Part shown: positions 1-64,000 of the stretch, one piece after another | How positions within the stretch are numbered: the stretch's first letter is position 1 | Layout: each line of letters opens with the position of its first letter | Source: a virus | Lineage: Duplodnaviria > Caudoviricetes | IMG/VR virus record: IMGVR_UViG_3300031994_000057 | Coordinates: 22,941 to 86,940 of that record | Reading direction: 5' to 3' (one strand) | DNA length: 64,000 nucleotides | Translations under genes and position numbers: made by a program | Notes under the pieces: model-generated | Databases searched by the model: none | What the model saw: the letters and a program-made list of their open reading frames with translations, nothing else | What the model was told of the DNA's origin: nothing

Positions 1-39
1 TTTACAATAGAATATAAATAATTATAGGAGGTAATCCTC

Positions 40-348
40 ATGGATAGAGTGCAGTTCATGAGATGTATAGAAGAATCTAATGTAACTCATGCAGATATAC
101 TATCAAAGTTTTTTGATCAGTATATGATTCTCTATAATCTCATTGAAAAGATAGATAGGATAATATTCTTAAGCTCTGATAATAATAATGTGGTCTTCCA
201 GTTATGCTGTTCAGATGAGAATGTATTACCACCAATCATTGATAGAATACAATCCCAATCAATGGTTATGATATATAATAAAACATTCACTGTTCAATAT
301 AGTAATATTACAGCGAATACAATAGATATAAGTATAACTTTAATGTAG
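40..348 (+). CDS. hypothetical protein (102 aa)
   Basis: GGAGG RBS, late-type promoter at 3-14, followed by a terminator hairpin. Confidence 0.75.
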   Translation: MDRVQFMRCIEESNVTHADILSKFFDQYMILYNLIEKIDRIIFLSSDNNNVVFQLCCSDENVLPPIIDRIQSQSMVMIYNKTFTVQYSNITANTIDISITLM

Positions 349-355
349 ATAATAA

Positions 356-392
356 GAGAGTAGGAGTATTATACTCCTACTCTTTTATTTCT
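356..392 (+). terminator. intrinsic terminator
   Basis: AGAGTAGGAGTA-tta-TACTCCTACTCT stem followed by a T-tract. Confidence 0.8.
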
Positions 393-436
393 TTTTTGAC
401 AAATAAAACGATTTTTAGATAAACTTCTATCTTTTT

Positions 437-448
437 CACATCTTTATA
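437..448 (+). promoter_or_regulatory. late-type phage promoter CACA-N6-TA
   Basis: Matches the NAC(A/T)-N6-TA motif recurring upstream of structural genes; resembles the AR9 late consensus AACA-N6-TA/G. Confidence 0.5.
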
Positions 449-476
449 ATTATCCTATAGAAAGGAGAAGTGAATT

Positions 477-1700
477 TTGGGAAAAGTATTAACGACTAAG
501 TATTTCGATACTAATAATAGTATCGTTAATTCTAGTGCTACATTTTTAAATAATAGCTTTTATAGTTACAATGATAAAAAGGGCCTTTCGGTGTCGTACT
601 TTAATATCGCAGATTATTCTTCGAGCCTGGACCCTGCTTCTAAATTAGCATATACGGATTTAGGTAAAGACTCTCCTATAAGATTTAATCTTATTAAAGG
701 AATGTATCTCTATCAGTTTAATAAAGCTGAATTAAACTTTGATAATGGTGAATATGGTCTAGAATCCAGTGCTATTACAGGAGATTCATATATACTTCCG
801 AATACTATTGTACCTAGAGATGGAGATTTCTTTGAAGTAGATCATATTAAAGATTCTACTTGGTTATTTAAAGTAGTTGATGTACAGAGAGATACTCTTG
901 AAGATGGTTCTAATATGTATAAGATATCTTGGATATTGGATAGAACTACTAATAGAGAAATTTTAGGTAATGTAGTAAAAATATTTAGATATATTGATAC
1001 TATAGAAGGAACTAATGCTAAAGCTGTAGTAGAAGAAGAGAAGTATGATATTGCTAAACAGTTAGATGATTTAACAGTATCATTTATCCAATACTTCAAA
1101 GATTTATTCTATAGCAAAGCAGTACAGACATTTATCTATAAATGGTACAATGAGTATAATATGTATGATCCTTTTGCTATAGAGTTTATCATAAGAAATA
1201 AATTACTTAATGTACAGGATGGATATACTTATGTAGATCATAAGATGAATCCACCTAGAACATTTTCTATTGATTATGATAAGACTATTTATAGAGCATT
1301 TGAGGATAGAGATATAAAGAAATTATGTTGTACTCAGAAACAATCTCAGGCAGACTTTATAGATGATATCACATCTGTATTTAGTACTAGATTTGAGATG
1401 TATTGGTCTTTGAATTATAAAGTTATAGCAGAGGAAAATGGTCCTCTTAATCCTAGAGGAATTATCCAGATAATGGATGAAGACTTTGAAGAGAGAATAT
1501 TAAAGAATGATAAATATGATTGTAAATGTCCTTATGCTTATAGAAATATAATTATTAAATATTTCAATAATGAGGGTATTACATCAAAAGATGTAGAGAA
1601 TATAGATAAGATAGACCTTAATTCTGTTAAGGATATCTTCTACGATTGTCTATATCTAATATTCTGTTTAGACTATTACACAAAATATCTGTTAAGTTAA
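477..1700 (+). CDS. conserved jumbo-phage protein, probably virion structural (407 aa, TTG start)
   Basis: Long ORF with AAAGGAG RBS and late-type promoter; no motif recognised. Confidence 0.6.
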   Translation: MGKVLTTKYFDTNNSIVNSSATFLNNSFYSYNDKKGLSVSYFNIADYSSSLDPASKLAYTDLGKDSPIRFNLIKGMYLYQFNKAELNFDNGEYGLESSAITGDSYILPNTIVPRDGDFFEVDHIKDSTWLFKVVDVQRDTLEDGSNMYKISWILDRTTNREILGNVVKIFRYIDTIEGTNAKAVVEEEKYDIAKQLDDLTVSFIQYFKDLFYSKAVQTFIYKWYNEYNMYDPFAIEFIIRNKLLNVQDGYTYVDHKMNPPRTFSIDYDKTIYRAFEDRDIKKLCCTQKQSQADFIDDITSVFSTRFEMYWSLNYKVIAEENGPLNPRGIIQIMDEDFEERILKNDKYDCKCPYAYRNIIIKYFNNEGITSKDVENIDKIDLNSVKDIFYDCLYLIFCLDYYTKYLLS

Positions 1701-1785
1701 CATATTCATAATATTAGGAAATAACGTATTTCTTAATACATAAAGACGTAAAAATCTTGAAAATAACTTTTAGGAGGAAATATAC

Positions 1786-2844
1786 ATGGATATCAATTTC
1801 CAGTCAATTTTTGACACAGCAGTTGAAGAAGAAAAGGCTTTTGATACTATCTTCGGTGGAGAAGAAGACGATGAAATAATGTCTGTTGTTCTTGGCGAAG
1901 ATGTTGAAGATATTGTTTTCGGTGAAGAAGCTGAAGATATGAATACTATAGATGATAAGGAATCTGTAAAAGATTTAGAGAAAGATGTAGTTGGTAAAGA
2001 AATCGAAGCTCCTAAGTGTGAGCCTAGCGAGAATGTTACACAGCCTGAAGATATTGACAGTGAGAAGGATACTCCTGGTGAGCAGATTGCTTGTCCTGTA
2101 GCAGGTGTAGCTGATGCGGTTGAGAAGAAAGAGCCTGATGAGGAGAATCTTGAAGAAGAAATCGATAAGGCTGAGAATAAAGTAGACATTGAGGAAGCTT
2201 TCCTTGCATCTATCCTTGGTGAAGACACAGAAGTTGAAATCGATTATGATACAGCTCCTGCAACTGATAATGGCGAAGCATCTGATGAAGGTGAACCTGC
2301 ACCTGAGGATGAAGGATGTCATAAAGAAGGTGAAGGCTGCGAAGATGGTGAGTGTGAGAAGAAGGAAGAACCTGAAGATATCGCTCCCGATGCATCTGCA
2401 GAAGAGCCTGAAGCTCCTGTTGTTTATGATGGCGAGACAACGCCTGATGAGAATCTCGATGACACTTTCTCTGATGAAGATGATGACGACGATGATGAAG
2501 ATGTCGTAGATGATAGCTGTAAGAAAGAAGGAGTTGAAGAAATCGAAGATAATCAGACTCCTGAACTCGATGACAATGCTAACGTTAATACAGATAGTAG
2601 CTTAGATGGTGAGCCTGGTCTTGAAGGTGAATCAGAGTTACCTGGTGATGTTGGTCTTGAATCAGCTAATCTTGATGATGTATTTGCTGAAGAGGCTGTT
2701 GATGGTGAAGAGAAATCTGAAAAGGTTGAAGATGAACTCATCAAAGCTGCTGAAGATGAATCTGAACTTACTGATGCTGAAGTAGAGTCATTAGTTGGTG
2801 AAGAAGAAGATGATGAATTACTTGATGCTGTTCTTGGTCAGTAA
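1786..2844 (+). CDS. extremely acidic protein (scaffold or internal-head-like)
   Basis: E/D-rich low-complexity ORF, AGGAGG RBS, late-type promoter at 1699-1710. Confidence 0.6.
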   Translation: MDINFQSIFDTAVEEEKAFDTIFGGEEDDEIMSVVLGEDVEDIVFGEEAEDMNTIDDKESVKDLEKDVVGKEIEAPKCEPSENVTQPEDIDSEKDTPGEQIACPVAGVADAVEKKEPDEENLEEEIDKAENKVDIEEAFLASILGEDTEVEIDYDTAPATDNGEASDEGEPAPEDEGCHKEGEGCEDGECEKKEEPEDIAPDASAEEPEAPVVYDGETTPDENLDDTFSDEDDDDDDEDVVDDSCKKEGVEEIEDNQTPELDDNANVNTDSSLDGEPGLEGESELPGDVGLESANLDDVFAEEAVDGEEKSEKVEDELIKAAEDESELTDAEVESLVGEEEDDELLDAVLGQ

Positions 2845-2868
2845 TATTCATATAAAAAATATAGAAAG

Positions 2869-3612
2869 GTGATAAATATCATGGATGAAAGATTTCTTTA
2901 TGAAGTTAGACCTCTTAGGATAATCTGTATCCCTGGACAAGAGAGATCAAAGAAACCATTCGTTGCTTTACTTACAAAACAAGAAGTAAAGACATATATG
3001 ACTTATGGTCCTGTATATCGTAAGTATGCAGATCCTAATAAAGAAATGGTTAGAGTTACAGGTGAGAATCTTGATAGATTACATCATACTATGCCTGAGA
3101 ATGGCAAGCCTAACAAGCCTGTATCTGATATTATTCCTATTAAAGCCGTAGAGAAGAACGAACCTGTTGTAGAAACTCCTGCTCCCGTAGTAGAAGAGAA
3201 GAAGGTTGAAGAGCCTAAGGTTATAGAGGAAGAAGAATTAAAAAAATCGAACGTGGAAGAGTCTACGACACCCCAGAATGAAGTAGAAGCTTCCACTGAA
3301 GATATAGTTACTGAAGAAGAAGTTGTTGAAGTTGTTGAAGAACCCGTTGCTCAGGAAGAGACAAATGATGGTGCTGACGACGAGGTTATTGTAGAAGACG
3401 AAGCAGTTGCTGATGAAAACATCGATGTCGATGAGACCGACGACGAACAAGTCAATACAGAAGAGACAACTGAAGAAGTTGAATCTGAAGAAGAAACAGT
3501 AGAAGATACTGTAGAAGAAGCTGAAGAAGCTACAACTGAAGAGTCCACACAGAAGAATACTCACAACAACAATAACGTACAATTCAACAGTAACAAGAAA
3601 AAGAAACATTAA
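2869..3612 (+). CDS. hypothetical protein with globular N-terminus and acidic C-terminal tail
   Basis: ORF track; followed by a terminator. Confidence 0.65.
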   Translation: MINIMDERFLYEVRPLRIICIPGQERSKKPFVALLTKQEVKTYMTYGPVYRKYADPNKEMVRVTGENLDRLHHTMPENGKPNKPVSDIIPIKAVEKNEPVVETPAPVVEEKKVEEPKVIEEEELKKSNVEESTTPQNEVEASTEDIVTEEEVVEVVEEPVAQEETNDGADDEVIVEDEAVADENIDVDETDDEQVNTEETTEEVESEEETVEDTVEEAEEATTEESTQKNTHNNNNVQFNSNKKKKH

Positions 3613-3663
3613 TCAAAAACATGATTAATTGTTCCACCCTTTACATAAGCTACTTAAAGAATG

Positions 3664-3700
3664 CCCCAGAGACTAGTGCAGTCTCTGGGGTGTTTTTTTT
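3664..3700 (+). terminator. intrinsic terminator
   Basis: CCCCAGAGACT/AGTCTCTGGGG stem plus T-run. Confidence 0.8.
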
Positions 3701-3729
3701 GTAAATTAAAATACATATAACTTTTAAGT

Positions 3730-3910
3730 AAAGAGTGGTGGTGAAGCCAAACCTCGTTCAATTTATTGAACAATATGCTCGCACCCTTAGAGCACTTAAG
3801 CAAATTGCAACAATTTGTCCCCAAAGACAAGAGAACTAACCCCCTTTTGTTTATAAGAGTTACATTATAAAACTAACGTCAAAATGCCCTTCGCTTACCA
3901 CTCTTGCCTT
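3730..3910 (+). ncRNA. candidate structured non-coding RNA (~180 nt)
   Basis: Closing stem 3731-3746 with 3889-3905, several internal hairpins, late-type promoter AACT-N6-TA at 3719-3730, 3' T-tract, no ORF with an RBS. Confidence 0.55.
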
Positions 3911-3946
3911 TTTCTTTTTAGTTCTGCCATACTATTAGAAAAAATA

Positions 3947-3978
3947 AAAGAGGTAGGGAACTAATCCCTACCTCTTTT
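3947..3978 (-). terminator. terminator of the leftward small-ORF operon
   Basis: AAAAGAGGTAGGGA/TCCCTACCTCTTTT stem flanked by A/T runs. Confidence 0.75.
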
Positions 3979-3994
3979 GCTCTGTTATTCAATT

Positions 3995-4036
3995 TTATTT
4001 TGTGCTACCTACAGTAGACCAATCTGACCAATCCAT
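3995..4036 (-). CDS. 13-aa micro-ORF MDWSDWSTVGSTK
   Basis: AGGAGG RBS at canonical spacing; last ORF before the terminator. Confidence 0.4.
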   Translation of the reverse strand: MDWSDWSTVGSTK

Positions 4037-4037
4037 A

Positions 4038-4196
4038 TTAAACCTCCTGAGGTTCTTTCTTCTTTATTTGGTAAATATTCTTATTCACCTTGAGAGCAAC
4101 CTCATCAATGTTCTTATCAAATACATCCTTTGCTATATCTAATACTACAAACGATGCTGTAGTTATAGCAAACTGGATTAAGTATTTCTTCCACAT
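4038..4196 (-). CDS. small protein (52 aa) MWKKYLIQFAITTASFVV...KEPQEV
   Basis: AGGAGG RBS; not in the ORF track (<60 aa). Confidence 0.65.
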   Translation of the reverse strand: MWKKYLIQFAITTASFVVLDIAKDVFDKNIDEVALKVNKNIYQIKKKEPQEV

Positions 4197-4199
4197 AGA

Positions 4200-4379
4200 T
4201 TATACCTCCTGGAAACTATCGGGGGCAATCTCCTCTACATTAGCCTGGTCACGCTTTGATTTTACTTTAACTTTGATAGCTCTGGCACCTTTCTCAATGC
4301 CCTTGGAAATATACTGCGCAGATATATCTGCTGCGATTACCACTGCAACTCCGATTAAAACCTTAACTACTTTGTTCAT
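4200..4379 (-). CDS. small protein (59 aa) MNKVVKVLIGVAVVIAA...SFQEV with N-terminal hydrophobic helix
   Basis: AGGAGG RBS; not in the ORF track. Confidence 0.65.
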   Translation of the reverse strand: MNKVVKVLIGVAVVIAADISAQYISKGIEKGARAIKVKVKSKRDQANVEEIAPDSFQEV

Positions 4380-4382
4380 AAA

Positions 4383-4625
4383 TTAATCCTCCTTTGATTT
4401 AATAACTTCACATTCTTCAATATACTTTACATTAGTTAAAGGTACAATAATTCTCTTATGTATATCACCTTTATTTTGGTGATATAATATGAAATTATCA
4501 TTTAATTCTACTCCATCAGAATCATGAATATGTAAAGCTTCTTGGATGCGTAATGATGTACCATCAATAAACTTGATATCTACATTATTGGTATTATAAG
4601 TAAATGTCTTAAATGACTCTGCCAT
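4383..4625 (-). CDS. hypothetical protein
   Basis: ORF track; ATG at 4625 with GAGGAGG RBS. Confidence 0.7.
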   Translation of the reverse strand: MAESFKTFTYNTNNVDIKFIDGTSLRIQEALHIHDSDGVELNDNFILYHQNKGDIHKRIIVPLTNVKYIEECEVIKSKED

Positions 4626-4627
4626 TA

Positions 4628-4759
4628 TCAATCCTCCTCACATTCATCTTCATCCTCAGGACTTCCTGAGCATTCATACTTATTGGGACAAATGCTACAA
4701 TCACATTCATCTGTGTATCTGCCTGTAGCATAGCAGATATCCATAGCTGTCATATCCAT
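4628..4759 (-). CDS. 43-aa Cys-rich acidic peptide (possible metal binder)
   Basis: GGAGG RBS; MDMTAMDICYATGRYTDECDCSICPNKYECSGSPEDEDECEED. Confidence 0.6.
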   Translation of the reverse strand: MDMTAMDICYATGRYTDECDCSICPNKYECSGSPEDEDECEED

Positions 4760-4773
4760 ATTAAATAACCTCC

Positions 4774-5058
4774 TTAATGTAACATAAACATAGCGGTTTG
4801 TAATTCCTCAATAAACTCTACAGCTTCAGAATCATTAGATACTTTCTTCTTTAAGTTCTTAAGCATCTTTTCATCTTTTTTCATTTCGACGACTTCATTA
4901 AACGCGAATCTTAGATTAGATAAATAAATTCTTTGAGTGTTTGTTGTCTCAAAATCATCTTCTAAGAATCTTTCTAAGTCAATATGAGCATCTTTACAAA
5001 CCAGTGTAAGAAACATCTTTAAGTCTTTACTCATTGGTGGCGTTTTTGATTTTCCCAT
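4774..5058 (-). CDS. hypothetical early protein
   Basis: AAAGGAG RBS; early-type promoter at ~5107-5135. Confidence 0.7.
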   Translation of the reverse strand: MGKSKTPPMSKDLKMFLTLVCKDAHIDLERFLEDDFETTNTQRIYLSNLRFAFNEVVEMKKDEKMLKNLKKKVSNDSEAVEFIEELQTAMFMLH

Positions 5059-5143
5059 ATTATTAATCTCCTTTCATAATGGAATATTGTTTGTTTATAC
5101 ACCTATATTATATATAATTGAAATTTTGAACTTTTATTAATAT

Positions 5144-5470
5144 TACAACTATATAATAGAAGCATAGAAGATAGAAATTAGATTAATACCTTCAAAACTT
5201 ATTATTCAATAGAATAAAAGTCATTAAAAGATATTACTATCAGGCACGATAGTCTCGTTAATCTTTTCTTTAAGATATAACGATAAATAAGATGTGATGA
5301 TATAAATGGTTTGGCATTTAATATCATTGTCTTTCATATATCTATGGTAATATATCACTGATATATTATGAAGAATATAATATAGACAATCTATCATTAT
5401 TTAATCTCCTTTCTTAATATTTCTTCTATGCTTCTTATCTATATTATATATTATTGAAATTATATACTTT
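5144..5470 (-). other. inverted-repeat-bracketed small-gene cassette C1
   Basis: Early promoter ~5443-5470 (minus); IR 5422-5435 pairs with 5158-5171; convergent late-type promoter TACA-N6-TA at 5144-5155 (plus). Confidence 0.75.
5224..5397 (-). CDS. cassette C1 small protein (57 aa) MIDCLYYILHNISVIYYHRY...YLSLYLKEKINETIVPDSNIF
   Basis: AAAGGAG RBS; clear paralog of the C2 protein. Confidence 0.75.
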   Translation of the reverse strand: MIDCLYYILHNISVIYYHRYMKDNDIKCQTIYIITSYLSLYLKEKINETIVPDSNIF

Positions 5471-5483
5471 TACCATTATACAA

Positions 5484-5800
5484 TACAACTATATAATAGA
5501 AGCATAAGAGATTAAAGAGTAGAGAATAACCAATAAACTTCGCTTGCTAATTATATATCTACACTGTAACCATTAATTACAGTCCATTAATCTTTTCTTT
5601 AAGATATAATGACAGATAATATAATACAATATAAATTACATAGAATTTAATATTGTTTTTCTTCTTATATTCATTTAAATATATCAGAGATATATTATTG
5701 CTGAGAATATAAAGATAATCAGTCATTGAAATAACTCCTTTCATTTTATTTCTCTTATGCTTCTTATCTATATTATATATTATTGAAATTCCTTACTTTT
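5484..5800 (-). other. inverted-repeat-bracketed small-gene cassette C2
   Basis: Early promoter ~5772-5800 (minus); IR 5751-5764 pairs with 5498-5511; late-type promoter at 5484-5495 (plus). Confidence 0.75.
5577..5726 (-). CDS. cassette C2 small protein (49 aa) MTDYLYILSNNISLIYLNEY...YLSLYLKEKINGL
   Basis: AAAGGAG RBS; shares YLSLYLKEKIN with C1. Confidence 0.75.
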   Translation of the reverse strand: MTDYLYILSNNISLIYLNEYKKKNNIKFYVIYIVLYYLSLYLKEKINGL

Positions 5801-5841
5801 ATATTTTGACATATTAATAAAAATATATAGAAAGTGAGGGA

Positions 5842-6105
5842 ATGATTATGAAAGATGCTTTTCTATTTTTATTCAAATATTTTTGGTTATTCTCCTCATG
5901 TGTTCTAATACTCATAGGAGATATATTATTTATTTTAAGAAGTCTTCAAGATTTCCATGATACCATGAAGATATATAAACAGAATAAGGATAAGGAATAC
6001 TTAAAACAACATCTAGTTGCACCAAAGATTTGTATTGGATGTAATATATTTTTGGCATTAGGTATAAGTAGTTTCTTATACTATGCTAGCATACATATGA
6101 TCTGA
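5842..6105 (+). CDS. small membrane protein (two hydrophobic segments)
   Basis: ORF track; late-type promoter 5808-5819; shares a bidirectional terminator (6115-6141) with the terminase gene. Confidence 0.6.
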   Translation: MIMKDAFLFLFKYFWLFSSCVLILIGDILFILRSLQDFHDTMKIYKQNKDKEYLKQHLVAPKICIGCNIFLALGISSFLYYASIHMI

Positions 6106-6148
6106 TAAAATAATGGACTAGGGATATTATATCCCTAGTCCTTATCTT

Positions 6149-6936
6149 TTATAAATCCATAAAGTCATTAAATAGATTACCATGTAATTCTTGCATTCTC
6201 TGCATCTCTATATCATCTTCATCTCCAAATATTTCATTAGGAAGTAATATCATAGTCCTCATACCATTCTCATTATCTGGTTCATGATATGCATTATGAA
6301 TAGCTTTTCTAAATGTAGGATCAGTACCCATCATATATCTGACTTGATCGTCTTCTCTATCTCTGATTTCTTTCTCATAATCTTGATAGAGAATACCAGT
6401 TTTATTCCTATCATTTAGATACTGCATTTGAGATTGTATATCGTCATCATCTATATATTCATATACATCTACATTGACAGTTTCACCTTTGGAATCTCTT
6501 TCAATATCACCATCTACTATCTCTTCATCTTCATCTGTTTTGATAGTATTCTTCATGATATTCCAGTTTTCCATGACGTTCTTACCGTCATACCAGACAT
6601 ACATAGCCATGAGATATGAAAATACTTGGTCATCATGAGTATTATCAGAGTGCTCTACTTTACCGTTACGCTTCACTTGCATGCCGAGCATCTCTTCATA
6701 AAGAATAGGAGCAATAAATTTATCCTTATGATAATTTACTCTATCATATAATAACTCTATTAATCTAGCACGAACTTCTTTATTAGAATTCAATCCATAT
6801 ACTTTAACAAGAGCATTACGTTTACCAACCATATGACCAGTGATTACTTCTTCTATAACCTTTTCTTTAATTTCAAAGTATAGATTCTTCTTTACATTAG
6901 TCTTAACAAGTCTTTGGACAACACTTCTTCCAAAAC
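6149..6936 (-). CDS. terL: terminase large subunit, exon 2 (rest of the RNase H-like nuclease domain, HDD motif)
   Basis: FGRSVVQRL...HDDQVFSYLMA continues the nuclease domain broken off in exon 1; the track's N-terminal 29 aa lie inside the intron. Confidence 0.8.
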
Positions 6937-7364
6937 CGTATAGTTTCATTATAGTCGCAACTCTATAATGTATGGTCAATTCCATATCACTCCCATTACA
7001 GGACGTGACCAGATCATGTGTCATTCCTATTATGCATTTAATAGGACCGGTATTTTTCTTCCTCCATAAGCTTGAGGTTCTACTCCCTCGTCAAGGGATG
7101 ATCGTTGAACGTATATCTCTATGAGATATTTCGCTGCTATACCTGGGCTTGTTAATGATAACTTAGGATTTAACCTTATTATCGTCTTAATAACTTTTTT
7201 CTACTTTCGTAACTATCACGCTTATCATTACTGATTACGTTGTAGCATATTAAGCTCTAACCCATTATCATAGCAATTAACACCGTTGAAACTTACAGGT
7301 TACCCTATAAGCTGAGACATATAGAAATATATCAACTACCATTACACTGGTAGAAATCATTCCT
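6937..7364 (-). ncRNA. group I intron (IA-like, no ORF, ~428 nt) in terL
   Basis: P3 CGGTGTT(7285-79)/AATACCG(7054-48); P4 TTGCTAT/ATAGCAG; P7 GATCA(7103-7099)/TGATC(7016-12) in GTTCAACGATCA and ACATGATCTG contexts; P8 TCCTATT/AATAGGA; terminal G at 6937; exact 5' splice site inferred. Confidence 0.8.
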
Positions 7365-8790
7365 AATCTGCTCCATTGAGCTCGATATTTACTACCGAGG
7401 TTGGCATATATTGATTCACTAGTACATATATTAAGTCTGCAAGATCATCTTGTGGTATAAAATTACAATGGAATGTGGCACAAACACGAGTTGTTCGTGA
7501 ATCTACTACTGTAATTGCAGATGAATCTCGCATAGCAGCACCAGATACATCGACTCCAATAATAGGAGGGTATGTGAGGTCAATATCTTCATATACATCA
7601 AATAAGTATTGACCAACTCTACCAAACTTAAGAGTTCTAATAGGCTCTCTACAATGTGCTTTGATAATTTCAAGGTCTTCCATATTAAATGCTGCATTTT
7701 CTGTAATGGTCTCCCACTCAAGTAATACTTCTCGTCGTATCTTAGGCCAATCGTTTGCCATCTGTGTACATATTTCTGAGAACCACTCTTCTGATAATCC
7801 CAATTGTTTATATGAGAATTTGATATAGAAGAACATTGATTGTGTATTGGCTTTTCTTAATTCCTCTAATTGCTCATATGAGTAGTCGAGATATGATTCA
7901 TCCCATCTACTAGACTTATTAATCAACTCTTGTGCATACTGTCCTTCCTTAGTGACAGGATCACCAGGAGTTGATGCTATGAATACTCCATAAGGAGCAT
8001 TATAGCTCTTTGCTATAGAAGCAGCTTTAGAATATGCAGGAATAGCTGCAGCATATACTGTTTTATTATAAGGCATAAATGCAAACTCATCATAGAACTG
8101 TAATGGCATAGTACAACCTCTTCCCAGTTTATCTGCAGCATCTTCTGATCTAGCAGAAGGGAATGTAACTATAGTGTTATGATTTAGTGGATGCTCCATT
8201 TTCTCTACAGTATTAGGTACTTTTAATTTCTGACCATTTGCATTTGTTACAGCTTCCATTCTAAGATAATTAGGTAATGTATCTCTAATCTCTTTTAATA
8301 CTTTAAGATTTTCCTTAGAACCAGAATGTGCTTTATGGATAAACATCATCTGTGAGTTGGTTGTTCCGAAGTTATATAACCATAAGTAACGAATTCTGGC
8401 TGTGGTTGTTTTACCAGACTGTCGAGGAAGTTCTACATACATACTATAATTTAGTATGAATAAAAAGTTCATCGCTAAGCCTGCTCTATCTAACTTATAT
8501 CTAGCGCCTCCTGAAGCAGAACTACCCGTTTGTGGTACTCTAACAACTTCTCTTAAGAAATACCAATAATTAACTCGTATTTCATTTAATACCATTGCTT
8601 TTTGCATTACAGAAAGATTTGGATCTCTCGGGTCTACTCCTGCTAATGCAGGATTATATAAAGCTAAAAAGAAGTCATTATTTCTAACACCAATACGTTT
8701 TAGATAATAATGCATATCCATGAACGATTGGTTGGTAGTTTCACGCTGTATGTATATTTTAATAGGGGCTACTACTTGTTCTTGAACCAT
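7365..8790 (-). CDS. terL: terminase large subunit, exon 1 (ATPase plus start of nuclease)
   Basis: Walker A PRQSGKTT, Walker B QFYDEFAF, nuclease IIGVDVSG; late-type promoter AACA-N6-TA at 8827-8816. Confidence 0.9.
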
Positions 8791-8910
8791 AAGTTTATAA
8801 CCTCCTTATTTGGGTTATATCGATGTTTTAACTATAAAATACTAATACATTAGATATTATAATTAAGAATTATGCTTCAAACTTTAAAATAATAAGGAGG
8901 TATCTTATTT

Positions 8911-9732
8911 ATGAAAGATATTGTTATTATAGGAACTATTCTTTTTGTTATTATTTTTGTGGTAGTTCTAGTTTTAGGTATTGTGAATAGAAAAAAAAGA
9001 AATAAAGCTCTAGAAGAAGCATCTAAAATAGTTAATAAGATAATGTACGATACTAAGAATGCTGTATTACCTATAATTATTGAATTTGCTTCTACTATTG
9101 TTATTGATGAATTCAGAGATGAAGGAGAGGATAATAGTAAAGTATATAATGATATAATTAATACCATTAGTGATTTTATATTTAATAAGTGTTCTAGTAA
9201 GTCTAGAGAATTAGCCGATAATTATAAAGACGATAAAATGATATTTAAATATCTCAATGAGTTATTAGATATAGATGTGATTAATGAGTTATCTCTTACT
9301 ATAAAAGATGATACTCAATTAGTAGATATATTTACAGATATCTATAATAATTGCTTTACTGAAGATATAGAGAGAATAGAAGCAGAAGACGAAGAATTAT
9401 CTAAAGAATTAGCTGAATATGAATCTGCTCCTCCTAAAGATGAGACGCAAGAACAGCATAATCAATCTATAGATGATTATATGGAAGCACATTTAGAAGA
9501 GAAGATTCAAGAACTTAATGATGTATATGATGAATTAGAGAAGACTATTCCTAACACTGTTCCTGTAAGAGATTTAAGTGCTTTAGCTCCTCTTATAGAT
9601 GATGAGGTCATTATACCTCCTACTGATGAAGAACCTGATACATTGGTCGATGATGGAACTTTTGAAGTAGTTGAATATCTAGATAATAATATTACTGATG
9701 ATACTCTAAATTCTACTGATTTAGGAGAATAA
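8911..9732 (+). CDS. membrane-anchored acidic protein
   Basis: N-terminal TM helix followed by a basic patch; acidic C-terminus. Confidence 0.65.
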   Translation: MKDIVIIGTILFVIIFVVVLVLGIVNRKKRNKALEEASKIVNKIMYDTKNAVLPIIIEFASTIVIDEFRDEGEDNSKVYNDIINTISDFIFNKCSSKSRELADNYKDDKMIFKYLNELLDIDVINELSLTIKDDTQLVDIFTDIYNNCFTEDIERIEAEDEELSKELAEYESAPPKDETQEQHNQSIDDYMEAHLEEKIQELNDVYDELEKTIPNTVPVRDLSALAPLIDDEVIIPPTDEEPDTLVDDGTFEVVEYLDNNITDDTLNSTDLGE

Positions 9733-9733
9733 A

Positions 9734-10882
9734 ATGAATATAATGAAGAAAAAGCCTGAAGAAAAGAAGGCTAAGACAACTACTAAATCCAAAAAAGAAT
9801 CTACAAAGAAAACTACAACAAAGAAAATTTCTACCAGAAAGAAAAAAGAGCCTGTTGTAGAAGAACCTATACAACCTTATCTTTCTATAGTTATTCCTTG
9901 TTATAATTGTAGAAATTATATAGAAAGATTACTAGATTCTATCGTAAATCAAACTAAGAAGATTCCTTTAGAAGTTATTATCCAGGATGATAATTCTACA
10001 GATAACTTTATGGAATTAGTAGAACCATATAAATCTAAATTGAATATCAAATATTTTAAGAATAAGCCTAGGGAAATACATTGTCCTGCTAATACTAGAT
10101 TAGATGGTATGAGTAATGCTACTGGAGAATGGATTACTTTTATTGATCATGATGATTTATTTGAATTAGATATGGTAAAAGAATTTACTCAAGCAGTAGA
10201 TGAACGAAAAGAAGAGTCTCTAGTAGTAACAGAATTCAGAGATTATAATCCTGAATTAGGTTCTTATGGAAAGACATACGATAGGACTAATATTACATGG
10301 TTACATGGTAAGTTTTACAATATGAAATTCTTAAAAGATAATAATATTACCTTTAAAGAGAACCTAGAAACTAATGAAGATTTATACTTCAATATGACAG
10401 TTTTTGCTGCTATTACAGCAGTAGAAAAAACATATACTATGGTTAAATCTTATACCTATAAATGGGTATATAACGAAGATTCTATAAGTAGAAGCATGTT
10501 TAAGCAGGATGAATTCTACATAGATAAATCATATAAAGATTATATAGATGCATCTATAGAACCATGGTGGGATATATTATATACTCATCCTGAATTAGAG
10601 TCATATATTTTTAAAAGAACGTGTTATGTAATGCTGTATGCATACTTCTATTATCAATCATTATATTTCCGTAGAGGATTTAAACACCATAGAGGAAACA
10701 GAGATATATTTGAAGATTTTGTAAATACTGTTAAATTGAGATTTGGTGTTAATACGGATACAATTGTATCTATAGTTTACTCTGATGAAGCTAGATATAA
10801 TGAGATAAGAAATGATTCTATGAATGGATGTAAATCGTTTATAGAGTCTGATAGTTTTTATAATTTTCTTGAGAAGTTCTAA
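9734..10882 (+). CDS. glycosyltransferase family 2
   Basis: SIVIPCYN, IIQDDNSTD, WITFIDHDD, EDLYFN motifs; K/T-rich N-terminal tail. Confidence 0.9.
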   Translation: MNIMKKKPEEKKAKTTTKSKKESTKKTTTKKISTRKKKEPVVEEPIQPYLSIVIPCYNCRNYIERLLDSIVNQTKKIPLEVIIQDDNSTDNFMELVEPYKSKLNIKYFKNKPREIHCPANTRLDGMSNATGEWITFIDHDDLFELDMVKEFTQAVDERKEESLVVTEFRDYNPELGSYGKTYDRTNITWLHGKFYNMKFLKDNNITFKENLETNEDLYFNMTVFAAITAVEKTYTMVKSYTYKWVYNEDSISRSMFKQDEFYIDKSYKDYIDASIEPWWDILYTHPELESYIFKRTCYVMLYAYFYYQSLYFRRGFKHHRGNRDIFEDFVNTVKLRFGVNTDTIVSIVYSDEARYNEIRNDSMNGCKSFIESDSFYNFLEKF

Positions 10883-10983
10883 GTAATTATAAGAAGTCAT
10901 AGAGGTTTATCCTCTATGACTTTATTTTGTAAAATAATATATATAGACCTACTTTAATATAATGATTGTAGGGAGAAGATTTT

Positions 10984-11718
10984 ATGAAAAATCGAAAACA
11001 GAAACAAAAAGAATATGAAGAAAAATATTCGATGATTCCTAACGATTATGGAGAACGTCTAGCTTGGATGGATGATAAATATAAACTAACAGATGGACTA
11101 CGGGATCAGATAATGGATAGAGCATTCAATATTATCAATAATCTCGAGTTTTATGATTTTTTAATTGTTCTATATATGGTTCCTGAGGGAACACCAAGAC
11201 ATAGATATAGATTAATTACACCAAAGAATTATATGACTGCAGCTGTTAGTTCACCATATGTTCATGTATATCAACCAAGAGCTGGTGATGACGCAAATTA
11301 TTTACATAGATTAGTTGATACTGAAGTTATACAACTTCAACAGTTTATACAAACACCTTTTGCTTGTAATATAAATGCATTCTTTCCAACTCCTAATAAT
11401 TATACTAGATCGGATGTATTTATAGCAGAGATGGGATTAGATTTTCATATAAAGAAACCTGATCCTGATAATATTGAAAAGAAATTTCTAGACATGTTTA
11501 ATGAGACTATTTGGTTAGATGATAATATGTGTTTCTCTGGCAGAGTAAACAAATTATATTCAATTAAACCTAGAGTAGAAATTCAAATTAGATATGCAAA
11601 TTGTGCTATGAATAAGTATCAATATAATCATATAGTAAGTAGAGTAGGATATCGAGAGGATGAGCCAATTACATACTTAGATAAAAACGGTATAATGTGG
11701 AGAGGAGATAGTGTTTAA
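10984..11718 (+). CDS. rusA: RusA-like Holliday junction resolvase
   Basis: KPDPDNIEK...D...IWLDD...KLYSIKPRVEIQI pattern. Confidence 0.75.
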   Translation: MKNRKQKQKEYEEKYSMIPNDYGERLAWMDDKYKLTDGLRDQIMDRAFNIINNLEFYDFLIVLYMVPEGTPRHRYRLITPKNYMTAAVSSPYVHVYQPRAGDDANYLHRLVDTEVIQLQQFIQTPFACNINAFFPTPNNYTRSDVFIAEMGLDFHIKKPDPDNIEKKFLDMFNETIWLDDNMCFSGRVNKLYSIKPRVEIQIRYANCAMNKYQYNHIVSRVGYREDEPITYLDKNGIMWRGDSV

Positions 11719-11723
11719 AAACA

Positions 11724-12143
11724 ATGGAAAACAAGATTACTGTATATGATGTGCAGAAAGTTATGCTTACAGCATTTCAAGATCCGAATATTGTAGCTTC
11801 TTTTATGGAGATGCTTTATGATTACTTTAATAGTACTGCAGGTATTGCAAAGACATCTCTACAAGATCAGGCTATTACAACAAAATACATAGATATAGTT
11901 ACAAAGAAGAAGGTTGATTCATTAAAAACTATATCAAATATTAAAGATTTATATGCTAGCTTTGTCATTAATGTAATTAATACAAAATCATTAGAGTTTT
12001 ACCTAGGTAAAAATAATCCAGAGTATACTAAGATTAAGTGTAGTAGAGAACCAGATATTCATTACTGCGCTGCTGGAGCTGTTTCTGTATTAGATTTATC
12101 CAATGAAACTGATTCTATCTTTAGAATATATCTAATTAATTAA
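11724..12143 (+). CDS. hypothetical protein
   Basis: ORF track. Confidence 0.65.
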   Translation: MENKITVYDVQKVMLTAFQDPNIVASFMEMLYDYFNSTAGIAKTSLQDQAITTKYIDIVTKKKVDSLKTISNIKDLYASFVINVINTKSLEFYLGKNNPEYTKIKCSREPDIHYCAAGAVSVLDLSNETDSIFRIYLIN

Positions 12144-12205
12144 AAATTAATATTATACTAACAAATTAATAGTAGTATTAATATAATATATGGAGGTTAA
12201 ATATA

Positions 12206-12991
12206 ATGGCATTAGGAGATATTAGAAACAATAATAGTGGAACTAAGAGTAATAAGATGTATGAGTCTACATATTATTCTCGTATGCAGTTTAAGGGTCA
12301 GGATAAAATCAGACTTGGTTTCTCTTTTAAGAGTGGTATGCTTATAATTGATATGTCTGAAGAGAAGGACGGATTCCAGTTTGAGACATTGACATCTTGT
12401 TACTTAACTCCTACTAAGGCTTTATTGTTCTACAATCAGATTCAGAAGTTCAATGAAGATGTAGCTGCTGGTAAGTATAAGACAGATGCAGCATATGGTG
12501 TTAATACAGGTCTTGGAGAGATATCTACAGTTATTATGATTCATCTCTTAGGAAAAGATCCTGCTATTACTATTGCCAAGGTTAATGATTCAGGACAGTA
12601 TGTATCTAAGTATACATATAAGTTTAATAAGGGATATCATTATGGAATTACATTAAAGAACTATGAAGACATGGGATCATATGAGAAAGAGTTCTATGAT
12701 GATATTGAGTTTACGCAGTTACAGCAGACAATTAAGACATTTGCCGATAACATGAATGGCGCTGTTGCATATTCTGTACTTGATTTAGCAAGATATGATT
12801 ACAGAGCTGTAATGAATAAGATGAATCCTATCTATGATAAGTTAGGAATTGAGAGACAGGGTAATGGTGGAAGTTATTCTAAGTCTGACAACAATTTCTT
12901 TAATGGTAGCGGTTCATTTAATAAGGGTGGTACATCAAACAGTACATCTTTAGATGATGTAATGAATGATTTACCTATGGAAGAGGACTAA
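12206..12991 (+). CDS. conserved protein, possibly ssDNA-binding
   Basis: G/N/S-rich linker and acidic tip (DDLPMEED) as in SSBs; GGAGG RBS. Confidence 0.4.
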   Translation: MALGDIRNNNSGTKSNKMYESTYYSRMQFKGQDKIRLGFSFKSGMLIIDMSEEKDGFQFETLTSCYLTPTKALLFYNQIQKFNEDVAAGKYKTDAAYGVNTGLGEISTVIMIHLLGKDPAITIAKVNDSGQYVSKYTYKFNKGYHYGITLKNYEDMGSYEKEFYDDIEFTQLQQTIKTFADNMNGAVAYSVLDLARYDYRAVMNKMNPIYDKLGIERQGNGGSYSKSDNNFFNGSGSFNKGGTSNSTSLDDVMNDLPMEED

Positions 12992-12995
12992 ATAA

Positions 12996-13709
12996 ATGGC
13001 GGATTCCAAAGAGATTACCAAATTGAGTTTTTCGGAAATAAATACTCGAGGAATTCTAAATCCATTAGTTTCATTTGATTGTTTGATTGATATAGATTTT
13101 GGGCTATTAGTTTTAATAGCCCAAAATTTTTTCGATACTAGTGTCTTTTCAGCAGAGTTCTTCAAGGATAACGACAATATCGAAAATATGAAGTGGACAA
13201 TATATGATAGACCACAAAAGAATCCTTTGACACTCTGCTTGAAGGACGTTAGTCTAGCAGATGATTACTATAACCAGTTTATGGATCAGTATTATGCTGA
13301 TATATTAGATAGGTCAATGATTACAGATTTAGCTAATCTATTACCTAATCTAGCAACTTCAGGTGCTACATTTAGTATTTTATGTAATAATAAATTAGAG
13401 TACGAATTATTGGATAAAATTCCTATACTAAAAGATTATACTAGAGTATTATTAAGTGATATAGTAGAACCTGATAAATATCATCAATTCTTTATTAAAG
13501 ATTTTGATGATAAAGGTATGCATAAATATGCTCACCTATTAAGAGATAAGAATATTTATATAGCAAGATATAAATTTAATGTAATTGAAGATATGGATAA
13601 GATTGATGAGAGATTCAAGACTTATGCTATATTAGATAATATGAGATGTAATATCACAAAATTTGATTTATATTCTAGAAGAAAGGAAGATAATTCTACA
13701 AATGAATGA
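12996..13709 (+). CDS. hypothetical protein (possible HAD-like N-terminus)
   Basis: LVSFDCLIDID motif; weak. Confidence 0.55.
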   Translation: MADSKEITKLSFSEINTRGILNPLVSFDCLIDIDFGLLVLIAQNFFDTSVFSAEFFKDNDNIENMKWTIYDRPQKNPLTLCLKDVSLADDYYNQFMDQYYADILDRSMITDLANLLPNLATSGATFSILCNNKLEYELLDKIPILKDYTRVLLSDIVEPDKYHQFFIKDFDDKGMHKYAHLLRDKNIYIARYKFNVIEDMDKIDERFKTYAILDNMRCNITKFDLYSRRKEDNSTNE

Positions 13710-15552
13710 TATTAAAGATATAAAGAAGAACTTGGACACTGCATTAGCAACAGAGTTTCATTCTACTAAAGAAGAAAAGAAGGTTGAATTAGGTTGCTCT
13801 AAACAGTGTATGAACAATGTAGTTACAGAAGATAAGTTAAAAGAAGTTCAGGAGAATACACTTGCTGCACTTAGAGAGTTTCTCTCTAAGACTTATGGCC
13901 CTATGGGATCATATACAGCTATTATAAAGGGCGATTCTATTAGAACTATCACTTCAGACTATTCTAAAGATGGTTTAAAGGTATTAAAGAATATTATCTT
14001 TGATTTACCCTTAGAGATGTCTATGCAGGCAGAATTGTGTGATATCTGTCAGTATGTAGTTAAACAGGTAGGTGATGGTACAACATCAGCTGTTATCTTA
14101 TCATCATTGATTTATTCAGAGATGCTTAAGATTAAAGATAGCAATAATATCCCTCCTAGAAAACTTGTTAAGACTTTCCAGGATGTAGTTAAGAAATGCC
14201 AGGAGATTATTGATTCTAAAAAGAGAGATATTACTTTAGATGATATTTATAAGATTTGTATGATATCCACTAATGGTAATGAGACTATATCTGAGCAGAT
14301 TACATCTGTTTATAGAGATTATGGATTCAATGTAAATGTAGATGTGACTATATCTAATGATGCTGATACTAAGATTAGAATTTATGATGGTATGACAATC
14401 AATGCTGGTTATTCAGACCCTGCATATATTAATAATGTAACTGCAAGTGGTGCTGGTACAGCTGATATTCATAATCCTCATATTTATGCATTTCCTGACC
14501 CTATAGATACTCCTGAAATGATTACATATTTCGAGAAGATTATCTATGATAATATTATTACTCCTTATAAAGAGAGAGATGAGATGACACCTACCGTTAT
14601 CATAACTCCTATGATTAGTAGAGACGGAAGTGGTGTCTTAACTCAGTTAGTTCAGATTATGTATGAGTATACCAGAAATAATATGAACAATCAGAAGCCT
14701 CCTATCTTGATTATCTCAGATATACATGGTACTGATGAAGCTATTGCTTTGGATATTGAGAATCTCTGTGGATGTAAGGCAATTAAGAAGTATATTAATC
14801 CCGATATCCAGAAGCATGACCAGGAGACAGGAGAAGCTCCTACATTAGAGACTATTCATAATTTTGCTGGTACAGCAGAATTAGTTGTTGCTGACAATAA
14901 TAAGACAAAGTTCATCAATCCTAAAGCACTTATGGATGAGAATGATACTTCTTATGAAGCATTAAAGAACTTCCTTAGTGCTGAGATTAAGAAGGCTACA
15001 GAGAACAATGATGATATCTTAACAATCGGAAGATTAAAGAAGAGATTGAATTGTCTTGAAGCTAATATGATTGAATTCATGGTAGGCGGTATTTCTGTAT
15101 CAGATAGAGATTCACTTAGAGACCTAGTTGAAGATGCTGTATTGAACTGTGCATCTGCAGCCGAGAATGGAGTTGGCAGAGCTGCAAATTTCGAAGGATT
15201 ATCAGCTATTTATAAATTATACACAGAAGATGCTGAGTTTACTGATATTGAAAAGCAGATTATTATTGCTATTCTTAAGGCATACTATAAAGCAGCATAT
15301 ATTCTCTATGGTTCTGTAATTGAAGGGGACAAGATTGATGATATTATAGCACGTTCTATTGCTAATGATATGCCTTTCAATGTAATCGACTTATTCAATG
15401 CTACTGACTTGGAAGAGGTTAAAGCTGGTGATGATGTACTCTGTTCTATTAAGACAGATTCTGTTATCTTAGATGCTATTTCTAAGATTATAACTATGAT
15501 GGTTACATCAAATCAGTGCTTATTACAGTCTACAACTATAAATACATATTAA
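13702..15552 (+). CDS. groEL: phage chaperonin (GroEL/thermosome-like)
   Basis: KTYGPMG, SKDGLKVL, VGDGTTSAVIL, DLVEDAV...NGVGR motifs. Confidence 0.9.
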   Translation: MNDIKDIKKNLDTALATEFHSTKEEKKVELGCSKQCMNNVVTEDKLKEVQENTLAALREFLSKTYGPMGSYTAIIKGDSIRTITSDYSKDGLKVLKNIIFDLPLEMSMQAELCDICQYVVKQVGDGTTSAVILSSLIYSEMLKIKDSNNIPPRKLVKTFQDVVKKCQEIIDSKKRDITLDDIYKICMISTNGNETISEQITSVYRDYGFNVNVDVTISNDADTKIRIYDGMTINAGYSDPAYINNVTASGAGTADIHNPHIYAFPDPIDTPEMITYFEKIIYDNIITPYKERDEMTPTVIITPMISRDGSGVLTQLVQIMYEYTRNNMNNQKPPILIISDIHGTDEAIALDIENLCGCKAIKKYINPDIQKHDQETGEAPTLETIHNFAGTAELVVADNNKTKFINPKALMDENDTSYEALKNFLSAEIKKATENNDDILTIGRLKKRLNCLEANMIEFMVGGISVSDRDSLRDLVEDAVLNCASAAENGVGRAANFEGLSAIYKLYTEDAEFTDIEKQIIIAILKAYYKAAYILYGSVIEGDKIDDIIARSIANDMPFNVIDLFNATDLEEVKAGDDVLCSIKTDSVILDAISKIITMMVTSNQCLLQSTTINTY

Positions 15553-15628
15553 TTATACCTACAATATAATAACAGGGCTTAATTCAGATAGCCCTGTTAT
15601 TATAAACTGTTTAGGAGGAAACTGTAAT

Positions 15629-16414
15629 ATGACATTAGAAGATTATATTTCTAATCCTATGGGTAAGAATAATGCTACCTTTACACCTCTTGTAAGAGAA
15701 GCTATAAAGAATAACTATAAAGCTAAGTTTGATAACGTAATGCTTCGTGAAAAAGGTAAAATGGGATATTATCTTTATAGAGATAGAGATAATAATATTT
15801 ATTATGCCCATCTCAAAGTACCTTCAGAAGTTATAGAGAATTTCTACTATGATGTAGTATTTAAGTTTTATACATCATCCGATAATGATACAGCTGGTGG
15901 AACTAATTTAAAGAAATTTGATATACAGTTCTTTTCTAATGACCCTGCATTTGTATATAATCATGCCCATACTTTTATGGAAAAAGGATTATTTTTAAAT
16001 GAATTAGAGTTTAAAATGTCTAAGGAAGCTATACAGAAGAAAGCTGTGGTCAAGAATCCTAATGATTCTGTAGGTTATGTAAAGTCATTATACTTTGCAT
16101 ATCTTTATATGGAAGAACGTGGGTTATATAAAACTATATCTTATATTTCGGCAGAGAAGTTTAATCTAATGAATATGGCATCTCAGATAATGGGAGCCGA
16201 TTTAAAGATTGCTTTAAGAGAAGAAGAAGAGAAGAAACGAGACAAGAAGAAGAAACTTGTAGTTGATAAAGACTTAGCTAAGAAATTAGGTAAGTATAAT
16301 TTATCAGATAAGGCAAAAAGTAGATTGGTTACAACCACAGGTAAGACTTCTACTATTAAGAAGACTTCTGCAATTAACTCCACTAAAACAACAAAACGAG
16401 TTGGTAAAAAATAA
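15629..16414 (+). CDS. conserved jumbo-phage protein with basic C-terminal tail
   Basis: ORF track; AGGAGG RBS. Confidence 0.7.
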   Translation: MTLEDYISNPMGKNNATFTPLVREAIKNNYKAKFDNVMLREKGKMGYYLYRDRDNNIYYAHLKVPSEVIENFYYDVVFKFYTSSDNDTAGGTNLKKFDIQFFSNDPAFVYNHAHTFMEKGLFLNELEFKMSKEAIQKKAVVKNPNDSVGYVKSLYFAYLYMEERGLYKTISYISAEKFNLMNMASQIMGADLKIALREEEEKKRDKKKKLVVDKDLAKKLGKYNLSDKAKSRLVTTTGKTSTIKKTSAINSTKTTKRVGKK

Positions 16415-16562
16415 TATAATAATATATTATATAATTGAAGTGGATTAAGAAAATCTACTTTAAAAAGGAGATTCGTAATGCAAACAATTATTTTTTCTAA
16501 CCCGAGTCAATAGCAAATCAATAATATAAGGGAAATTGAATATTGACAAGGGGGTTTATGTG

Positions 16563-17468
16563 ATGGAAATAATACAACCATTTATTACAACAATACCCAA
16601 AGTGGATACTTGGGTTTGTCAACCAGAAGATGTGATATTCTCATCTTCGAAGAATATTATTATTGCTCCTATAAGTGCTAGCTTGAATATATCTTCAGAT
16701 AATCTGGATTATTTTGTAATTAGACCTAAGAAGTGTTATAATAGCCAGGACTTAAGAGACCATCTTTGCCAAGTATTGAATTACTTTGAGAAGTATTTTG
16801 ATACTGATAAGGAATTATTTGTTTATCTAGCAAGAATCAAGTTCATGATAGATAATGTAGAAGGATACGATTACGCAAACTTCATGCATGATATGAGGAC
16901 ATATGTTCTAGGGGAATCTATCAAGAGAAAAGTTGTATTGATGACAGAATATAACTATAAACTTGATTTGACTTACAAGAATATTTCGGAATCATTACAA
17001 TATACTAATGACCATGCTAAGATGCTTTTAGAGATTAGTATATTGATGGATTGTGCTATACCTCTGACAATCCACTTTGCTCATGTGAATAGAATTACTG
17101 AGATAGATGATTTTATCTTGGATGTATATGATATCATATTGCAGAGATTTCCTGCTGCTGATATCTTCTCTAAGTTATATACTACATCTTATAGTAACGT
17201 GTCTAAATCAGAATATAAGAATGCAATTCTATGGGCAAAACAAGATGTAAGAGGTAAAGATGTAGCAACTCATTCATTGGAGTCTGTAAACAATATCATA
17301 TTAAATATTATGCCTAAGTATGCATTTGATAAGAATATAGTCGCATTAAACTATACTTCTGTAATCAAGAATACAAAGTGTCAGATAACAGATATTGAAT
17401 ATGAATATAGTTTCGTGCCATTATCTTCTAGTAAGAGAGATGGTGAAGATGCCACATCTGAATTCGAT
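16563..17468 (+). CDS. exon 1 of a ~500-aa protein, probable sigma-like subunit of the non-virion RNA polymerase
   Basis: Ends TTC GAT at the intron 5' splice site; joins exon 2 in frame (EFD|KYE); lies two genes after the chaperonin, as AR9 gp226 does relative to gp228 (function is inference). Confidence 0.55.
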
Positions 17469-18350
17469 TGACTTATACGAGTCGAATTAAAACTCCTTTA
17501 ACTGCTGGGAACTCTCTAGTAGACAATCAGCAGCCAAGACCCAATCATCAATTTTGTGGAGGGAATTATGATATTACCTACAGAAATTGATTGTATTTAT
17601 AATGAATTTTGGATTTCATTAAACGAAGAAGTAGTGCAGAATATTGAAGATATTTATCTTATAAGTAATTATGGAAGATTATATAATAAAGAAACAAATC
17701 ATTATCTTCCGCAAAATATGAATTATGATAAAGATAAATATATAACAATACGTTTGAGATTAAAAGATCAATCCCATGTATGTAGACAAGTTCATAGACT
17801 AGTATTAGAAAGTTTTGTTCCTATAATTAATTCAGATATGTTTGATGTCAATCATAAAGATGGCATTAAATATCATAATTGGGTATGGAATTTAGAATGG
17901 ACAACACATGATGAAAATATGAAGCATGCTTCGAGAAATAAATTATTTCATTATTGTGAGAATCACCAAAATTCAAAATTGTCTAATGATGAAGTAAGTA
18001 AAATTTGTGAATTAATTATAGAAGGAAAAACACCTGCAGAAATTTCAGATATTATTAATCGACCAGATTGTAATATAAGAAAAATTGTAACTAATATTAA
18101 AGGTGGACATAGTTGGTTAGATATATCACGAAAGTATGGAATCATTGATGATTGAGTAAGGTTCAACGACTATCGAAAGCATAGTATAGAAGAAATATCT
18201 ATATGAAGAAGCGAGTAGAGTAGGGCCTATTTATATAATAGGTGGGTGAGAATCCCTTAAATCGAAATGGGGAGCATTTTAAATATGGTAACAGTATTTA
18301 AGATGAAGATATAGTCTGATCTATATGGCGACATATAGCTAACATAAATG
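17469..18350 (+). ncRNA. group I intron with internal homing endonuclease (882 nt)
   Basis: P1 TTCGAT/GTCGAA with U.G at the splice site; P AACTGCTGGGAA; Q AATCAGCAGCC; R GTTCAACGACTA; S AAGATATAGTCTG; P9 CTATATG-GCGA-CATATAG; terminal G at 18350 restores the frame. Confidence 0.92.
17568..18155 (+). CDS. NUMOD4-HNH homing endonuclease (I-HmuI-like)
   Basis: YLISNYGR (NUMOD4), VHRLVLESF...VNHKDGIK.HN...NLEWTTHDENMKH (HNH); GGAGG RBS inside the intron. Confidence 0.9.
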   Translation: MILPTEIDCIYNEFWISLNEEVVQNIEDIYLISNYGRLYNKETNHYLPQNMNYDKDKYITIRLRLKDQSHVCRQVHRLVLESFVPIINSDMFDVNHKDGIKYHNWVWNLEWTTHDENMKHASRNKLFHYCENHQNSKLSNDEVSKICELIIEGKTPAEISDIINRPDCNIRKIVTNIKGGHSWLDISRKYGIIDD

Positions 18351-18944
18351 AAGTATGAAGCAGGTCTTATAAGAACTAATGAATCTTTGTATATTCAGAA
18401 TAAGGTAAATTCTATAGAGACTATGAAGATTATTGAATCTCAATATGGTCCTTTTGATGAGAAGGAAATAGAATTCTATAGAGAGAACTTAAAGAATGAC
18501 TCTGGTTCATTTGTAAATAACTTCCAGAAGCAGTTGATATTTAATATGTTTTATAAGTACTTTGGTGATGTAGAATCTGTATATTCTATTGAACCTGCAA
18601 CAGATTATATTAAATTGATGCTAGCTGCGAAGAAAATACTATTGGATAATTATATGATAATTATGCCATATGTAATAAGCGGTAAAGCTATAAGAATTGT
18701 TCCTAGAAAGACAATTAATAAGAAAGAAGAAAAGGATTTAAAGTCTAGTCAGTATTATCCAATGCTTATAGATAAGTATCGTAACGAAAAGGTATTACAG
18801 CAGATATTATCTACATTTGCTACGGTTATAAGTAGTTCCTTCCAGGTTATTGATTATCATAATCCTGAATTACATGGTAAGACTATTGATTGTATTGCTC
18901 CGATAGTTTTGGAAGAACTACAACTTATGTGTCTCTTGTACTAA
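18351..18944 (+). CDS. exon 2 of the intron-split gene
   Basis: The apparent ATG (18348-50) is the intron end; no RBS. Confidence 0.75.
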   Translation, partial: KYEAGLIRTNESLYIQNKVNSIETMKIIESQYGPFDEKEIEFYRENLKNDSGSFVNNFQKQLIFNMFYKYFGDVESVYSIEPATDYIKLMLAAKKILLDNYMIIMPYVISGKAIRIVPRKTINKKEEKDLKSSQYYPMLIDKYRNEKVLQQILSTFATVISSSFQVIDYHNPELHGKTIDCIAPIVLEELQLMCLLY

Positions 18945-19012
18945 TTGTTTGGTAGTAATTTTAATTATATTTATATATGAGGTAGGGTATAATTACCCTA
19001 CCTCTTTATGTT

Positions 19013-19447
19013 TTGTTTATTATAAGGAGGTGTATTGTGAAAGAAATCATCAGTCCGTTCTCATTTTTAACTGACGAAGAGTCAGCTATAGAAATCAAAA
19101 AGATTGAAAAAGAGAAGGAGGAAATCAGAAGACGTCACGGTAATGAAAGAAAAGGGGATTTGGTTATTCCTAGTACTGCTCCTAGAAGCAGAAAACCTAT
19201 TAAACAGAGTAATCCATTCCTGAATATGTGTAAGAAGACATTTGAATTCATAAGGGATAATCTAGATGTGAATGTCAATGTAGAAGGTGGTTTAAGTTCT
19301 ATTGATCCTGTTGGTGTTATTCAAGATCCATTGGATAAACTTAAACCAAGAATTAAGACACAGATAAGTGCAGGACCAATTAATATAGAAGTTGATTCTG
19401 ATACTGTAATGAAAAATTTGAAACGAGGAGGAGTAATAACTCACTGA
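19013..19447 (+). CDS. hypothetical protein (likely start GTG ~19037)
   Basis: ORF track; AAGGAGG RBS. Confidence 0.6.
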   Translation: MFIIRRCIVKEIISPFSFLTDEESAIEIKKIEKEKEEIRRRHGNERKGDLVIPSTAPRSRKPIKQSNPFLNMCKKTFEFIRDNLDVNVNVEGGLSSIDPVGVIQDPLDKLKPRIKTQISAGPINIEVDSDTVMKNLKRGGVITH

Positions 19448-19544
19448 CTAACGAGGGGTATGTAGAAATACATGCCCCTTAAATTTTTGATATTTATTAA
19501 GGCATTCACTTATCTATAAGAATACTCTAGGAGGGTTGTGATAA

Positions 19545-20033
19545 ATGTTTAAGAAACGAGAAAAAATAGATAAGCAAGAGGTATTTGACTCACTATTATT
19601 TTCATTTGAAAAATCGGCTGGTAATGCAGCTAGAATCACATTTAGATTAGCAGGTACAGAGAATATGAAGAGCCATCTTAAATTCTCTATAATGGTTAAT
19701 GATATTATGAAGTATAAAGATAATCCTATAATATTATTTGAACCTGAATCTCATAAACCTGCTATTCCATTCTTTAAACAACAATTAGATTCAGATGGTA
19801 AAGTGGTAAGCTTTATACTTATATTAAAGGAATTCTTAGAGAATGCTAATTCATTAGTTATAGAGAGTTTGAAAGATAAAGACCATGTGTTATATCGTAT
19901 CACTTCAGAGTATGATGACTTTATTACCGAATTATCATTCTATGAATCTGATATGTATCCATCTGTTTCTAAATATATTATCAATACAACAGCAGATGCT
20001 ATTTATAAAAAAGCTATGAAGGGGAATAAATAA
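19545..20033 (+). CDS. hypothetical protein
   Basis: ORF track; late-type promoter 19507-19518. Confidence 0.65.
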   Translation: MFKKREKIDKQEVFDSLLFSFEKSAGNAARITFRLAGTENMKSHLKFSIMVNDIMKYKDNPIILFEPESHKPAIPFFKQQLDSDGKVVSFILILKEFLENANSLVIESLKDKDHVLYRITSEYDDFITELSFYESDMYPSVSKYIINTTADAIYKKAMKGNK

Positions 20034-20036
20034 TCA

Positions 20037-20174
20037 ATGAAACATTATTTAATTACAGTAGAAGAAATTAACTCACCTGAAACTAAGAAGACTTATGTAA
20101 TAAATCAATATGAGAAAGATAAAGTTGACTCAATAATAAAAGAGAGTCTAGAAAATAAAGATATAGAAGATTAG
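20037..20174 (+). CDS. small hypothetical protein (45 aa)
   Basis: Fills the gap between flanking genes; GAAGGGG RBS. Confidence 0.45.
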   Translation: MKHYLITVEEINSPETKKTYVINQYEKDKVDSIIKESLENKDIED

Positions 20175-20186
20175 AGGAAATATATT

Positions 20187-21638
20187 ATGGATAATAATAA
20201 GATTGATATAATTGATATCACATGTAAACAACATGAATCCAAACCGATAATAACTATAGATGTAATTTGCTCTAATGCATGTTGGTATCGTATAACAATG
20301 CGTAAAAATTCTATTCTTATGAATAGAGTAGAATTAAGTTTAGATAAATCTGATATAAGTTGGTATATTGATAAAGATCATTATGAGATATATAACCGTC
20401 AGTCACTAATTTTACCTATTCCTATCGTTATCGATGAGTGTTATCATTTTAATGATTTAATAGCAACATATTCTTTACGTAGTAGAGCGTTATTTTGTAT
20501 CGATGATATATTCGAAAAATATATTCCTGAAAAATCAAACATTGCACAAATACGAGAGCTAGTATTTGATGTAATTAATCAAAATTATGATGTGTATATG
20601 TTTATGAAGAATATATATGATAATAAGTTATTAAAAGAAGATGATAACATTTCTATCAAAACGGTAGCAATTGAAACTAACGAAGATAAATCTAGTATAG
20701 AAATATATAAATTAAAAGGTGATACATTCTATAAAATATGGATACGTAGGGATAGTAATAATGCTAAATATTTAATAAGCTTTTATGAATTAAAAGATAA
20801 TATATTATTTTATCCAAATATTTCAGAATGCGAAGTAGAGCATTATATAATGTTTCCTGGTCCTTTTTATATTGATGGTGAAAAACCTTTTAATCTTGAT
20901 TCGGCTGGTGTACATTATATATTCGATACAAAAAAGTTAATAATATCTAATGCAAAATTATATACTACAACTTATGGCCATGATGATTATGATATTATAT
21001 ATTCACTAGAGAATGATGAAGAATTCCATGATTTTGCAAAGTATAATGCAGATAAAGATTTCGAGGATTCAGTAATGGATGATATTAAGAATAATGATTT
21101 TAGTAAATGGCAACAGGTACCTATAGTAGAATTTCCTGGATTTGACAGGAATTGTGATATTGATGAACCAATTAGATTAGGTGATATAGAATATACTATT
21201 GATTTCGCTGTATCTAATAGAAATGCTAGGAATTATTCACAAGAATTCATTTACAGAACATTTGGTTATCCTCTCGCTGCTGATAAAACTCTTATTGATA
21301 TTAAATTTAATAAGAATGCTACAATTTTAATATGGAGTAATGGTTCTAAGACTGTTGTTAAGTGTGCTAAGTCTGATAATTATAATCCTTTAGCTGGTGT
21401 TGCTATTGCTCTTTTCAAAGAGAATATTGGTGGTGATTTTAGAGATTTTCTCAATTTTATAGATGAGAAATATGAAGAGTCTAAAGAATTTGAGAAACGT
21501 AAAGAAGCTAGAGCAGCCAAGAAGAAAGAGAAGAAGAAAAAAGCAGAGAAGGCTGTTAAACAGAAAGCTGTAGAAGATAAACTTTTACAACAGGCTGAAA
21601 ATCAATATAAAAGACGTACTAGAAAATCTAGTAAATAA
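20187..21638 (+). CDS. hypothetical protein with C-terminal IKFNKNATILIWSNGSKTVVKC domain and Lys-rich tail
   Basis: The domain is common in Firmicute phage proteins. Confidence 0.65.
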   Translation: MDNNKIDIIDITCKQHESKPIITIDVICSNACWYRITMRKNSILMNRVELSLDKSDISWYIDKDHYEIYNRQSLILPIPIVIDECYHFNDLIATYSLRSRALFCIDDIFEKYIPEKSNIAQIRELVFDVINQNYDVYMFMKNIYDNKLLKEDDNISIKTVAIETNEDKSSIEIYKLKGDTFYKIWIRRDSNNAKYLISFYELKDNILFYPNISECEVEHYIMFPGPFYIDGEKPFNLDSAGVHYIFDTKKLIISNAKLYTTTYGHDDYDIIYSLENDEEFHDFAKYNADKDFEDSVMDDIKNNDFSKWQQVPIVEFPGFDRNCDIDEPIRLGDIEYTIDFAVSNRNARNYSQEFIYRTFGYPLAADKTLIDIKFNKNATILIWSNGSKTVVKCAKSDNYNPLAGVAIALFKENIGGDFRDFLNFIDEKYEESKEFEKRKEARAAKKKEKKKKAEKAVKQKAVEDKLLQQAENQYKRRTRKSSK

Positions 21639-21660
21639 TATCTAAAAGGAGGTGAGTTTA

Positions 21661-22704
21661 GTGGATTGGAATTTGTATAGACAATTCCTATTAACTAATA
21701 TTCCAACTGCTAGAACTGCCTCTGGTGGAACATTCGTTACTTGTAAATGTATGGAATGTGGAGATTCTCTAAAGTCTAAGAATACACACATGTATATCAG
21801 TATTCCTCAGAATGATGATGATGTATCTTGGTACTATTGTCATAAATGTAATTGCTATGGGTGGGTTACTCATAACACATTAATCAAATGGGGATTATTT
21901 GATAAAGATATTGCTCTGGGATTATCTGAGCATATAACTAAGATAAGACTATCAGGTAAGGGTGACAGACTTTTCCGTCCGTCAGTATATCGAATTAGGC
22001 ATAGTTACGTGACCCCTAATGCGAAAACAGAAGAAAAACGACAATATGTGTGTAATCGTATAGGAAGAGACCTTTCAGTGGCTGATTTGTGCAATTTGAA
22101 GATTTGTCTCAATTTGATAGACTTATTAGAAGAAAACAATATTCGATATCTAACTAGAGATAAGAGTATTGTTGAACAGTTAGACAGAGAGTTTGTTGGA
22201 TTTATATCTATAGATAACGCATTCCTTAATATGAGAAGAACTTGTGATGAGGGAATTGTAAATGAGAATATCGATAAGAGATATATCAATTATAGAATAT
22301 TTGATAAAGAAGATACAGCGCAAAGATTCTATACAATTCCATCGCAAGTAGATTTAAATTCTAGGAATAGAATTAAATTACATATAGCAGAAGGACCATT
22401 TGATATTTTATCAGTATATCTAAATCTTAGAAATTGTGAACCTGGAATATATACAGCTGTATCAGGAAATAATTATTTCAATATTATTATGCATTTCTTA
22501 TCGACTATGAAGTTACCATATGTCTCTTTAGAAATGTATATAGATAATGATGCTTATGGATCAATTGATAGAATTAAGAGTATTATGGATAAGATTCCTG
22601 ATAAGACTATTCCTGTATATATTCATAAGAATACATATCCAGGTGAGAAGGATTTTGGTGTACCTTTGAATAGAATAAATGAGTCTGTATTGAAACTAAG
22701 ATAA
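21661..22704 (+). CDS. DNA primase (Zn finger plus TOPRIM)
   Basis: CMECGD...YYCHKC Zn ribbon, IAEGPFDILS, YIDND; GTG start after AAGGAGG. Confidence 0.8.
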   Translation: MDWNLYRQFLLTNIPTARTASGGTFVTCKCMECGDSLKSKNTHMYISIPQNDDDVSWYYCHKCNCYGWVTHNTLIKWGLFDKDIALGLSEHITKIRLSGKGDRLFRPSVYRIRHSYVTPNAKTEEKRQYVCNRIGRDLSVADLCNLKICLNLIDLLEENNIRYLTRDKSIVEQLDREFVGFISIDNAFLNMRRTCDEGIVNENIDKRYINYRIFDKEDTAQRFYTIPSQVDLNSRNRIKLHIAEGPFDILSVYLNLRNCEPGIYTAVSGNNYFNIIMHFLSTMKLPYVSLEMYIDNDAYGSIDRIKSIMDKIPDKTIPVYIHKNTYPGEKDFGVPLNRINESVLKLR

Positions 22705-22717
22705 TGGGGGATTACTT

Positions 22718-22888
22718 ATGTTTGCTATGAAAGATGAACAATCTGGAAAAGTTAAGTTTAGAGGAACCGAAGCAGAATGTTTAGAATTCTCTAAACAGAA
22801 TCCTAATTATAAATATGTCATGGAAGATTTAGATAAAGATAAGGAGAAGTTCAAGAAGTATCAAGTAGTAGATTCTATAGAAGATTAA
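22718..22888 (+). CDS. small hypothetical protein (56 aa)
   Basis: GGGGG RBS; not in the track. Confidence 0.5.
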   Translation: MFAMKDEQSGKVKFRGTEAECLEFSKQNPNYKYVMEDLDKDKEKFKKYQVVDSIED

Positions 22889-22905
22889 TTCAAAGGAGTT
22901 TCTCG

Positions 22906-23103
22906 ATGGTTGATTCACAAACAATAGAAGAGTTAAAGAAGGATATTATATTTAGTTGTGAATTTATATTAGATGATGACGATGATGTTTCTGTAAGAAA
23001 ATCATTTATATCTTTATTCGTAGAAAAGAGTTTGAGAAAATCTAAATTATCAGATGATATCATGAGAGATATCATTGAAGATATATGTAATGAATTAGTC
23101 TAA
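22906..23103 (+). CDS. hypothetical protein
   Basis: AAGGAG RBS. Confidence 0.6.
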   Translation: MVDSQTIEELKKDIIFSCEFILDDDDDVSVRKSFISLFVEKSLRKSKLSDDIMRDIIEDICNELV

Positions 23104-23117
23104 GAAAGGAGGACCAT

Positions 23118-23363
23118 ATGAATATTCCCTGGGCGATGCATATTAATCTATCTCATAATAAAGAAAATCTAGAACGATTTACAACGAATATTAAATTCGA
23201 TGAAGATATGAAAAAATATTCATATGATATAGATGATATATTAGACCAGATTAAAGAGATGCTAGAGAAATATGGTCCTATAGAATATCATAAGTCTGTT
23301 GATGTAAAAGCATTAGAAAGATTTATGATGAAACGATTAGTAGAAATGGATAAGATAAAATAA
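23118..23363 (+). CDS. hypothetical protein
   Basis: AGGAGG RBS. Confidence 0.65.
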   Translation: MNIPWAMHINLSHNKENLERFTTNIKFDEDMKKYSYDIDDILDQIKEMLEKYGPIEYHKSVDVKALERFMMKRLVEMDKIK

Positions 23364-23410
23364 GTGGAGTCACATACTCCACTTATTTAATTTCAGTTGG
23401 AGGTATTAAA

Positions 23411-23602
23411 ATGGCTAAAGTATATTTAAAAGATAAGATGTATGGCTTCTTAATCGATGCTGATAAGATAGTCAAATTTGAGAAGAATGAGAAGAAAGGT
23501 GAAGTCACAGCATACTTAGCAATGGGTGATAAGTATGATACTATCATTCTTTCTGCAGAGACTTACAATAATTATATGAAGAATTGTAAGATTATATATT
23601 AA
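23411..23602 (+). CDS. hypothetical protein
   Basis: GGAGGT RBS. Confidence 0.65.
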   Translation: MAKVYLKDKMYGFLIDADKIVKFEKNEKKGEVTAYLAMGDKYDTIILSAETYNNYMKNCKIIY

Positions 23603-23617
23603 TGGAGGTATTATATT

Positions 23618-24724
23618 ATGGAATTTCATATAAATGATAAGGTAAAATTTAAATCAATAAATGAGAATAATGAAATTCGATCTGGTAAAATTACTGAAAT
23701 CATTGATGATAGTTATTTATTTAACAGAAAATTTTATAATATCTGTTCAGAAGGTGAAGTTTATCTAAATATACCTGAAGGGTCCATTATTAGTTATTTT
23801 CCAGTTACAGATTGTATTGAAGATGAATGTGTCGATGCAGTGAAAGAGCAGGAGAGACCTTCCGATAAGTATAAAAATTATAAACGTGGTGATTGTGTTT
23901 ACCTTATAAATGATCCAATGAATGTACACGATCACGTAATTATCACTGCAATTTATTCGGACAATACTATAGGTGTAATTGATTTGCTTGGAAGAGTCTA
24001 TGTATTGGATTTATCGAATACTTTTATAAAACGGAATTTTGGTAATATCATTATTCCTGGGTTTGGCGAAGTAAATGAAACAAGAATACCTGTTTTTGAC
24101 GATTTTAAATATCATTATGGTGATATTGTTACATATACCAGTGGATTAGATAAATATGTTGGAAGAATTGAAAGTGGAATACATATTGAAATAGTCTATA
24201 CAGATTTATATCCATCATCAATTGAATATCAAATTATAAATATAGATAGCTCAATTAATGCATTGAGGAATTATAATGAGATAGAACCTGGTGATTATAG
24301 AATGAAAGAGCAGGAGAATAAAATCACCATGGAAGATATTCGGAACTGTTTCGATGATGACTTTGCCGCAGATGGTGATGATAAGTGTGATGCTGAAGAA
24401 GATTATCGCTGTTCATATCAAGACAAAATTGGATGTCCTGTTGAAATTTTTACAGGTCCATTAGCACCACTTCAATCATTCAAAGATATCTCTGAAATAA
24501 GATTTGATAAACCTGAAATAACTATAGTTTATTCTAATGGCGGAGAGTCTAATGTTGAACTTCCAAAGAATGCATATAATAAGAAAGTAGGTTTTCTCTT
24601 AGCATATCTTAAGGGAATATTAGATGATATAGAATATGCTAGAGTCGCTGGTATTATGGAATCGATCAATAAGGAACCTCAGCAGATTATTGTGAATTTA
24701 GAGACTTATAATGAAGATGATTAG
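23618..24724 (+). CDS. hypothetical protein, tandem paralog 1 (repeated SH3/KOW-like modules)
   Basis: Shares IEPGDYRMKEQE and NGGESN.ELP...YNKKVGFLLAY with the next gene. Confidence 0.7.
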   Translation: MEFHINDKVKFKSINENNEIRSGKITEIIDDSYLFNRKFYNICSEGEVYLNIPEGSIISYFPVTDCIEDECVDAVKEQERPSDKYKNYKRGDCVYLINDPMNVHDHVIITAIYSDNTIGVIDLLGRVYVLDLSNTFIKRNFGNIIIPGFGEVNETRIPVFDDFKYHYGDIVTYTSGLDKYVGRIESGIHIEIVYTDLYPSSIEYQIINIDSSINALRNYNEIEPGDYRMKEQENKITMEDIRNCFDDDFAADGDDKCDAEEDYRCSYQDKIGCPVEIFTGPLAPLQSFKDISEIRFDKPEITIVYSNGGESNVELPKNAYNKKVGFLLAYLKGILDDIEYARVAGIMESINKEPQQIIVNLETYNEDD

Positions 24725-24737
24725 GAGGTATTATATT

Positions 24738-25811
24738 ATGGAATTACAAATAAAAGATAAAGTAAAGTTTAGAAGTGTATCCGAGAACTTAGTAAAGATT
24801 GGTTTGATTAAAAATATTACTCATAAACTTAATAATCCTAATAATAAATATGAGATTCTTGCTGATGACGGAGAATTGTATCTTAATGTATATGAAGATG
24901 ATATAATTAGCTTTCTTGGTTTTGGCCCTTCATATATGACTGATGAATGTAATGATACAGTAGAAGAGTTGACGGCAAACTGTATTGACAAGGCTAAAGT
25001 TGAAGTAGGTGATTGTGTTTATCTTGAGCATAAATCAGATAAAGAAATAAAAGGTGATTTTATCATTACATATATCCTGGGTAATAAAATAGAGTTATTA
25101 TCTTTAACAGGAATACATTATTTTGTTTACAAAGAAAATGTCAAAATCACTGCAAATATAGGTTCTATATTTATTCCTGGAGTAGGATACAGTCATACAG
25201 TATTACTTAATAAAGGTAAAATAGACACAGATACCTTCATGTATAGATTAGGTGATATTGTTACTATTAAAGCCACAAAACGAGTAGGTAAGATTGTTGA
25301 TGCTTATTTCTCTAGAAGTAACGGATGTATAGCATATAAAATTGATTATTTTGATAACAATGAAGATGAGTATATAGTATGGCAACCTTATACTAATATA
25401 GAACCTGGTGATTATAGAATGAAAGAGCAGGAGCAGAAGACTAAATCAGATAAAAATTTTACATATGAATGGGATGAAGAATCAGGACTCTCAGTACATG
25501 GACGCTGTGATAAATGCCCTGCTACGGATATTCTCAATCAAGATTCATTAGCAGGTTTACGTTCTCATGATGATATATGCTCAATAAGTTTTCATAAACC
25601 TTTGGTATCTATATATTATAATAATGGCGGAGAGTCTAATATTGAACTTCCAGAGATTGTATATAATAAGAAAGTAGGTTTTCTCCTGGCATATATTCAA
25701 GGTTTAGTATCAACCAAAGAATATCATAAAGTTATCAGTGTTATGGAATCAATCAACAAAAACCCTCAGCAGGATATTGAATTTGATGAGACTTGTAATG
25801 AAGATGATTAA
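24738..25811 (+). CDS. hypothetical protein, tandem paralog 2
   Basis: Identical RBS/start context GGAGGTATTATATTATGGAATT. Confidence 0.7.
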   Translation: MELQIKDKVKFRSVSENLVKIGLIKNITHKLNNPNNKYEILADDGELYLNVYEDDIISFLGFGPSYMTDECNDTVEELTANCIDKAKVEVGDCVYLEHKSDKEIKGDFIITYILGNKIELLSLTGIHYFVYKENVKITANIGSIFIPGVGYSHTVLLNKGKIDTDTFMYRLGDIVTIKATKRVGKIVDAYFSRSNGCIAYKIDYFDNNEDEYIVWQPYTNIEPGDYRMKEQEQKTKSDKNFTYEWDEESGLSVHGRCDKCPATDILNQDSLAGLRSHDDICSISFHKPLVSIYYNNGGESNIELPEIVYNKKVGFLLAYIQGLVSTKEYHKVISVMESINKNPQQDIEFDETCNEDD

Positions 25812-25823
25812 GAGGTATTCTCT

Positions 25824-26081
25824 ATGGCTAAGAATAATAAGTTGATTGATACTTGTAATAGGCTATTAGCAGATAAGATATCTCAAATATTACCATGTGC
25901 ATTCTGTTCATTCTTAGTAGTACTCTATGAAGAATATGGTTGGACAACAGACCAATTAGAAGAGTTATTAAATAGAGTACAAGCTAGATATGATGAACTA
26001 GAAGAAATGGGTAATAAACAGATGAATACTTACTGTGAAGAACGTACAGGAATCACTCTAATACCAAACAAAGACAGATAA
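25824..26081 (+). CDS. hypothetical protein
   Basis: ORF track; terminator at 26089-26130. Confidence 0.65.
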   Translation: MAKNNKLIDTCNRLLADKISQILPCAFCSFLVVLYEEYGWTTDQLEELLNRVQARYDELEEMGNKQMNTYCEERTGITLIPNKDR

Positions 26082-26132
26082 GAAATAGCCAGAGGAGTAT
26101 AATACTCCTCTGGTGTTTTATTTTTTTTTTAT

Positions 26133-26526
26133 AAAAGTTAGATATTTCAATAATATATTATATCTATGAATAAAGTTGAGAAGAAATAATTGTGGAGGCT
26201 ATATGTATGAGAAAGCGACTTAGCTTCATTAAAGATTATTTCGATACTAAATATTGCGAAATCATATATAGACATGATATCCACAATGAGAAATTTATCC
26301 ATAAAATAATTTATTGGATAATCTCAAAAACCATTATTAAATAGCCACCAACTATTTATATTGGTATATCTAGATAATTAATCATCTGATTAATGAGTAT
26401 CATAATAACAATATGTGAAATGGTATAACAATCTTCTCAATAACTTTATTCATATTATTTCATAGTTATTATGATATTAATATCTTAATAGAGAAAGAGG
26501 AGCATAATACTCCTCTTTCTTTTTTT
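26133..26526 (+). other. IR-bracketed small-gene cassette A1
   Basis: Early promoter 26133-26162; IR 26166-26184 pairs with 26432-26453; antisense late-type promoter 26467-26456; terminator 26491-26526. Confidence 0.75.
26207..26344 (+). CDS. cassette A1 small protein (45 aa) MRKRLSFIKDYFDTKYCEIIY...WIISKTIIK
   Basis: GGAGG RBS 8 nt upstream. Confidence 0.65.
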   Translation: MRKRLSFIKDYFDTKYCEIIYRHDIHNEKFIHKIIYWIISKTIIK

Positions 26527-26533
26527 ATAAAAA

Positions 26534-26880
26534 AAAAGTAGATTATTTCCATAATATATTATATCTATGAAAGAAACTAGAATAAATATAAAGAAAGGAA
26601 AATTAATAGATATGAGAAGAATTGTATTTAATCTTAGATCTAAACTTGATGATATTTATATCTCCAGATATTATGAAGATATGATTTCTGATTGTGATAG
26701 GTCTTTCTATTATAATATTTTAAAATACTTATGTATCTTTCTTTATAAGATCGAGCATCTATAATTATCGCAACTAATTATAGATGAGATATCAATCAAG
26801 TTAATATTATATCCCAATTTCTATATATTGACTATATTCTAGTTTCTTTCGTTATCTTAAAGTTAACCTAGTTTTATTTT
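26534..26880 (+). other. IR-bracketed small-gene cassette B1
   Basis: Perfect 16-bp IR 26569-26584 / 26835-26850; antisense late-type promoter 26864-26853. Confidence 0.75.
26612..26764 (+). CDS. cassette B1 small protein (50 aa) MRRIVFNLRSKLDDIYISRYYE...LYKIEHL
   Basis: AGAAAGG RBS; same length and pattern as the B2 protein. Confidence 0.65.
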   Translation: MRRIVFNLRSKLDDIYISRYYEDMISDCDRSFYYNILKYLCIFLYKIEHL

Positions 26881-26885
26881 TTTGT

Positions 26886-27226
26886 AAAAGTTGGTTATTT
26901 CAATAATATATTATAGATATGAAAGAAACTAGAATAAATATGGTACAAAGGAGATGATATAATATGAAGCCTTTGCTTAATAAAGCTAGGTCTATTATAG
27001 ATACTAAATATATTTATATCTTATATGAACTCACACTTCAGAATAAGAATAATAGTATTATCTGTAATATATTATCTATAATTAGTAATGTATTATATAC
27101 ATTAGAGAATTTATAAAATAAATTCATATCTTCATAACTCCATAAGTTAATATAATTCCCAATTTCTATATATTAACTATATTCTAGTTTCTTTCATTAT
27201 CTCAAAGTTAATCATGTTTTATTTTT
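26886..27226 (+). other. IR-bracketed small-gene cassette B2
   Basis: IR 26921-26936 / 27180-27195; antisense late-type promoter 27209-27198; ~80-bp 3' tail nearly identical to B1. Confidence 0.75.
26964..27116 (+). CDS. cassette B2 small protein (50 aa) MKPLLNKARSIIDTKYIYILYE...LYTLENL
   Basis: AAAGGAG RBS. Confidence 0.7.
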   Translation: MKPLLNKARSIIDTKYIYILYELTLQNKNNSIICNILSIISNVLYTLENL

Positions 27227-27228
27227 GT

Positions 27229-27633
27229 AAAAGTAGATTATTTCAATTATATATTATAGATATGAATAAAGCCATGAAGAAATAAATTCATGGAGGATAT
27301 TTAGAATGATTGATAAGATTAAGAATTCAATTATTCAATATTTAAGAGGCAAGATATATTATTTTGTACTATTTAAATATCATCCACGAAGAGACAAAAG
27401 CCCAGAGCATTGAGCTCTGGGTATTGTCCAAAATTCTTAAATAGTCTCACCACTATTAAGAATAAATCTGTAATAAGTTAAATTTCCTCACAAGAATTTA
27501 ACGAGTATCACAATACAATATGTAAAGTAATAATCAAATCTTCATTACAGCTTTATTCATATTACTTTATAGTTATTGTGGTATTAATATCTTAGCAAAG
27601 AAAGAGGAGCACATACTTCTCTTTCTTTTTTTT
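27229..27633 (+). other. IR-bracketed small-gene cassette A2
   Basis: IR 27262-27280 / 27539-27560; antisense late-type promoter 27574-27563; 3' tail and terminator nearly identical to A1. Confidence 0.75.
27306..27444 (+). pseudogene. cassette A2 small protein, apparently frameshifted by 1 nt
   Basis: 35-aa ORF stops at 27413; the +1 frame gives IHEETKAQSIELWVLSKILK, matching A1 IHNEKF...YWIISKTIIK; removing one base gives 45 aa, like A1. Confidence 0.55.
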
Positions 27634-27725
27634 ACGTAGGGTCTATAGATTGAGTCTTAACTTTATTATAATATGTATATTTAGTAAAAATTTATATATA
27701 ATAATTCTAAAAGGAGGATTATACT

Positions 27726-28523
27726 ATGTCATATATTACACCCGGTACAGACGGCAAATGGTATCCTGAAAAGGAACCTGTAATCCCTCGTGTATATCAT
27801 GAACATCTCTCAGAAGAGCAACTTTTAAATTTATACAGCCCTACTGAGATCCAATCTTTATATAACAAAGCGTACTTTGTATCTAATCCTAATGCATTTC
27901 CTGCTAACGGATATCTTGGAGCAAAGTGCGAATATGTAGACAAATGTCAGAGCGGAGCTCGCCTTAAACCTGGTTCAAAGACAACTAATCAGGTTATTAA
28001 GTCTATGAGAATTAGAAACCTTGGTACAGCGAAAGCATGGGTTAGATTATTCATTGCTATCCCTTCAATTCTTGATGATGCTCAGCCCGATTTCGATGCT
28101 TCCAAGAATGTACTTCATTTCAATACAGATTCTGCTAAGGGTCTTGCTGAAGGACAGTGGAACTATGGTAAGGCTATGGATAGAGCAGCTGGCGCATATG
28201 TTGGACCTTCTGGTTGGAACTTTTATGCTACAACTATCAAGGGTATCGCTTACAATGTATATGTAGCTACACTTGAGACAGCTCTTATGCCTGGACAGCT
28301 TTCATCTGAAGCAGTATTCCAGGTATATCTTGATGCTAAGTGCTCTGAAGATGATATCATTAAGATCAATAAGACATTCGGAACAGATAAGTGGCAGATG
28401 TATGCTGCAGCTGAAGCTGTTGCTGCTGAAGGTATTGATGAAGATGATACAGAAGATGCATTCACAGCATTCGCTAAGATTTATGAAGAAGTAGGCGAAG
28501 GAAAGCATAATCCTTTTGCTTAA
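27726..28523 (+). CDS. protein with a phage N-terminal motif fused to a camelysin/SipW-substrate-like beta-sandwich domain
   Basis: RIRNLGTAKAWVRLFIA...FQVYLD...AAAEAVAAEG pattern; PVIPRVYHEHL shared with 33417-33689. Confidence 0.5.
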   Translation: MSYITPGTDGKWYPEKEPVIPRVYHEHLSEEQLLNLYSPTEIQSLYNKAYFVSNPNAFPANGYLGAKCEYVDKCQSGARLKPGSKTTNQVIKSMRIRNLGTAKAWVRLFIAIPSILDDAQPDFDASKNVLHFNTDSAKGLAEGQWNYGKAMDRAAGAYVGPSGWNFYATTIKGIAYNVYVATLETALMPGQLSSEAVFQVYLDAKCSEDDIIKINKTFGTDKWQMYAAAEAVAAEGIDEDDTEDAFTAFAKIYEEVGEGKHNPFA

Positions 28524-28636
28524 TCTCTTTGTAGATATATCACCTTTCTATTTTAAGGCATTCATTAAAAAAACGTGATCTCTCGGGATTAAATATCCCG
28601 AGAGATTATTTTTTATTATCGTACTAACCTTAATAT

Positions 28637-28862
28637 AATAAAAATCGGTATGGACAAAATTGTTCCTAGCCAGACAATTATATACCGATTATTTTTTGCC
28701 TCTCTCGTTCAGATGATGGGAGGGGGTGATTTGAACGAGAAATGTACAAATTAGTTTTACTTCCATTCTTTAATCTGGAATTGCCATTTTTGAAAAGCTC
28801 CATAAATAATATAACAATGACTCTAAAGTTCGCATATTGACACGTACATCAAATCCCCCTCC
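28637..28862. ncRNA. structured intergenic element(s)
   Basis: Late-type promoter 28626-28637; stem 28643-51/28682-90; hairpin 28703-28740; GGAGGGGG(T)GATTTGA complementary to TCAAATCCCCCTCC at 28849-28862. Confidence 0.35.
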
Positions 28863-29051
28863 AATTACTAAGACAATAAGGTTACTAAATCTCATTGTTT
28901 CTTCTTTCTTCTGTTGAGGGCTAGAAATAGCCCTCATATTTTATTTGTAAAATATTACATTTTAATATGATTAAAATGGTAGTAAAAATAGTAAATAATT
29001 ACACACTCTATAACAGAAATATAATAGAATATATCAGAAAGGACAACTGAT

Positions 29052-29231
29052 ATGCAAAAAGATACATTTATAGCCGTACTTAAGGATAATGATCCTGAAA
29101 AGATGATGGAATATTTACTTAATAACGGCAAGAAGCCTAAACCTTTTAATCCGTTTAGACTTCTTTCATCTAAAGAAATGGAGGAATTAAAAGATGGAAC
29201 AAACAATGAAAGACTTAATGAAAGAGATTAA
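29052..29231 (+). CDS. small conserved protein (59 aa, NGKKPKPFNP)
   Basis: AAAGGA RBS; overlaps the next gene; not in the track. Confidence 0.6.
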   Translation: MQKDTFIAVLKDNDPEKMMEYLLNNGKKPKPFNPFRLLSSKEMEELKDGTNNERLNERD

Positions 29232-29691
29232 GGAAGTAACAGCTAAACAGAGAGGTGCATCTAAGGTAGATGAAATCAGAGTTATGAGAACTATGCTTAA
29301 TGACCCTGACTTTACTGTATCTGTTTATGACAAGAGTAAAGGATTAATTGGTTCTCGCTGTCCTAGAGAAGAAGCTATTAAGTTTGCTAGTAATCTTTGC
29401 TCATCTGTAACTGGTATCGATAGCAAGTCTGCAGATGAACTCGCAGCTAATTATGAGTTTACTAAGAAGGATGCTATCTTCATGATTGATAATGCAAAGT
29501 CATTCATCCAGACTTATACTTCCACAATGCGTAAGTTGCCTATAATTCAGACAGAAGATTCACAGGCAGAGATCTTTACAAGACCTGTAGAAGCTAAGAC
29601 TAAGGTTATTCCTAGCACAGGAAAGACAACAACTGTCCCTGCTTATACTAAGATTATCTGCAAGTCAAAATGTCCTAAGTATGCTAAATAA
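29194..29691 (+). CDS. conserved jumbo-phage protein
   Basis: ORF track; highly biased codon usage. Confidence 0.75.
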   Translation: MEQTMKDLMKEIKEVTAKQRGASKVDEIRVMRTMLNDPDFTVSVYDKSKGLIGSRCPREEAIKFASNLCSSVTGIDSKSADELAANYEFTKKDAIFMIDNAKSFIQTYTSTMRKLPIIQTEDSQAEIFTRPVEAKTKVIPSTGKTTTVPAYTKIICKSKCPKYAK

Positions 29692-29706
29692 TTAAATATA
29701 GAAAAT

Positions 29707-29740
29707 AAGTCATAGGAGTATTATACTCCTATGACTTTTA
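29707..29740. terminator. bidirectional terminator
   Basis: AAGTCATAGGAGTA-tta-TACTCCTATGACTT between convergent genes. Confidence 0.8.
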
Positions 29741-30385
29741 TTTATTTAATTCATTTAAAAGATTATCTATTTCTTTAATAGAAATATCAAATGCATATAT
29801 AAGTGCTTCTTCCAATTTTATTCTAAATGATAACAAATCGTTTTCATATTTGATAAATTGTTTAACGATTTTTTCATCATTTATTATTTTAATAGCATTA
29901 TCAAAATATTTTGATTCATTATATTTATAACTCTTTTTATCTTCGTTAATATTTTTATTATAAATATTAAGTTCATTCTTTACACTATTTAAATCATATT
30001 TTAATTTGTTAATAATTTTACTACGATTTTTATTATTAATTTCTATCTCAAATAATTGTATTGAAGCATCTTTATATGATTTACCGTTTAAATTTTCTGC
30101 AAGTTCTGATTTAATTTCTTTTAATTTATTAATATTATTATTAATTAAATCATTCCATTCTTTAATAGTTACTGATTTATCATCATTTTTATTAAATTTA
30201 AAATATAATATAGGATCTTCATCAAAATCTTCATAGGAATCAATTTCTGATATTGCTGTTATTAATGGACAATTATCAGATAAATATTTATATGATTTTT
30301 TAATCGTACTATCATCTTTCTTTTTAAAAATATTTAATGATTCATTTATTACGCCATATCCGTAAAATTTATCACCATATATCAT
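29738..30385 (-). CDS. very AT-rich hypothetical protein, possible internal head protein
   Basis: GGAGG RBS; N-terminal ...VINES. Confidence 0.6.
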   Translation of the reverse strand: MIYGDKFYGYGVINESLNIFKKKDDSTIKKSYKYLSDNCPLITAISEIDSYEDFDEDPILYFKFNKNDDKSVTIKEWNDLINNNINKLKEIKSELAENLNGKSYKDASIQLFEIEINNKNRSKIINKLKYDLNSVKNELNIYNKNINEDKKSYKYNESKYFDNAIKIINDEKIVKQFIKYENDLLSFRIKLEEALIYAFDISIKEIDNLLNELNK

Positions 30386-30503
30386 TATATTATCCTCCTA
30401 ATATATATTATTATAAAAATGTTTTTTTTTTGATTAATGTATAGAATATATTTTTTCTTAACTGGATAACTTTATAGTAATTGACTATTAGGAGGAGATA
30501 ACA

Positions 30504-30647
30504 ATGACAGAATCCGAGAAATATAATATAGTCGAACAAGAAAAAGAGAGAGTGCTTGTTATGATGAAAGCATCTGTACAACAACTTCTTTTACGAAAGT
30601 GTATGAAAGATTGGGAGAGGAAGAATAACAATGGCTCAGATAATTAA
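30504..30647 (+). CDS. small hypothetical protein (47 aa)
   Basis: AGGAGG RBS; late-type promoter 30468-30479. Confidence 0.55.
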   Translation: MTESEKYNIVEQEKERVLVMMKASVQQLLLRKCMKDWERKNNNGSDN

Positions 30648-31344
30648 CCATGATAAAGAATATCCTGCAAAATGTGAAGAGTATATGAAATATATAGATA
30701 ATCATAGAGAAAGAGTAAAGACCGCTTACTGTATGTATTTCAAAGATAAAGTTGGCATTATATTTGAAAAGGTCTTTAATGAATCATGTACAGACCTGGG
30801 ATTATTAGTGCCACAAATAGAATACCAAATAGAAAATCATGATATGTCTAAGTATGGTGATGAAGAGTTTGAAGGATATAGAGCACACTTTAATCCAACC
30901 GCTTTAGAAGTAGAGAAGATGAATGATGATTCTGAATTCAAAGATTTGATTCAGGAGAATTTTGATCAGGCATGGTTACATCATCAGCAGAATAATGATC
31001 ATCATCCTCAATTCTGGGCTTGGAATAAACTTGAAGGTAGTAAATGGATTATATTAGATCAAATGAAACCAAAGGCTACATTGGATGATGGTATTATAGA
31101 TATACCTTTCAATTGTATAATATGTATGCTATGTGATTGGGCAGCGATGTCTAAAGGTGATAATGATTTTAATTATATTCCTTGGATGATTTCTGATGAT
31201 TCTAGAGATGAGATTGATTTATTAACTGGAGATACCAGAGATATTATTGTAAAGATTACTGAGTTAATTTTACCTGGTGAATATAATAAATATAAAGATC
31301 AAATTGAACAAAAGTTTTATGGAGATGATAATAAGGAGGAATAA
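30631..31344 (+). CDS. HD-like putative phosphohydrolase (DUF5662-like)
   Basis: NH...V, HDMSKY, AWLHH...NDHHP, MLCDW motifs. Confidence 0.65.
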   Translation: MAQIINHDKEYPAKCEEYMKYIDNHRERVKTAYCMYFKDKVGIIFEKVFNESCTDLGLLVPQIEYQIENHDMSKYGDEEFEGYRAHFNPTALEVEKMNDDSEFKDLIQENFDQAWLHHQQNNDHHPQFWAWNKLEGSKWIILDQMKPKATLDDGIIDIPFNCIICMLCDWAAMSKGDNDFNYIPWMISDDSRDEIDLLTGDTRDIIVKITELILPGEYNKYKDQIEQKFYGDDNKEE

Positions 31345-31347
31345 TAG

Positions 31348-32646
31348 ATGAATGCTTCTACATATGCACATAGTGTGACTATTAGTTTCCTTCTACATAA
31401 TCAAGTAACAGAGATTAATCCTAATCATATAAAGTATATTATAATCGAAAGTAATTATGAGCAGATTTTTATGCCTGTTATTTATATTTCGATGTCTATA
31501 AACAGGGATACTTATTCTAAGATAGTTAATAATGAGAAAGAAGGTAAGATATATCTCAAGATAGATAAATATAATGAGTATTCTCAGAATAAATTATATA
31601 AAAAATATCTTGAAGGACAATTTACTTACTTAACTTCAAATAACAACCCTAACTATGCTGAAGACTTATCATCATCTGGTAGTGGTAGTGATATTTATGT
31701 AACTATTAATCTTGCATTAATGAGTATGGATATCTTGAATAAAGAGAAGAGATCTTTTAATGGTATCTATAAAGATATAGACCAAGGAACTCTAATCTTA
31801 AAAGCATTTGAAGATTTAGAATCTGTTATATCTCCTTTGAAGTTTAATCCTCATTATAAGAATATCATGATTCCGCCTCTATCTTCAATACATAAATACT
31901 TATACTATCTATATGACATGTGTCCATTCTATGATACGAACTATATGTTTTTCATGGATTTCAATAGAACTTATTTATTGGACTATTCTGGTGATTATTG
32001 TCCTTCTAGAGATGGTCAGAAACATACTGTTATCTTGGATATAAATTCTGTATTAAGTGAAAAAGCATATTATGAAGGTATGGAAGAAACTGATGAAGAA
32101 TACCATATCTACATAAATCCCTCATACAGTACAATCGGTTTGAATAAACACTCAGATAAGATAATAAATCAGTTAGTATTTATAGATGATGAAGGAGATA
32201 TTCAAAAAGTAGATATTAACGTAAATGCTTCACCTGATTCTGCTGTTAAACAGAGTTTTATCAGAGGAGAACATGCTAAACTTTATATGAACGTCATGAA
32301 CTCTTCTGCTGAAGGTGTTGAAGTAATGAAAGAAGGTATGGATAGTTCTATTCTCACTCCAAATAAGATGTATATGGTTAATAATACCAAAGACCATTCA
32401 TGTGATGGTAAGTATTGTCTTATAAACAAGAGAGAAGTTATCAGAAATATGTCTGGTACTTTTAGAAATTCTATATCTCTTGGTTTACGTAAAGTAGGAG
32501 TTGTATTACCTCTTAGAGATGATGTAGAAGCAAGAGCAGTATATGATAATGCCTCTGCTGTATATCGTCAGAAGAATACTATAACAGAGAATACAACTAG
32601 GGAAATTTTAACTAATAATGGTACTAAAATAACAATAAATGGATGA
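31348..32646 (+). CDS. probable baseplate/tail hub protein
   Basis: Size, beta-rich pattern and position ahead of the fibre cluster; inference. Confidence 0.45.
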   Translation: MNASTYAHSVTISFLLHNQVTEINPNHIKYIIIESNYEQIFMPVIYISMSINRDTYSKIVNNEKEGKIYLKIDKYNEYSQNKLYKKYLEGQFTYLTSNNNPNYAEDLSSSGSGSDIYVTINLALMSMDILNKEKRSFNGIYKDIDQGTLILKAFEDLESVISPLKFNPHYKNIMIPPLSSIHKYLYYLYDMCPFYDTNYMFFMDFNRTYLLDYSGDYCPSRDGQKHTVILDINSVLSEKAYYEGMEETDEEYHIYINPSYSTIGLNKHSDKIINQLVFIDDEGDIQKVDINVNASPDSAVKQSFIRGEHAKLYMNVMNSSAEGVEVMKEGMDSSILTPNKMYMVNNTKDHSCDGKYCLINKREVIRNMSGTFRNSISLGLRKVGVVLPLRDDVEARAVYDNASAVYRQKNTITENTTREILTNNGTKITING

Positions 32647-32740
32647 CCTATGATGGTCATCCATTTTATTTTTTATCTTCTAATAATCTCTAAAACTATT
32701 TAACTTTTTAATAAATTACTTAAAGGAGGAATAAAGCCTT

Positions 32741-33439
32741 ATGTTGTTAGATATAAAATATGACGTCATTAATAGCCTTTTAATTAAGCTTAGATTTGAC
32801 GATAATTCTGTTAAAGAAGCTCGTGTATCTATTGGTGATGTTGTTAATTGCTCATATAACAAAAATGGTATGCGTAAGACCATTGAAGGTGTAGTTAAGA
32901 GAATTGCTACAGAGAACAATCCTTGCAACTGTCCTAAGTGGTATATGTATGTAGATTCTAGTAAGACTGGATTTGCAGCTGTTGAAAAGATTGAAGTTGA
33001 TAAGATTCTTGATATTGATGTATTAAGAAAGGGTGCTGGATTAATGGTTATCCATACACCTGGAAATAGAATGATGGTATCTGACTTCAGAATCAATGGC
33101 AATTACTTACAGTGTAGCCCTGACTACGGTAAGCATTGGTTTAAGGTTGCAGAACTTAAATGTGATACTTATGACGTTCCTGCAGAATATCAGGAACTTG
33201 CAGCTAAGATTGCTTCATTATTACCTGCTCATATGAATCCTGGTCTTAAGGCAGACTTAGTTGTTAAATTAGTATTACTCTTTAAGGATGAGAATCCTGA
33301 AGATATTGATATCAGAAGAATCGAAGAGAAGCTTGACAACACAATTGAAGATGTTGCTGAGAATACTTCCAATATCAACTATGTAACCAATAATTATGCA
33401 TTAGCTGAACAGGGAGATGAGACATCTGATGATTTCTAA
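32741..33439 (+). CDS. hypothetical structural protein
   Basis: AAGGAGG RBS; late-type promoter 32702-32713. Confidence 0.65.
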   Translation: MLLDIKYDVINSLLIKLRFDDNSVKEARVSIGDVVNCSYNKNGMRKTIEGVVKRIATENNPCNCPKWYMYVDSSKTGFAAVEKIEVDKILDIDVLRKGAGLMVIHTPGNRMMVSDFRINGNYLQCSPDYGKHWFKVAELKCDTYDVPAEYQELAAKIASLLPAHMNPGLKADLVVKLVLLFKDENPEDIDIRRIEEKLDNTIEDVAENTSNINYVTNNYALAEQGDETSDDF

Positions 33440-33689
33440 TGAATATCCTCACAAAAGTGAAGAACCAGTTAAACCTCAATTAGGTGTATTCATAGGTTCG
33501 GATGACTCTAATTATAAGAGAAAACCTGTATATCCTAGAGTATACCATAAACATTTGAATACTCAGACTCGTAATACCATATACGGTGAACAAGCCGATT
33601 CGTTATATGGTAATGTAACTGGATTAGAGATAGCAGAATTAAGCGCAGCGCAAATAGATTTCCTACTTGCAGAACAAAGAGACTATTAA
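33417..33689 (+). CDS. hypothetical protein with PVYPRVYHKHL motif
   Basis: ORF track; motif shared with 27726-28523. Confidence 0.55.
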   Translation: MRHLMISNEYPHKSEEPVKPQLGVFIGSDDSNYKRKPVYPRVYHKHLNTQTRNTIYGEQADSLYGNVTGLEIAELSAAQIDFLLAEQRDY

Positions 33690-33765
33690 AAAGATAGATT
33701 AGAAGAGGAGATTTTTAATCTCCTCTTCATACTTGTTTAAATATTATGAAAGGAGAACATTAAAT

Positions 33766-34554
33766 ATGCCAACGGAATTAAAAACAGACTTTAGATTTAA
33801 GCGTGGCACAAAAGATGGCTTAGAGCATTTAGCCGTTGAAAATGGATCTCTTAATTTTACTATTGACACTCAAGAATTCTATGTAGATATAGATGATCGT
33901 AGATTAACTATAAGTGGTGTAGAGTTCTATAATACTGAAGCAGAAATTAAGGCTTTAACAATTCCTGGTGACAAGATTTATGTCGCCAAAAATACAAGAC
34001 GAATATTAGCATATGATAAAGTTCAAGAGGACTGGATATACTTATCCAGTTCGGGTTTATCTATCGGTACTTGTTCTACATTAGGAGATGTAAAAGATAA
34101 GGTTGTTACTATAGCTGGTGACTTTGTATTAGATACAGGAGCTACAATTGTAGTTAAGTTCGCTAATACAAATACTTATAGTGCTACACTTGAGAATCAT
34201 ATCACTCTCAATGTAAACAATACTGGTGCCAAAGACATTTACTATGGAAATTCAGCCTCACCCACTGGAACTATTCCTATTGCATTTGGTGAAGAGAATG
34301 TTCTCATTCAATATATGTATGATGGAACTTATTGGGTTTGGATGGGATCTTCTAAAGATCAGAATACACAATATTCTGAAATGGATGAAACTGAAGCTAA
34401 GATTGGTGAATCTACTGTAGCTAAGGTTTTATCAGCAAGAACTTTAAATGCTGCTATAGAGAATAAGAATTGGGATGGAACTGTTAGTGAATATGAAGAT
34501 ATCACACATCCTGATCCTACGATAAATTATTTCATAGTACCAGATGAAGAATAG
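33766..34554 (+). CDS. tail fibre module protein
   Basis: GTCST...GATIVVKFANTNT...YDGTYWV module shared with 42234-43028. Confidence 0.65.
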   Translation: MPTELKTDFRFKRGTKDGLEHLAVENGSLNFTIDTQEFYVDIDDRRLTISGVEFYNTEAEIKALTIPGDKIYVAKNTRRILAYDKVQEDWIYLSSSGLSIGTCSTLGDVKDKVVTIAGDFVLDTGATIVVKFANTNTYSATLENHITLNVNNTGAKDIYYGNSASPTGTIPIAFGEENVLIQYMYDGTYWVWMGSSKDQNTQYSEMDETEAKIGESTVAKVLSARTLNAAIENKNWDGTVSEYEDITHPDPTINYFIVPDEE

Positions 34555-34567
34555 GGGGTAATGAATT

Positions 34568-35821
34568 ATGAAAACATTAAGAATTTGTAATTCAGAATTC
34601 TTGCCCGTATATCAAGATAGATCTCCTGATTACATATATTTCTTATATGATAAATTAGAGATCTATATCGAAAAGACACAGTATTTTGGATTGTATACTA
34701 TTATAGATACTCTTCCTGATGCTAGTGATCCTCATGATAAACCTGTTCCCAATATGCTTTATATCACTATGGATGGAGATGTTCATGTATTTGATGATGA
34801 ACACTGGAGAACCATTGCTGAGATAGAAGATGCTAGTCAGACAGAATATCTGACCAAGGCAGGTACTACATTCTTAATTAAATCTGGATATAGATACATT
34901 GATTCACAACAGAAGGTATTATGCTTACCATATCAGAATGGTGTATACCAATTATCTGTTATAGTAGATAAACCTATTATGATAGATAACCAGACTATCA
35001 TTGTTTATAATGAAGAGACTGGTCATTTTGAAATTGATGGTGAGAGATACTATGATGAATTTGGTCGTAATCCTGAAATAATGAAGTATACGGCAGATGA
35101 AACTAATACTGTCAAGACTTATATTCAGAATGACCATATTCATGCCGATGTAAAGTTATCTGCTAAGGTGGGTAATACTATTCAGATTAGAACTGATGGT
35201 TTATACGTTGGTGAGAAAGACTTTGCTTCTATACAAGAATTTGAAGCATTAGTAACAAGAGCACAGGCTCAGATGACTGCTTTCAATTCTTATATGACTA
35301 ATATTGAAGAAGCATTAGCTCATGTCGATATTACTCTTAGTGATGAGACTCTTAGAATGAAGATTCATGAATCATTACAAGATTATCAGTCAAATATCGA
35401 TGAGGCTATTAATAATTATGCAGAAATAGTTGCTAGATATGAAGAATTAAAACAACAGTTAATCAATCATATCTATGAAACTTTAAATGAGTATAGAGTA
35501 GATACTGTAGATAGAATTAATCAGATTGCTAATGCATGGAATATGATGATTCCATACTTCAAAGCAACTCTTACAGCTACTCCAGATGGTTATGATCCTG
35601 CATTCTATGGTTTAGATATAGATGATGAGAATAAAGTTTACTATAAACTTGGTCAAGAGTACTTATATCCTGATCAGAATATTGCTGATTTAGGATATAC
35701 ACAGATAGATCCTCATACTATGATGAATCTTAATCCTGGAGATGTGGTTACATTCTGCTATGCTCATATTAATAATGATATTATAGAAGCCAAATCTTGT
35801 GCGATTTGTGTTGCTGAATAA
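34568..35821 (+). CDS. structural protein with coiled-coil region
   Basis: ORF track; heptad-rich segment. Confidence 0.6.
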   Translation: MKTLRICNSEFLPVYQDRSPDYIYFLYDKLEIYIEKTQYFGLYTIIDTLPDASDPHDKPVPNMLYITMDGDVHVFDDEHWRTIAEIEDASQTEYLTKAGTTFLIKSGYRYIDSQQKVLCLPYQNGVYQLSVIVDKPIMIDNQTIIVYNEETGHFEIDGERYYDEFGRNPEIMKYTADETNTVKTYIQNDHIHADVKLSAKVGNTIQIRTDGLYVGEKDFASIQEFEALVTRAQAQMTAFNSYMTNIEEALAHVDITLSDETLRMKIHESLQDYQSNIDEAINNYAEIVARYEELKQQLINHIYETLNEYRVDTVDRINQIANAWNMMIPYFKATLTATPDGYDPAFYGLDIDDENKVYYKLGQEYLYPDQNIADLGYTQIDPHTMMNLNPGDVVTFCYAHINNDIIEAKSCAICVAE

Positions 35822-35878
35822 GGTACATATTATATTGTAGATTTTAACATTGATATAATATGGTGAAAGGAGACTACT

Positions 35879-36313
35879 ATGTCCGTTGTATCATCATTTG
35901 CAAAGATTCGACCTCGTAGAGGTACTCTGGCTAACTGGTCAGTTGAAAATCCTTTACTTGATGAAGGCGAATTTGTAATGGAAGTTCCTGATGCTGGTAT
36001 CGGTACAGGACTTACTAAAATAAAAGTTGGAGATGGTATTCATAGATATAATGAATTACCTTACTCTTTTGATGCAACTTCTGCTGCTAGTATTATCGGT
36101 GGTGGTGTTACATCATTTAATATGATCCAGATTCGTTCTGGTTCAAATTCTGAATGGAATGAAGTTGATCCTATTATTGCTACTAATGAAATTGTTTATG
36201 ACCAGACTTATAATTCTATTAAAATCGGTGACGGTGTTAAGAGATACTCTGAGTTATCTTTCATTAATGCAGCAGCAGTATTAGAAGATATCAATGCTGG
36301 TTCAGAAGGTTAA
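35879..36313 (+). CDS. tandem Mtd-N/hyaluronidase-N-like domain protein
   Basis: PRRGT..W...NP.L..GE...KVGDG...YNELPY present twice. Confidence 0.7.
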   Translation: MSVVSSFAKIRPRRGTLANWSVENPLLDEGEFVMEVPDAGIGTGLTKIKVGDGIHRYNELPYSFDATSAASIIGGGVTSFNMIQIRSGSNSEWNEVDPIIATNEIVYDQTYNSIKIGDGVKRYSELSFINAAAVLEDINAGSEG

Positions 36314-36395
36314 TTGTTAATTAAGAATTGTAGTTATGCCAGTTTCTATAATTCTATAATTATAAAAAAAAAATAAATTAAAGGAGAAAAATATT

Positions 36396-37943
36396 ATGCC
36401 TATCACAAATATTGCTAATCAGTTTAGCCCTCGTAGAGGTGCCAAGACTGCTATGAATAATCCTAGCAATCCTCAGTCAGCGATAGTTCTTAAAGCAGGT
36501 GAATTATTCATCGAATATCCCGATACCGGAGTCGGCACTGGTGCTTGTAAGGTAAAAGTCGGTGACGGCACTACACAGTATAAGGATCTTCCTTATGCCA
36601 TCGAGAACGATGCTTCAGGTGCTACTATTGATTTTGATCCTGATACATCTACTACAGTAGCTACAGCACTTTCACATGTTGTTAGTGGTGCTGCTACATC
36701 TGCTATCGTTGCTGGTCTTAAGCAGGCTGTTACATTGCTTAATGGTGAAGCTATTAAGTCAATGACAGTTGACGGTAACGTTATTACAGTTACAGACAAT
36801 GCTGTTTCATTTGATTCACCCGATTACACAATCGGCGTTTCTGCTGCATCTGGTACTGCTACAGTTACATTAGGTGCTGAGTCTGGCTATGGTAAGACAG
36901 ATTCTACATTCGATATTTCATCAAGTGATGGATCTATCGCTATTGATGTAACAAGTGGTGCTCTTGATCTTACAGCTAATGCTACAGGTGCAATCTCAAC
37001 TGTTTATGATACAGATCTTACAGCTGCTAAGGCTGTTGTATCTGATGCTAGTGGTAAGATTTCCGTTTCTACAGCTTCTGCTACAGAAGTTGGATACCTT
37101 GCTGGTGTTACAGGATCAATCCAGGATCAGTTAGACGCTAAGGCTGCTACTATCACTGGTGCTATCACAACAGTTGTTACAGATGACCTTACAGCTTCTA
37201 AGGTTGTTGTATCTGACACTAATGGAAAGATTGCTGCTTCTTCAGTTACTACTGCTGAACTTGAATACCTTGCTGGTACTACTGCTTCTGTTCAGAATCA
37301 GTTAGATGGTAAGGCTGCAGCTGCTCATACACATACAGAAGATGATATCACAGGATATATCGATGTAGCTAAACTTTATGGTGGTGCTTCAAGTGCTGGT
37401 CATAAGATTGACCTTGCATTAATTCCTCAGGGAGCACTCGAGAGACTTGTTGTCGTTGCTGATGAGGCAGCACTCCGTGCACTTACATCTTCAGATGTAC
37501 AGCTTGGCGATGTTGTTAAAGTTACAGCTACAGGTCTTATGTACTTCGTTAAGGATGAGTCCGCTCTTCCTGTTGGTGCAGAAGGACAGATTTCTGACGC
37601 ATTCGAAGAGTTCTCAGCTGGTACTGCTTCTTCAGTTCCTTGGAGTGGTGTAACTGGTAAGCCTGAGACATTCCCTCCTTCAACTCATACTCATACAATG
37701 AGTGAAATCACTGACCTTTACGGAAACTTCAGTGGTGCTACAAGCGCAGCAGCTGGTGCAACAGGTTTCGTTCCTGCTCCTCAGGCTGGTGATGAAGCTA
37801 AGTACCTTTGCGGAAATGGTACATGGGTTGCATTCACAAATGCTACAACAGCAGCAGCTGGTCTTATGTCAGCTGAAGATAAGCAGGCAGTTGAACTTCT
37901 TAAGGCTGGTATCTTTGACTTTGGTGATGAGACACCCGCTTAA
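36396..37943 (+). CDS. tail fibre protein (Mtd-N-like N-terminus, A/T/S/G-rich repeats)
   Basis: PRRG...KVGDGTTQYKDLPY; LTA.KAVVSD..GKI repeats; HTHT and SVPWSGVTGKP fibre motifs. Confidence 0.8.
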   Translation: MPITNIANQFSPRRGAKTAMNNPSNPQSAIVLKAGELFIEYPDTGVGTGACKVKVGDGTTQYKDLPYAIENDASGATIDFDPDTSTTVATALSHVVSGAATSAIVAGLKQAVTLLNGEAIKSMTVDGNVITVTDNAVSFDSPDYTIGVSAASGTATVTLGAESGYGKTDSTFDISSSDGSIAIDVTSGALDLTANATGAISTVYDTDLTAAKAVVSDASGKISVSTASATEVGYLAGVTGSIQDQLDAKAATITGAITTVVTDDLTASKVVVSDTNGKIAASSVTTAELEYLAGTTASVQNQLDGKAAAAHTHTEDDITGYIDVAKLYGGASSAGHKIDLALIPQGALERLVVVADEAALRALTSSDVQLGDVVKVTATGLMYFVKDESALPVGAEGQISDAFEEFSAGTASSVPWSGVTGKPETFPPSTHTHTMSEITDLYGNFSGATSAAAGATGFVPAPQAGDEAKYLCGNGTWVAFTNATTAAAGLMSAEDKQAVELLKAGIFDFGDETPA

Positions 37944-38011
37944 TAATCAGTCATTTAAAAATAAATAGTGGAGTGTGTAATTTTACATGCTCCACTATTT
38001 AATAATAAATA

Positions 38012-38836
38012 ATGGAGGTTAATGATAAAATGCCAATTGATATTGCAAAAACCTTATCACCTCGTAGAGGCAAAACCTCCGCAATGGCGACCAGTGATAA
38101 GAAGAATATAGTTCTCTCTCAAGGAGAAATATTTATAGAATATCCTAACACTGGTCTAGGTAGCAGTGGTATTTATCGCATTAAAGTCGGTGATGGAACT
38201 ACAACCTATGAAAACCTGCCAGATGCATTTATATCTGATATAAGTGATTGTGACGTTACATTTTCTGCTGATACATCGACAGATGTTACTACAGCACTTA
38301 GTCATGTAACTACTGGAGCTTCGTTAGCTACAATAGTAGCAGGTTTAAAGCAAGCTGCTCAGCTTATGCAGAACAGAGTATATTATCCTGCTAGTGTTTC
38401 ATCTTCGGGCATCAGTGCAAAGACTTTGGTAGGTAAGAGTAGTACAGGCAATTATGTGTCTTTGGCACAGAATGTCACTATAGATACCAAATATCCTATT
38501 CTTTATAGTGAGACTGCTGTTACTAGTGGTTCAACTAATGCTAATGCTCTGCTTATTGCAGCAGCAGATATAAGTGGAACTAAGACTTTTAGTGATTCAG
38601 GATCGATTCTATATGCTAAGGGACTTTTAAATGGTGTATTGTTTACAATAAATGATATTACTACAACTGCTCCTAGTACTGAGGATGGATATGAATATCT
38701 CATGCTTGGTATAACAAGTGGTTCAAATACCTTAGTTATCACTCCTAATCATGAAATCTTCAAGTATACCAATGGTGTATTTGCTAGATACTGTGATATT
38801 GGAGATTATGGATCTGAAGATCCCCTTTCAAATTAA
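38012..38836 (+). CDS. tail fibre module protein (Mtd-N-like)
   Basis: PRRG...KVGDGTTTYENLP; shares a helix with 36396-37943. Confidence 0.7.
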   Translation: MEVNDKMPIDIAKTLSPRRGKTSAMATSDKKNIVLSQGEIFIEYPNTGLGSSGIYRIKVGDGTTTYENLPDAFISDISDCDVTFSADTSTDVTTALSHVTTGASLATIVAGLKQAAQLMQNRVYYPASVSSSGISAKTLVGKSSTGNYVSLAQNVTIDTKYPILYSETAVTSGSTNANALLIAAADISGTKTFSDSGSILYAKGLLNGVLFTINDITTTAPSTEDGYEYLMLGITSGSNTLVITPNHEIFKYTNGVFARYCDIGDYGSEDPLSN

Positions 38837-38921
38837 AATACACATAAATGAAACGATAAAGGTGAGATTCTATATCTCACCTTTTTCATTTATTTAATCG
38901 GATAATGGAGGAAATAATAAG

Positions 38922-39386
38922 ATGGCTACTGTAAATAAAATTCTGTTGCCTCGAAGAGGTAAAAAATCTCTTATGGAGACTACAAAAGCATCAACACTCT
39001 TGGAGTCAGGAGAATTATTCGCAGAAGTTCCTGATGAAGGCGTTGGAAAAGGTCATACTAGATTCAAGATAGGTGACGGTACAACTGTTTATAGTGATCT
39101 TCCTTATGCTTTAGGAGATACCTCCAATGATGAAATTACTTTCCTTGATACAGCAGAGACTGATATCAATGTAGTAATTAGTAAGATAGCATCTGGTGCT
39201 AAATTAGAAACTTTAATTAAGAATATTAAGAAAGCCATTTCTATTTTAAAAGGAAATGATGATAAGTTAAACACATCTATCAGTAATCTTACTGATAGCA
39301 ATACAATTAAATACGTTAAGTTAGTTAATACTTTACCTGCAGACGCTGCATCACATCCTGATACAGTATACTTAATCAAGTCGTAG
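38922..39386 (+). CDS. tail fibre module protein (Mtd-N-like)
   Basis: PRRG...KIGDGTTVYSDLPY. Confidence 0.7.
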   Translation: MATVNKILLPRRGKKSLMETTKASTLLESGELFAEVPDEGVGKGHTRFKIGDGTTVYSDLPYALGDTSNDEITFLDTAETDINVVISKIASGAKLETLIKNIKKAISILKGNDDKLNTSISNLTDSNTIKYVKLVNTLPADAASHPDTVYLIKS

Positions 39387-39402
39387 AAAAGAGGTATTTG
39401 AT

Positions 39403-41553
39403 ATGGGTAAGCTTTTTATAGGCAATACCGGGTATAAAATGACTGTAGGTAATTCAAAGATAAAACGTGCTTATTTGGGTAATACTCTTATCTATAGTGA
39501 TGATGTAACTGTTGTATATCATCTTGATGATAGTATTCCCCTTACATATACAGAATACGTAGATGAGGGAGCAGATTGTCTAACTCCTAAGTCATTTAAT
39601 CCTGTAGGTGTGAAGCCAGAATATACTTTCTTAGGTTGGAGATTAGATAATCAGCCTGTCAATGAAGTATTAAGCACTTGTACTGCAACTGGCTCTACCG
39701 AAATACATCTGTATGCAGTATTCTATAATACTTATACAGTAAACTTCTATAATGCATCTACTACTAAGATTACTAAGACTTATATGATGTATTATAATAA
39801 TGGAAATAGAGTACATCCTAAGATAAGTGCAGAAGATATGACTCTTAAAGCAGTTAGTTCATTTAAGAATGCTCTTGGATGGACAGATGTACTTAATTCA
39901 TTTACACAGAAATACGCTAATGGAGTTGCTATAGAGATAAAATCTAATTTAGACTTATATTCTATATATACACAGAACTCTACACTATATATCTATAACG
40001 GTAGTGAAAGTGGTTCTATCAAGAGTGTATTTACAGCTACAAGAAATAGACAGTATAACTCATCTGCAGTATATACTGTAAATCCTTCAATAACTCTGAA
40101 GCATAACAATATAGCTGGATGGAATAATGCTGGATGGACTACTGTTAAAGATAGTACAGTATCTACTATTAATGATGGATTACTGAATATCACTGAGGCT
40201 TATGATGGCAAATCATTATATGCTCTTTATAGTAAACAAGCAGAGATGTATATCATTAATGGTGAGAATCGTACTCCTGATATGCCTGTTGGTGCTAAAT
40301 CAACTATTACTGCTATGAGATATAGACAGATGATAGCAGATAAGGTTAATGTAATAGATCCTACTATCGTATTAGAGCATAATGAAGTACGTAGTGAAAG
40401 AAATTCTTATGTACCCAATGGATGGAATTTAGGCGATGATAATCAAACACCTGTTGCACAGGATGGTAACTTTAAATTTAGTTCTGAGTATGATGGCAAG
40501 ACTTTATATGCATTGTATATAAGTGGTATTATGGTCACATGGAATACTTCTGTAAATATCATTAATAATTATGAATATAAAGACGTATATTTCAGAATGA
40601 CAGAAAGTTCACGTTCTATAACCGCTCCTAAATTTAGACAGAAAATTAAAGAAATATCAGGATGGGATATATTAGGTTGGTCAGATTCTGAATTTACAGA
40701 ATTCCCTACAACTGCTACATATGGTGATAATGAAGTATTCAGCAGAACTACTAGTGTAACTTTATTCCCTTACTTTAGAAAAGAAGTTAAACTCACAGCT
40801 ACAGCTAAGGAAGTCACTACTATAGAATCTAAATATGCTTATTATAAACCTACTAATCCGAATCCTAGTATATTGTACAAATATCCTTCATTTACTATAC
40901 CTAATCCTAGTGGAGATACAGAAACACCTGTTAAGTACTTCTTAGGATGGTCTAATGATAAGAATAAGACAGATATTGTATATCCTGCTATAGATAATAT
41001 CACATTACAAGATTCTGTTCATATCTATGCGGTATGGAAGATTAAAGATATCCTAGTAAATGGTGGTATGGAAGGAACTCCTTTTGAATTAACTGGAATT
41101 AAATTAAATAAGGAACCTGGAGATACTATTCTTCATAATGTGTTTACAAGAAATATTGACTTTAAATATTATGAGAAGTTGTCTATTGATATTAAAGCAG
41201 ATGTAAACTTTGAAGGAGCTGATGTACCTGTTAGTGATAATACTTGCATTGCATTTAGAGTATATCCTGGTACACAACCTAATGGAACTTTATGGAATGA
41301 ACCTTATCATACTGATTTACGAGTTAAATCATATAATAGCACATCGCAAGATGTTGATGAAGATTTAGGTCCTTGTAGAGGTGATGTAAAGGCTATTGTT
41401 TACAATATACCTTTATACAACTCATATGGAACTATCTCTACAGTTAAGATAGGAGTTCAGGCAATAGGTTCTTCTACTAATCCAGATCTTACATATGGAT
41501 GTAATGGTAGAATCTATAATATAACCTTCTACGGAAGAACTATGATATATTAA
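39403..41553 (+). CDS. adhesin-like virion protein with InlB B-repeat (Listeria-Bacteroides)-like repeats
   Basis: Recurring F.GW...LYA.(Y/W) units (YTFLGW, NALGW, IAGW, PNGW, ILGW, YFLGW). Confidence 0.6.
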   Translation: MGKLFIGNTGYKMTVGNSKIKRAYLGNTLIYSDDVTVVYHLDDSIPLTYTEYVDEGADCLTPKSFNPVGVKPEYTFLGWRLDNQPVNEVLSTCTATGSTEIHLYAVFYNTYTVNFYNASTTKITKTYMMYYNNGNRVHPKISAEDMTLKAVSSFKNALGWTDVLNSFTQKYANGVAIEIKSNLDLYSIYTQNSTLYIYNGSESGSIKSVFTATRNRQYNSSAVYTVNPSITLKHNNIAGWNNAGWTTVKDSTVSTINDGLLNITEAYDGKSLYALYSKQAEMYIINGENRTPDMPVGAKSTITAMRYRQMIADKVNVIDPTIVLEHNEVRSERNSYVPNGWNLGDDNQTPVAQDGNFKFSSEYDGKTLYALYISGIMVTWNTSVNIINNYEYKDVYFRMTESSRSITAPKFRQKIKEISGWDILGWSDSEFTEFPTTATYGDNEVFSRTTSVTLFPYFRKEVKLTATAKEVTTIESKYAYYKPTNPNPSILYKYPSFTIPNPSGDTETPVKYFLGWSNDKNKTDIVYPAIDNITLQDSVHIYAVWKIKDILVNGGMEGTPFELTGIKLNKEPGDTILHNVFTRNIDFKYYEKLSIDIKADVNFEGADVPVSDNTCIAFRVYPGTQPNGTLWNEPYHTDLRVKSYNSTSQDVDEDLGPCRGDVKAIVYNIPLYNSYGTISTVKIGVQAIGSSTNPDLTYGCNGRIYNITFYGRTMIY

Positions 41554-41574
41554 TCAAAAATAAAACTGGAGGCA

Positions 41575-42105
41575 TTAGATTGTCTCCAGTTTTTTATTTC
41601 TATTTTTTAATTGATGCTTAAATCTACTAAGTCGGATAATATCTATTATAGCTGGATAAGATAGATCATATCTGATTAGATTATATATCTTCTTACTAAG
41701 TTTATTCTTTTTAGATAATCCTCTATGGATTCTTCTGAATAAGCATGACATCATAGAAGCTTTTATGATTATTATATCATAATCCATTATATAATCTATA
41801 TCTATATAATCCATAAATAATTGAATACCTTCTATTACGTATTTACCTTCTAATTGGGTAATATACTTAATGAAAGAATTTATTATAAGATATTCATCGT
41901 TAGAGAAATCTATATGGAAATTTAAATCTCCATATAATATATCTATAAAATATTTCACCTTTTCATTTAATATAGGTCTATTCTTAGTATAGTATTTTGT
42001 AATTTCATCTAAATGAATAACCTCATATCCTAATTTAGTAAATTTATTAGCAAAGGTTGTTTTACCACAACCAGAAATACCTGTAATGAATATAGTTTTG
42101 TTCAT
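41575..42105 (-). CDS. P-loop nucleotide kinase-like protein
   Basis: ITGISGCGKTT, VIHLD, VIEG; own early-type promoter at 42126-42145. Confidence 0.75.
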   Translation of the reverse strand: MNKTIFITGISGCGKTTFANKFTKLGYEVIHLDEITKYYTKNRPILNEKVKYFIDILYGDLNFHIDFSNDEYLIINSFIKYITQLEGKYVIEGIQLFMDYIDIDYIMDYDIIIIKASMMSCLFRRIHRGLSKKNKLSKKIYNLIRYDLSYPAIIDIIRLSRFKHQLKNRNKKLETI

Positions 42106-42233
42106 ATTAATACCTCCATCATCTTTATAATATATAATTGAGATATGGTTTAAAAATAATTTCACATCTTATTAATGATATAAATAGTCTAATAAGACTT
42201 ATACATAAATAACTGAAAGGAGATTAATTTCCT

Positions 42234-43028
42234 ATGGCCAATGCAGGTAAAATATTAGCTCCGAGAAGAGGATCTAAAACTACAATGAGCACTGCACCAG
42301 GTTCAGCTATAGTATTAGCTGCTGGTGAAATCTTTATAGAAGAAGATACTTCTGCTGGAGTATTTAGAATAAAAATCGGCGATGGTGTTACAGCTTATTC
42401 ATCATTAGCATATGCATTTTCTGGTGCTTCTGCAGATATTAAATTTGTTCCTGGTGAAAGTGGATTAACTTCTACTAATGTACAGAATGCACTTGTAGAA
42501 TTAGCAGCTATGGCTGGTTCTGGTAGTGGTGTTTGTTATGGTACTTGCAGTACTGCAGCTGCAACTGCTGCTAAAGAAGTCACTGTATCAGCTGATCAGG
42601 ACTTTGAATTAAAAGTTGGTGCAACTGTATTAGTTAAGTTTACTAATACTAATAGCGCTGCTAATGCTACTCTTAATGTAAATAGCACTGGTGCAAAACC
42701 AATCTATTATAATAATGCTGCTTATACTGCAGGTGGTGATATTGCTGGTTTTGCTAGTGGATATATTTCATATACATATGATGGTACATATTGGGTATAT
42801 GCTGGAGCAAGTAGAGATTTAGATACAACTTATGCAGCTATCACTTCTACAGAAATTACCACAGGTACAGATACTGACCTTAAGACAGTTAGAGCGGATT
42901 ATTTAAAGACTGGTGTTAATGATTTAATAGATGCCAAGGCATGGACTGGTACATCTCAGCAGTATGGTCAAATTCAGAATCCTGATCCTACTGTTAATTA
43001 TTATATTGATGATAACCCATCAAATTAA
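42234..43028 (+). CDS. tail fibre module protein (Mtd-N-like plus YDGTYW module)
   Basis: PRRG...KIGDGVTAYSSLAY; GTCST...KFTNTN...YDGTYWV. Confidence 0.7.
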   Translation: MANAGKILAPRRGSKTTMSTAPGSAIVLAAGEIFIEEDTSAGVFRIKIGDGVTAYSSLAYAFSGASADIKFVPGESGLTSTNVQNALVELAAMAGSGSGVCYGTCSTAAATAAKEVTVSADQDFELKVGATVLVKFTNTNSAANATLNVNSTGAKPIYYNNAAYTAGGDIAGFASGYISYTYDGTYWVYAGASRDLDTTYAAITSTEITTGTDTDLKTVRADYLKTGVNDLIDAKAWTGTSQQYGQIQNPDPTVNYYIDDNPSN

Positions 43029-43049
43029 TAAAGAAGGAGGTAGAATCTC

Positions 43050-43331
43050 ATGGATGTTGGTTCGATAATTGTTACACTCGTTGCCGCTATTATATCCAGT
43101 ATAACGACATTAGTTGTATGTATTATAAATAACAATGCTCAGAGCAATAAACAGAAAGCACAGCTTGATAAAGTTGTTGCTATTCTTGAATATAAGCTGG
43201 AAGAACTTACTAAGAAAGTTGATCAGAGTAGTCTAATTAATGAGAGGGTAGTTAAACTAGAGAGTATGCTGCTCTTATTAGACCAAAAGATTAATGATAT
43301 AAATAAAAGACTTGAAAAAATTGAAGAATAA
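43050..43331 (+). CDS. holin-like or membrane protein (TM helix plus coiled coil)
   Basis: N-terminal hydrophobic helix; upstream of the holin. Confidence 0.6.
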   Translation: MDVGSIIVTLVAAIISSITTLVVCIINNNAQSNKQKAQLDKVVAILEYKLEELTKKVDQSSLINERVVKLESMLLLLDQKINDINKRLEKIEE

Positions 43332-43348
43332 TATAGGAGGTTACAAAC

Positions 43349-43687
43349 ATGGAAAGTGTAAAAGAAAAGAAATTCATGAACAATAAAGTTTATGATGCAC
43401 TCAAGATAGTTGCTGCTATCTTACCTTTAATTGGTGCATTCTACTATGGTTTATCTGAGATATGGGGACTTCCTTATGGTGGACCTGTGCAGGCTACATT
43501 TGCATTGCTTGCTTCTACATTAGCTGCTATACTTGCTAAGTTATCTTATGACTACAAGAAGTATAATGACCTTAAAGCATTATTAGCTGCTGGTGGTGTA
43601 GATGCTGTTGCTGATCAGATCACTGCAGAGAATACACCCGAAGTTGCTGTAGAAGAAACAGTTGAATCAGGTGAAGCTAATGAATAA
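43349..43687 (+). CDS. holin, Dp-1 family
   Basis: NKVYDALK...LP....Y..LSEIWGLPYG pattern. Confidence 0.8.
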   Translation: MESVKEKKFMNNKVYDALKIVAAILPLIGAFYYGLSEIWGLPYGGPVQATFALLASTLAAILAKLSYDYKKYNDLKALLAAGGVDAVADQITAENTPEVAVEETVESGEANE

Positions 43688-43904
43688 TGATTCTGTAATT
43701 GTCGTATCAGATGAAAGTTCTTTTAAAGTTAAGGTTGTTGTAGATGATCTTGAAGTAAAGAATGGACCTGGTGAAAACTTTATTACAGTTCTCCATATCA
43801 GAGATAAGAGTATTTATTCCATAAATGTTATCGAAAATGAACACTGGGGTAAACTTAAATCTGGTATTGGATGGATTGACTTAAATTATACAGTAAGAAT
43901 CTAA
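43680..43904 (+). CDS. stand-alone SH3b cell-wall-binding domain
   Basis: VKNGPGENF...WGKLKSGIGWIDLNYT. Confidence 0.75.
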   Translation: MNNDSVIVVSDESSFKVKVVVDDLEVKNGPGENFITVLHIRDKSIYSINVIENEHWGKLKSGIGWIDLNYTVRI

Positions 43905-43990
43905 ATATATACCAGAGAGGTATGTGTTCCTCTCTGGTATTTTATTACTCTTTCACATATTAATAATTCAGATATAATAGGAGGTTTATT

Positions 43991-45757
43991 ATGTCTTATC
44001 TTGATACAATTATAGAAGAATTTATTAAAGAATCTTCTGTAGATATATTATCAGCGATAGATAATTTTAACTATGCTGTTAATAATTCACCTGAAATAAT
44101 AGAAGAAGCAGAATATACTAAGAAAGTAGAACATTTAAAACTTGAATTATTAGACATTGATAGATTTATAAAAGTAAATGATTGTAAAGCTATAGATAAT
44201 CCTGTATTTTATAGCAGAGATAATATACCTACACCTGATGGATTATTATCTAATGAGATATTTGGTATAACACAAGCAGATAGAGCAGGTATATTTGCTT
44301 ATATAAATCTTAATCAATGGTTTATAGATCCTTCATGCTATAAATGTTGGTCTAAAATTGATCCTAAAGTTAAAGATATTGTTCATAAGAACGGAACTTT
44401 CTCGATAGACAGTAATGGCTATATAGTAGAAGATCCTGTAGGTAAGAATGGTGTTAAATTCTTAAAGGATAATATTGATAAGATTAAATTCAAGACATCT
44501 GATTCTATGAAGAGAGACTTGAGAATTAATTATCTTGAGTTAAATAGAAAGAAGATGTTTATAAATAAATATATCGTTATACCACCTTATTATAGAGATA
44601 CTAATACTGGTAAACGTTCTGTCGGTGTAGGTGGCATAAATAAGATATATTCACAGTTGATTATAGCAGTTAATTCACTTAAGACTACACAAGATTATGG
44701 ATTCGATTTAAGTGGTCCTATGGAAGGTAGAGTACAAGAAGTAATAGTTGCTATATATGATTGGTTAGCAGGTAATACTAATAGCCTTATTCAGACAGAT
44801 GAAGGTGTAGGTATATCTGGTAAGACTGGTTTATTAAGAAGAGCTGCTTTAAGTAAGACTACTAATTATGCAGCTAGACTAGTTATTTCAGCTCCTGATG
44901 TAAGAACTAATAGACCAGAAGATTTAATGGTTAATTATGACTTCTCTGCTATTCCTTTACATGCTGCTTTAGCATGCTATAGACCATTTGTACAGTTTTA
45001 TGTAAGAAAGTTCTTTGAAAGTGAATTCATAGGAACAGAAACTTATCCTGTAAGACAGAAAGATGGAAGTATAGTTTATATTACTCCTAATAATCCTTTA
45101 ATAGAGTTTAGCGATGAAGTTATAGTAAAAGAAATGGAAAGATTCATCCATTCTAAGAATAATAGATTAAGACCTATTATTCTTCATGATACAGAAGGTA
45201 AAGAATACTTTATGAATTTTAGAGGAAACTTTACTAATGATAAACTTGAAGGTGAAGGAATTTATGAAAGAAGACTCACATGGTGTGATGTATTCTATGT
45301 AGCTGCTTGCAGAGCAGTAAAAAATAAAATGGCTATTATTACAAGATATCCTGTAGATACCAAGTTTAACAGTATCGTAACTGGTTTAGTTATATCTTCT
45401 ACAACTAATACCGAACCTATGTATTATAATAATGAATTCTTCAAATACTATCCTAAGATTAGAGAAGAAGATATAGGAAAAGGTACAGAGAATAAGTTTA
45501 TCGATACTATGAGACTTTGTAATATATTCCTTCCTGGTATGGTTGGAGATTATGATGGTGATACAGTTACTGTTAAAGGTGTTTATACGGATGAAGCTAA
45601 TGAAGAATTAAGAAAGTTTGCTAATAATAAGATGAACTTTACTAATACAGAAGCATCATCTACAAGAACATCAGCAGGACAAGTAGCACAATCGTTATAT
45701 AACCTAACTTTAATACTTAATTCTGATAAGGAAAAATTAAAACCTGTTGAATTATAA
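43991..45757 (+). CDS. multisubunit RNA polymerase beta-prime-like subunit (catalytic fragment; probably virion RNAP)
   Basis: PTPDGLLSNEIFG, VIPPYYRD, YAARLVIS, TRYP, GDYDGD; N-terminal acidic extension. Confidence 0.85.
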   Translation: MSYLDTIIEEFIKESSVDILSAIDNFNYAVNNSPEIIEEAEYTKKVEHLKLELLDIDRFIKVNDCKAIDNPVFYSRDNIPTPDGLLSNEIFGITQADRAGIFAYINLNQWFIDPSCYKCWSKIDPKVKDIVHKNGTFSIDSNGYIVEDPVGKNGVKFLKDNIDKIKFKTSDSMKRDLRINYLELNRKKMFINKYIVIPPYYRDTNTGKRSVGVGGINKIYSQLIIAVNSLKTTQDYGFDLSGPMEGRVQEVIVAIYDWLAGNTNSLIQTDEGVGISGKTGLLRRAALSKTTNYAARLVISAPDVRTNRPEDLMVNYDFSAIPLHAALACYRPFVQFYVRKFFESEFIGTETYPVRQKDGSIVYITPNNPLIEFSDEVIVKEMERFIHSKNNRLRPIILHDTEGKEYFMNFRGNFTNDKLEGEGIYERRLTWCDVFYVAACRAVKNKMAIITRYPVDTKFNSIVTGLVISSTTNTEPMYYNNEFFKYYPKIREEDIGKGTENKFIDTMRLCNIFLPGMVGDYDGDTVTVKGVYTDEANEELRKFANNKMNFTNTEASSTRTSAGQVAQSLYNLTLILNSDKEKLKPVEL

Positions 45758-45776
45758 AAATAAAAGTCCAGGGAAT

Positions 45777-46031
45777 CTAAGTTCCCTGGACTAATCTTAT
45801 GTAAATATTGTTTTCGTCTTCGTTGATAAATTCTTCTTTAGCTGTTGAATAATCAAATTGATGATTAACTAATTCATACTTCTTATTACATTTAGTACAA
45901 TGAACTATCTTAAATGAATTATGATTTCGTAAATCTGCAGATGATGGAATATACATAGATACTGTGAATTTATTATTTCCACATTCACAAGTGATATTAT
46001 CATAATGATCTATGTAAATATTTTTCTTCAT
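45777..46031 (-). CDS. Zn-ribbon protein
   Basis: CECGN...HCTKC. Confidence 0.6.
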   Translation of the reverse strand: MKKNIYIDHYDNITCECGNNKFTVSMYIPSSADLRNHNSFKIVHCTKCNKKYELVNHQFDYSTAKEEFINEDENNIYIRLVQGT

Positions 46032-46067
46032 TATAATTCTCCTTATATCCTATGCCTATAGAATCAC

Positions 46068-46337
46068 TTATTTTATATTACCTTTATATGGTGCATCCCA
46101 CCATTCAGTACTAAAACATATGGTTCCATCCATTTCAACTTCGACATCCAATCTATCTTTTATTACATCTGGAAATAAAGCTGCAATTATATCACCATTA
46201 GTAGGATTATCTGGTAATTGTATAATAGTCTCGGCATTATCTATCTGGTCTACAACAAATTCTACGCCTTCTGTGAAATCTTTGCTCTTTTCAGTATAAG
46301 ATAATACATCAAATTTATCAGCATTTATTAGTCTCAT
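46068..46337 (-). CDS. hypothetical phage protein (MRLINAD family)
   Basis: ORF track. Confidence 0.65.
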   Translation of the reverse strand: MRLINADKFDVLSYTEKSKDFTEGVEFVVDQIDNAETIIQLPDNPTNGDIIAALFPDVIKDRLDVEVEMDGTICFSTEWWDAPYKGNIK

Positions 46338-46555
46338 TATTTTATCTCCTTATATCTTCTTGTATGTGAACCATCTGTATTCTCTATATCTATTTCTTCT
46401 ACAGGAATTAATGGACAATTAGATTTTCTATCATCTTCTTCATCAGCAATTACACCGTCATCTATTCTGCAATACGCTATAAAATCACAGTCAACAAATG
46501 GGCACTTCTCACATAAACCGGGTTCTTTAATATTAGTATCAATTACATATTTCAT
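46337..46555 (-). CDS. Cys-rich hypothetical protein
   Basis: CEKCPF...CR...NCPL. Confidence 0.65.
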   Translation of the reverse strand: MKYVIDTNIKEPGLCEKCPFVDCDFIAYCRIDDGVIADEEDDRKSNCPLIPVEEIDIENTDGSHTRRYKEIK

Positions 46556-46558
46556 AAA

Positions 46559-46927
46559 TTAATCTCCTTCAAATCTTTCTACTATCGTCTCACAATATCC
46601 ATTAGGTAATCCATCCCATAAAAATTGTGTGATATCATGCTCATCAGAATTCTTTAAAGCAAATAATAAAACTCTTTGTTCATATGATAACTCCAATAGA
46701 TATTCACAAATTAATTTACTTAATTTAGCGTCTTCTCTATCTTTACCATCTGACTCACAATAGTTAATAACCCATTTAAGGTCATCATCGTCTATATTAT
46801 CATCATCTGTTACAATGTGACAACAACCACCTGTACCTGCACCACTGGGAATATCATATAATACACAAATGAGTTTATTTACTATTTCGATTCGATAATC
46901 CCATTTAGGTTTAGAATAATTATCCAT
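46559..46927 (-). CDS. hypothetical protein (GGCCHIVTDD)
   Basis: GGAG RBS before the ATG at 46927. Confidence 0.65.
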   Translation of the reverse strand: MDNYSKPKWDYRIEIVNKLICVLYDIPSGAGTGGCCHIVTDDDNIDDDDLKWVINYCESDGKDREDAKLSKLICEYLLELSYEQRVLLFALKNSDEHDITQFLWDGLPNGYCETIVERFEGD

Positions 46928-46976
46928 ATTATATTCTCCATTCTTTAATAAAAATAAGAGTAGGAGAATTATTCTC

Positions 46977-47567
46977 CTACTCTTCAGATATTTTATTGTA
47001 TTTGTTGTATTTGTCATAGACTTCAAATTCATCACAGTCTAATGCCATATACTTTTGAAACTTACCATATTTATCAGGTCCTATACCAGGAAGATTCTTG
47101 GGGTCATTTGTATTACTATAAATTAATGCTAAGTCTGTCATAGTCATATATCCTAGAGTAGCAAATGCTTTACGTATAGTACTAGGCATCTTGGTCATAC
47201 CCATAATATTTCTATTACCAGCAATGAATGTACAATATAAATACATTCTCTCAGCATATAATAAAGATTCTACGAGATTCTCTACATATTCTTTATCTAT
47301 ATCACTATTCTTAGCATCTTTATCTACTAATCCTTCTTCTTTCATATAGTCTACAAATACATTTACTATATTTCTGAATGATTCTAGTGAAATAGGTTCT
47401 TCTTTAAAGAATTCTTTCTCGAAATCTCTTTCTGTAATCATCTTAAAAAAGATGTTGATTAATTGATCAATATCACTATTACTACAATCTGTAATATTGT
47501 ACTTCCAATTTAATCTCTGGTATATGATTTTCCTCATAAACTGATGTTTAATCAATTTATCTGCCAT
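46977..47567 (-). CDS. protein with C-terminal HhH / RNAP alpha-CTD-like motif
   Basis: IRKAFATLGYMTMTDLA...LPGIGPDK. Confidence 0.45.
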   Translation of the reverse strand: MADKLIKHQFMRKIIYQRLNWKYNITDCSNSDIDQLINIFFKMITERDFEKEFFKEEPISLESFRNIVNVFVDYMKEEGLVDKDAKNSDIDKEYVENLVESLLYAERMYLYCTFIAGNRNIMGMTKMPSTIRKAFATLGYMTMTDLALIYSNTNDPKNLPGIGPDKYGKFQKYMALDCDEFEVYDKYNKYNKISEE

Positions 47568-47569
47568 AA

Positions 47570-47953
47570 TTAGATCCTCATATAGTTCTTAATCATATCA
47601 TCTGCAATATCTTCATATGTAGAGTCGCCTACTACATTAATTAAGATATTTACTACTACTTCTACATCATTCTCATCTGTTTCACTCTGCTTAACAAATG
47701 CTATAGAAGCAATAGCCACCCATTTAGCCTTTCTTACATTAACAGATGATTTAAGCATATAATCTTCACCTTCCATATAAGATTCTGTCTTATGGGATGA
47801 TAATATACCATCTGTTGCTATCATCTTAGCATCTAAGTCTAATAAAAGACCTCCAATAGATAATGTGGTTAATTCAGCTACATTATTTACTGTTACATTA
47901 GCCTTACCATATACTCTATTGTAATGGCCAATAAATTCTTTTAAAGTTATCAT
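47570..47953 (-). CDS. hypothetical early protein
   Basis: AGGAGG RBS; early-type promoter ~48003-48028. Confidence 0.65.
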   Translation of the reverse strand: MITLKEFIGHYNRVYGKANVTVNNVAELTTLSIGGLLLDLDAKMIATDGILSSHKTESYMEGEDYMLKSSVNVRKAKWVAIASIAFVKQSETDENDVEVVVNILINVVGDSTYEDIADDMIKNYMRI

Positions 47954-48121
47954 TGTTGATAATACCTCCTATTTGAAATTATATATCTGTTGTTTACATT
48001 GTTATTATATATTATTGATTTTATTTTTATGCATTGGGATTTTAACATTTTACATATTAATAATAACTTATGTTATAGTGGCTAATATGCCTTAATAATA
48101 ATAAAAGGAGAAAAGATAATT

Positions 48122-48844
48122 ATGGCTAATGATACTAAATACGGTATTCTAATACGTAATGGCGTAAATTATTCACATGATGCAGCCGATAGTATATCTT
48201 ATGATAATACTACAAGTGGATTAGAAGCCACTAAAACACAAGATGCCATTGATGAATTAAAATCTATAATTGACAGTGGTACTGGCGGTGGACATACTAT
48301 CTTAGATGATACAGGTACTGCCCTTACGCAAAGAGATAAATTACAAATGGCTGGTGTTTATACTGCTGATGATAGTACCAACCAGAAAACTGTTGTAAAT
48401 ATTGCTAGAACAATGACCGAAGCTCAGCGTCGTGCATTACCCGCAGCAGAGCAGAAAGGATTTATTTATACAACAGATAATCCTGACTATGTTCCTTTAG
48501 ATGGTGATAGTATTGCTTATAAGAATGGACTTTCCATAACTGAAGCTATAGATGGTCTTGCTGTAACAGATACATTTGATGTACTTGCTGAAAATTGGGT
48601 AGGTAATGAAGACCCTGAAACTGCAGAAGATTATCCTTATATAATGGAAATAGAAACTGATGCGTTTAATGATAATGCTAGACCTATTTGGCAGATGAAT
48701 GGTACTGGAACTGTACCTGTGGGTGATGAAATAACTGACATTGCTATGGTTAGTGAAGCATGGTTTGATTCTAACGGAGTTATATTATATGCTACAGATC
48801 AACCTACAAATGATTTAGTACTAGAAGTGAAGGGGGTATTATAA
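48122..48844 (+). CDS. tail fibre-associated module protein
   Basis: SGLEATKTQDAIDEL fibre motif; C-terminal YPY domain shared with the next gene. Confidence 0.65.
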   Translation: MANDTKYGILIRNGVNYSHDAADSISYDNTTSGLEATKTQDAIDELKSIIDSGTGGGHTILDDTGTALTQRDKLQMAGVYTADDSTNQKTVVNIARTMTEAQRRALPAAEQKGFIYTTDNPDYVPLDGDSIAYKNGLSITEAIDGLAVTDTFDVLAENWVGNEDPETAEDYPYIMEIETDAFNDNARPIWQMNGTGTVPVGDEITDIAMVSEAWFDSNGVILYATDQPTNDLVLEVKGVL

Positions 48845-48845
48845 T

Positions 48846-49307
48846 ATGTCCATTAAAGTTTTAATGAATGGTTCTAATCCTATTGGAGCTATTGCAAGTG
48901 GCCATGTAATTCTCAATGAATCTGGTACAACCATGGCTAATGAAAATAAATTGCAGTTTACAGGAAGTGGTGTTAATGTATCTGATGACAGTACTAATGG
49001 TAAGACTGTCGTTAATATACTTGAACAACATGACTTTACAATTACTACAACATGGGAAGCTAATGCTGATTTAGGTGATTATGAAACATATCCCTATAAA
49101 CAGGTAATTAGTACTACTATTTATAATAATAATTCTGCTCCTGATGGATTAATATTAGCTGGAGATCCAACTGACTTTATGACAGCAGCTGAGACAGAAG
49201 ATAAGTACAAATTATGTGATCAAATGTTATTCACTAGCACAGGAATCACATTATTAGCAAAAGAAGAAACAGAGAACGCGTTAACATTAAGAGTTAGAGG
49301 TAAATAA
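48846..49307 (+). CDS. tail fibre-associated module protein
   Basis: GH.IL...GT.....KLQF.G..V.DDSTN.KTVVNI shared with the previous gene. Confidence 0.65.
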   Translation: MSIKVLMNGSNPIGAIASGHVILNESGTTMANENKLQFTGSGVNVSDDSTNGKTVVNILEQHDFTITTTWEANADLGDYETYPYKQVISTTIYNNNSAPDGLILAGDPTDFMTAAETEDKYKLCDQMLFTSTGITLLAKEETENALTLRVRGK

Positions 49308-49309
49308 TT

Positions 49310-49729
49310 ATGGCTATCGGATGTGTAAGAAATCTCGGAGGTGGAGATTCATCTCCCAATACTACCGTATTAATAGATGGTTCTACCGTTAATTGTGAAT
49401 TGGTAGCCACAAGCGGACATTCCTTTTCTATAGACACTACTAATGAAAGGGTAAGAGTTACCAGAACTGCAAGTTCAATATCATCATCTAGTGGTGTTTT
49501 TGTTTATTCGTTTGATATTACAAATTATAGCACTGCGTTAATTCAGGCAACGAATAATCAACGTGTTTTAACATTACAAATCGGTAATAAATCTGTTTAC
49601 TTACCTAGTGGCACTAAAGCTACAGCTAACTTAGATGTATCAGATTTAACTGGATATGTTGATATACGTTTGTATATTTATGGTGATCCTGGTAATGCTG
49701 ATATCTATAAATTTTGGCTAGAAAAATAA
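49310..49729 (+). CDS. small beta-sandwich receptor-binding-like protein (MAIG..RN.GGG)
   Basis: LDVSDLTG ending typical of fibre-tip domains. Confidence 0.6.
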   Translation: MAIGCVRNLGGGDSSPNTTVLIDGSTVNCELVATSGHSFSIDTTNERVRVTRTASSISSSSGVFVYSFDITNYSTALIQATNNQRVLTLQIGNKSVYLPSGTKATANLDVSDLTGYVDIRLYIYGDPGNADIYKFWLEK

Positions 49730-49749
49730 TAAATATATGAGGTGATAAT

Positions 49750-49794
49750 ATGTTTAGATTATTTAATACGATCGGGGGGGGGGCAATAGTTTAA
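49750..49794 (+). pseudogene. 14-codon remnant MFRLFNTIGGGAIV containing a G10 tract
   Basis: GAGGTG RBS; GGG motif as in the neighbouring genes; G10 at 49774-49783. Confidence 0.35.
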
Positions 49795-49845
49795 ACATAT
49801 TGGCCTCTTTCTTCAATAATTCTCTTTTAAAGGAGGATTATTGAT

Positions 49846-50262
49846 ATGGCTATTGGAATTATAAGAAATATAGGTGGTGGAGAAACCACTGTTAAATTTT
49901 CTGTTGTTTCAAAATGGGCAGACGCGACATGGAATATATCGGATGGTGTATTAAGCTTTGCAAGACAAGGCCAATATGGTCAGACGACAGGTGGCTATCC
50001 TATTGGTGGAGCAACGGAAGTAATAAAATTTAATTGTAATAAAGCTTGTAGAATTATTATAGGTGATACAAGTGGAGCGTCATCACAATATTATCATTAT
50101 AATATATATTTAGGAGATACCTTAAAAGGTTCAACTACTCGTCAATCACCTGTAAATTATAGTATAGATTTAGATGCTGCTGGTGTAGTGGCAATAACTA
50201 TTTATAATGATGGATTAAGTAACGGTAGCACGAATTTACAAGGACAAGCAATTCCATTATAA
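49846..50262 (+). CDS. small beta-sandwich receptor-binding-like protein (MAIG..RN.GGG)
   Basis: N-terminus paralogous to 49310-49729. Confidence 0.6.
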   Translation: MAIGIIRNIGGGETTVKFSVVSKWADATWNISDGVLSFARQGQYGQTTGGYPIGGATEVIKFNCNKACRIIIGDTSGASSQYYHYNIYLGDTLKGSTTRQSPVNYSIDLDAAGVVAITIYNDGLSNGSTNLQGQAIPL

Positions 50263-50290
50263 TTATTAAAGTAAAAAGGAGATTAAGACT

Positions 50291-51190
50291 ATGTCTCGAG
50301 GAATAAAATTAGGCGCCTCCGGATTAACCGGGGGGGGGGGAAGTTATGACCCCAATGGTAGATTTATCTGTAATACAGATAATTTACAAGTAGGAGATAT
50401 TATTAGAGTAAGATCTCTTATAGATAGTGAAGTATATGATGCAGAAGTAGAAACTATAGGAGATCCTATAATATTTGATGTACCTGGTAAAGGTTATTAT
50501 AAAGTATGCTTAGTACAAGATATAGAAGATACTCCTACTGAAATAGGTGGTATAAAGACTACATTAGATGTAGGCCAGGGATACTATGTAAATGTACTTA
50601 ACAAGACTACATTAGGCGGTATACAAGGTATTCTCAATGCACATCAAGAGGCGGAATTACTTACTATTGGACATTCAATCACTATCAAATTAGGTGGAAA
50701 TGATTGGATAATGGAAATAGGCCATATTGATGGAGTAAATCATATAGTTGATTTTGTGTCAAGATATGCGTCTGACACCGAATATCCGTCAAATGCAAAT
50801 TATGAGAATAGAACAGCCTTACAAAGTTACTTAACAAGTTTTTATAATAGTATGACTTCGGATGATAGACAGTATATAAAAGAAAAAACTTGTACGTATT
50901 TTGTTGATTCCAATGTTATAAAAAGTATAACACAGAAAGTTTGGATTCCATCAAGAAATGAAGTCTTAGGAAATTTACAACTAGAAAACAATTATCAATT
51001 AACTATTTTCATGACAGCTTCAAATAGAATAAGAATGGGAACAGATGGCAGAGCCAAATATTGGCAATTAAGTACGAGAAATTCAAAAACAAGTGGTAAT
51101 ACGGATTGTATAAATCAATCAGGAACACATGATAGTACAGCAGCTGATATGAGGACATTACCTTGCTTTAGACTCATCGCAGATGTTTAA
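50291..51190 (+). CDS. putative receptor-binding protein with C-terminal DUF6273 / C-type-lectin-like domain; G11 tract near the start
   Basis: KVWIPSRNEV...RIR...YWQLSTRN...PCFRL pattern; G11 at 50330-50340. Confidence 0.6.
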   Translation: MSRGIKLGASGLTGGGGSYDPNGRFICNTDNLQVGDIIRVRSLIDSEVYDAEVETIGDPIIFDVPGKGYYKVCLVQDIEDTPTEIGGIKTTLDVGQGYYVNVLNKTTLGGIQGILNAHQEAELLTIGHSITIKLGGNDWIMEIGHIDGVNHIVDFVSRYASDTEYPSNANYENRTALQSYLTSFYNSMTSDDRQYIKEKTCTYFVDSNVIKSITQKVWIPSRNEVLGNLQLENNYQLTIFMTASNRIRMGTDGRAKYWQLSTRNSKTSGNTDCINQSGTHDSTAADMRTLPCFRLIADV

Positions 51191-51300
51191 AAATTTAACA
51201 CTCTAAGCAAAATTTTAATTTCTTTATACCTTAAAAATAAAACCACAGAGGATTTATTCCTCTGTGGTTATTAGTCTTTTTATATTATTCTACTTTGTTA

Positions 51301-51720
51301 TTAAACTTTTCTATTTCGTCTAATCTCTTTCTTATAAACTTTAGAATATCTTTCCAGTATCTCTATCAATGCCACTTCATTTATTTGTGTTTGACTTAAA
51401 GGATCAGTTATATACCAATCTTTACCCAACAAGTAATCAATCGCAATTTGTCGAAATTCTCTATCAGAAATTTCTTTCTTATCAATTATAAACGATGGAA
51501 TGATACTATACTTCTTTAATATTTTATTAAGGGCTATTACATTCTTTTGTTCAGCACTTAAATTATAATCAATTGATATTTCAGTGTAATATCTTGGACT
51601 TAATAAATAAGCAGAACAGTAACGTCTAAATACATTATCATATATACCTACTGGATATATATTATCTTTATCTTCTCTAGTATCATATAAATAATTTAAA
51701 TAGTCTGTCAAAGTAACCAT
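51301..51720 (-). CDS. hypothetical protein with two internal repeats
   Basis: FR....YLL...Y...LS..Q.N..AL..IL..YS twice. Confidence 0.65.
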   Translation of the reverse strand: MVTLTDYLNYLYDTREDKDNIYPVGIYDNVFRRYCSAYLLSPRYYTEISIDYNLSAEQKNVIALNKILKKYSIIPSFIIDKKEISDREFRQIAIDYLLGKDWYITDPLSQTQINEVALIEILERYSKVYKKEIRRNRKV

Positions 51721-51724
51721 AAAA

Positions 51725-51943
51725 TTACTCCTTACTCTGATGAATTTCATCTATCTTCTTACCAAGATTCTCCATTACATTTTCACTCTCAATAATTATT
51801 CTCTGAGTCTTATCTACTACTCTAATATTCTTTGTATGAAAAGGTACAGGAATCTTATCATTCATATTTGCTTGTGCAACAATATAATCATCAGGTATAT
51901 CTTTTAAAAGTTCTTTTAATTCGCCTACCGATATATTACTCAT
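51725..51943 (-). CDS. hypothetical protein (V.ELKELL family)
   Basis: ORF track. Confidence 0.65.
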   Translation of the reverse strand: MSNISVGELKELLKDIPDDYIVAQANMNDKIPVPFHTKNIRVVDKTQRIIIESENVMENLGKKIDEIHQSKE

Positions 51944-51948
51944 AATAA

Positions 51949-52146
51949 TTACTCCTCATCTTGCTTTATTTCTTTTAGCCAAGTACCAGAATATGCATCT
52001 TCCAACCATGCCCAGTTATGACAAAAATTACAGATAACTTTCTTATCAGTGACTGTTAAATCTGTTTTTAAACATTTGGGACAATGGTCTGTTATAAATA
52101 AATGCTTATATTCTATATTCATATCATTCACTGTCATATTACCCAT
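51949..52146 (-). CDS. Zn-ribbon protein
   Basis: CPKC...CNFC. Confidence 0.65.
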   Translation of the reverse strand: MGNMTVNDMNIEYKHLFITDHCPKCLKTDLTVTDKKVICNFCHNWAWLEDAYSGTWLKEIKQDEE

Positions 52147-52169
52147 AATATTATTTACCTCTTTTTTCT

Positions 52170-52640
52170 TTATAAAACACTTACACGTTTAATAAAATAC
52201 GTAACACCATAATTTCCCCGGTCTGTATCAATATAGAAAAATGTATTAGATTCTTCATCGAATTTTTCCGATTCATCACCAAACAATTCATCGTAAAGAA
52301 TCACCATTGAATCTTTTGTCGATTCAGCCCATGGTCTTGCAAAGGTATCAATAGCAAGTTTAAGATGCCTTTTGATAGCCTCTAATGCTTCATCTGGACT
52401 TTCAAAAAGCATATAATCATCATTAAGACCCATATATGGTTCAAAATAAAAATCGCCATCTGCATTAATCTTAAAATACGCAAGATAATAAACTTTATTA
52501 CTTTCCTGTTTAGCTGTATTATATCCTCTACGATATCCTATATGCTTACCACCAAAATAGCATACAAAATATCCTATTGCACTGATCATAATAAATCCAA
52601 TAAACATAAATACTACAGCAGTTATAGGCATACTATTCAT
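52170..52640 (-). CDS. membrane-anchored hypothetical protein
   Basis: N-terminal TM helix. Confidence 0.65.
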   Translation of the reverse strand: MNSMPITAVVFMFIGFIMISAIGYFVCYFGGKHIGYRRGYNTAKQESNKVYYLAYFKINADGDFYFEPYMGLNDDYMLFESPDEALEAIKRHLKLAIDTFARPWAESTKDSMVILYDELFGDESEKFDEESNTFFYIDTDRGNYGVTYFIKRVSVL

Positions 52641-52644
52641 AATA

Positions 52645-53013
52645 TTATCTACCTCTTTTTTCTTTTTCTAAGTTTATATATGTACCGCATGGTTCACTAG
52701 AACTATGTAATTCTTTCTTCTTTACTCTACAATTACCCCAGGAAGATCCATTCTCTCCAGGATCATAATAAACACATATTCCGCAACATGCTTCTTCTTC
52801 AGTATCAGATTCCTCATACTCAAATCCGATTAATTCTGCTATTCCTATATGGGTATCTGTCTCATGTTTAGTATAAGCAAATTCAGTTGTAGAATTATTA
52901 GTCCCTTTCTTCATTTCTATACATACATTTAATATTTTACTTGCTGGTTTAGGACTTCTACTTCCATTACTAAATACCTCTCCACAGAGATTACATCTAT
53001 ATTTCGCTAACAT
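52645..53013 (-). CDS. Cys-rich hypothetical protein
   Basis: CNLC; CGIC...C...C. Confidence 0.65.
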   Translation of the reverse strand: MLAKYRCNLCGEVFSNGSRSPKPASKILNVCIEMKKGTNNSTTEFAYTKHETDTHIGIAELIGFEYEESDTEEEACCGICVYYDPGENGSSWGNCRVKKKELHSSSEPCGTYINLEKEKRGR

Positions 53014-53051
53014 AATATCTCCTTTCGTTTAAATATAAAGTGAGGGGTTTA

Positions 53052-53564
53052 TTACCCCTCACTATTATCTGCTTTCATCTTTTTGGATATTAATCCAATT
53101 TCATAGTTTATTACAAGTTGTTCTAGACTATAGTTCATACTATCGATTTCTATATATGGTAATCCACAACTCTTTAGATCATTGATATTCTCTTCATAAC
53201 ATTGTAAAGCATTCTTCCATGCTCTATAATCTTTATCAGAGTTAGTTACTTTATATCTATTCTCTAATTTGTTTACCCATTCCTCTTTAAGAGATAATGA
53301 AGGGAATACCATTACTACATTCTCTGTAGTATCTTTTAATAAATCTCTTACTTCTTTATGGGAAGATACAAATACGATATTATTCTGCTTAGATAAGTCT
53401 ATAGCAACATTAACATAGTACACATACCAGTCATCTGGTCTAATGCCATTCTTACCTCTAAATGTACTACTCTCTAAATCTATGAATTTAAAAGATATAT
53501 TCTTATTATTACATAGGGTAGATTTACCTATACCCTGATATCCAACAACGATGATGATAATCAC
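53052..53564 (-). CDS. P-loop NTPase / kinase-like protein
   Basis: GYQGIGKST, FIDLESS. Confidence 0.7.
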   Translation of the reverse strand: MIIIIVVGYQGIGKSTLCNNKNISFKFIDLESSTFRGKNGIRPDDWYVYYVNVAIDLSKQNNIVFVSSHKEVRDLLKDTTENVVMVFPSLSLKEEWVNKLENRYKVTNSDKDYRAWKNALQCYEENINDLKSCGLPYIEIDSMNYSLEQLVINYEIGLISKKMKADNSEG

Positions 53565-53599
53565 CTCCTATCTTATATTATAAGAATGTGATAATGATA

Positions 53600-54070
53600 T
53601 TATAATCCTAATTCTTCTGCTTTGTACTTAGCCCACCAATCTGTAGCAATTTTATTTAATTCTTCATCAGTATAATCGGTCTTATTAGGTTGAAGTGGAA
53701 ACTCTACTTTAAAGATGTAATATGAGTAATGATCACCTTTATATAGATTTGCCACAGGCTTCTTTTCTACACTCAATTCAGAAGGTTGATCATAATAATC
53801 TATATACATACCTTTACTGACAATAGAATATTTATAATGCTCATTAGGTTTAACAATAAAATTCAATACAGGATATATAGTAAAATCATCAGTAATTTTT
53901 ATGTTATCATCATCTATATCCCACTCTTCAACTTCACATACACCAATAAATCTACGATCATCTTTATTAGCAGTTATTGCATAAGCGTAAGCCTTCTTTT
54001 TATCGGTAAATACTTTCTCTATATGGTAATCAGAATATGTACCAGCGGTTACAATATATACTTTACTCAT
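53600..54070 (-). CDS. hypothetical phage protein (KVYIVT.G.YSDY family)
   Basis: ORF track. Confidence 0.7.
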   Translation of the reverse strand: MSKVYIVTAGTYSDYHIEKVFTDKKKAYAYAITANKDDRRFIGVCEVEEWDIDDDNIKITDDFTIYPVLNFIVKPNEHYKYSIVSKGMYIDYYDQPSELSVEKKPVANLYKGDHYSYYIFKVEFPLQPNKTDYTDEELNKIATDWWAKYKAEELGL

Positions 54071-54626
54071 CGTCAGACCCCCTAATTACGTCAATCTGAC
54101 ACGACCTCATTACGTTTAAGGCGTTTTCGTGCCTTTCGGGTGTTGTTCCAGCGCAAAGGTCTTCTAAGACCTTAATTTCGAGTTCTGGACAATATGCCTT
54201 GATTAATAGAGCATTACTGATTACACAGATATCTGTACATACACCACAAAGATATACCGTTGTAAATAATTCGTGCTCGTAATAAATTCTGATAACCTGA
54301 GCCAATTCAATACTACCAAAAGTATATTTACAAATATCAGCACGATGAGCATTATTATCATTCATAGCTTTTCTAATCTCATCATTTAATTTATGACCTT
54401 CAGTGCCATCCATACAATGAGGTACAGGAAGTTTCTTACCTTCTTGGGTATATGAATAATCATCAAAATGAGTATCTCTAGTTGCGTAAACATGGGTGAA
54501 CTCATTCTTATTAATATAATCTACTATCTTAGGAACAATAGCCTGAGCTTCAGGTGTTCCTAAAGGGCCTGTAATAAAGTCATTCTGCATATCTATAATG
54601 ACTAGCATCTTATTTACTTCTATCAT
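54063..54626 (-). CDS. pncA: nicotinamidase / isochorismatase-family cysteine hydrolase
   Basis: VIIDMQNDF, TRDTH, PHC..GT.G, K.TFGS, GVCTDICV. Confidence 0.85.
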   Translation of the reverse strand: MIEVNKMLVIIDMQNDFITGPLGTPEAQAIVPKIVDYINKNEFTHVYATRDTHFDDYSYTQEGKKLPVPHCMDGTEGHKLNDEIRKAMNDNNAHRADICKYTFGSIELAQVIRIYYEHELFTTVYLCGVCTDICVISNALLIKAYCPELEIKVLEDLCAGTTPERHENALNVMRSCQIDVIRGSDDE

Positions 54627-54637
54627 CTTAATACCTC

Positions 54638-54868
54638 CTACTTACTCACCTTCTTTTGACTTTCTACCATATTATTTACGAATATCTCGCTAAAACTATT
54701 GAGACATTCTTCGGATACATTAGAGGCTATGAATTCCATCACATTCATTACTCCATACTCGAAATACTCACTGGTTTCATGACTAGCATCATATACACCT
54801 TTGAATATTCCTACATCGGAATTTATGATATCGTCATACACTATCTTGTATGCTTCTGATTTATCCAT
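54638..54868 (-). CDS. hypothetical protein
   Basis: AGGAGG RBS. Confidence 0.65.
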   Translation of the reverse strand: MDKSEAYKIVYDDIINSDVGIFKGVYDASHETSEYFEYGVMNVMEFIASNVSEECLNSFSEIFVNNMVESQKKVSK

Positions 54869-54878
54869 ACTATACCTC

Positions 54879-55364
54879 CTAATATCTGTAAGTTACATTA
54901 GGCTGTACTGCTCCAACTATATAAGTTGCACCACAGTACTTGCAGTGAAAGATACCTTTATCTATGTCTATCTCTAATTTAGCTCCACAATCTCTACAAC
55001 TATGAACGTAACCTACAGTTCTATTTACTTTATCTGTAAGAGTATTAATTAAATCTTGCATATGATTTATCATCATATCTTTATTATATAACTGAGATTC
55101 AAGAGTTGATAATCTATCTTTAGTGGATTCTTTATAACGGTTAGCTTCAGCATTACCTTTAATGAAGTATAACTCACCATTGTACATAGCAACTGTTTCT
55201 TCTTCATTAAGATATTGAATATTAAGAGTATTAAGCTCTGTATCTATATCATATATAGTATCAACAGTTTTTATACCATGTGCTCCTGTACCAACGTCTT
55301 TAAAATATGAGTGACTATCACCGATAGTTGATGAATGTATATTTGAAGCATTAATATAAGCCAT
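54879..55364 (-). CDS. coiled-coil protein with C-terminal Zn ribbon
   Basis: CRDCGA...HCKYCG. Confidence 0.7.
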   Translation of the reverse strand: MAYINASNIHSSTIGDSHSYFKDVGTGAHGIKTVDTIYDIDTELNTLNIQYLNEEETVAMYNGELYFIKGNAEANRYKESTKDRLSTLESQLYNKDMMINHMQDLINTLTDKVNRTVGYVHSCRDCGAKLEIDIDKGIFHCKYCGATYIVGAVQPNVTYRY

Positions 55365-55380
55365 AAAATAATACCTCCTA

Positions 55381-55542
55381 TTATCTTTTCTTTATTAAGT
55401 TTTTAATTTTATCAATATTTAATTTTGGTTTATTATTTAGAGGACAATCATCCTCTCTAACACTATTACAGGATATATGCATTTTACTGCATATATCCCA
55501 ACCATTAACTCGTTCAATGTATCTACAATTCTTTTTCTTCAT
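55381..55542 (-). CDS. small Cys-rich protein (53 aa)
   Basis: Start MKKKNCRY overlaps the upstream stop. Confidence 0.55.
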   Translation of the reverse strand: MKKKNCRYIERVNGWDICSKMHISCNSVREDDCPLNNKPKLNIDKIKNLIKKR

Positions 55543-55816
55543 TACTCTCACCTTCATAAGGTAATTTATCATATCCATCAGGATTAGGATTCTTATCATA
55601 TAATACTTCAGTAGTATATGAAGTGGCATCATCTATTCTTTGATGCGTACTACACATAAATCCTAATGCATTATGGTCTTCGTATTTACATTCTAGAACA
55701 CCTGCAGAGATTACATTCATTATAGGATAATCATCACTACCTAATCCATTAACGATAACTATTTCAAAGTCATCATCAACTTTGTTAAGAAGTTCTTTTA
55801 ATTCTTTTACTGTCAT
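55523..55816 (-). CDS. hypothetical protein (MTVKELKELL family)
   Basis: GGAAGGAG RBS. Confidence 0.65.
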   Translation of the reverse strand: MTVKELKELLNKVDDDFEIVIVNGLGSDDYPIMNVISAGVLECKYEDHNALGFMCSTHQRIDDATSYTTEVLYDKNPNPDGYDKLPYEGESNEEKEL

Positions 55817-55853
55817 TCTTGTTCTCCTTCCAATGTGTATATTAGTACAAAGA

Positions 55854-56195
55854 TTACCAATCCTCGCTGACCATAATATCGATGCATTTTTCTCCGTCTT
55901 CAGTTTCAAATCTATTGTAACCAAGGACAAGTGTTTCTTCGTTGTAACAATCGCCATCGAGTGATCTTAACACGCCGTCAATCCATGAAAACTGACCAGC
56001 GAATCCACAAACTCCAAGTTTGTCATCAATTTTGATTGGTGTGACAACATGGACTTGTACTATGTCAAAGTTTTCATTAGCGAATAACTTATTGAACTTT
56101 TCAGGTTCATCAACAATTTCGAAATCAGCGTAGCGCTCTGTTGATTTCAGATATGTACGCATTTCTTCGTTCAGAGCTTTGTCAGAATGTCCCAT
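55854..56195 (-). CDS. hypothetical protein
   Basis: AAGGAG RBS before MGHSDK. Confidence 0.65.
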   Translation of the reverse strand: MGHSDKALNEEMRTYLKSTERYADFEIVDEPEKFNKLFANENFDIVQVHVVTPIKIDDKLGVCGFAGQFSWIDGVLRSLDGDCYNEETLVLGYNRFETEDGEKCIDIMVSEDW

Positions 56196-56196
56196 G

Positions 56197-56475
56197 TTAT
56201 TCTTCTCCTTTCGACTCTTCTTCATTAATAACATCAAAAATTATATTTAATTCTCCACCATGGCTATCACAATATTCTTTATAGGCCTTCTCATAATTCT
56301 CATATATCTCTTTATCTTCATCTGGAACTGTAAATTCACCATGAGGACATTTACTACAAAACATACAGTGATATCCTTCACCTATTTCACATTCAGGATA
56401 TTTTTCATATAAAGGATTTTTAGGTGGATCATAAGATGTACCATCGGGAAAATGAGGATTAACGATTCGAATCAT
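56197..56475 (-). CDS. Cys-rich hypothetical protein
   Basis: C.I...HCMFCSKCP. Confidence 0.65.
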   Translation of the reverse strand: MIRIVNPHFPDGTSYDPPKNPLYEKYPECEIGEGYHCMFCSKCPHGEFTVPDEDKEIYENYEKAYKEYCDSHGGELNIIFDVINEEESKGEE

Positions 56476-56544
56476 TTGTTCCTCCTTCCAAATCGCTCAT
56501 ATGATATATGACTCCAAATCAGTTCTTCAAATTCTTCTTCATCA

Positions 56545-56658
56545 TCAAATACCTGTCCAATTTTCGTGAATATCGCTACCGCTTTCCATACATGTTCTGC
56601 AAGGGTTATCACCCCACCGTCTATTTTGATAAATACAATTAGCACAAGATTTAGCCAT
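56545..56658 (-). CDS. 37-aa Cys-rich protein MAKSCANCIY...CRTC
   Basis: GGAGGAG RBS; different frame from the track ORF 56472..56687. Confidence 0.5.
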   Translation of the reverse strand: MAKSCANCIYQNRRWGDNPCRTCMESGSDIHENWTGI

Positions 56659-56860
56659 TGTTTTCTCCTCCCATATATGTACCACACTTAGGACAATATT
56701 TTGTTTGCTCTGTCTTGTTCCAATGTCCTGTCTTTTGTCCTTCTAATGATTTTATACCAATATCAAAAGCTTTAATATCTTTATCAAGAAGATTCGATGG
56801 TGAATCTATAAGTCTCTTTCGATACAGTTTTAATATTTCTATTGCTTCTTTATTATCCAT
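56651..56860 (-). CDS. hypothetical phage protein (EAI.ILK...GHW...CPKCG)
   Basis: First gene after the early-type promoter at ~56905-56925. Confidence 0.65.
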   Translation of the reverse strand: MDNKEAIEILKLYRKRLIDSPSNLLDKDIKAFDIGIKSLEGQKTGHWNKTEQTKYCPKCGTYMGGENNG

Positions 56861-56968
56861 TATAATAATACCTCCTATATAAATTAATTATCTGTCTGAT
56901 ACATTATTATAATTTATTATTGAAACAAAATTTACCCCTAGACTTTTTTGTAGTCTAGGGGTATTTTA

Positions 56969-58384
56969 TTAATCGTATATTTCGTGTAGTTTTCTTTCTT
57001 CATCATCAAGTACATCATCTTTCTCTTTCTCTCGTCCAATACGATTATGTTTAAGATTCTCTGTACTAATGATTACTTCATTTACATACTGTTTATCAGC
57101 ATATATAGCAATGTCTATAGTCTCATCCTGTCTCATAGGGAATGGTAATAGTAACTGGAAATTCTCATAGTTCATCTCACAGTCCATTCTCTTTGCTACA
57201 TCTTCACTTCTATATACTCTTATATCTACAAATGATTCTGGAGATATCATATGATGTAATGAATATTCAACAGCTTTATTGAAATTACCATCACCTTTAA
57301 ATATAGGTGATAAGTCTATTACCTGTTCACCTTCATCACAACAGTAACTAGTTACAGCTACCTGTGTCCAATTCTTCTCATTTTGAGGAGGTATTTCAAA
57401 GTTGTTAATACTATAAACTCCTATAGTTTTTCCATTGTGTTCATTTACACCTATCTTGTATACTAAAGGTTCTTGACAGAAGTATACAAAGAAATGAGGT
57501 ATAGGCATCTCTAATGTGCAGTTCATTTCTACATGGAAGTTAGTATCGAGTTTACCTTCTCTATCCCCATCATCTATCTGTAGTTTATCTACATTAGATA
57601 TATGAACGTACATATTATTCGCTCTTACAAAGAATTCAGGTTTCTGATTGATAGCTCTCATTTTGAATATGATAGGTAAATCTGAATATTTATTAAGATA
57701 TGCTATGAATTCCAATATATCTACAATATTACCATCTTTATCTACATCAAAATGAGCTGCCTTAGCAACATTAGTCATTATATCGTAAGGTATATGAAAA
57801 TCTGCATTGAGATAATCTCTCATTGTAGAGCCTACTCTAAACCAGAGTTCCATCTTATTCATTACATCAAGCTGTTCTGAACGAGAGTTTACTCTAACTT
57901 TAAAAGCAAAGTTCATTCTCATTGATCTCATCTTCATATAGATGAATGACATTCTATCATAATCTTTGAAGAATGACTGCATAAAGTTAGAAGTTCTCAA
58001 TAACATTGTATGGTCTGCTTGATATAAATCAAGATTCTCTCTATCAAAATCATTCTCCAATGTAGGAACTATTGCTAACATTGGTTTCTCTCTTTTGATA
58101 TTATAATTATTGAATCTCTTCCAATCATCGAGTACATGTTTACCATTTATATGAACCACTTTAAAGAAATCTTTATCAAACTTCTCTAAGAACCAATACT
58201 TCATATATTCAATAGCAAGAGAATATCCGTGTACATATGAAGGCAATACAAGATTTCTATAGAGTTTAGGTTTATAATCAACAAAGTCCCTAGGCAATGC
58301 TGCTCGTTTTTGTTCAGGAGTCATAGCTTCAAATCGTGAGGTTATTATCTCACCATAAGTGACTCTACGTCTTTCTTCAGCCAT
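56969..58384 (-). CDS. conserved jumbo-phage protein, probably virion structural
   Basis: Long ORF with GGAGG RBS; no motif recognised. Confidence 0.6.
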   Translation of the reverse strand: MAEERRRVTYGEIITSRFEAMTPEQKRAALPRDFVDYKPKLYRNLVLPSYVHGYSLAIEYMKYWFLEKFDKDFFKVVHINGKHVLDDWKRFNNYNIKREKPMLAIVPTLENDFDRENLDLYQADHTMLLRTSNFMQSFFKDYDRMSFIYMKMRSMRMNFAFKVRVNSRSEQLDVMNKMELWFRVGSTMRDYLNADFHIPYDIMTNVAKAAHFDVDKDGNIVDILEFIAYLNKYSDLPIIFKMRAINQKPEFFVRANNMYVHISNVDKLQIDDGDREGKLDTNFHVEMNCTLEMPIPHFFVYFCQEPLVYKIGVNEHNGKTIGVYSINNFEIPPQNEKNWTQVAVTSYCCDEGEQVIDLSPIFKGDGNFNKAVEYSLHHMISPESFVDIRVYRSEDVAKRMDCEMNYENFQLLLPFPMRQDETIDIAIYADKQYVNEVIISTENLKHNRIGREKEKDDVLDDEERKLHEIYD

Positions 58385-58444
58385 CTCTCTAATCCTCCAA
58401 TAATTAATAAGAGGTAGAGTGTATAATCACTCTACCTCATTAGA

Positions 58445-59626
58445 TTAACCTTCAATTTGGTCTAATTTATCGTAATCAACATAATAACCTATATTCTTAC
58501 GCATAGATAATTTCTTCTTAGCTAATTCCTGACGAAGATCTCTGTATTCCATATCAACTGCAGTCCACTTAGCTTTCTCTACTTCAGAAAGGTTTTCTGT
58601 TGCTAAATAATCTTCGATAATACCAATTCTAGTATTAATCTGTCTAATAATAAATAAAGCTTCTTCCTGCTCTACACAGTTTTTAGCCTGAAGTTTAAAC
58701 TCATATAAATCTGCTTCTATAGATTTTAATCCCTGAGCTTTAAGTGATCTAAATAATGATAATTCCTGGAGATAATTATCTTCTAATCTAGCAGATTCTG
58801 TCAATACTTCATCAAATGCTCTCTGAAGAGACTTCAAAGTATCAGTAATAAGTCTTTTTTCTAATACAGAACCAGTGGTCATTAAAGCATCAGTAAGTGT
58901 TGTTCTGGCATACTTAATATTAAGCTTGATGTCTTCATAAACCATAAGAGCCCACTGTAAGACGCCCAAATTAGGGGCTGTTTCGTTACCATCATTTTCG
59001 TAGACGTTCAAATTAAGATTTTCTATACAACTATACAGGGTATCCTTAATTTCGAGCTGATTTGGTACTTCTAGCATACCAATAGCCTCTCTATCTTTAT
59101 ATAATAAAGATGCTACATTAGTTAATACGCTCTTAAAAGCGAAGGTTAATATATCTGTATAATTAATAGAATTTCTAAGATGAATATCTCCATCTTTCAA
59201 TGCAATTAATTCTGCTAAATAATCTTTAACTGTCTCTACAGCAGATTTATCCATTATAGAGTATACTTCTTCTATAATGTATGCAGCTATCTGTTCTCCA
59301 GTTAAAGCATATATCAATTTAGAATCCAATTCCATATTATATACATTAATGTATCTATTCTCATTAACGTCTAATAAGAATTTAATCATTAATTCAGCAG
59401 GAATAATAGGATTAACCTTAACACCAAATAACACATGATCAGTATTATTAGTAAATATAACTCCAGAGCAAGTAATACCAGGAGTACACTTATTAATTAC
59501 GTCTTTTAATGCTGTTAAATCCTCTTCAGGTACATTAAAATCTTTATCAAAATTTTCTTTTATCTTAATACATAAAGGAATTAATTCATTCTCATAAATG
59601 TACTTGATATCATCTATTAGTATCAT
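58445..59626 (-). CDS. conserved jumbo-phage protein, probably head-associated
   Basis: AAAGGAG RBS; late-type promoter upstream. Confidence 0.6.
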   Translation of the reverse strand: MILIDDIKYIYENELIPLCIKIKENFDKDFNVPEEDLTALKDVINKCTPGITCSGVIFTNNTDHVLFGVKVNPIIPAELMIKFLLDVNENRYINVYNMELDSKLIYALTGEQIAAYIIEEVYSIMDKSAVETVKDYLAELIALKDGDIHLRNSINYTDILTFAFKSVLTNVASLLYKDREAIGMLEVPNQLEIKDTLYSCIENLNLNVYENDGNETAPNLGVLQWALMVYEDIKLNIKYARTTLTDALMTTGSVLEKRLITDTLKSLQRAFDEVLTESARLEDNYLQELSLFRSLKAQGLKSIEADLYEFKLQAKNCVEQEEALFIIRQINTRIGIIEDYLATENLSEVEKAKWTAVDMEYRDLRQELAKKKLSMRKNIGYYVDYDKLDQIEG

Positions 59627-59702
59627 ACGACATTCTCCTTTACTATATGATATAAAGCCATATTATATAAATGTAAACTGTGTTTTTTAGGATATAAAAA
59701 TA

Positions 59703-59732
59703 AAGTCTAGGAGTAATTATACTCCTAGACTT
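59703..59732 (-). terminator. intrinsic terminator
   Basis: AAGTCTAGGAGTA/TACTCCTAGACTT. Confidence 0.75.
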
Positions 59733-59766
59733 ATTATAAAATATAAAAAAATAATAATATGTGTTA

Positions 59767-62535
59767 CTATACATCTTGTCTGCCATAAAATTGAATCTCT
59801 TTTGCAGCACCAAGTGCTGAGGTAGCTCCTCTATAATTAGATGTAATATATATTCTGTAATATTCATACGCAGTCATATTATTAGCTATAAATGTAAACC
59901 ATATATTGCTATTTACACCATTAGGAATTATATCTGATAATATCTGTGTATAAGTTGTTCCGTCATTACTGCCCTCAATAATAAAGTTTCCAATGTCTGT
60001 TTTACTATTGTTGTAATTAGGCATGATTTTAAATATCTTAATTTTTTTAGCACTTGAAAATTTATAACCGATAATACTCGGAAATGCTCCTGTTCCTGAA
60101 CCTGACCACATTGTATTCGGATTATTATCAAATGCCATATATGCTTTACTAGATGTATCAAACTCATGATTTGCAAAACATTCTCCACTTGGTGTAGTAT
60201 TAGATGTCATTGTAGGCACTTCTGTATTTAATACTTCAGCATAATAAGTACTATTCGCAATAGCATTAAGCCATGTTTCATTACTTAATAATGCATCAGC
60301 AGCATAATTATCAGCTCCTATTAATTGCATAGCAGTTTCATTAACACATATTTCATTAGCAAATGCAACACAAGTTGCTAAATAATCCATACCACTATGA
60401 CTAGCAATTAATACAGGTAATAAATCACTATCTGCTAATACTTGTGATACTGTTGTATAATTCTTATTAGTTATACCTGCTGCAAGTAACCAAGATTGTA
60501 CACCACCTTTTTCTCTACCATAGAACTGAAGTTCTGAAACCAGAATCATATCGTTATCGCCTATACGAGTACCACTTGTAAATAATAACCTATTATATAA
60601 ATAATTATCTCCATTATCATCAACTACAAAACTAGTATATTGTACGGGAATTGGAGAAGTAGTACCCGATATTGTAACATCGAAATTCTTTTTATCTATC
60701 CAATCAGTCCCATTATTAGATACCTGGTACTTTATACTCATTGTACGGGCAGGTGACTTAAAAGTTCCGTACCAAAAATCTACCCTTCTAATATTACATA
60801 CATTATCAAACTTATAATATATGTAATTGTTTGAAGAACTATCTCCTGTCCACCATTTTCCATCAGAAGTATTTCCATTAAAAGCGTAATATGGATCATA
60901 TCCACTTCTTGATACATTTGCACCTGCTTCTCCACTCGGAGTAGTCGCACTCGTCATAGTAGGTACTTTAACATTAAGCACACTCTCAAAGTATGTACTA
61001 TTACTTATAGCTTTACACCAGTCTTTATCGGATAATAAAAGATTAGATGCATAATCATTAGCACCAATGTATTTCATAGCATTTTCATTAGCTGCAAATT
61101 CAGTAGCCCAACCAGGAACTGTAGTAAGATAATATACAGCATCATGATTATTTAATAATGCTCTTAATGTTTCTGTATCATTAAATACTTCTGATAAAGA
61201 TGTATATGTTTTATTAGTAATACCTGCTGATAATAACCAAGATTGTACACCACCATCTTTTCTGCCATAGAACTGAATTGCACGACTAGATTCACCATAT
61301 AATCTAGGATATAAGTCTGACCATGTATTAGTATTTATCATTGTAAGGCTTAATTTCACATATCTTGCTTGCATAGGTGATGTAATAATATTTGTGAGTG
61401 TTCCGCCTGTGCATGTTCCTGCTGTTGTATATGTAATATCATCTTCTGATACTTCAAGTGTTGCAGATGTGTACTGTCCAGTGTGTGCGTTTTGATTTGC
61501 AAGTTCAGCAAATACAAAATTGAATGAATAACCAAAATCATATTTTATCCAACCAGTAGCAGACTGTCCCTGGTTAATTGGATGGTTTGAAACCCAAGTA
61601 TCATTAACTGTATTTGAAAATGCTTTATATGGTTCGTTTCCGCTTCTAAATGAATCAGCACTTACTACACCAGAGGGTGTTGTATTGCTTGTCATTGTTG
61701 GAACTTTAACATTAAGCACACTCTCAAAGTAAGTTGAATTACATATAGCATTAAGCCAAGTGCTATCTGCTAACAATGTATTACTTGCATAGTTATTAGC
61801 ACCGATGTAGGACATTGCAGATTGATTATCTGTTACACCCTCTGATATTGAATAAAATTGCAACAAATAACCACTTCCTACAAATGGTTGTGGTGCTTCA
61901 CTACCTGATAACAATGTCATTCTGTAATACAAATATTCATTGTCATTTGTAAAGGATATATCTGTATATGCGTTATTGCTATTTAATAAAACATTTGTAG
62001 CAAAAGTTGTCCAATTTGTACCATCGTTTGATGCAGATATTTCCACTTTCTGTGTATAACTTGTGCCACTATCATTTTTGTATAATGCTTTTAAATTTGT
62101 AGCAAGAGTAGGAGCATCAAATTTATACTGAATCCATGCAGGATATGAAGATTCACTAGGCATCCATCCATTTGCACTTTCTCCCGCAAATCCTTTCCAA
62201 GCCTGTCTTGTTGTAGATGCTTCTGATGATGCACTTGCAATACCACTCGGTGTTGTATTACTTGTCATTACAGGTACTAATGCTTCTTGTTTAATCCATT
62301 CTTTGCATCTTACTAAATAATCCATTGCATTTTCAGAATTAATTAGTACTCTTAATAAAGAAGTATCTGCTAAAACTTCTGATAATGTAGTATAACTAGT
62401 TGTTGGTATTCCAGCACATTTTAACCAAATAGGTATATCATTTATAGGAGTAACTGTTTTTCCATCGGGAACAACAGGTCCAGGAGGTATTATTCCTCCA
62501 CCTCCTCGTACACCAGCTTTATATCCTCTAGACAT
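59767..62535 (-). CDS. tail/adhesin protein with four discoidin (F5/8 type C)-like repeats
   Basis: VP(T/V)MTS.TTPSG...QFY(G/S) four times, separated by helical GGVQSWLL.AGITNK.Y spacers. Confidence 0.75.
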   Translation of the reverse strand: MSRGYKAGVRGGGGIIPPGPVVPDGKTVTPINDIPIWLKCAGIPTTSYTTLSEVLADTSLLRVLINSENAMDYLVRCKEWIKQEALVPVMTSNTTPSGIASASSEASTTRQAWKGFAGESANGWMPSESSYPAWIQYKFDAPTLATNLKALYKNDSGTSYTQKVEISASNDGTNWTTFATNVLLNSNNAYTDISFTNDNEYLYYRMTLLSGSEAPQPFVGSGYLLQFYSISEGVTDNQSAMSYIGANNYASNTLLADSTWLNAICNSTYFESVLNVKVPTMTSNTTPSGVVSADSFRSGNEPYKAFSNTVNDTWVSNHPINQGQSATGWIKYDFGYSFNFVFAELANQNAHTGQYTSATLEVSEDDITYTTAGTCTGGTLTNIITSPMQARYVKLSLTMINTNTWSDLYPRLYGESSRAIQFYGRKDGGVQSWLLSAGITNKTYTSLSEVFNDTETLRALLNNHDAVYYLTTVPGWATEFAANENAMKYIGANDYASNLLLSDKDWCKAISNSTYFESVLNVKVPTMTSATTPSGEAGANVSRSGYDPYYAFNGNTSDGKWWTGDSSSNNYIYYKFDNVCNIRRVDFWYGTFKSPARTMSIKYQVSNNGTDWIDKKNFDVTISGTTSPIPVQYTSFVVDDNGDNYLYNRLLFTSGTRIGDNDMILVSELQFYGREKGGVQSWLLAAGITNKNYTTVSQVLADSDLLPVLIASHSGMDYLATCVAFANEICVNETAMQLIGADNYAADALLSNETWLNAIANSTYYAEVLNTEVPTMTSNTTPSGECFANHEFDTSSKAYMAFDNNPNTMWSGSGTGAFPSIIGYKFSSAKKIKIFKIMPNYNNSKTDIGNFIIEGSNDGTTYTQILSDIIPNGVNSNIWFTFIANNMTAYEYYRIYITSNYRGATSALGAAKEIQFYGRQDV

Positions 62536-62914
62536 AATTAAACCTCCTTAATTATTTTTGTTTAAATTATGTTTTAAATTGTCTGTAAAAAATATACATT
62601 GAGTACGTTCTGGAAATTGTGTTTCTTTTATTCTAGTCTTAATAATATTAACCTTATTAATTTCTTTTTGTATAATATTATTAATTCTATTATTTGAATT
62701 AATTTCCATAATGGTACTTTCCTTATATAAATATTAATTAACGTTACATCCGACTATAACGGAATATTTGACACCTTCTATGGGAATTACTCAAACATGT
62801 TTGACTTTCACAAGCTTTTAATGCCCTATAGGCTCTGTATAATATTATCCATTGATAAAATCAATATTATATAAGTGTTGAAAATGGGACAGTATAGTAC
62901 TGTCCCATTTTTAT

Positions 62915-64000
62915 TTATGTATTAGGTGCATATGTATAATTTGAATAAGTATATCCATACGAATAATGATCTTGATATACGTTATAATAATATTGATAAT
63001 ACATATATAACAGCCAATTATATGAATAAAAAGTACCCTTGGAGTAATCATCAACTTGCTTACTTCCGTATGTATTATAAGTATAAGATGTATACCAATA
63101 TCTTGTAGCAGTACCCTTGCCACCACGAGCAGCATAATCAGTGTATGCTATGACACCACCTATATAATGGTCAACCCTAACGTAATATGTATATATATAT
63201 TCATATGTAGCACTATGTTGTTCATATGTAGTATTTGTACCACTAACATAATATTCAGTATGACTACCAGATTTATAATAATAATATCCAGATACATAAT
63301 TATAGCTTTTATGCTCATAGTATGGATAAGTTAGATTATATGCATAATCCCATTTTTCAGGTATAAAGTACAAATAACTATATCTATCTTCTCTATATCC
63401 ATCAGGAACTATATTGGTATAATAAAATGCACCATAATCATGTAATAATCGTTTAGCATCTTCATTATCTTTAATTTTAATCTTAAAATCAGAAACAAAA
63501 TCATCCGCTTCATGATTTATATTAAAATTACTAATAGATAATTTATCTGGAGTTCTATAATTATAATTTACAATATTATATGCATATTCAGTCTTCGGCT
63601 CATATACTGCATAAGAACGATATCCATATACATTTTGGTGTGAATAATAGTAATATGCAATAGCACCACCACTATATATAGGAATAATTTGATTATACGA
63701 ATATAATATATACGGAATTGATTCATAACCGGATATATAATTATAAACTGCAGTAGTGTAACTATATGTATACGTTACTTCATGGGGTGTTCCTACTTGT
63801 ATCTTAAATCTAGGAGCTTCTTTATCTGATTCATTATATAAAGGAATCTCCTCTGTTCTTACTTCATTAACTTTAATTTTAAGTGTACCAATCCTATTAG
63901 TATGAAGTATGATACTATATGCCTGGGATATTTCATATCCTCTATATAAACTACCAACACTATCATCAGTATTATAATAAACTACTATACGATAATGATA
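62915..64000 (-). CDS. Tyr-rich protein, 5' end outside the window
   Basis: The frame of the 152-aa track ORF stays open to position 64000 (362 codons); ~44 of the last 152 residues are Tyr. Confidence 0.7.
   Translation of the reverse strand, partial: YHYRIVVYYNTDDSVGSLYRGYEISQAYSIILHTNRIGTLKIKVNEVRTEEIPLYNESDKEAPRFKIQVGTPHEVTYTYSYTTAVYNYISGYESIPYILYSYNQIIPIYSGGAIAYYYYSHQNVYGYRSYAVYEPKTEYAYNIVNYNYRTPDKLSISNFNINHEADDFVSDFKIKIKDNEDAKRLLHDYGAFYYTNIVPDGYREDRYSYLYFIPEKWDYAYNLTYPYYEHKSYNYVSGYYYYKSGSHTEYYVSGTNTTYEQHSATYEYIYTYYVRVDHYIGGVIAYTDYAARGGKGTATRYWYTSYTYNTYGSKQVDDYSKGTFYSYNWLLYMYYQYYYNVYQDHYSYGYTYSNYTYAPNT

What the first reader, a model, noticed from the sequence alone, without database searches (positions are those of the whole stretch)
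5144..5800. Tandem cassettes C1/C2: small gene enclosed by covarying terminal inverted repeats
Each ~320-bp unit has an early promoter, a 5' arm, an RBS, a 49-57-aa Tyr/Ile-rich ORF and a 3' arm. C1 arms AGAAGCATAGAAGA/TCTTCTATGCTTCT and C2 arms AGAAGCATAAGAGA/TCTCTTATGCTTCT differ in the same way at both ends (compensatory change), which points to selection for 5'-3' pairing. In C1 the pairing can extend over GAAAGGAGAUUAA and occlude the RBS, as in type I toxin mRNAs. Same architecture as the four units at 26.1-27.6 kb.
Basis: partly seen in the sequence, partly recalled or inferred. Interest (0 to 1): 0.82.

Follow-up and report, generated by a model that had tools for sequence, protein, structure and literature searches.

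The report
End-clamped early phage mini-genes
Two tiny early genes of an uncultured giant phage from ruminant guts each make a message whose first 14 bases pair with its last 14, and each is faced by a late promoter pointing backwards; selection keeps this design, but its likely role in message stability and timed shut-off is untested.

Summary
Window 5144-5800 carries two tandem 329-bp units on the MINUS strand. Each has an AR9-type early promoter, a 14-nt leader starting 1 nt after the predicted +1, an SD, a 57- or 49-aa ORF, a diverged 3' UTR and a perfect 14-nt complement of the leader. C1 and C2 differ at two arm positions, and both changes are compensated. Six more cassettes in the contig and two in another viral contig (L090) share the design with other arm sequences; AR9 gene g237 has a similar end pairing. 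Cognate arm duplexes average -21.7 kcal/mol, against -6.8 between families. The ORFs are real (dN/dS 0.15-0.31). The peptides are soluble-looking helical hairpins, not membrane toxins. RBS occlusion by the 3' side is real in C1 but absent in C2, so it is not the conserved feature. Best reading: a terminal helix protects the ends of an early mRNA, and a late antisense RNA shuts it off. This function is inferred only. This scan already reported the sister cassettes of the same genome (26.1-27.6 kb).

The parts
5771..5788 (-). C2 early promoter core (TTTCAATAATATATAATA), with an AAAAGT element a few bases upstream; predicted +1 = A at 5765
   Evidence: Fourteen copies of this motif occur in the contig. 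It fits the AR9 early consensus AAATATATATTAT-N6-G(+1). The same motif is common in IMG/VR jumbo-phage contigs. The +1 is inferred by analogy, not mapped.
5751..5764 (-). C2 5' arm (RNA AGAAGCAUAAGAGA), starting at +2
5577..5726 (-). C2 ORF, 49 aa from the ATG 8 nt after AGGAG (55 aa from the upstream ATG at 5744), stop codon included
   Evidence: dN/dS against C1 is 0.26
5498..5511 (-). C2 3' arm (RNA UCUCUUAUGCUUCU)
5487..5498 (+). Late-type promoter facing C2: AACT-N6-TA, predicted +1 = A5498, the first base of the arm copy
   Evidence: AR9 late consensus AACA-N6-TA/G; the motif is depleted genome-wide but sits before TerL and other late-looking genes
5442..5459 (-). C1 early promoter core; predicted +1 = A at 5436
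5422..5435 (-). C1 5' arm (RNA AGAAGCAUAGAAGA)
5401..5414 (-). C1 SD region AGAAAGGAGAUUAA, which can pair with 5173-5186
   Evidence: MFE structure; 12/14 complementarity, reached by 19/20000 random 14-mers; an energy test against shuffles was not significant (p about 0.16)
5224..5397 (-). C1 ORF, 57 aa, stop codon included; predicted two-helix hairpin
   Evidence: pLDDT 86.7; no Pfam or PHROG family; the only hit among 5.8 billion proteins is itself
5258..5280 (-). 23 nt identical in C1 and C2 (C2 copy at 5587-5609), encoding ..YLKEKIN and forming a predicted hairpin
   Evidence: no synonymous change here although pS is 0.59 overall
5158..5171 (-). C1 3' arm (RNA UCUUCUAUGCUUCU)
5147..5158 (+). 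Late-type promoter facing C1: AACT-N6-TA, predicted +1 = A5158, the first base of the arm copy
5106..5123 (-). Third early promoter of the same type, without arms, driving the 94-aa ORF 4774-5058 and the small-gene operon behind it
   Evidence: best complement score 7, at chance level

Best explanation
C1 and C2 are two old paralogues of a family of at least eight stand-alone early mini-genes in an uncultured jumbo phage. The phage is related to Bacillus phage AR9 and occurs in sheep, cattle and goat gut metagenomes.

How each unit is read:
- It is transcribed on the minus strand from an AR9-type early promoter, by inference by the injected virion RNA polymerase.
- The mRNA begins 0-1 nt before a 14-nt purine-rich leader.
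- About 250 nt downstream, past the ORF and a diverged 3' UTR, lies the exact complement of that leader. The message therefore closes into a panhandle whose helix starts at the very 5' end.

Most likely function (inferred): the terminal helix hides both ends of the message from the host decay machinery, namely 5'-end-dependent RppH/RNase J1/RNase Y and the 3' exonucleases. This would make a long-lived, insulated early mRNA.

Most likely shut-off (inferred): directly outside each 3' arm, on the other strand, sits a late-type promoter (AACT-N6-TA) whose predicted +1 is the first base of the arm. Late in infection a non-coding antisense RNA would cover the whole message. It would end expression through duplex formation and RNase III cleavage, or through convergent-transcription interference.

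Shown: the anatomy, the complementarity, the covariation, the coding constraint and the motif placement.

Inferred: the transcription start sites, the timing, and the consequences for stability and shut-off.
For: Arm pairing:
- The arms are perfect in both units, with two compensated differences between units. The helix is in the MFE at probability about 1.
- Ten cassettes in two phages (eight here, two in L090) fall into five unrelated arm families. Cognate duplexes average -21.7 kcal/mol and different-family duplexes -6.8. C1 against C2 gives -15 to -16, against -22 for the cognate pairs.
- In all ten the helix starts at the predicted +1 or +2.
- Six other promoters of the same type in the contig, and about 95 in IMG/VR relatives, lack any such complement. 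It is therefore a cassette feature, not a promoter feature.

Conservation:
- The arms, together with the adjoining promoter motifs, are conserved islands beside a 3' UTR that is almost unalignable.
- The ORFs are under purifying selection and synonymous sites are near saturation.
- Variant strains in bovine runs carry about 10 substitutions plus indels in C1 and several in C2, but none in any arm. This is weak evidence because the contigs are of low depth.

Transcript ends:
- A1, A2, D1, D4, E1 and E2 have an intrinsic terminator just after the 3' arm, so the arm lies inside the mRNA.

Late promoter:
- AACW-N6-TA lies on the antisense strand with its +1 0-4 nt outside the arm in 8 of 8 cassettes.
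- The motif is under-represented genome-wide (237 observed, 366 expected) yet precedes TerL and other genes.
- It matches the mapped AR9 late consensus, and AR9 makes late antisense RNAs.
- The contig encodes a homologue of the AR9 virion RNAP beta' subunit (E 2e-55).

Precedents:
- In B. subtilis a 14-bp 5'/3'-UTR interaction modulates RNase Y cleavage of the small hbs mRNA (PMC5737220).
- AR9 early gene g237 shows the same design: +2..+14 pairs with 13 nt just before its terminator.
Against: - No RNA data exist for these cassettes. The one metatranscriptome run that holds part of the stretch covers only 4700-5004 as a contig.
- The start sites are inferred from the AR9 consensus, and C1/C2 would start at A rather than the consensus G.
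- C1 and C2 have no intrinsic terminator after the 3' arm. Their transcripts may run on into the next unit, and the arm would then be internal rather than terminal.
- Both strands fold about equally well (sense -77.6, antisense -72.3 kcal/mol). Pairing cannot be assigned to the sense RNA by G-U asymmetry.
- In the A/D families the DNA inverted repeat runs about 4 nt upstream of the predicted sense +1.
- The host and its RNases are unknown.
- The AR9 g237 clamp has no late promoter facing it, so the clamp and the antisense promoter may be separable features.
Confidence: 0.45

Rival explanations
1. Translational gate, as in type I toxin mRNAs. The full-length message would be folded shut by the 5'-3' interaction and not translated until 3' trimming or the antisense RNA opens it.
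For: - In C1 the helix continues over the SD.
- In D4, A1 and E1 the SD region pairs with the 3' UTR better than with shuffles.
- In AR9 g237 the arm itself contains GGAGG.
- A cis-antisense promoter is present.
- The AapA1 and hok mRNAs work this way (PMC5416894).
Against: - C2, the sister unit, has no such extension (8/14).
- The partners of the SD differ between cassettes and are often not in the 3' region. Removing the last 60 nt hardly changes predicted SD accessibility in most.
- The peptides lack a membrane-spanning stretch and look like soluble helical hairpins.
- The antisense is predicted to be late-only, not a constitutive antitoxin.
Confidence: 0.15
2. RNase III processing stems. 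The arms would pair within read-through polycistronic early transcripts (C2-C1-ORF94) and be cut by host RNase III. This would excise each mini-message, as the stems flanking 16S/23S rRNA or the T7 and SP82 early mRNA sites do.
For: - C1 and C2 lack terminators, so read-through is likely.
- The C1 helix with its extension spans about 26 bp.
- RNase III cutting of phage early RNAs is established knowledge (T7, SP82; from memory, not checked here).
Against: - The helix starts at the predicted +1/+2 in 10 of 10 cassettes. A processing stem has no need for that.
- Six cassettes are already monocistronic, with their own terminators.
- The 14-bp C2 helix is short for RNase III.
Confidence: 0.15
3. 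Relic or by-product. The 3' arm would be the remnant of an inverted duplication of the leader that created the late promoter. Alternatively the repeat is kept uniform by DNA-level template switching or gene conversion, and the RNA pairing has no function.
For: - In C1 and A1 the similarity between the leader and the inverted 3' region extends, degraded, through the SD. This looks like an old inverted copy.
- Both strands fold equally well.
Against: - Synonymous sites are near saturation between paralogues and the 3' UTRs are unalignable. A neutral relic would have decayed, yet the arms are perfect or nearly so in ten cassettes with five different sequences.
- Conversion between arms 250 bp apart is not an established process at this length.
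Confidence: 0.1
4. DNA element. The arms would be terminal inverted repeats of a small mobile cassette, or the recombination sites of an invertible segment that swaps the gene between an early and a late promoter.
For: - The cassettes are dispersed at three loci and always occur in tandem pairs.
- Opposed promoters flank the repeats.
Against: - The arm sequences differ between families, so no single transposase or invertase could recognise them.
- 14 bp is short for such sites.
- No joints or strand switches appear in the contigs of four runs (weak evidence).
- The promoters are part of the 329-bp repeat unit, outside the arms.
- No recombinase was noticed beside the cassettes. This was not searched exhaustively.
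Confidence: 0.06

Closest known systems
B. subtilis hbs mRNA 5'/3'-UTR interaction (Braun, Durand & Condon 2017, PMC5737220)
   Same: [quoted passage not shown] The helix length and overall geometry are the same.
   Different: In hbs the pairing is internal to a structured leader and is a single host gene. Here the helix starts at the first or second nucleotide, recurs in a phage paralogue family with covarying arms, and is coupled to an opposing late promoter.
S. aureus icaR mRNA 5'-3' UTR pairing (PMC3868564)
   Same: The 3' UTR pairs with the 5' UTR of the same mRNA. By that paper's abstract and title it controls translation. The C1 extension over the SD resembles it.
   Different: In icaR the anti-SD pairing is the whole point. 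Here SD coverage is found in C1 but not in C2, and the conserved helix lies upstream of the SD.
Type I toxin mRNAs with long-distance 5'-3' locking (hok/Sok; AapA1/IsoA1, PMC5416894)
   Same: A small ORF; 5' and 3' ends of the full-length message pair with covariation; a cis-encoded antisense RNA; RNase III as the likely executioner.
   Different: The peptides are not hydrophobic membrane peptides. SD sequestration is not conserved. The antisense promoter is a phage late promoter at the far 3' end that gives a full-length antisense, not a short constitutive antitoxin. There is no evidence of toxicity.
AR9 (PBS1-like) two-polymerase transcription scheme with late antisense RNAs (Lavysh et al. 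2017, PMC5312081)
   Same: The early promoter fits AAATATATATTAT-N6-G. The late motif fits AACA-N6-TA/G. AR9 has mapped late promoters that drive antisense transcription. AR9 g237 has a comparable 5'-3' clamp.
   Different: The AR9 paper describes neither end-pairing nor a systematic placement of late promoters at the 3' ends of early genes. Its most abundant antisense RNAs are over the late structural genes g125 and g126.

Membership tests
AR9-type early (virion RNAP) promoter | Extended AT-rich consensus AAATATATATTAT, then 6 nt, then +1 G | tested here: met
   C1/C2 read AATAATATATAAT-ATAGAT-A. The core matches with one A/T change, but the +1 would be A, not G. The D/A cassettes give N6-G exactly.
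AR9-type early (virion RNAP) promoter | Transcription early in infection, independent of protein synthesis | not testable with these tools
   No RNA data cover the cassettes.
AR9-type late (non-virion RNAP) promoter | AACA-N6-TA/G with the last base as +1 | tested here: met
   AACT-N6-TA at 5147-5158 and 5487-5498 (+). Present in 8 of 8 cassettes. The motif is depleted genome-wide and precedes TerL. The fourth base is T in C1/C2; A/T both occur before other genes of this contig.
Type I toxin-antitoxin system | Small hydrophobic, membrane-active toxin peptide | tested here: not met
   Maximum 19-residue hydropathy 0.56 (C1) and 1.14 (C2); longest stretch without a charged residue is 15 residues; predicted two-helix hairpin.
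Type I toxin-antitoxin system | Cis- or trans-encoded antisense RNA antitoxin that overlaps the toxin mRNA | tested here: inconclusive
   A convergent promoter motif is present, but it is late-type. Its RNA is unobserved.
Type I toxin-antitoxin system | Full-length mRNA translationally inert through SD sequestration | tested here: inconclusive
   Predicted for C1, not for C2.
Type I toxin-antitoxin system | Toxicity of the peptide on expression | not testable with these tools
   -
mRNAs with functional 5'/3'-UTR long-range pairing (hbs, icaR type) | Complementary 5' and 3' UTR segments within one transcript, maintained in evolution | tested here: met
   14/14 pairs in both units, 2 compensated; five arm families; cognate specificity. 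That both arms lie in one transcript is shown by terminator position for six sister cassettes and inferred for C1/C2.
mRNAs with functional 5'/3'-UTR long-range pairing (hbs, icaR type) | Pairing changes stability or translation | not testable with these tools
   -
MITE-like or inverton DNA element | Terminal inverted repeats of conserved sequence recognised by a recombinase; both orientations or empty sites in populations | tested here: not met
   The arm sequences differ between families. No joints or strand switches appear in the contigs of four runs (weak, contigs only).

The most novel reading that the evidence does not exclude
The cassettes are a built-in timer for early messages. The terminal helix makes the early mRNA nearly immune to end-dependent decay. 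The late polymerase then fires an antisense RNA whose first 14 nt are identical to the mRNA leader, so it competes for the 3' arm, opens the clamp and hands the duplex to RNase III. This would be a phage-encoded, sequence-programmable switch from stabilisation to destruction, one per gene, with each cassette carrying its own private address.
Probability: 0.2. Interest if true: 0.8.

Novelty: new variant of a known kind. Interest (0 to 1): 0.6.

Why it matters
- Jumbo phages with their own RNA polymerases escape host transcriptional control. How they time and end early gene expression is poorly known.
- A family of genes whose messages are closed end to end, each faced by a late promoter aligned to the nucleotide with the helix, would be a compact post-transcriptional module for temporal control. 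It would also be a natural design for very stable, self-insulated mRNAs in Firmicute-type hosts.
- The covarying arms give a ready set of natural compensatory mutants.
- The comparable clamp on AR9 gene g237 makes the idea testable in a cultured phage-host pair (AR9 and B. subtilis) for which RNA-seq data already exist (GSE87573).

Tried and rejected
- Megablast of 5000-6200 against 50,697 phage records: no match.
- C1 protein against 5.8 billion proteins: only itself, on 3 contigs, the longest 259 kb.
- ESM Atlas: no usable hit.
- Pfam and PHROGs: nothing significant for any cassette peptide.
- Rfam: nothing at gathering scores in the whole window.
- Viral-contig scan for promoter plus C-type arm: none.
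- Gapped pattern of early promoter plus late motif 275-305 nt downstream: 20 hits, all without arms.
- The single metagenome scan gave one chance hit in an unrelated 442-kb contig.
- TerL-anchored relatives (52-53% identity) show no cassettes near TerL.
- RNA run X6 holds no contig over C1/C2, so nothing can be said on expression. The X6 contig over 4700-5004 may even be DNA carry-over.
- AR9 g237 relatives are 98-100% identical, so they have no power to show covariation.
- Pfam RNAP domains are not detected on the contig. A blastp of six-frame ORFs against AR9 did find the virion RNAP beta' homologue.
- Clamp as an intrinsic terminator: the sequence after the 3' arm is AU-rich but has no U-tract, and six cassettes have ordinary terminators. 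I judged this unlikely.
- Late promoters serving only to express a downstream gene: this is possible at this locus (87-aa gene 5842-6105). It is not possible at the A and D loci, where no co-oriented gene follows.
- A 12-bp A/T-only inverted repeat flanking the whole C1-C2 pair (5132-5148 and 5806-5822) is at chance level for this composition.

Full report
**Context.** The window is part of an 86.9-kb viral contig, estimated 35% complete. Its large terminase is 39% identical to that of the Bacillus jumbo phages BpSp and Goe21, and it also resembles those of Staphylococcus S6-like and phiKZ-like phages. Six-frame ORFs match AR9 proteins, including DNA polymerase, TerL and the virion RNA polymerase beta' subunit g145 (31% identity over 415 aa, E 2e-55). 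Near-identical DNA is present in sheep gut metagenomes, and diverged copies occur in cattle and goat runs. This is therefore an uncultured AR9-like jumbo phage of ruminant guts. The two-polymerase transcription scheme worked out for AR9 is the natural frame for reading it.

**The observation.** Window 5144-5800 holds two tandem units 329 bp apart. The genes are on the minus strand. In that orientation each unit reads as follows:
- AAAAGT, a short gap, then TTTCAATAATATATAATA.
- Six bases, then a predicted +1 A.
- The 14-nt arm, then about 12 nt, then AGGAG and 8 nt to ATG.
- An ORF of 57 aa (C1, 5397-5224) or 49 aa (C2, 5726-5577).
- A hairpin over the stop-codon region and 60-90 nt of diverged 3' UTR.
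- The exact complement of the arm.

The arm coordinates in + numbering are 5158-5171/5422-5435 for C1 and 5498-5511/5751-5764 for C2. All 14 pairs are standard in both units. Positions 10 and 11 differ between the units, and both are compensated (A-U and G-C exchanged). Sliding the partner strand by 1-3 columns leaves only 36-61% of cells paired. With two sequences the shuffle control has no power, so the weight rests on the wider family described below. A complement of this quality was never reached in 100 shuffles of the downstream sequence. RNAfold closes both predicted transcripts with this helix at pair probability about 1. C1 folds at -77.6 kcal/mol (z -8.3) and C2 at -64.1 kcal/mol (z -5.3).

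**The wider family.** The same promoter motif occurs 14 times in the contig. Eight of these copies are followed by a leader whose complement lies 254-296 nt downstream. They are C1 and C2, four units at 26.1-27.6 kb, and two units 12-13 kb before the window start. The other six promoters have nothing above chance. A further pair of tandem cassettes lies in an unrelated 11-kb IMG/VR contig, L090, with 20- to 25-bp arms of quite different sequence that sit immediately before an intrinsic terminator. Among about 95 other promoters of this type in IMG/VR jumbo contigs, almost none has arms. The ten cassettes fall into five arm families.
- Cognate 5'/3' duplexes average -21.7 kcal/mol.
- Pairs from different families average -6.8 kcal/mol.
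- C1 leader with C2 tail, or the reverse, gives -15 to -16 kcal/mol, against -22 for the cognate pairs.
- In every cassette the helix begins at the predicted +1 or +2.

**Are the ORFs genes, and how old are the copies?** Pairwise dN/dS is 0.15-0.31, with synonymous differences of 0.59-0.72 per site. The ORFs are therefore under purifying selection and the duplicates are old. The eight peptides of this contig align as one loose family. They match no Pfam or PHROG family and have no relatives in the large protein sets. AlphaFold, run on the paralogue alignment, gives C1 as a two-helix hairpin with pLDDT 86.7. None has a hydrophobic stretch of transmembrane grade. Against this background of saturation, the C1/C2 alignment shows three zones:
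- Near-identity from the promoter through the 5' arm.
- A 3' UTR that is close to random.
- A 29-nt island covering the 3' arm and the late-type promoter motif beyond it, identical except for the two compensated positions.

Strain variants assembled from bovine runs carry about ten substitutions plus indels in C1 and several in C2. One is an in-frame 3-nt insertion in the C1 ORF. No arm is changed. This is only weak support because the contigs are of low depth.

The AR9 late (non-virion polymerase) promoters have the mapped consensus AACA-N6-TA/G, with the last base as the start. On the plus strand, AACT-ATATAA-TA lies at 5147-5158 and again at 5487-5498. The predicted +1 is therefore A5158 and A5498, exactly the first base of each arm copy. 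All eight cassettes of the contig carry AACW-N6-TA on the antisense strand with the start 0-4 nt outside the arm. This confirms earlier notes of this scan on the sister cassettes. The motif is under-represented in the contig (237 observed, 366 expected), as expected for a signal that must not occur at random. It also sits in front of TerL and other presumably late genes. In L090 the equivalent position reads GACA-N6-TA, and the gene-proximal motifs of that contig are [C/T]ACA-N6-TA. The plus strand of 5144-5800 has no ORF of 30 aa or more, so the predicted late RNA is non-coding antisense. At this locus it would run on into the plus-strand 87-aa two-TM gene (5842-6105), which ends at a bidirectional terminator at 6115-6141. 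At the other two loci no co-oriented gene follows, so driving a downstream gene cannot be the general reason for these promoters.

**RBS occlusion.** In C1 the helix can continue, after a bulge, over AGAAAGGAGAUUAA. The 14 nt adjoining the 3' arm are 12/14 complementary to it, a level reached by 19 of 20000 random genomic 14-mers. An energy test against shuffled UTRs was not significant (p about 0.16). In C2 nothing comparable exists (8/14; p 0.36-0.48). Across the ten cassettes the SD is often predicted to be paired, but with different partners. Removing the last 60 nt changes its predicted accessibility little in most of them. The invariant feature is thus the terminal helix, not SD sequestration.

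**Mechanism.** The best-supported reading is an end clamp. A helix that begins at the first or second nucleotide and uses the far 3' region hides both ends of a short message.
- Firmicute mRNA decay depends strongly on an accessible 5' end (RppH, RNase J1, RNase Y). I state this from general knowledge of the field.
- A 14-bp 5'/3'-UTR interaction is known to modulate RNase Y attack on the small B. subtilis hbs mRNA (PMC5737220).
- Six sister cassettes place an intrinsic terminator just after the 3' arm, so the arm is inside the message.
- A very stable early message needs an off-switch. A late promoter aligned with the outer edge of the helix would provide one, either through a full-length antisense RNA and RNase III or through collision of converging polymerases. 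AR9 does produce late antisense RNAs.

I put this reading at about 0.45. The rivals and my estimates are:
- Translational gating as in hok or AapA1 mRNAs (0.15). C1 and AR9 g237 fit it; C2 and the peptide properties do not.
- RNase III excision of units from read-through transcripts (0.15). This is plausible because C1/C2 lack terminators, but it does not explain why the helix starts at +1.
- A non-functional relic or a DNA-level homogenised repeat (0.1).
- A mobile or invertible DNA element (0.06). The family-specific arm sequences and the absence of joints in contigs argue against it.

Both strands fold about equally well. I could not show from G-U asymmetry that the sense RNA is the selected one. 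The antisense RNA would form the mirror-image clamp.

**A cultured example.** I scanned all AR9 early-type promoters for a complement of the first 25 nt within 600 nt. Gene g237 stands out at -22.3 kcal/mol, against a median of -9.9. Its annotated early promoter gives +1 G followed by AUGGAGGUUUAAG. The complement CUUAAACCUCCAU lies after the stop codon and a hairpin, directly before the intrinsic terminator. No late motif faces it. This is a single case with an estimated family-wise chance of a few per cent, and its relatives are too similar to show covariation. It nevertheless offers a direct experimental handle.

**Comparison and novelty.** The parts are known kinds: AR9-type early and late promoters, 5'/3'-UTR pairing as in hbs and icaR, and cis-antisense control and fold-back locking as in type I toxin mRNAs. 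Membership in the type I toxin-antitoxin class fails on the peptide criterion. What I did not find described in the AR9 paper, or in the text passages I searched of the 201phi2-1 transcriptome paper, is the combination of three things:
- a paralogous family of stand-alone early mini-genes;
- each message closed by a helix that starts at +1, with arms that covary between copies;
- each cassette faced by a late promoter registered to the nucleotide with that helix.

I class it as a new variant of a known kind. This scan had already reported the sister cassettes of the same genome, with the same conclusion. I re-derived the key points independently for C1/C2.

**Limits.** Start sites, timing, transcript ends and every functional statement are inferred. 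No transcript data cover the cassettes. The host is unknown.

Noticed in passing
window 5842-6105 (+), terminator 6115-6141: An 87-aa protein with two strongly hydrophobic segments (maximum hydropathy 2.41) lies downstream of, and co-oriented with, the two predicted late promoters at 5147-5158 and 5487-5498. It ends at a perfect bidirectional terminator. It could be a late membrane protein, holin-like, expressed from the 'antisense' transcripts.
   Followed up: partly
window 6149-7024 (-) and 7363-8790 (-): The large terminase is split into two ORFs separated by about 340 nt without an ORF. Both halves match AR9 TerL, which is itself joined from five pieces.
   Followed up: partly
AR9 KU878088 204050-204530 (L111:2651-3130): Early gene g237 of cultured phage AR9 has a 13-bp pairing between +2..+14 (which includes its SD GGAGG) and a segment just before its terminator. 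It has no facing late motif.
   Followed up: partly
L094:2302-2470 (+) (IMGVR_UViG_3300026549_000029): An early-type promoter drives a GC-rich segment of about 140 nt with no evident ORF. A 13-bp 5'-3' stem closes it and a U-run follows. It looks like a small structured phage RNA. There is no Rfam match at E up to 1.
   Followed up: partly
L070 (minus strand), about 580-760 in that orientation: An early-type promoter is followed by a 12-nt leader whose complement lies 134 nt downstream, around a 12-codon ORF. It is possibly a miniature version of the same clamp; the score is borderline.
   Followed up: no
whole contig: The cassettes always occur as tandem pairs of the same arm family: A1-A2, C2-C1, D2-D3 nested between D1 and D4, and E1-E2 in L090. 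This could mean that the two peptides act together, or it could only reflect duplication history.
   Followed up: no
window 5258-5280 and 5587-5609: A 23-nt stretch inside the ORFs is identical in C1 and C2 although synonymous sites differ at 0.59 elsewhere. It forms a predicted hairpin and encodes the shared ..YLKEKIN end. It may be an RNA element within the coding sequence.
   Followed up: no
whole contig: The late-type motif AAC[AT]-N6-T[AG] is markedly under-represented (237 observed against 366 +/- 18 expected). This is consistent with avoidance of spurious late promoters.
   Followed up: partly

Follow-up and report, generated by a model that had tools for sequence, protein, structure and literature searches.

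Four promoter-led small-gene units (A1, B1, B2 and A2) occupy positions 26121-27634 of the window, the whole 64,000-nt stretch of phage DNA that was analysed, and each is bracketed by two arms that are predicted to pair and to join the start of the message to its end. Comparison of the units shows selection on three coupled features: a predicted start-to-end RNA stem, a microprotein, and a late-type promoter motif that faces backwards in exact register. Together they look like a built-in device, previously undescribed, which would first stabilise an early message and then silence it. From this layout we infer two transcription start sites and two RNAs per unit, with a stabilising effect of the stem on the first RNA and its shut-off by the second. 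Our best reading of these predicted RNAs, as early micro-mRNAs with protected ends and an antisense off-switch that acts late in infection, is held tentatively, at slightly less than an even chance.

Organisation of the units

The plan of the units is uniform: an AR9-type early promoter leads into the first arm of the terminal stem, which is followed by a Shine-Dalgarno sequence with an ORF of 35-57 aa and by the 3' arm (Table 1). The predicted RNA is monocistronic and 236-299 nt long. Successive unit starts in the array lie 401, 352 and 343 nt apart. The same 87-kb contig carries four further units, C1 and C2 inside the window and A3 and A4 upstream of it, bringing its total to at least eight tiny early-gene units. 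Five more cassettes with different arm sequences were found in two related phage contigs, making 13 overall.

The source of the contig appears to be a giant phage, uncultured and related to Bacillus phage AR9; because an 87-kb contig is a fragment, the 'jumbo' status is deduced from its relatives. The phage encodes a multisubunit RNA polymerase beta subunit (phrog_2986, E 4e-62).

The first-pass annotation had described four units of early promoter, inverted repeat and small ORF at 26133-27633, and every element was found where it had been placed. C1 and C2, which it also named, lie on the minus strand. The ORF size it gave, 45-50 aa, is right for A1, B1 and B2 and wrong for the frameshifted A2. 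Perfect 16-bp arms had been reported for both B units, with pairing that could extend into the ribosome site; both points apply to B1, while the perfect stem of B2 measures 18 bp and does not extend that far.

Table 1. Positions in the window of the features of the six cassettes it contains
Feature	Position	Strand	Remarks
Hairpin terminator upstream of array	26088..26114	.	terminator score on both strands
A1 early promoter (AR9 vRNAP-type)	26144..26167	+	TATTAT 26156-26161; predicted +1 = G 26168
A1 5' arm	26165..26185	+	
A1 ORF, 45 aa	26207..26344	+	GGAGG 8 nt upstream; A protein family (A1, A3, A4)
A1 stop-codon hairpin, C-rich loop CCACCAA	26338..26358	+	kept in 4/4 A units
A1 3' arm, 3-nt bulge	26432..26455	+	
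A1-facing AR9 late-type motif AACTATGAAATA	26456..26467	-	predicted antisense +1 2 nt outside arm
A1 intrinsic terminator	26490..26529	+	
B1 early promoter	26545..26568	+	predicted +1 = G 26569, first base of arm
B1 5' arm, perfect 16 bp	26569..26584	+	pairing extendable to ~26597, into ribosome site
B1 ORF, 50 aa	26612..26764	+	
B1 3' arm	26835..26850	+	within 70-nt block, 91% identity to B2
B1-facing late-type motif AACTTTAAGATA	26853..26864	-	
B2 early promoter	26897..26920	+	predicted +1 = G 26921
B2 5' arm, perfect 18 bp	26919..26936	+	
B2 ORF, 50 aa	26964..27116	+	32% identity to B1
B2 3' arm	27180..27197	+	
B2-facing late-type motif AACTTTGAGATA	27198..27209	-	
A2 early promoter	27240..27263	+	predicted +1 = G 27264
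A2 5' arm	27260..27281	+	
A2 ORF, 35 aa	27306..27413	+	leaves A-family frame from run TTTAAAT onward
A2 internal GC-rich hairpin	27401..27421	-	minus-strand terminator score; possible end of ~170-nt antisense RNA
A2 3' arm	27541..27562	+	
A2-facing late-type motif AACTATAAAGTA	27563..27574	-	
A2 intrinsic terminator, array end	27597..27634	+	
C1 cassette	5498..5789	-	promoter 5789-5771, predicted +1 5765
C1 5' arm	5764-5751	-	
C1 ORF, 49 aa	5726-5577	-	
C1 3' arm	5511-5498	-	
C1-facing late-type motif AACTATATAATA	5487..5498	+	
C2 cassette	5158..5460	-	promoter 5460-5442, predicted +1 5436
C2 5' arm	5435-5422	-	
C2 ORF, 57 aa	5397-5224	-	
C2 3' arm	5171-5158	-	
C2-facing late-type motif AACTATATAATA (as at C1)	5147..5158	+	

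Early promoters and terminators

The early consensus of AR9 has been mapped as TATTAT-N6-G(+1) (PMC5312081): an AT-rich stretch that ends in ATATATTAT, followed by 6 nt and then a G at +1. The early class proposed for these promoters at first pass agrees with it. All four array units carry ATATATTAT-N6-G, and C1 and C2 carry ATATATAAT-N6-A. Among 153 distinct instances of TATWAT in related contigs, position 7 after the word is G in 71% and A in 20%. The early-promoter word occurs 13 times against 1.0 expected; sigma-70-like promoter matches stay at the shuffle level (22 versus 20.4 in shuffles). No more than 4 nt separate the predicted +1 from the base at which the 14-27-bp terminal stem begins, and complementarity sets in between -4 and +2 relative to this +1 in all 13 cassettes.

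Junctions in which a terminator is followed by a promoter were seen in the A units only, whose 3' arm lies 35-40 nt upstream of the terminator and so is not at the extreme 3' end. Between B1, B2, C1, C2 or E1 and the promoter that follows there is no hairpin terminator, and read-through is therefore likely. This would suit a role in processing or insulation, with RNase III using the long-range stem to cut units out of tandem-array transcripts. RNase III cutting is familiar from the stems flanking the 16S and 23S rRNAs and from the T7 early sites, and the cassette stems, 14-27 bp long with conserved bulges or internal loops, resemble many of its sites. We nevertheless judge such a role distinctly unlikely. 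Because a promoter of its own sits exactly at the arm of every unit, the primary transcript would already have that 5' end, and the opposite-strand promoter is left unexplained. Processing also overlaps the off-switch reading rather than excluding it.

Conservation of the terminal stems

Minimum-free-energy folds close the terminal stem in all eight contig units. The genome holds 18 exact inverted repeats of at least 12 nt at a spacing of 180-350 nt, compared with about 3.5 in shuffles, and eight of the 18 are cassette arms. When about 580 early-promoter-like sites of related phage contigs were scanned for duplexes against a reversed-sequence control, a clear excess was seen only for the cassettes of this contig and the five in the two relatives. 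Their stem energies range from -21 to -34 kcal/mol, against -9 to -17 in their own reversed controls. Most early promoters of related phages have no such end pairing.

Both the A1 and the A2 stem contain a small bulge. The covariation of their arms described earlier is borne out by the four-member A alignment, in which 98.7% of cells are paired and three pairs have changed on both sides, none on one side only. With two compensatory pairs between C1 and C2 and one between D2 and D3, this makes six double changes. A check proposed at first pass, whether arms are kept as pairs in relatives, gave a positive answer: in the D/E protein family, which spans two phages, the arms have diverged yet still match. 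The arms are also intact where dS of the enclosed ORF is saturated (1.2-2.5). Six compensatory double changes, despite saturated synonymous sites, mean that the predicted stems are maintained by selection, and the conserved bulges point to a structure, not to identical sequence at both ends. The earlier proposal that the architecture and not the arm sequence is conserved still stands, as one plan is shared by at least six arm types.

Watson-Crick pairs make up 284 of the 286 stem pairs, whereas G.U pairs reach 8.5% among predicted pairs of the interior. The constraint is therefore strand-symmetric, as would be expected if RNAs of both strands must pair. Arms of this kind also fit an explanation at the DNA level, taken up below, or one in which the sense and antisense RNAs would simply begin with the same purine-rich ~20 nt and pairing would be a by-product. 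Such a leader might help the two phage polymerases to escape from their promoters, or might bind a factor, possibly the unit's own basic peptide. It would account for predicted start sites at both outer edges of the repeat, for stems that are 99% Watson-Crick, for a purine on the 5' side of the stem in 205/286 pairs, and for the association of each arm type with its own peptide family. Duplication alone, however, would produce that association; in A1-A4, D1, D2, D3, E1 and E2 the two leaders are not equal, owing to bulges of 1-4 nt; and the arm sequences differ between families, so that they hold no common polymerase signal. A shared leader is thus, in our estimate, very unlikely.

Encoded small proteins

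The ORFs evolve as proteins, with codon-position identity in the order 2 > 1 > 3, which was the outcome sought by a second check proposed at first pass. Although B1 and B2 have an identical promoter and arm and a 3' block that is 91% identical, their proteins share 32% of amino acids. The peptides are mostly basic, with a net charge of +1 to +7 in 11 of 13. The best 17-aa Kyte-Doolittle means vary inside each family over a range of 0.6-1.7, and hydrophobicity at transmembrane level was not consistent within any peptide family. AlphaFold models of moderate confidence (pLDDT 73-75) present the A protein as one long helix and the D/E protein as a helix with three strands. Foldseek matched the D/E model to no PDB entry at E <= 0.001, an A-family profile found no homologue among 5.8 billion proteins, and ten peptides had no match below E = 0.02 in Pfam and PHROGs.

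A convergent late-type promoter motif

The late consensus of AR9 is AACA-N6-TA/G, the last base being the start (PMC5312081). All eight contig units, which belong to three independent families, have a motif of this type, AAC[AT]-N6-TA, on the other strand at 0-2 nt beyond the outer edge of the 3' arm; A3 and A4 have AACA and the other six AACT. The density of the motif in the genome is 0.99 per kb per strand. A motif whose +1 falls 15-45 nt upstream of an ORF was found for 11 of 83 ORFs, the large terminase among them, against 2.5 expected; this enrichment is only about twice that of composition-matched control motifs, which themselves reach up to about twice their own expectation. In the relatives the first base of the motif is G or T instead of A, in E1 the motif is absent from this place, and in E2 it is shifted by 6 nt.

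Two features go beyond those recorded in the first-pass annotation, namely the convergent late-type motif at every 3' arm and the Watson-Crick-only, strand-symmetric stems.

Proposed mechanism

In giant phages that bring their own RNA polymerases, gene timing is thought to be set almost wholly through two promoter classes. According to the reading that we favour, each cassette would form an early transcription unit complete in itself, in an AR9/PBS1-like phage with its own multisubunit RNA polymerases. The virion polymerase would start at the G six bases past TATTAT and produce the short message for a protein, in most units a basic one, that belongs to no known family. The finished mRNA would pair 14-27 nt at its start with its last 14-27 nt and so close into a 'panhandle'. 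This closed form may keep 5'-end-dependent RNases off the 5' end and exonucleases off the 3' end, on an assumed host RNase set. The few early transcripts could then persist, much as with the 14-bp pairing of 5' and 3' UTRs in the hbs mRNA of B. subtilis. Late in infection, the non-virion polymerase would fire from the opposite-strand AACW-N6-TA and start at the outer edge of the 3' arm. Its antisense RNA would pair with the 3' UTR, displace the 5' arm and open the panhandle, and the resulting long sense-antisense duplex would be an RNase III substrate, so that the early protein is switched off.

[quoted passage not shown] These messages resemble the cassettes in being short and monocistronic and in pairing the leader over about 14 bp with the part of the 3' UTR just upstream of the terminator. 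Taking about 14 bp or more as the mark of such pairing, all 13 cassettes have it, with 14-27 predicted pairs and compensatory changes. In contrast to hbs and icaR, the pairing in the cassettes is predicted to begin at the first transcribed base and is coupled to an opposite-strand promoter motif. The cassettes, known from sequence alone, are also modular and belong to a phage with its own RNA polymerases. End pairing had been proposed at first pass to keep the mRNAs either silent or stable. Stabilisation of the message is plausible, but silencing is poorly supported: the predicted unpaired probability of the ribosome site varies from 0.00 to 0.71, and occlusion of that site as a common function was rejected as inconsistent across units.

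The earlier suggestion of type I toxin-like mRNAs fared little better. On such a reading the peptide would be a host-directed toxin, the folded message a lock until processing, and the antisense RNA the antitoxin. In hok and aapA1, such a fold-back lock blocks translation of the full-length mRNA before processing. The hok/sok and aapA1/IsoA1 (H. pylori) loci share with the cassettes a small ORF, 5'-3' end pairing and a cis-antisense RNA, the last being predicted here, and the long 3' UTR of the cassettes likewise suits a type I system. Folding of the full-length RNA is predicted to leave almost no unpaired base in the ribosome site of B1, A2, A3 and D3, and transcription ending at the minus-strand terminator of A2 could yield a short antisense transcript that overlaps the 3' end, as at txpA/RatA-type loci. 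A4, B2 and C1, however, have no such occlusion, and removal of the 3' arm alters it in few units only. Unlike the known toxins, the charged cassette peptides are not consistently hydrophobic, and those of the D/E family are predicted to form a helix and three strands rather than a membrane helix. Moreover, a predicted antisense promoter of late type would make the RNA a timer and not a constitutive antidote. Because both hydrophobicity and ribosome-site occlusion are inconsistent, the toxin reading is the weaker one, and we consider it decidedly unlikely.

A wider proposal would make the strand-symmetric 'panhandle cassette' a distinct, undescribed class of phage expression module, which we think unlikely but by no means negligible. 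The same grade applies to its two particulars, that the early sense and late antisense RNAs would share their first ~20 nt and each close on itself, and that the stem would be read by RNase III or by the cassette's own small basic peptide, giving timing or autoregulation of the product. If true, it would point to a general programme, stable early and actively erased late, for host-directed microproteins of phages with their own polymerases.

Should the favoured model of end protection and late antisense shut-off hold, the cassette would be a compact, portable module for stabilising and then erasing gene expression, as well as a natural test bed for the protection of bacterial mRNAs by end pairing. 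It would also add at least three new families of early microproteins, which are likely host-takeover or counter-defence factors.

Relatives and comparison with other phage elements

A scan of the whole window with Rfam 15 at gathering score gave 0 matches, and the array had no blastn match among 50,697 phage records. A metagenome search with the neighbouring genes returned only contigs of 1-5.6 kb, without cassettes. The 265-aa protein encoded downstream has no relative in IMG/VR, and the RNA polymerase beta subunit has one. Sampled promoter sites in five larger relatives (G001-G005) contained no cassette, and a site at 11951 of L011 was rejected as a further cassette on inspection. Retron ncRNA, 6S-like RNA and integron attC were dropped as candidates: no reverse transcriptase or integrase lies nearby, the 'loop' is filled by a translated ORF, and the repeats are 250 nt apart.

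Promoter-early stem-loop (PeSL) cassettes are arrays of small orphan early genes in T4-type phages (PMC2839356). As in the present arrays, each gene has its own early promoter and often a terminator, and conserved junctions surround variable cargo in varying copy number. A PeSL, however, consists of a stem-loop formed locally at a sigma-70-type promoter and serves as terminator and recombination patch, and the cassettes lack that combination of a sigma-70-like promoter with a local stem-loop terminator. Their repeat brackets the whole gene and covaries as a stem, and their promoter is of the AR9 virion-polymerase type.

The PeSL junctions of T4-type phages (PMC2839356) are a precedent for a purely DNA-level explanation, in which the repeats would be terminal inverted repeats of a mobile cassette or PeSL-like homology patches without a role in RNA. 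Ends far more conserved than interiors, as in B1 and B2, would be in keeping with it, as would the difference in copy number at a syntenic site, with one unit in L049 and two in L169. PeSL-type shuffling, though, requires direct repeats at junctions and not inverted repeats within one unit. The copies are old (dS > 1) and protein-constrained rather than near-identical like MITEs, there is no transposase, and the repeats fall on two predicted starts of transcription. We regard this explanation as highly improbable. A MITE or defective insertion sequence was rejected in its own right, the copies being tandem, old and coding.

AR9 has the same early and late consensus sequences as the cassettes (PMC5312081). 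Unlike here, pairing of 5' and 3' ends occurs at only one of its 41 early promoters (g237), without a late motif there. Seven antisense late promoters have been mapped in AR9 (PMC5312081); its named antisense RNAs cover g125 and g126, which were rejected as analogues of the cassettes, both being late structural genes.

Cassette organization and genomic context

Four head-to-tail units, each comprising an early promoter and a short ORF between two complementary arms, form the array in the order A1, B1, B2 and A2, with a start-to-start spacing of 401, 352 and 343 nt. Within a unit, a 19-nt promoter word is followed by a purine-rich 5' arm, a Shine-Dalgarno sequence with the short ORF, a 3' UTR of ~100 nt and the reverse complement of the 5' arm. 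The predicted RNA, from the predicted start (+1) to the end of the 3' arm, measures 236–299 nt. The whole record is a single contig of 86,940 bp (30.9% G+C), in which cassettes are headed by 8 of the ~15 promoter-like sites. The window also encodes a beta subunit of multisubunit RNA polymerase (phrog_2986, E 4e-62), GroEL and the large terminase, the gene set of the AR9/PBS1-like giant phages.

Features of the cassettes and their surroundings (window positions unless stated)
Feature	Position	Strand	Remark
Array A1, B1, B2, A2	26121-27634	plus
C1 and C2 cassettes	5158-5789	minus	same design as array units
A3 and A4 cassettes	12 kb before window	minus	same design as array units
A1 5' arm	26165-26185
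A1 stop-codon hairpin	26338-26358
B1 5' arm	26567-26591		stretch able to pair with B2 3' arm
B2 3' arm	27173-27197		stretch able to pair with B1 5' arm
A2 frameshifted ORF region	27306-27421		family-like C-terminus in +1 frame
GC-rich hairpin inside A2	27401-27421		scores as intrinsic terminator on minus strand
A2 3' arm	27541-27561		stretch able to pair with A1 5' arm
Terminator	26088-26114		scores on both strands
Terminator, perfect 12-bp hairpin	6115-6141		scores on both strands; between C cassettes and terminase region
Tandem paralogous genes	23618-25811
265-aa gene	27659-28523
AR9 g237 (L105)	KU878088, record 204050-204560
Rejected jumbo-phage locus	L011, 11940-12200

Cassettes in related phages

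A duplex scan compared the first 28–30 nt with the next 400 nt at ~580 early-promoter-like sites from ~180 related IMG/VR loci, with reversed sequence as the control, which was clearly beaten only by the cassettes of this genome and five others. The search for such units in related phages, proposed in the first-pass annotation, yielded five further cassettes in two contigs, each with a large terminase sharing 60% identity with that of this phage. D1, D2 and D3 lie in L049, a phage also represented by L044 and L166; L169 carries E1 and E2. The distribution was patchy, most early promoters of related contigs being without the design. In AR9, a Bacillus giant phage, 5'–3' pairing was seen at one of 41 early promoters, that of g237, where predicted +1 to +14, GAUGGAGGUUUAAG, is perfectly paired over 14 bp; the pairing includes the ribosome site, the partner lies just before the terminator, and g237 has no late motif. 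The L011 locus was rejected as an example of the same design, its 5'–3' complementarity being weak and non-terminal; the 52-aa peptide expressed from its early promoter is clearly hydrophobic (MLFLKLLALCYTLGL...).

The conserved ends and variable cargo, together with a copy difference of one versus two cassettes at a syntenic site, recall the shuffling mediated by PeSL in T4-type phages (PMC2839356). Such shuffling may be a route of cassette spread; however, it does not account for the inverted repeat inside each unit. The literature search found no paper describing the cassette design, which joins known kinds of element, namely 5'/3'-UTR pairing, cis-antisense control and early-gene cassettes.

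Conservation of the terminal stem

The stem formed by the two arms closed the minimum-free-energy folds of all eight unit RNAs of this genome. Genome-wide, 18 exact inverted repeats (12 nt or longer, spacing 180–350 nt) were counted, against ~3.5 in shuffles, and eight of these were cassette arms. The four inverted-repeat cassettes first described at the array are confirmed. In the four-member alignment of the A family, the 19-pair stem was 98.7% paired, with three pairs changed on both sides and none on one side only, so that the covariation previously claimed for the A1 and A2 arms is upheld; sliding the partner by 1–3 columns lowered the pairing to 38–54%. Two adjacent compensatory pairs differed between the C1 and C2 arms and one between those of D2 and D3, while the arms of D2, D3, E1 and E2 had their first 11 nt in common, the remainder having diverged jointly with the partner arms.

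The dS values of the enclosed ORFs (1.2–2.5) were saturated. The 16-nt arms of B1 and B2 were identical and their 3' blocks 91% identical, whereas the peptides shared 32% of residues. Either selection or repeated conversion therefore maintains the cassette ends around a drifting cargo. Watson-Crick pairs made up 284 of the 286 predicted stem pairs, whereas G.U accounted for 8.5% of the interior predicted pairs. A constraint on the sense-strand RNA only would allow G.U, and the stems therefore fit pairing on the RNAs of both strands.

Strong hairpin terminators were located at the end of A1 and A2; B1 and B2 showed no terminator break, and the next promoter follows directly. Pairing is also possible across units, between the 5' arm of B1 and the 3' arm of B2 (25 nt, 88%) and between the 5' arm of A1 and the 3' arm of A2 (21 nt, 81%), so A-B-B-A read-through RNAs could form nested alternative closures. 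Processing of read-through transcripts by RNase III at the stems would be compatible as well.

Predicted promoters at both edges

The promoter word ATTTCAATWATATATWATA was matched 13 times in the window, where 1.0 match would be expected. Start-site mapping in AR9 gave the early (virion RNAP) consensus AAATATATATTAT-N6-G(+1) (PMC5312081). The cassette promoters end in ATATATTAT with a G six bases on, replaced by A in the C family. Across 153 distinct promoter instances from related contigs, G occupied the seventh position after TATWAT in 71% and A in 20%, which indicates that the predicted +1 belongs to the conserved signal. Complementarity to the 3' arm started at -4 to +2 of this base in 13 of 13 cassettes, and exactly at +1 in B1.

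The AR9 late (non-virion RNAP) consensus, likewise mapped, is AACA-N6-TA/G (PMC5312081). On the opposite strand of all eight units of this genome, the last base of AAC[AT]-N6-TA lay 0–2 nt outside the outermost paired 3'-arm base. The density of the motif is 0.99 per kb and strand, and the chance of this 3-nt register in three independent families is of the order of 1e-7. Of 83 long ORFs, 11 also had the motif's +1 15–45 nt upstream, the large terminase among them, where 2.5 were expected; the enrichment is moderate, since composition-matched control motifs reach up to twice their own expectation. D1–D3 carry GACA or TACA-N6-TA at the equivalent place, and the L049 terminase is also preceded by the TACA version; the motif is shifted by 6 nt in E2 and absent at this position in E1. 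With both predicted promoters at the repeat edges, sense and antisense RNAs would each start at an outer edge of the inverted repeat, and their first ~20 nt, rich in purines, would be nearly identical. The 12-bp hairpin beyond the C cassettes could end the antisense RNAs from C1 and C2.

Encoded peptides

Codon-position identity followed the order 2 > 1 > 3 in all 10 ORF pairs compared, dN/dS was ~0.15–0.34 where dS was measurable, and a good ribosome site was present in every unit. By these measures the cassette ORFs are genes. At least three peptide families can be told apart (A; B and C; D/E), plus D1; B and C are possibly distantly related to A, and D2, D3, E1 and E2 encode a single family spanning two phages. 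No relatives were found in Pfam, PHROG or protein databases. The peptides are basic for the most part, without consistent hydrophobicity. Structure models predicted a single long helix for A and, for D/E, a helix with three strands, neither with a significant structural match.

The A2 ORF is shifted in frame at the run TTTAAAT: its N-terminal part and the family-like C-terminal part no longer share a frame, the latter continuing in +1 to the family's stop-codon hairpin. Despite the frameshift, the A2 promoter, arms, stop-codon hairpin and terminator are all intact. The frameshift and the internal minus-strand terminator suggest that A2 may have turned into a unit that acts chiefly as RNA and has a short antisense transcript. 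The stop-codon hairpin occupies the same place in A1–A4, with covarying stems and C-rich loops (CCACCAA, CTCACC, CACCAC, CCCCA) in very AT-rich surroundings. These loops resemble an anti-Shine-Dalgarno sequence, and their match to the unit's own ribosome site is not clean.

Proposed regulation

The most parsimonious interpretation combines an early micro-mRNA, closed through pairing of its ends, with an antisense RNA made late. Pairing that begins at the first base should impede both 5'-end-dependent decay and 3' exonucleases. [quoted passage not shown] So stable a message would need an active off-switch: an antisense RNA starting at the 3'-arm edge could pair through the 3' UTR and displace the 5' arm, and the sense-antisense pairing would create an RNase III substrate. 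A hok/aapA1-type mRNA, silent until processed, is a weaker explanation, as predictions for the closed RNA put the unpaired probability of the ribosome site anywhere from 0.00 to 0.71, mostly with no change on removal of the 3' arm, and the peptides do not resemble membrane toxins. Of the original interpretation, RNA-level end pairing on early micro-genes is supported; toxin-type silencing is less likely.

Neighbouring genes

Directly upstream of the array lies a tandem pair of paralogous genes (368 and 366 aa) that resemble each other at the N- and C-termini and belong to no Pfam family; an 85-aa gene and a terminator scoring on both strands come next. The gene following the array is G+C-richer, with no match in Pfam or PHROG and no IMG/VR relative. 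A late-type motif, AACTTTATTATA, lies 56 nt upstream of its start, and the gene probably encodes an abundant late protein.

Follow-up and report, generated by a model that had tools for sequence, protein, structure and literature searches.

We propose that the small cassettes repeated in the genome of a rumen jumbo phage carry a functional late promoter at their 3′ ends, directed against the cassette, whose antisense transcript would shut off the early message; we put the probability of this reading at roughly 0.55. The motif AAC[AT]-N6-TA is found opposite every one of the eight cassettes in the 87-kb record, with its predicted start 0-5 nt beyond the 3′ arm, and this placement is real and statistically sound. 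That the cassette motif represents a late-type promoter is well supported by internal sequence evidence, and from this we reasonably infer that the promoter would fire, that it would do so late in infection and that it would silence the early peptide.

The window analysed here, a stretch of 64,000 nucleotides, comprises positions 22941-86940 of an 86.9-kb viral contig, which is by estimate about 35% complete and derives from an uncultured rumen phage of jumbo type related to Bacillus phage AR9. The samples of origin are sheep and cattle gut, and the window is AT-rich (about 30% G+C). Among its genes are those for a large terminase, for tail proteins and for a GroEL-like chaperonin, together with one for an RNA polymerase subunit that is split in the manner of jumbo phages. 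The nearest relatives of this RNA polymerase subunit, at 28-34% identity, are found in Listeria phage LPJP1, Bacillus phages BpSp and Goe21 and Staphylococcus phage S6, and by sequence they place the phage in the AR9/PBS1 group. In AR9 the sigma-like subunit gp226 gives the non-virion RNA polymerase its promoter specificity (PMC5312081; PMC9209446), and a putative homologue is encoded in the window:

16563 to 17471, plus strand: homologue of gp226, the promoter-specificity subunit of the AR9 non-virion RNA polymerase, with an early promoter 5′ of it.

This ORF matches PDB 7S01 chain A with E = 2.2e-9 across residues 47-298, and AR9 gp226 by tblastn with 59 bits. An early promoter stands 5′ of the gp226 gene in AR9, as it does here.

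Eight cassettes are present in the 87-kb record, six in the window (W1-W4, C1 and C2) and two upstream of it (G1 and G2), and by their arms they fall into three families: type A (W1, W4, G1, G2), type B (W2, W3) and type C (C1, C2). Those in the window are as follows, with terminators given as hairpin predictions and sense starts as predicted under the AR9 rule.

26133 to 26530, plus strand: W1 (type A); sense +1 at G 26168, 5′ arm 26168-26184, 45-aa ORF 26207-26344, 3′ arm 26432-26451, terminator 26490-26522.
26534 to 26884, plus strand: W2 (type B); sense +1 at G 26569, 50-aa ORF 26612-26764, 3′ arm 26835-26850, then a T-run.
26886 to 27228, plus strand: W3 (type B); sense +1 at G 26921, 50-aa ORF 26964-27116, 3′ arm 27180-27195.
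27229 to 27636, plus strand: W4 (type A); sense +1 at G 27264, frameshifted ORF 27306-27444, 3′ arm 27540-27558, terminator 27597-27628.
5147 to 5479, minus strand: C1 (type C); early promoter 5479-5439, sense +1 at about 5436, 57-aa ORF 5397-5224, 3′ arm at about 5158-5171.
5487 to 5808, minus strand: C2 (type C); early promoter 5808-5768, sense +1 at about 5765, 49-aa ORF 5726-5577, 3′ arm at about 5498-5511.

The 5′ start of the cassette reads AAAGT-N-TATTTCAAT[AT]ATATATTAT-N6-G. The form CAAT[AT]ATATATTAT-N6-G, found 5′ of W1-W4, G1 and G2, agrees with the AR9 early promoter as defined by experiment, AAATATATATTAT-N6-G(+1) (PMC5312081; PMC9209446), and C1 and C2 have ATATATAAT-N6-A instead. 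The likeness extends to single AR9 promoters, for example that of g001, which the cassette promoters resemble nearly base for base. An earlier note on this DNA had assigned the two strands of the cassette to two polymerases, virion and non-virion, and both this match to the AR9 early consensus and the encoded gp226 homologue support that premise.

The initial 14-18 nt of each early RNA recur in inverted form 255-285 nt downstream, forming the arms, whose sequence is specific to the family and changes in concert at both ends. In predicted RNA folds the two ends of the message come together (W1, z = -7.8; W2, z = -5.3), with nt 1-17 paired with the 3′ arm in the W1 fold. Because the type A and type B peptides align, the families are best regarded as paralogues; the earlier description of three unrelated arm families thus stands for the arm sequences, which do differ, but not for the cassettes as a whole. 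No known RNA or protein family in Rfam or Pfam is matched by the cassettes. We also considered the arms as the ends of a mobile element and rejected this reading, as there is no recombinase nearby and the changes in copy number involve whole units between tandem repeats.

The sites found on the strand opposite the cassettes are listed below.

26456 to 26467, minus strand: W1 site, AACT-ATGAAA-TA then ATATG; predicted +1 at 26456, 5 nt outside the arm.
26853 to 26864, minus strand: W2 site, AACT-TTAAGA-TA; predicted +1 at 26853, 3 nt outside the arm.
27198 to 27209, minus strand: W3 site, AACT-TTGAGA-TA; predicted +1 at 27198, 3 nt outside the arm.
27563 to 27574, minus strand: W4 site, AACT-ATAAAG-TA then ATATG; predicted +1 at 27563.
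5144 to 5158, plus strand: C1 candidates, TACA-ACTATA-TA (+1 at 5155) overlapping AACT-ATATAA-TA (+1 at 5158).
5484 to 5498, plus strand: C2 candidates, TACA-ACTATA-TA (+1 at 5495) or AACT-ATATAA-TA (+1 at 5498).
Upstream of the window: G1 site, AACA-ATGAAA-TA.
Upstream of the window: G2 site, AACA-CAATAG-TA.

AAC, at positions -11 to -9, is invariant in all eight cassette sites, and position -8 carries T in W1-W4, C1 and C2 and A in G1 and G2. The 6-nt spacer followed by T(-1) and A/G(+1) is found in 8/8 cassettes as well as in cassettes of the related contigs L142, L143 (at 8858) and L170, and the motif is usually extended to TAAT(ATG). All six starts named by the earlier note (26456, 26853, 27198 and 27563 on the minus strand, 5155 and 5495 on the plus strand) coincide with the A of the motif TA. 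The C1 and C2 sites are weak and two registers are possible; the TACA sites ending at 5155 and 5495 are present as had been claimed, but the AACT register 3 nt further on fits the consensus better. Nor is the distance to the arm the constant of about 3 nt that had been proposed: type A sites start 5 nt outside it, type B sites 3 nt, and type C sites either 0 or 3 nt.

The significance of this placement was assessed against intergenic DNA outside the cassette arrays, where the background rate per position and strand is 0.0016 for AAC[AT]-N6-TA and 0.0048 for the NAC[AT] form. The chance that all three independent arm families have a match in a window of 6-7 nt is p ~1e-6 (2-4e-5 for the NAC[AT] form), and about 1e-4 if the first arm family serves only to frame the hypothesis.

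The same motif appears to serve as a gene promoter elsewhere in this phage. In AR9 the late promoters read AACA-N6-TA/G, the last base being the start, and the leaders are mostly 20-40 nt long (PMC5312081; PMC9209446). In the present contig 13 start codons have AAC[AT]-N6-TA at a distance of 15-40 nt upstream, against 5 sites in that window for a 5-nt spacer and 3 for a 7-nt spacer, and against 5 motif sites in total when all upstream regions, taken as 80 nt each, are read on the opposite strand; the genes behind the 13 sites include the large terminase and several in the structural region. The two phages differ at position -8, which here is split about equally between A and T, at the gene-proximal sites too, whereas AACT is rare in AR9 and confined to a few promoters; that half the sites have T in place of the AR9-canonical A counts against the proposed reading. 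A weight matrix trained on 19 gene-proximal sites, with the cassettes excluded, was used to score about 174,000 positions on both strands, and it revealed additional preferences for T-rich sequence after AAC[AT] and for A-T, often ATATG, after the start. Its top score goes to a promoter just beyond the W array:

27659 to 27670, plus strand: reference late promoter, AACT-TTATTA-TA then ATATG, 56 nt upstream of a 265-aa gene.

This promoter, AACTTTATTATAATATG with +1 at 27670, is kept as AACTTTA[AT]TATAATATG in contigs L161, L162 and L170 and, with a slight change, as AACTTTTTAATAATATT in L143, and the DNA upstream of it is entirely different. The type A cassette sites rank 7 (G2), 8 (G1), 11 (W1) and 16 (W4) of the roughly 174,000 positions and make up 4 of the 5 top-scoring matches outside the training set. 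The type B and C sites follow at 51 (W3), 56 (W2), 62 (C1, AACT register) and 111 (C2), with the TACA register of C1 falling outside the top 120. By these ranks the type A sites resemble strong late promoters, the type B sites average ones and the type C sites weak ones. The earlier identification of the motif as a late-type promoter therefore holds up well, as the motif lies at promoter distance upstream of late genes and the cassette sites score like the best gene-proximal sites.

Comparison between copies indicates which parts of the 3′ end are retained. When the 3′ regions of the four type A copies are aligned, CTTTATTCATATTA and GTTA stay constant and the intervening 6-7 nt vary, such that the spacer is altered at 5/6 positions and AAC and TA are unaltered; the arm end and ATATTA are fixed, and the sequence beyond GTTA is variable. 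Between families the flanks are unalignable and the arm distance shifts, with the internal 6-nt spacing constant. Type B is conserved more broadly, the entire 55-nt 3′ block being near-identical in W2, W3 and the L170 copy, set against 32% amino-acid identity between the W2 and W3 ORFs; because this whole block is conserved, conservation alone does not single out a promoter.

In related contigs the W4 ortholog of L142 is 98% identical, with an intact 45-aa frame and the identical antisense motif. The W3 ortholog of L170, the sole cassette of that strain, has an unchanged arm and motif, and its 3′ UTR just upstream of them differs at many positions. In L143, where the 265-aa gene product is 72% identical to the phage's own, a diverged cassette at another genomic site (8858) has new arms and AACT-TTAAAA-TA then ATATG; a further cassette of that contig, at 5640-5920, has AACT with a 7-nt spacer and is without an early promoter. 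Copy number in the array varies between strains as 0, 1, 3 or 4, with four copies here and one in L170; W1 is absent in one public run, and contigs with relatives of the 265-aa gene are mostly without cassettes at this site.

Searches further afield did not extend this set. In IMG/VR the 14-nt arm pattern gave random matches only and the 265-aa neighbour had no relative, and a search with the W3 peptide returned as its sole match a 92%-identical near-copy; the aligned peptides proved too divergent to locate further loci. Early-promoter matches in five other jumbo-phage records were not accompanied by arm cassettes. Such cassettes are absent from a relative whose complete genome, of 256 kb, contains some 40 early promoters of this type. 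In this relative, the 1,500 nt past 32 early starts contain 14 antisense late motifs against 20 expected, and 36 in the sense direction; with no antisense excess there, the convergent site is tied to the cassettes and not to early units generally.

The predicted sense and antisense RNAs would have 10-18 nt in common at their 5′ ends, roughly the near-identical starts of about 15 nt that the earlier note had anticipated. There is no conserved antisense ORF across the cassettes and no co-oriented gene downstream of the W or G sites, and therefore RNA is the only plausible product there. Only the C sites face a gene, an 85-aa ORF at 5848-6105 on the plus strand, and the predicted plus-strand transcript of C2 would run into it. 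Among the cassettes, clear antisense terminator-like hairpins accompany W1 and W4 only:

26089 to 26113, minus strand: terminator-like hairpin with a T-rich tail, a possible end of the W1 antisense RNA.
27401 to 27421, minus strand: GC-rich hairpin then CTTTTGTCTC, seen on the minus strand only, a candidate terminator of the W4 antisense RNA.

The first of these hairpins doubles, on the plus strand, as the terminator of the gene upstream. The second would lie about 140 nt into the predicted W4 antisense RNA and is kept in L142; its reading as an antisense terminator is tentative, because other type A copies have an internal hairpin at the same place. A contig from an RNA library in Logan, which is unstranded, covers W4 (27272-27550), and since neighbouring genes are covered to a similar depth this contig may represent DNA carry-over. 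Two contigs of the same RNA sample begin at 27707.

Several other explanations of the 3′ module have to be weighed against an antisense late promoter with a shut-off role. The module could act on the sense strand, where UA-N6-AGUU and a U-run would form an element for stability, processing or termination of the early mRNA and the likeness to a late promoter would be coincidental. That the type B 3′ block is conserved in one piece, with arm, motif and T-run all included, is consistent with this, as is a small post-arm hairpin possible in type A, whose G-U pairs form only on the sense strand; types B and C, being without a classical hairpin terminator, would moreover need some other 3′-end signal. 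We nevertheless consider such an element unlikely, as in most copies the post-arm hairpins are no stabler than shuffles (z -0.4 to +0.2) and no structure is common to types B and C. The only feature common to all three families is AAC[AT] and TA at a fixed 6-nt spacing with the TAAT extension, and this extension is also seen at gene-proximal promoters. Late promoters may also be real and serve another purpose, supplying leaders of late mRNAs, late small RNAs acting elsewhere or barriers that keep late read-through out of adjacent units. Plus-strand RNAs from 5158 and 5498 would indeed reach the 85-aa gene and a terminator at 6115-6141, the minus-strand hairpin and T-run of W4 would yield a discrete RNA of about 165 nt, and an antisense promoter of phage LUZ19 has been proposed as a read-through block (PMC10914365). 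This we judge rather unlikely, given that the W and G sites have no co-oriented gene downstream and that a role as leader or barrier leaves the tight link to the 3′ arm in 8/8 copies unexplained.

Simple inheritance would require no function at all: an ancestral cassette would have borne the motif by chance, and recent duplication with gene conversion of the ends would have kept it. The cassettes are tandem paralogues that vary in copy number between strains, and their ends are much more alike than their ORFs, as gene conversion would predict. Yet AAC, the 6-nt spacing and TA persist between unalignable flanks and at differing arm distances, the type A spacer has changed around an unchanged AAC and TA, and the chance of retention in two additional, diverged families is about 1e-4, all of which make unselected inheritance quite improbable.

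An antisense late promoter with a shut-off role would operate as follows. Early in infection the virion polymerase would transcribe the cassette from its AR9-type early promoter, and the resulting mRNA would fold closed through its 5′ and 3′ arms. The 3′ module, consisting of the 3′ arm, a short gap and AAC[AT]-N6-TA on the opposite strand, would be a genuine late promoter read by the phage non-virion RNA polymerase with its gp226-like specificity subunit. As this polymerase builds up it would start 0-5 nt outside the 3′ arm and produce a non-coding RNA complementary to the entire early message, with an overlap of about 290 nt, which may end at the upstream hairpins or continue through adjacent cassettes. 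Pairing of sense and antisense RNA, possibly together with collision of the polymerases, would then bring expression of the early peptide to an end. A broader proposal, which we hold possible though on balance doubtful, is that the cassette is a self-contained timing device, of which the injected virion polymerase would transcribe one strand early and the newly made polymerase the opposite strand late. Both RNAs would have the same leader and each would be capable of forming a panhandle, such that short-lived early effectors could be gained, lost or exchanged as plug-in units (related strains have 0 to 4 copies at one site), each with its own off-switch.

The closest precedent is AR9 itself, which has the same bipartite late motif, the same type of early promoter and the specificity subunit to which the homologue here is similar. 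The AR9 non-virion polymerase reads its motif on the template strand and needs deoxyuridine there at -11 and -10 (PMC9209446). Seven late antisense starts have been mapped in AR9. The strongest of these (75478) is located 77 nt beyond the stop codon of g090 and converges on g087-g090, a run that begins at an early promoter and includes a gene for a non-virion polymerase subunit (PMC5312081; PMC9209446). The AR9 starts were mapped experimentally, whereas those proposed here are predicted from sequence, and the candidate antisense promoter in the present phage is fixed in a repeated cassette, at 0-5 nt from the point where the mRNA leader recurs in inverted form. No arm was found when the AR9 start at 75478 was checked for one.

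In Firmicutes, type I toxin-antitoxin systems combine a small peptide gene with a convergent cis-antisense promoter at or beyond its 3′ end, and hok mRNA is known for its 5′-3′ fold-back. The cassettes resemble these systems in having a small peptide gene, a predicted convergent antisense promoter and mRNA ends predicted to pair. They differ in that their promoters would serve two phage polymerases with different timing and not host sigma-A, and in that the predicted overlap spans the full length of the mRNA, with no match in Rfam. The cassette peptides differ too: their top 19-residue Kyte-Doolittle means are 0.29-1.41, none reaching 1.6, and charged residues break up most of them, so they are not membrane-toxin-like. 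The variant of the earlier note in which the antisense RNA acts as an antitoxin is accordingly weak, no cassette peptide having a hydrophobic stretch that resembles a membrane helix.

Other phages offer further precedents. LUZ19 and other Phikmvvirus phages have a conserved antisense phage-specific promoter in the early region, which in LUZ19 was proposed to block read-through into early genes, and both PAK_P3 and phiKZ produce antisense RNAs (PMC10914365). The LUZ19 arrangement is similar to ours in directing a promoter for the phage's own middle/late polymerase against early genes and in being kept in relatives, but it comprises one such promoter per genome, is served by a single-subunit polymerase and involves no cassette, arms or repetition.

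If the promoters do fire, shut-off of the early peptides would be tied to the polymerase switch itself, with no dedicated repressor, in a portable unit of about 350 bp. The predicted antisense starts are precise to the nucleotide and are therefore easy to test given RNA or polymerase. Furthermore, this model would account for the conservation of the cassette ends against diverging ORFs, and it would explain what purpose is served by the late antisense starts of AR9, for which mapping came with no explanation. Finally, if true, it would make available a small genetic part with two promoters for timing expression in AR9-like phages.

The array of tandem early-gene cassettes (window 26127-27640, + strand) varies in copy number by strain, with four units in the window, a single one in the related contig L170 and none in several relatives, in which the array site is empty of cassettes (L161 was among the contigs compared). 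In the public sequencing run X4 the first cassette, W1, is missing through the clean deletion of one unit. The reading frame of the fourth cassette, W4 (27306-27444, +), is disrupted by a 1-nt difference from its 98%-identical ortholog in the related contig L142 (8-445), where the frame is intact and codes for a 45-aa type A peptide. The copy in the window could be a pseudogene, or the 1-nt difference could stem from an assembly error. Also present in the window is a tandem pair of paralogous genes (23618-25811, +), encoding 368 aa and 366 aa, which have long direct repeats in common at 76-90% identity, their ribosome-binding regions included.

Two genes of the window concern the transcription machinery:

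16563-17471, +, homologue of gp226, the specificity subunit of the AR9 non-virion polymerase, with an early promoter in front
43991-45757, +, split RNA polymerase subunit gene

The gp226 homologue is 302 aa long, versus 464-465 aa in AR9, and the portion of AR9 gp226 that it contains is the N-terminal part, the reader of the -10-like element. The product of the split gene gave no match to the solved chains of the AR9 non-virion polymerase at E <=1e-5, and an early promoter is absent in front of it; together these two absences are consistent with a subunit of the virion polymerase.

The gene behind the reference late promoter is the following:

27726-28523, +, 265-aa late protein gene

Many bacterial relatives of its product carry PF12389 (camelysin / SipW-dependent signal-peptide proteins), a family that is unusual for a phage late gene. 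In two RNA runs made from a single sample, the contigs share position 27707 (+) as their first base, which is 19 nt 5' of the start codon and 37 nt 3' of position 27670, where the late RNA is predicted to start. This shared end could reflect either a limit of the assembly or RNA processing at that site. Elsewhere, a predicted late-type promoter at 3730 (+), which scores highly with the weight matrix (rank 20), is directed into a gene-free stretch with terminators on both sides.

In the complete 256-kb relative G002 (loci L148-L160), late-type motifs on the sense strand 3' of early promoters are enriched, with 36 found against about 20 expected. This excess fits 'continuous' genes of the AR9 style that bear both promoter types.
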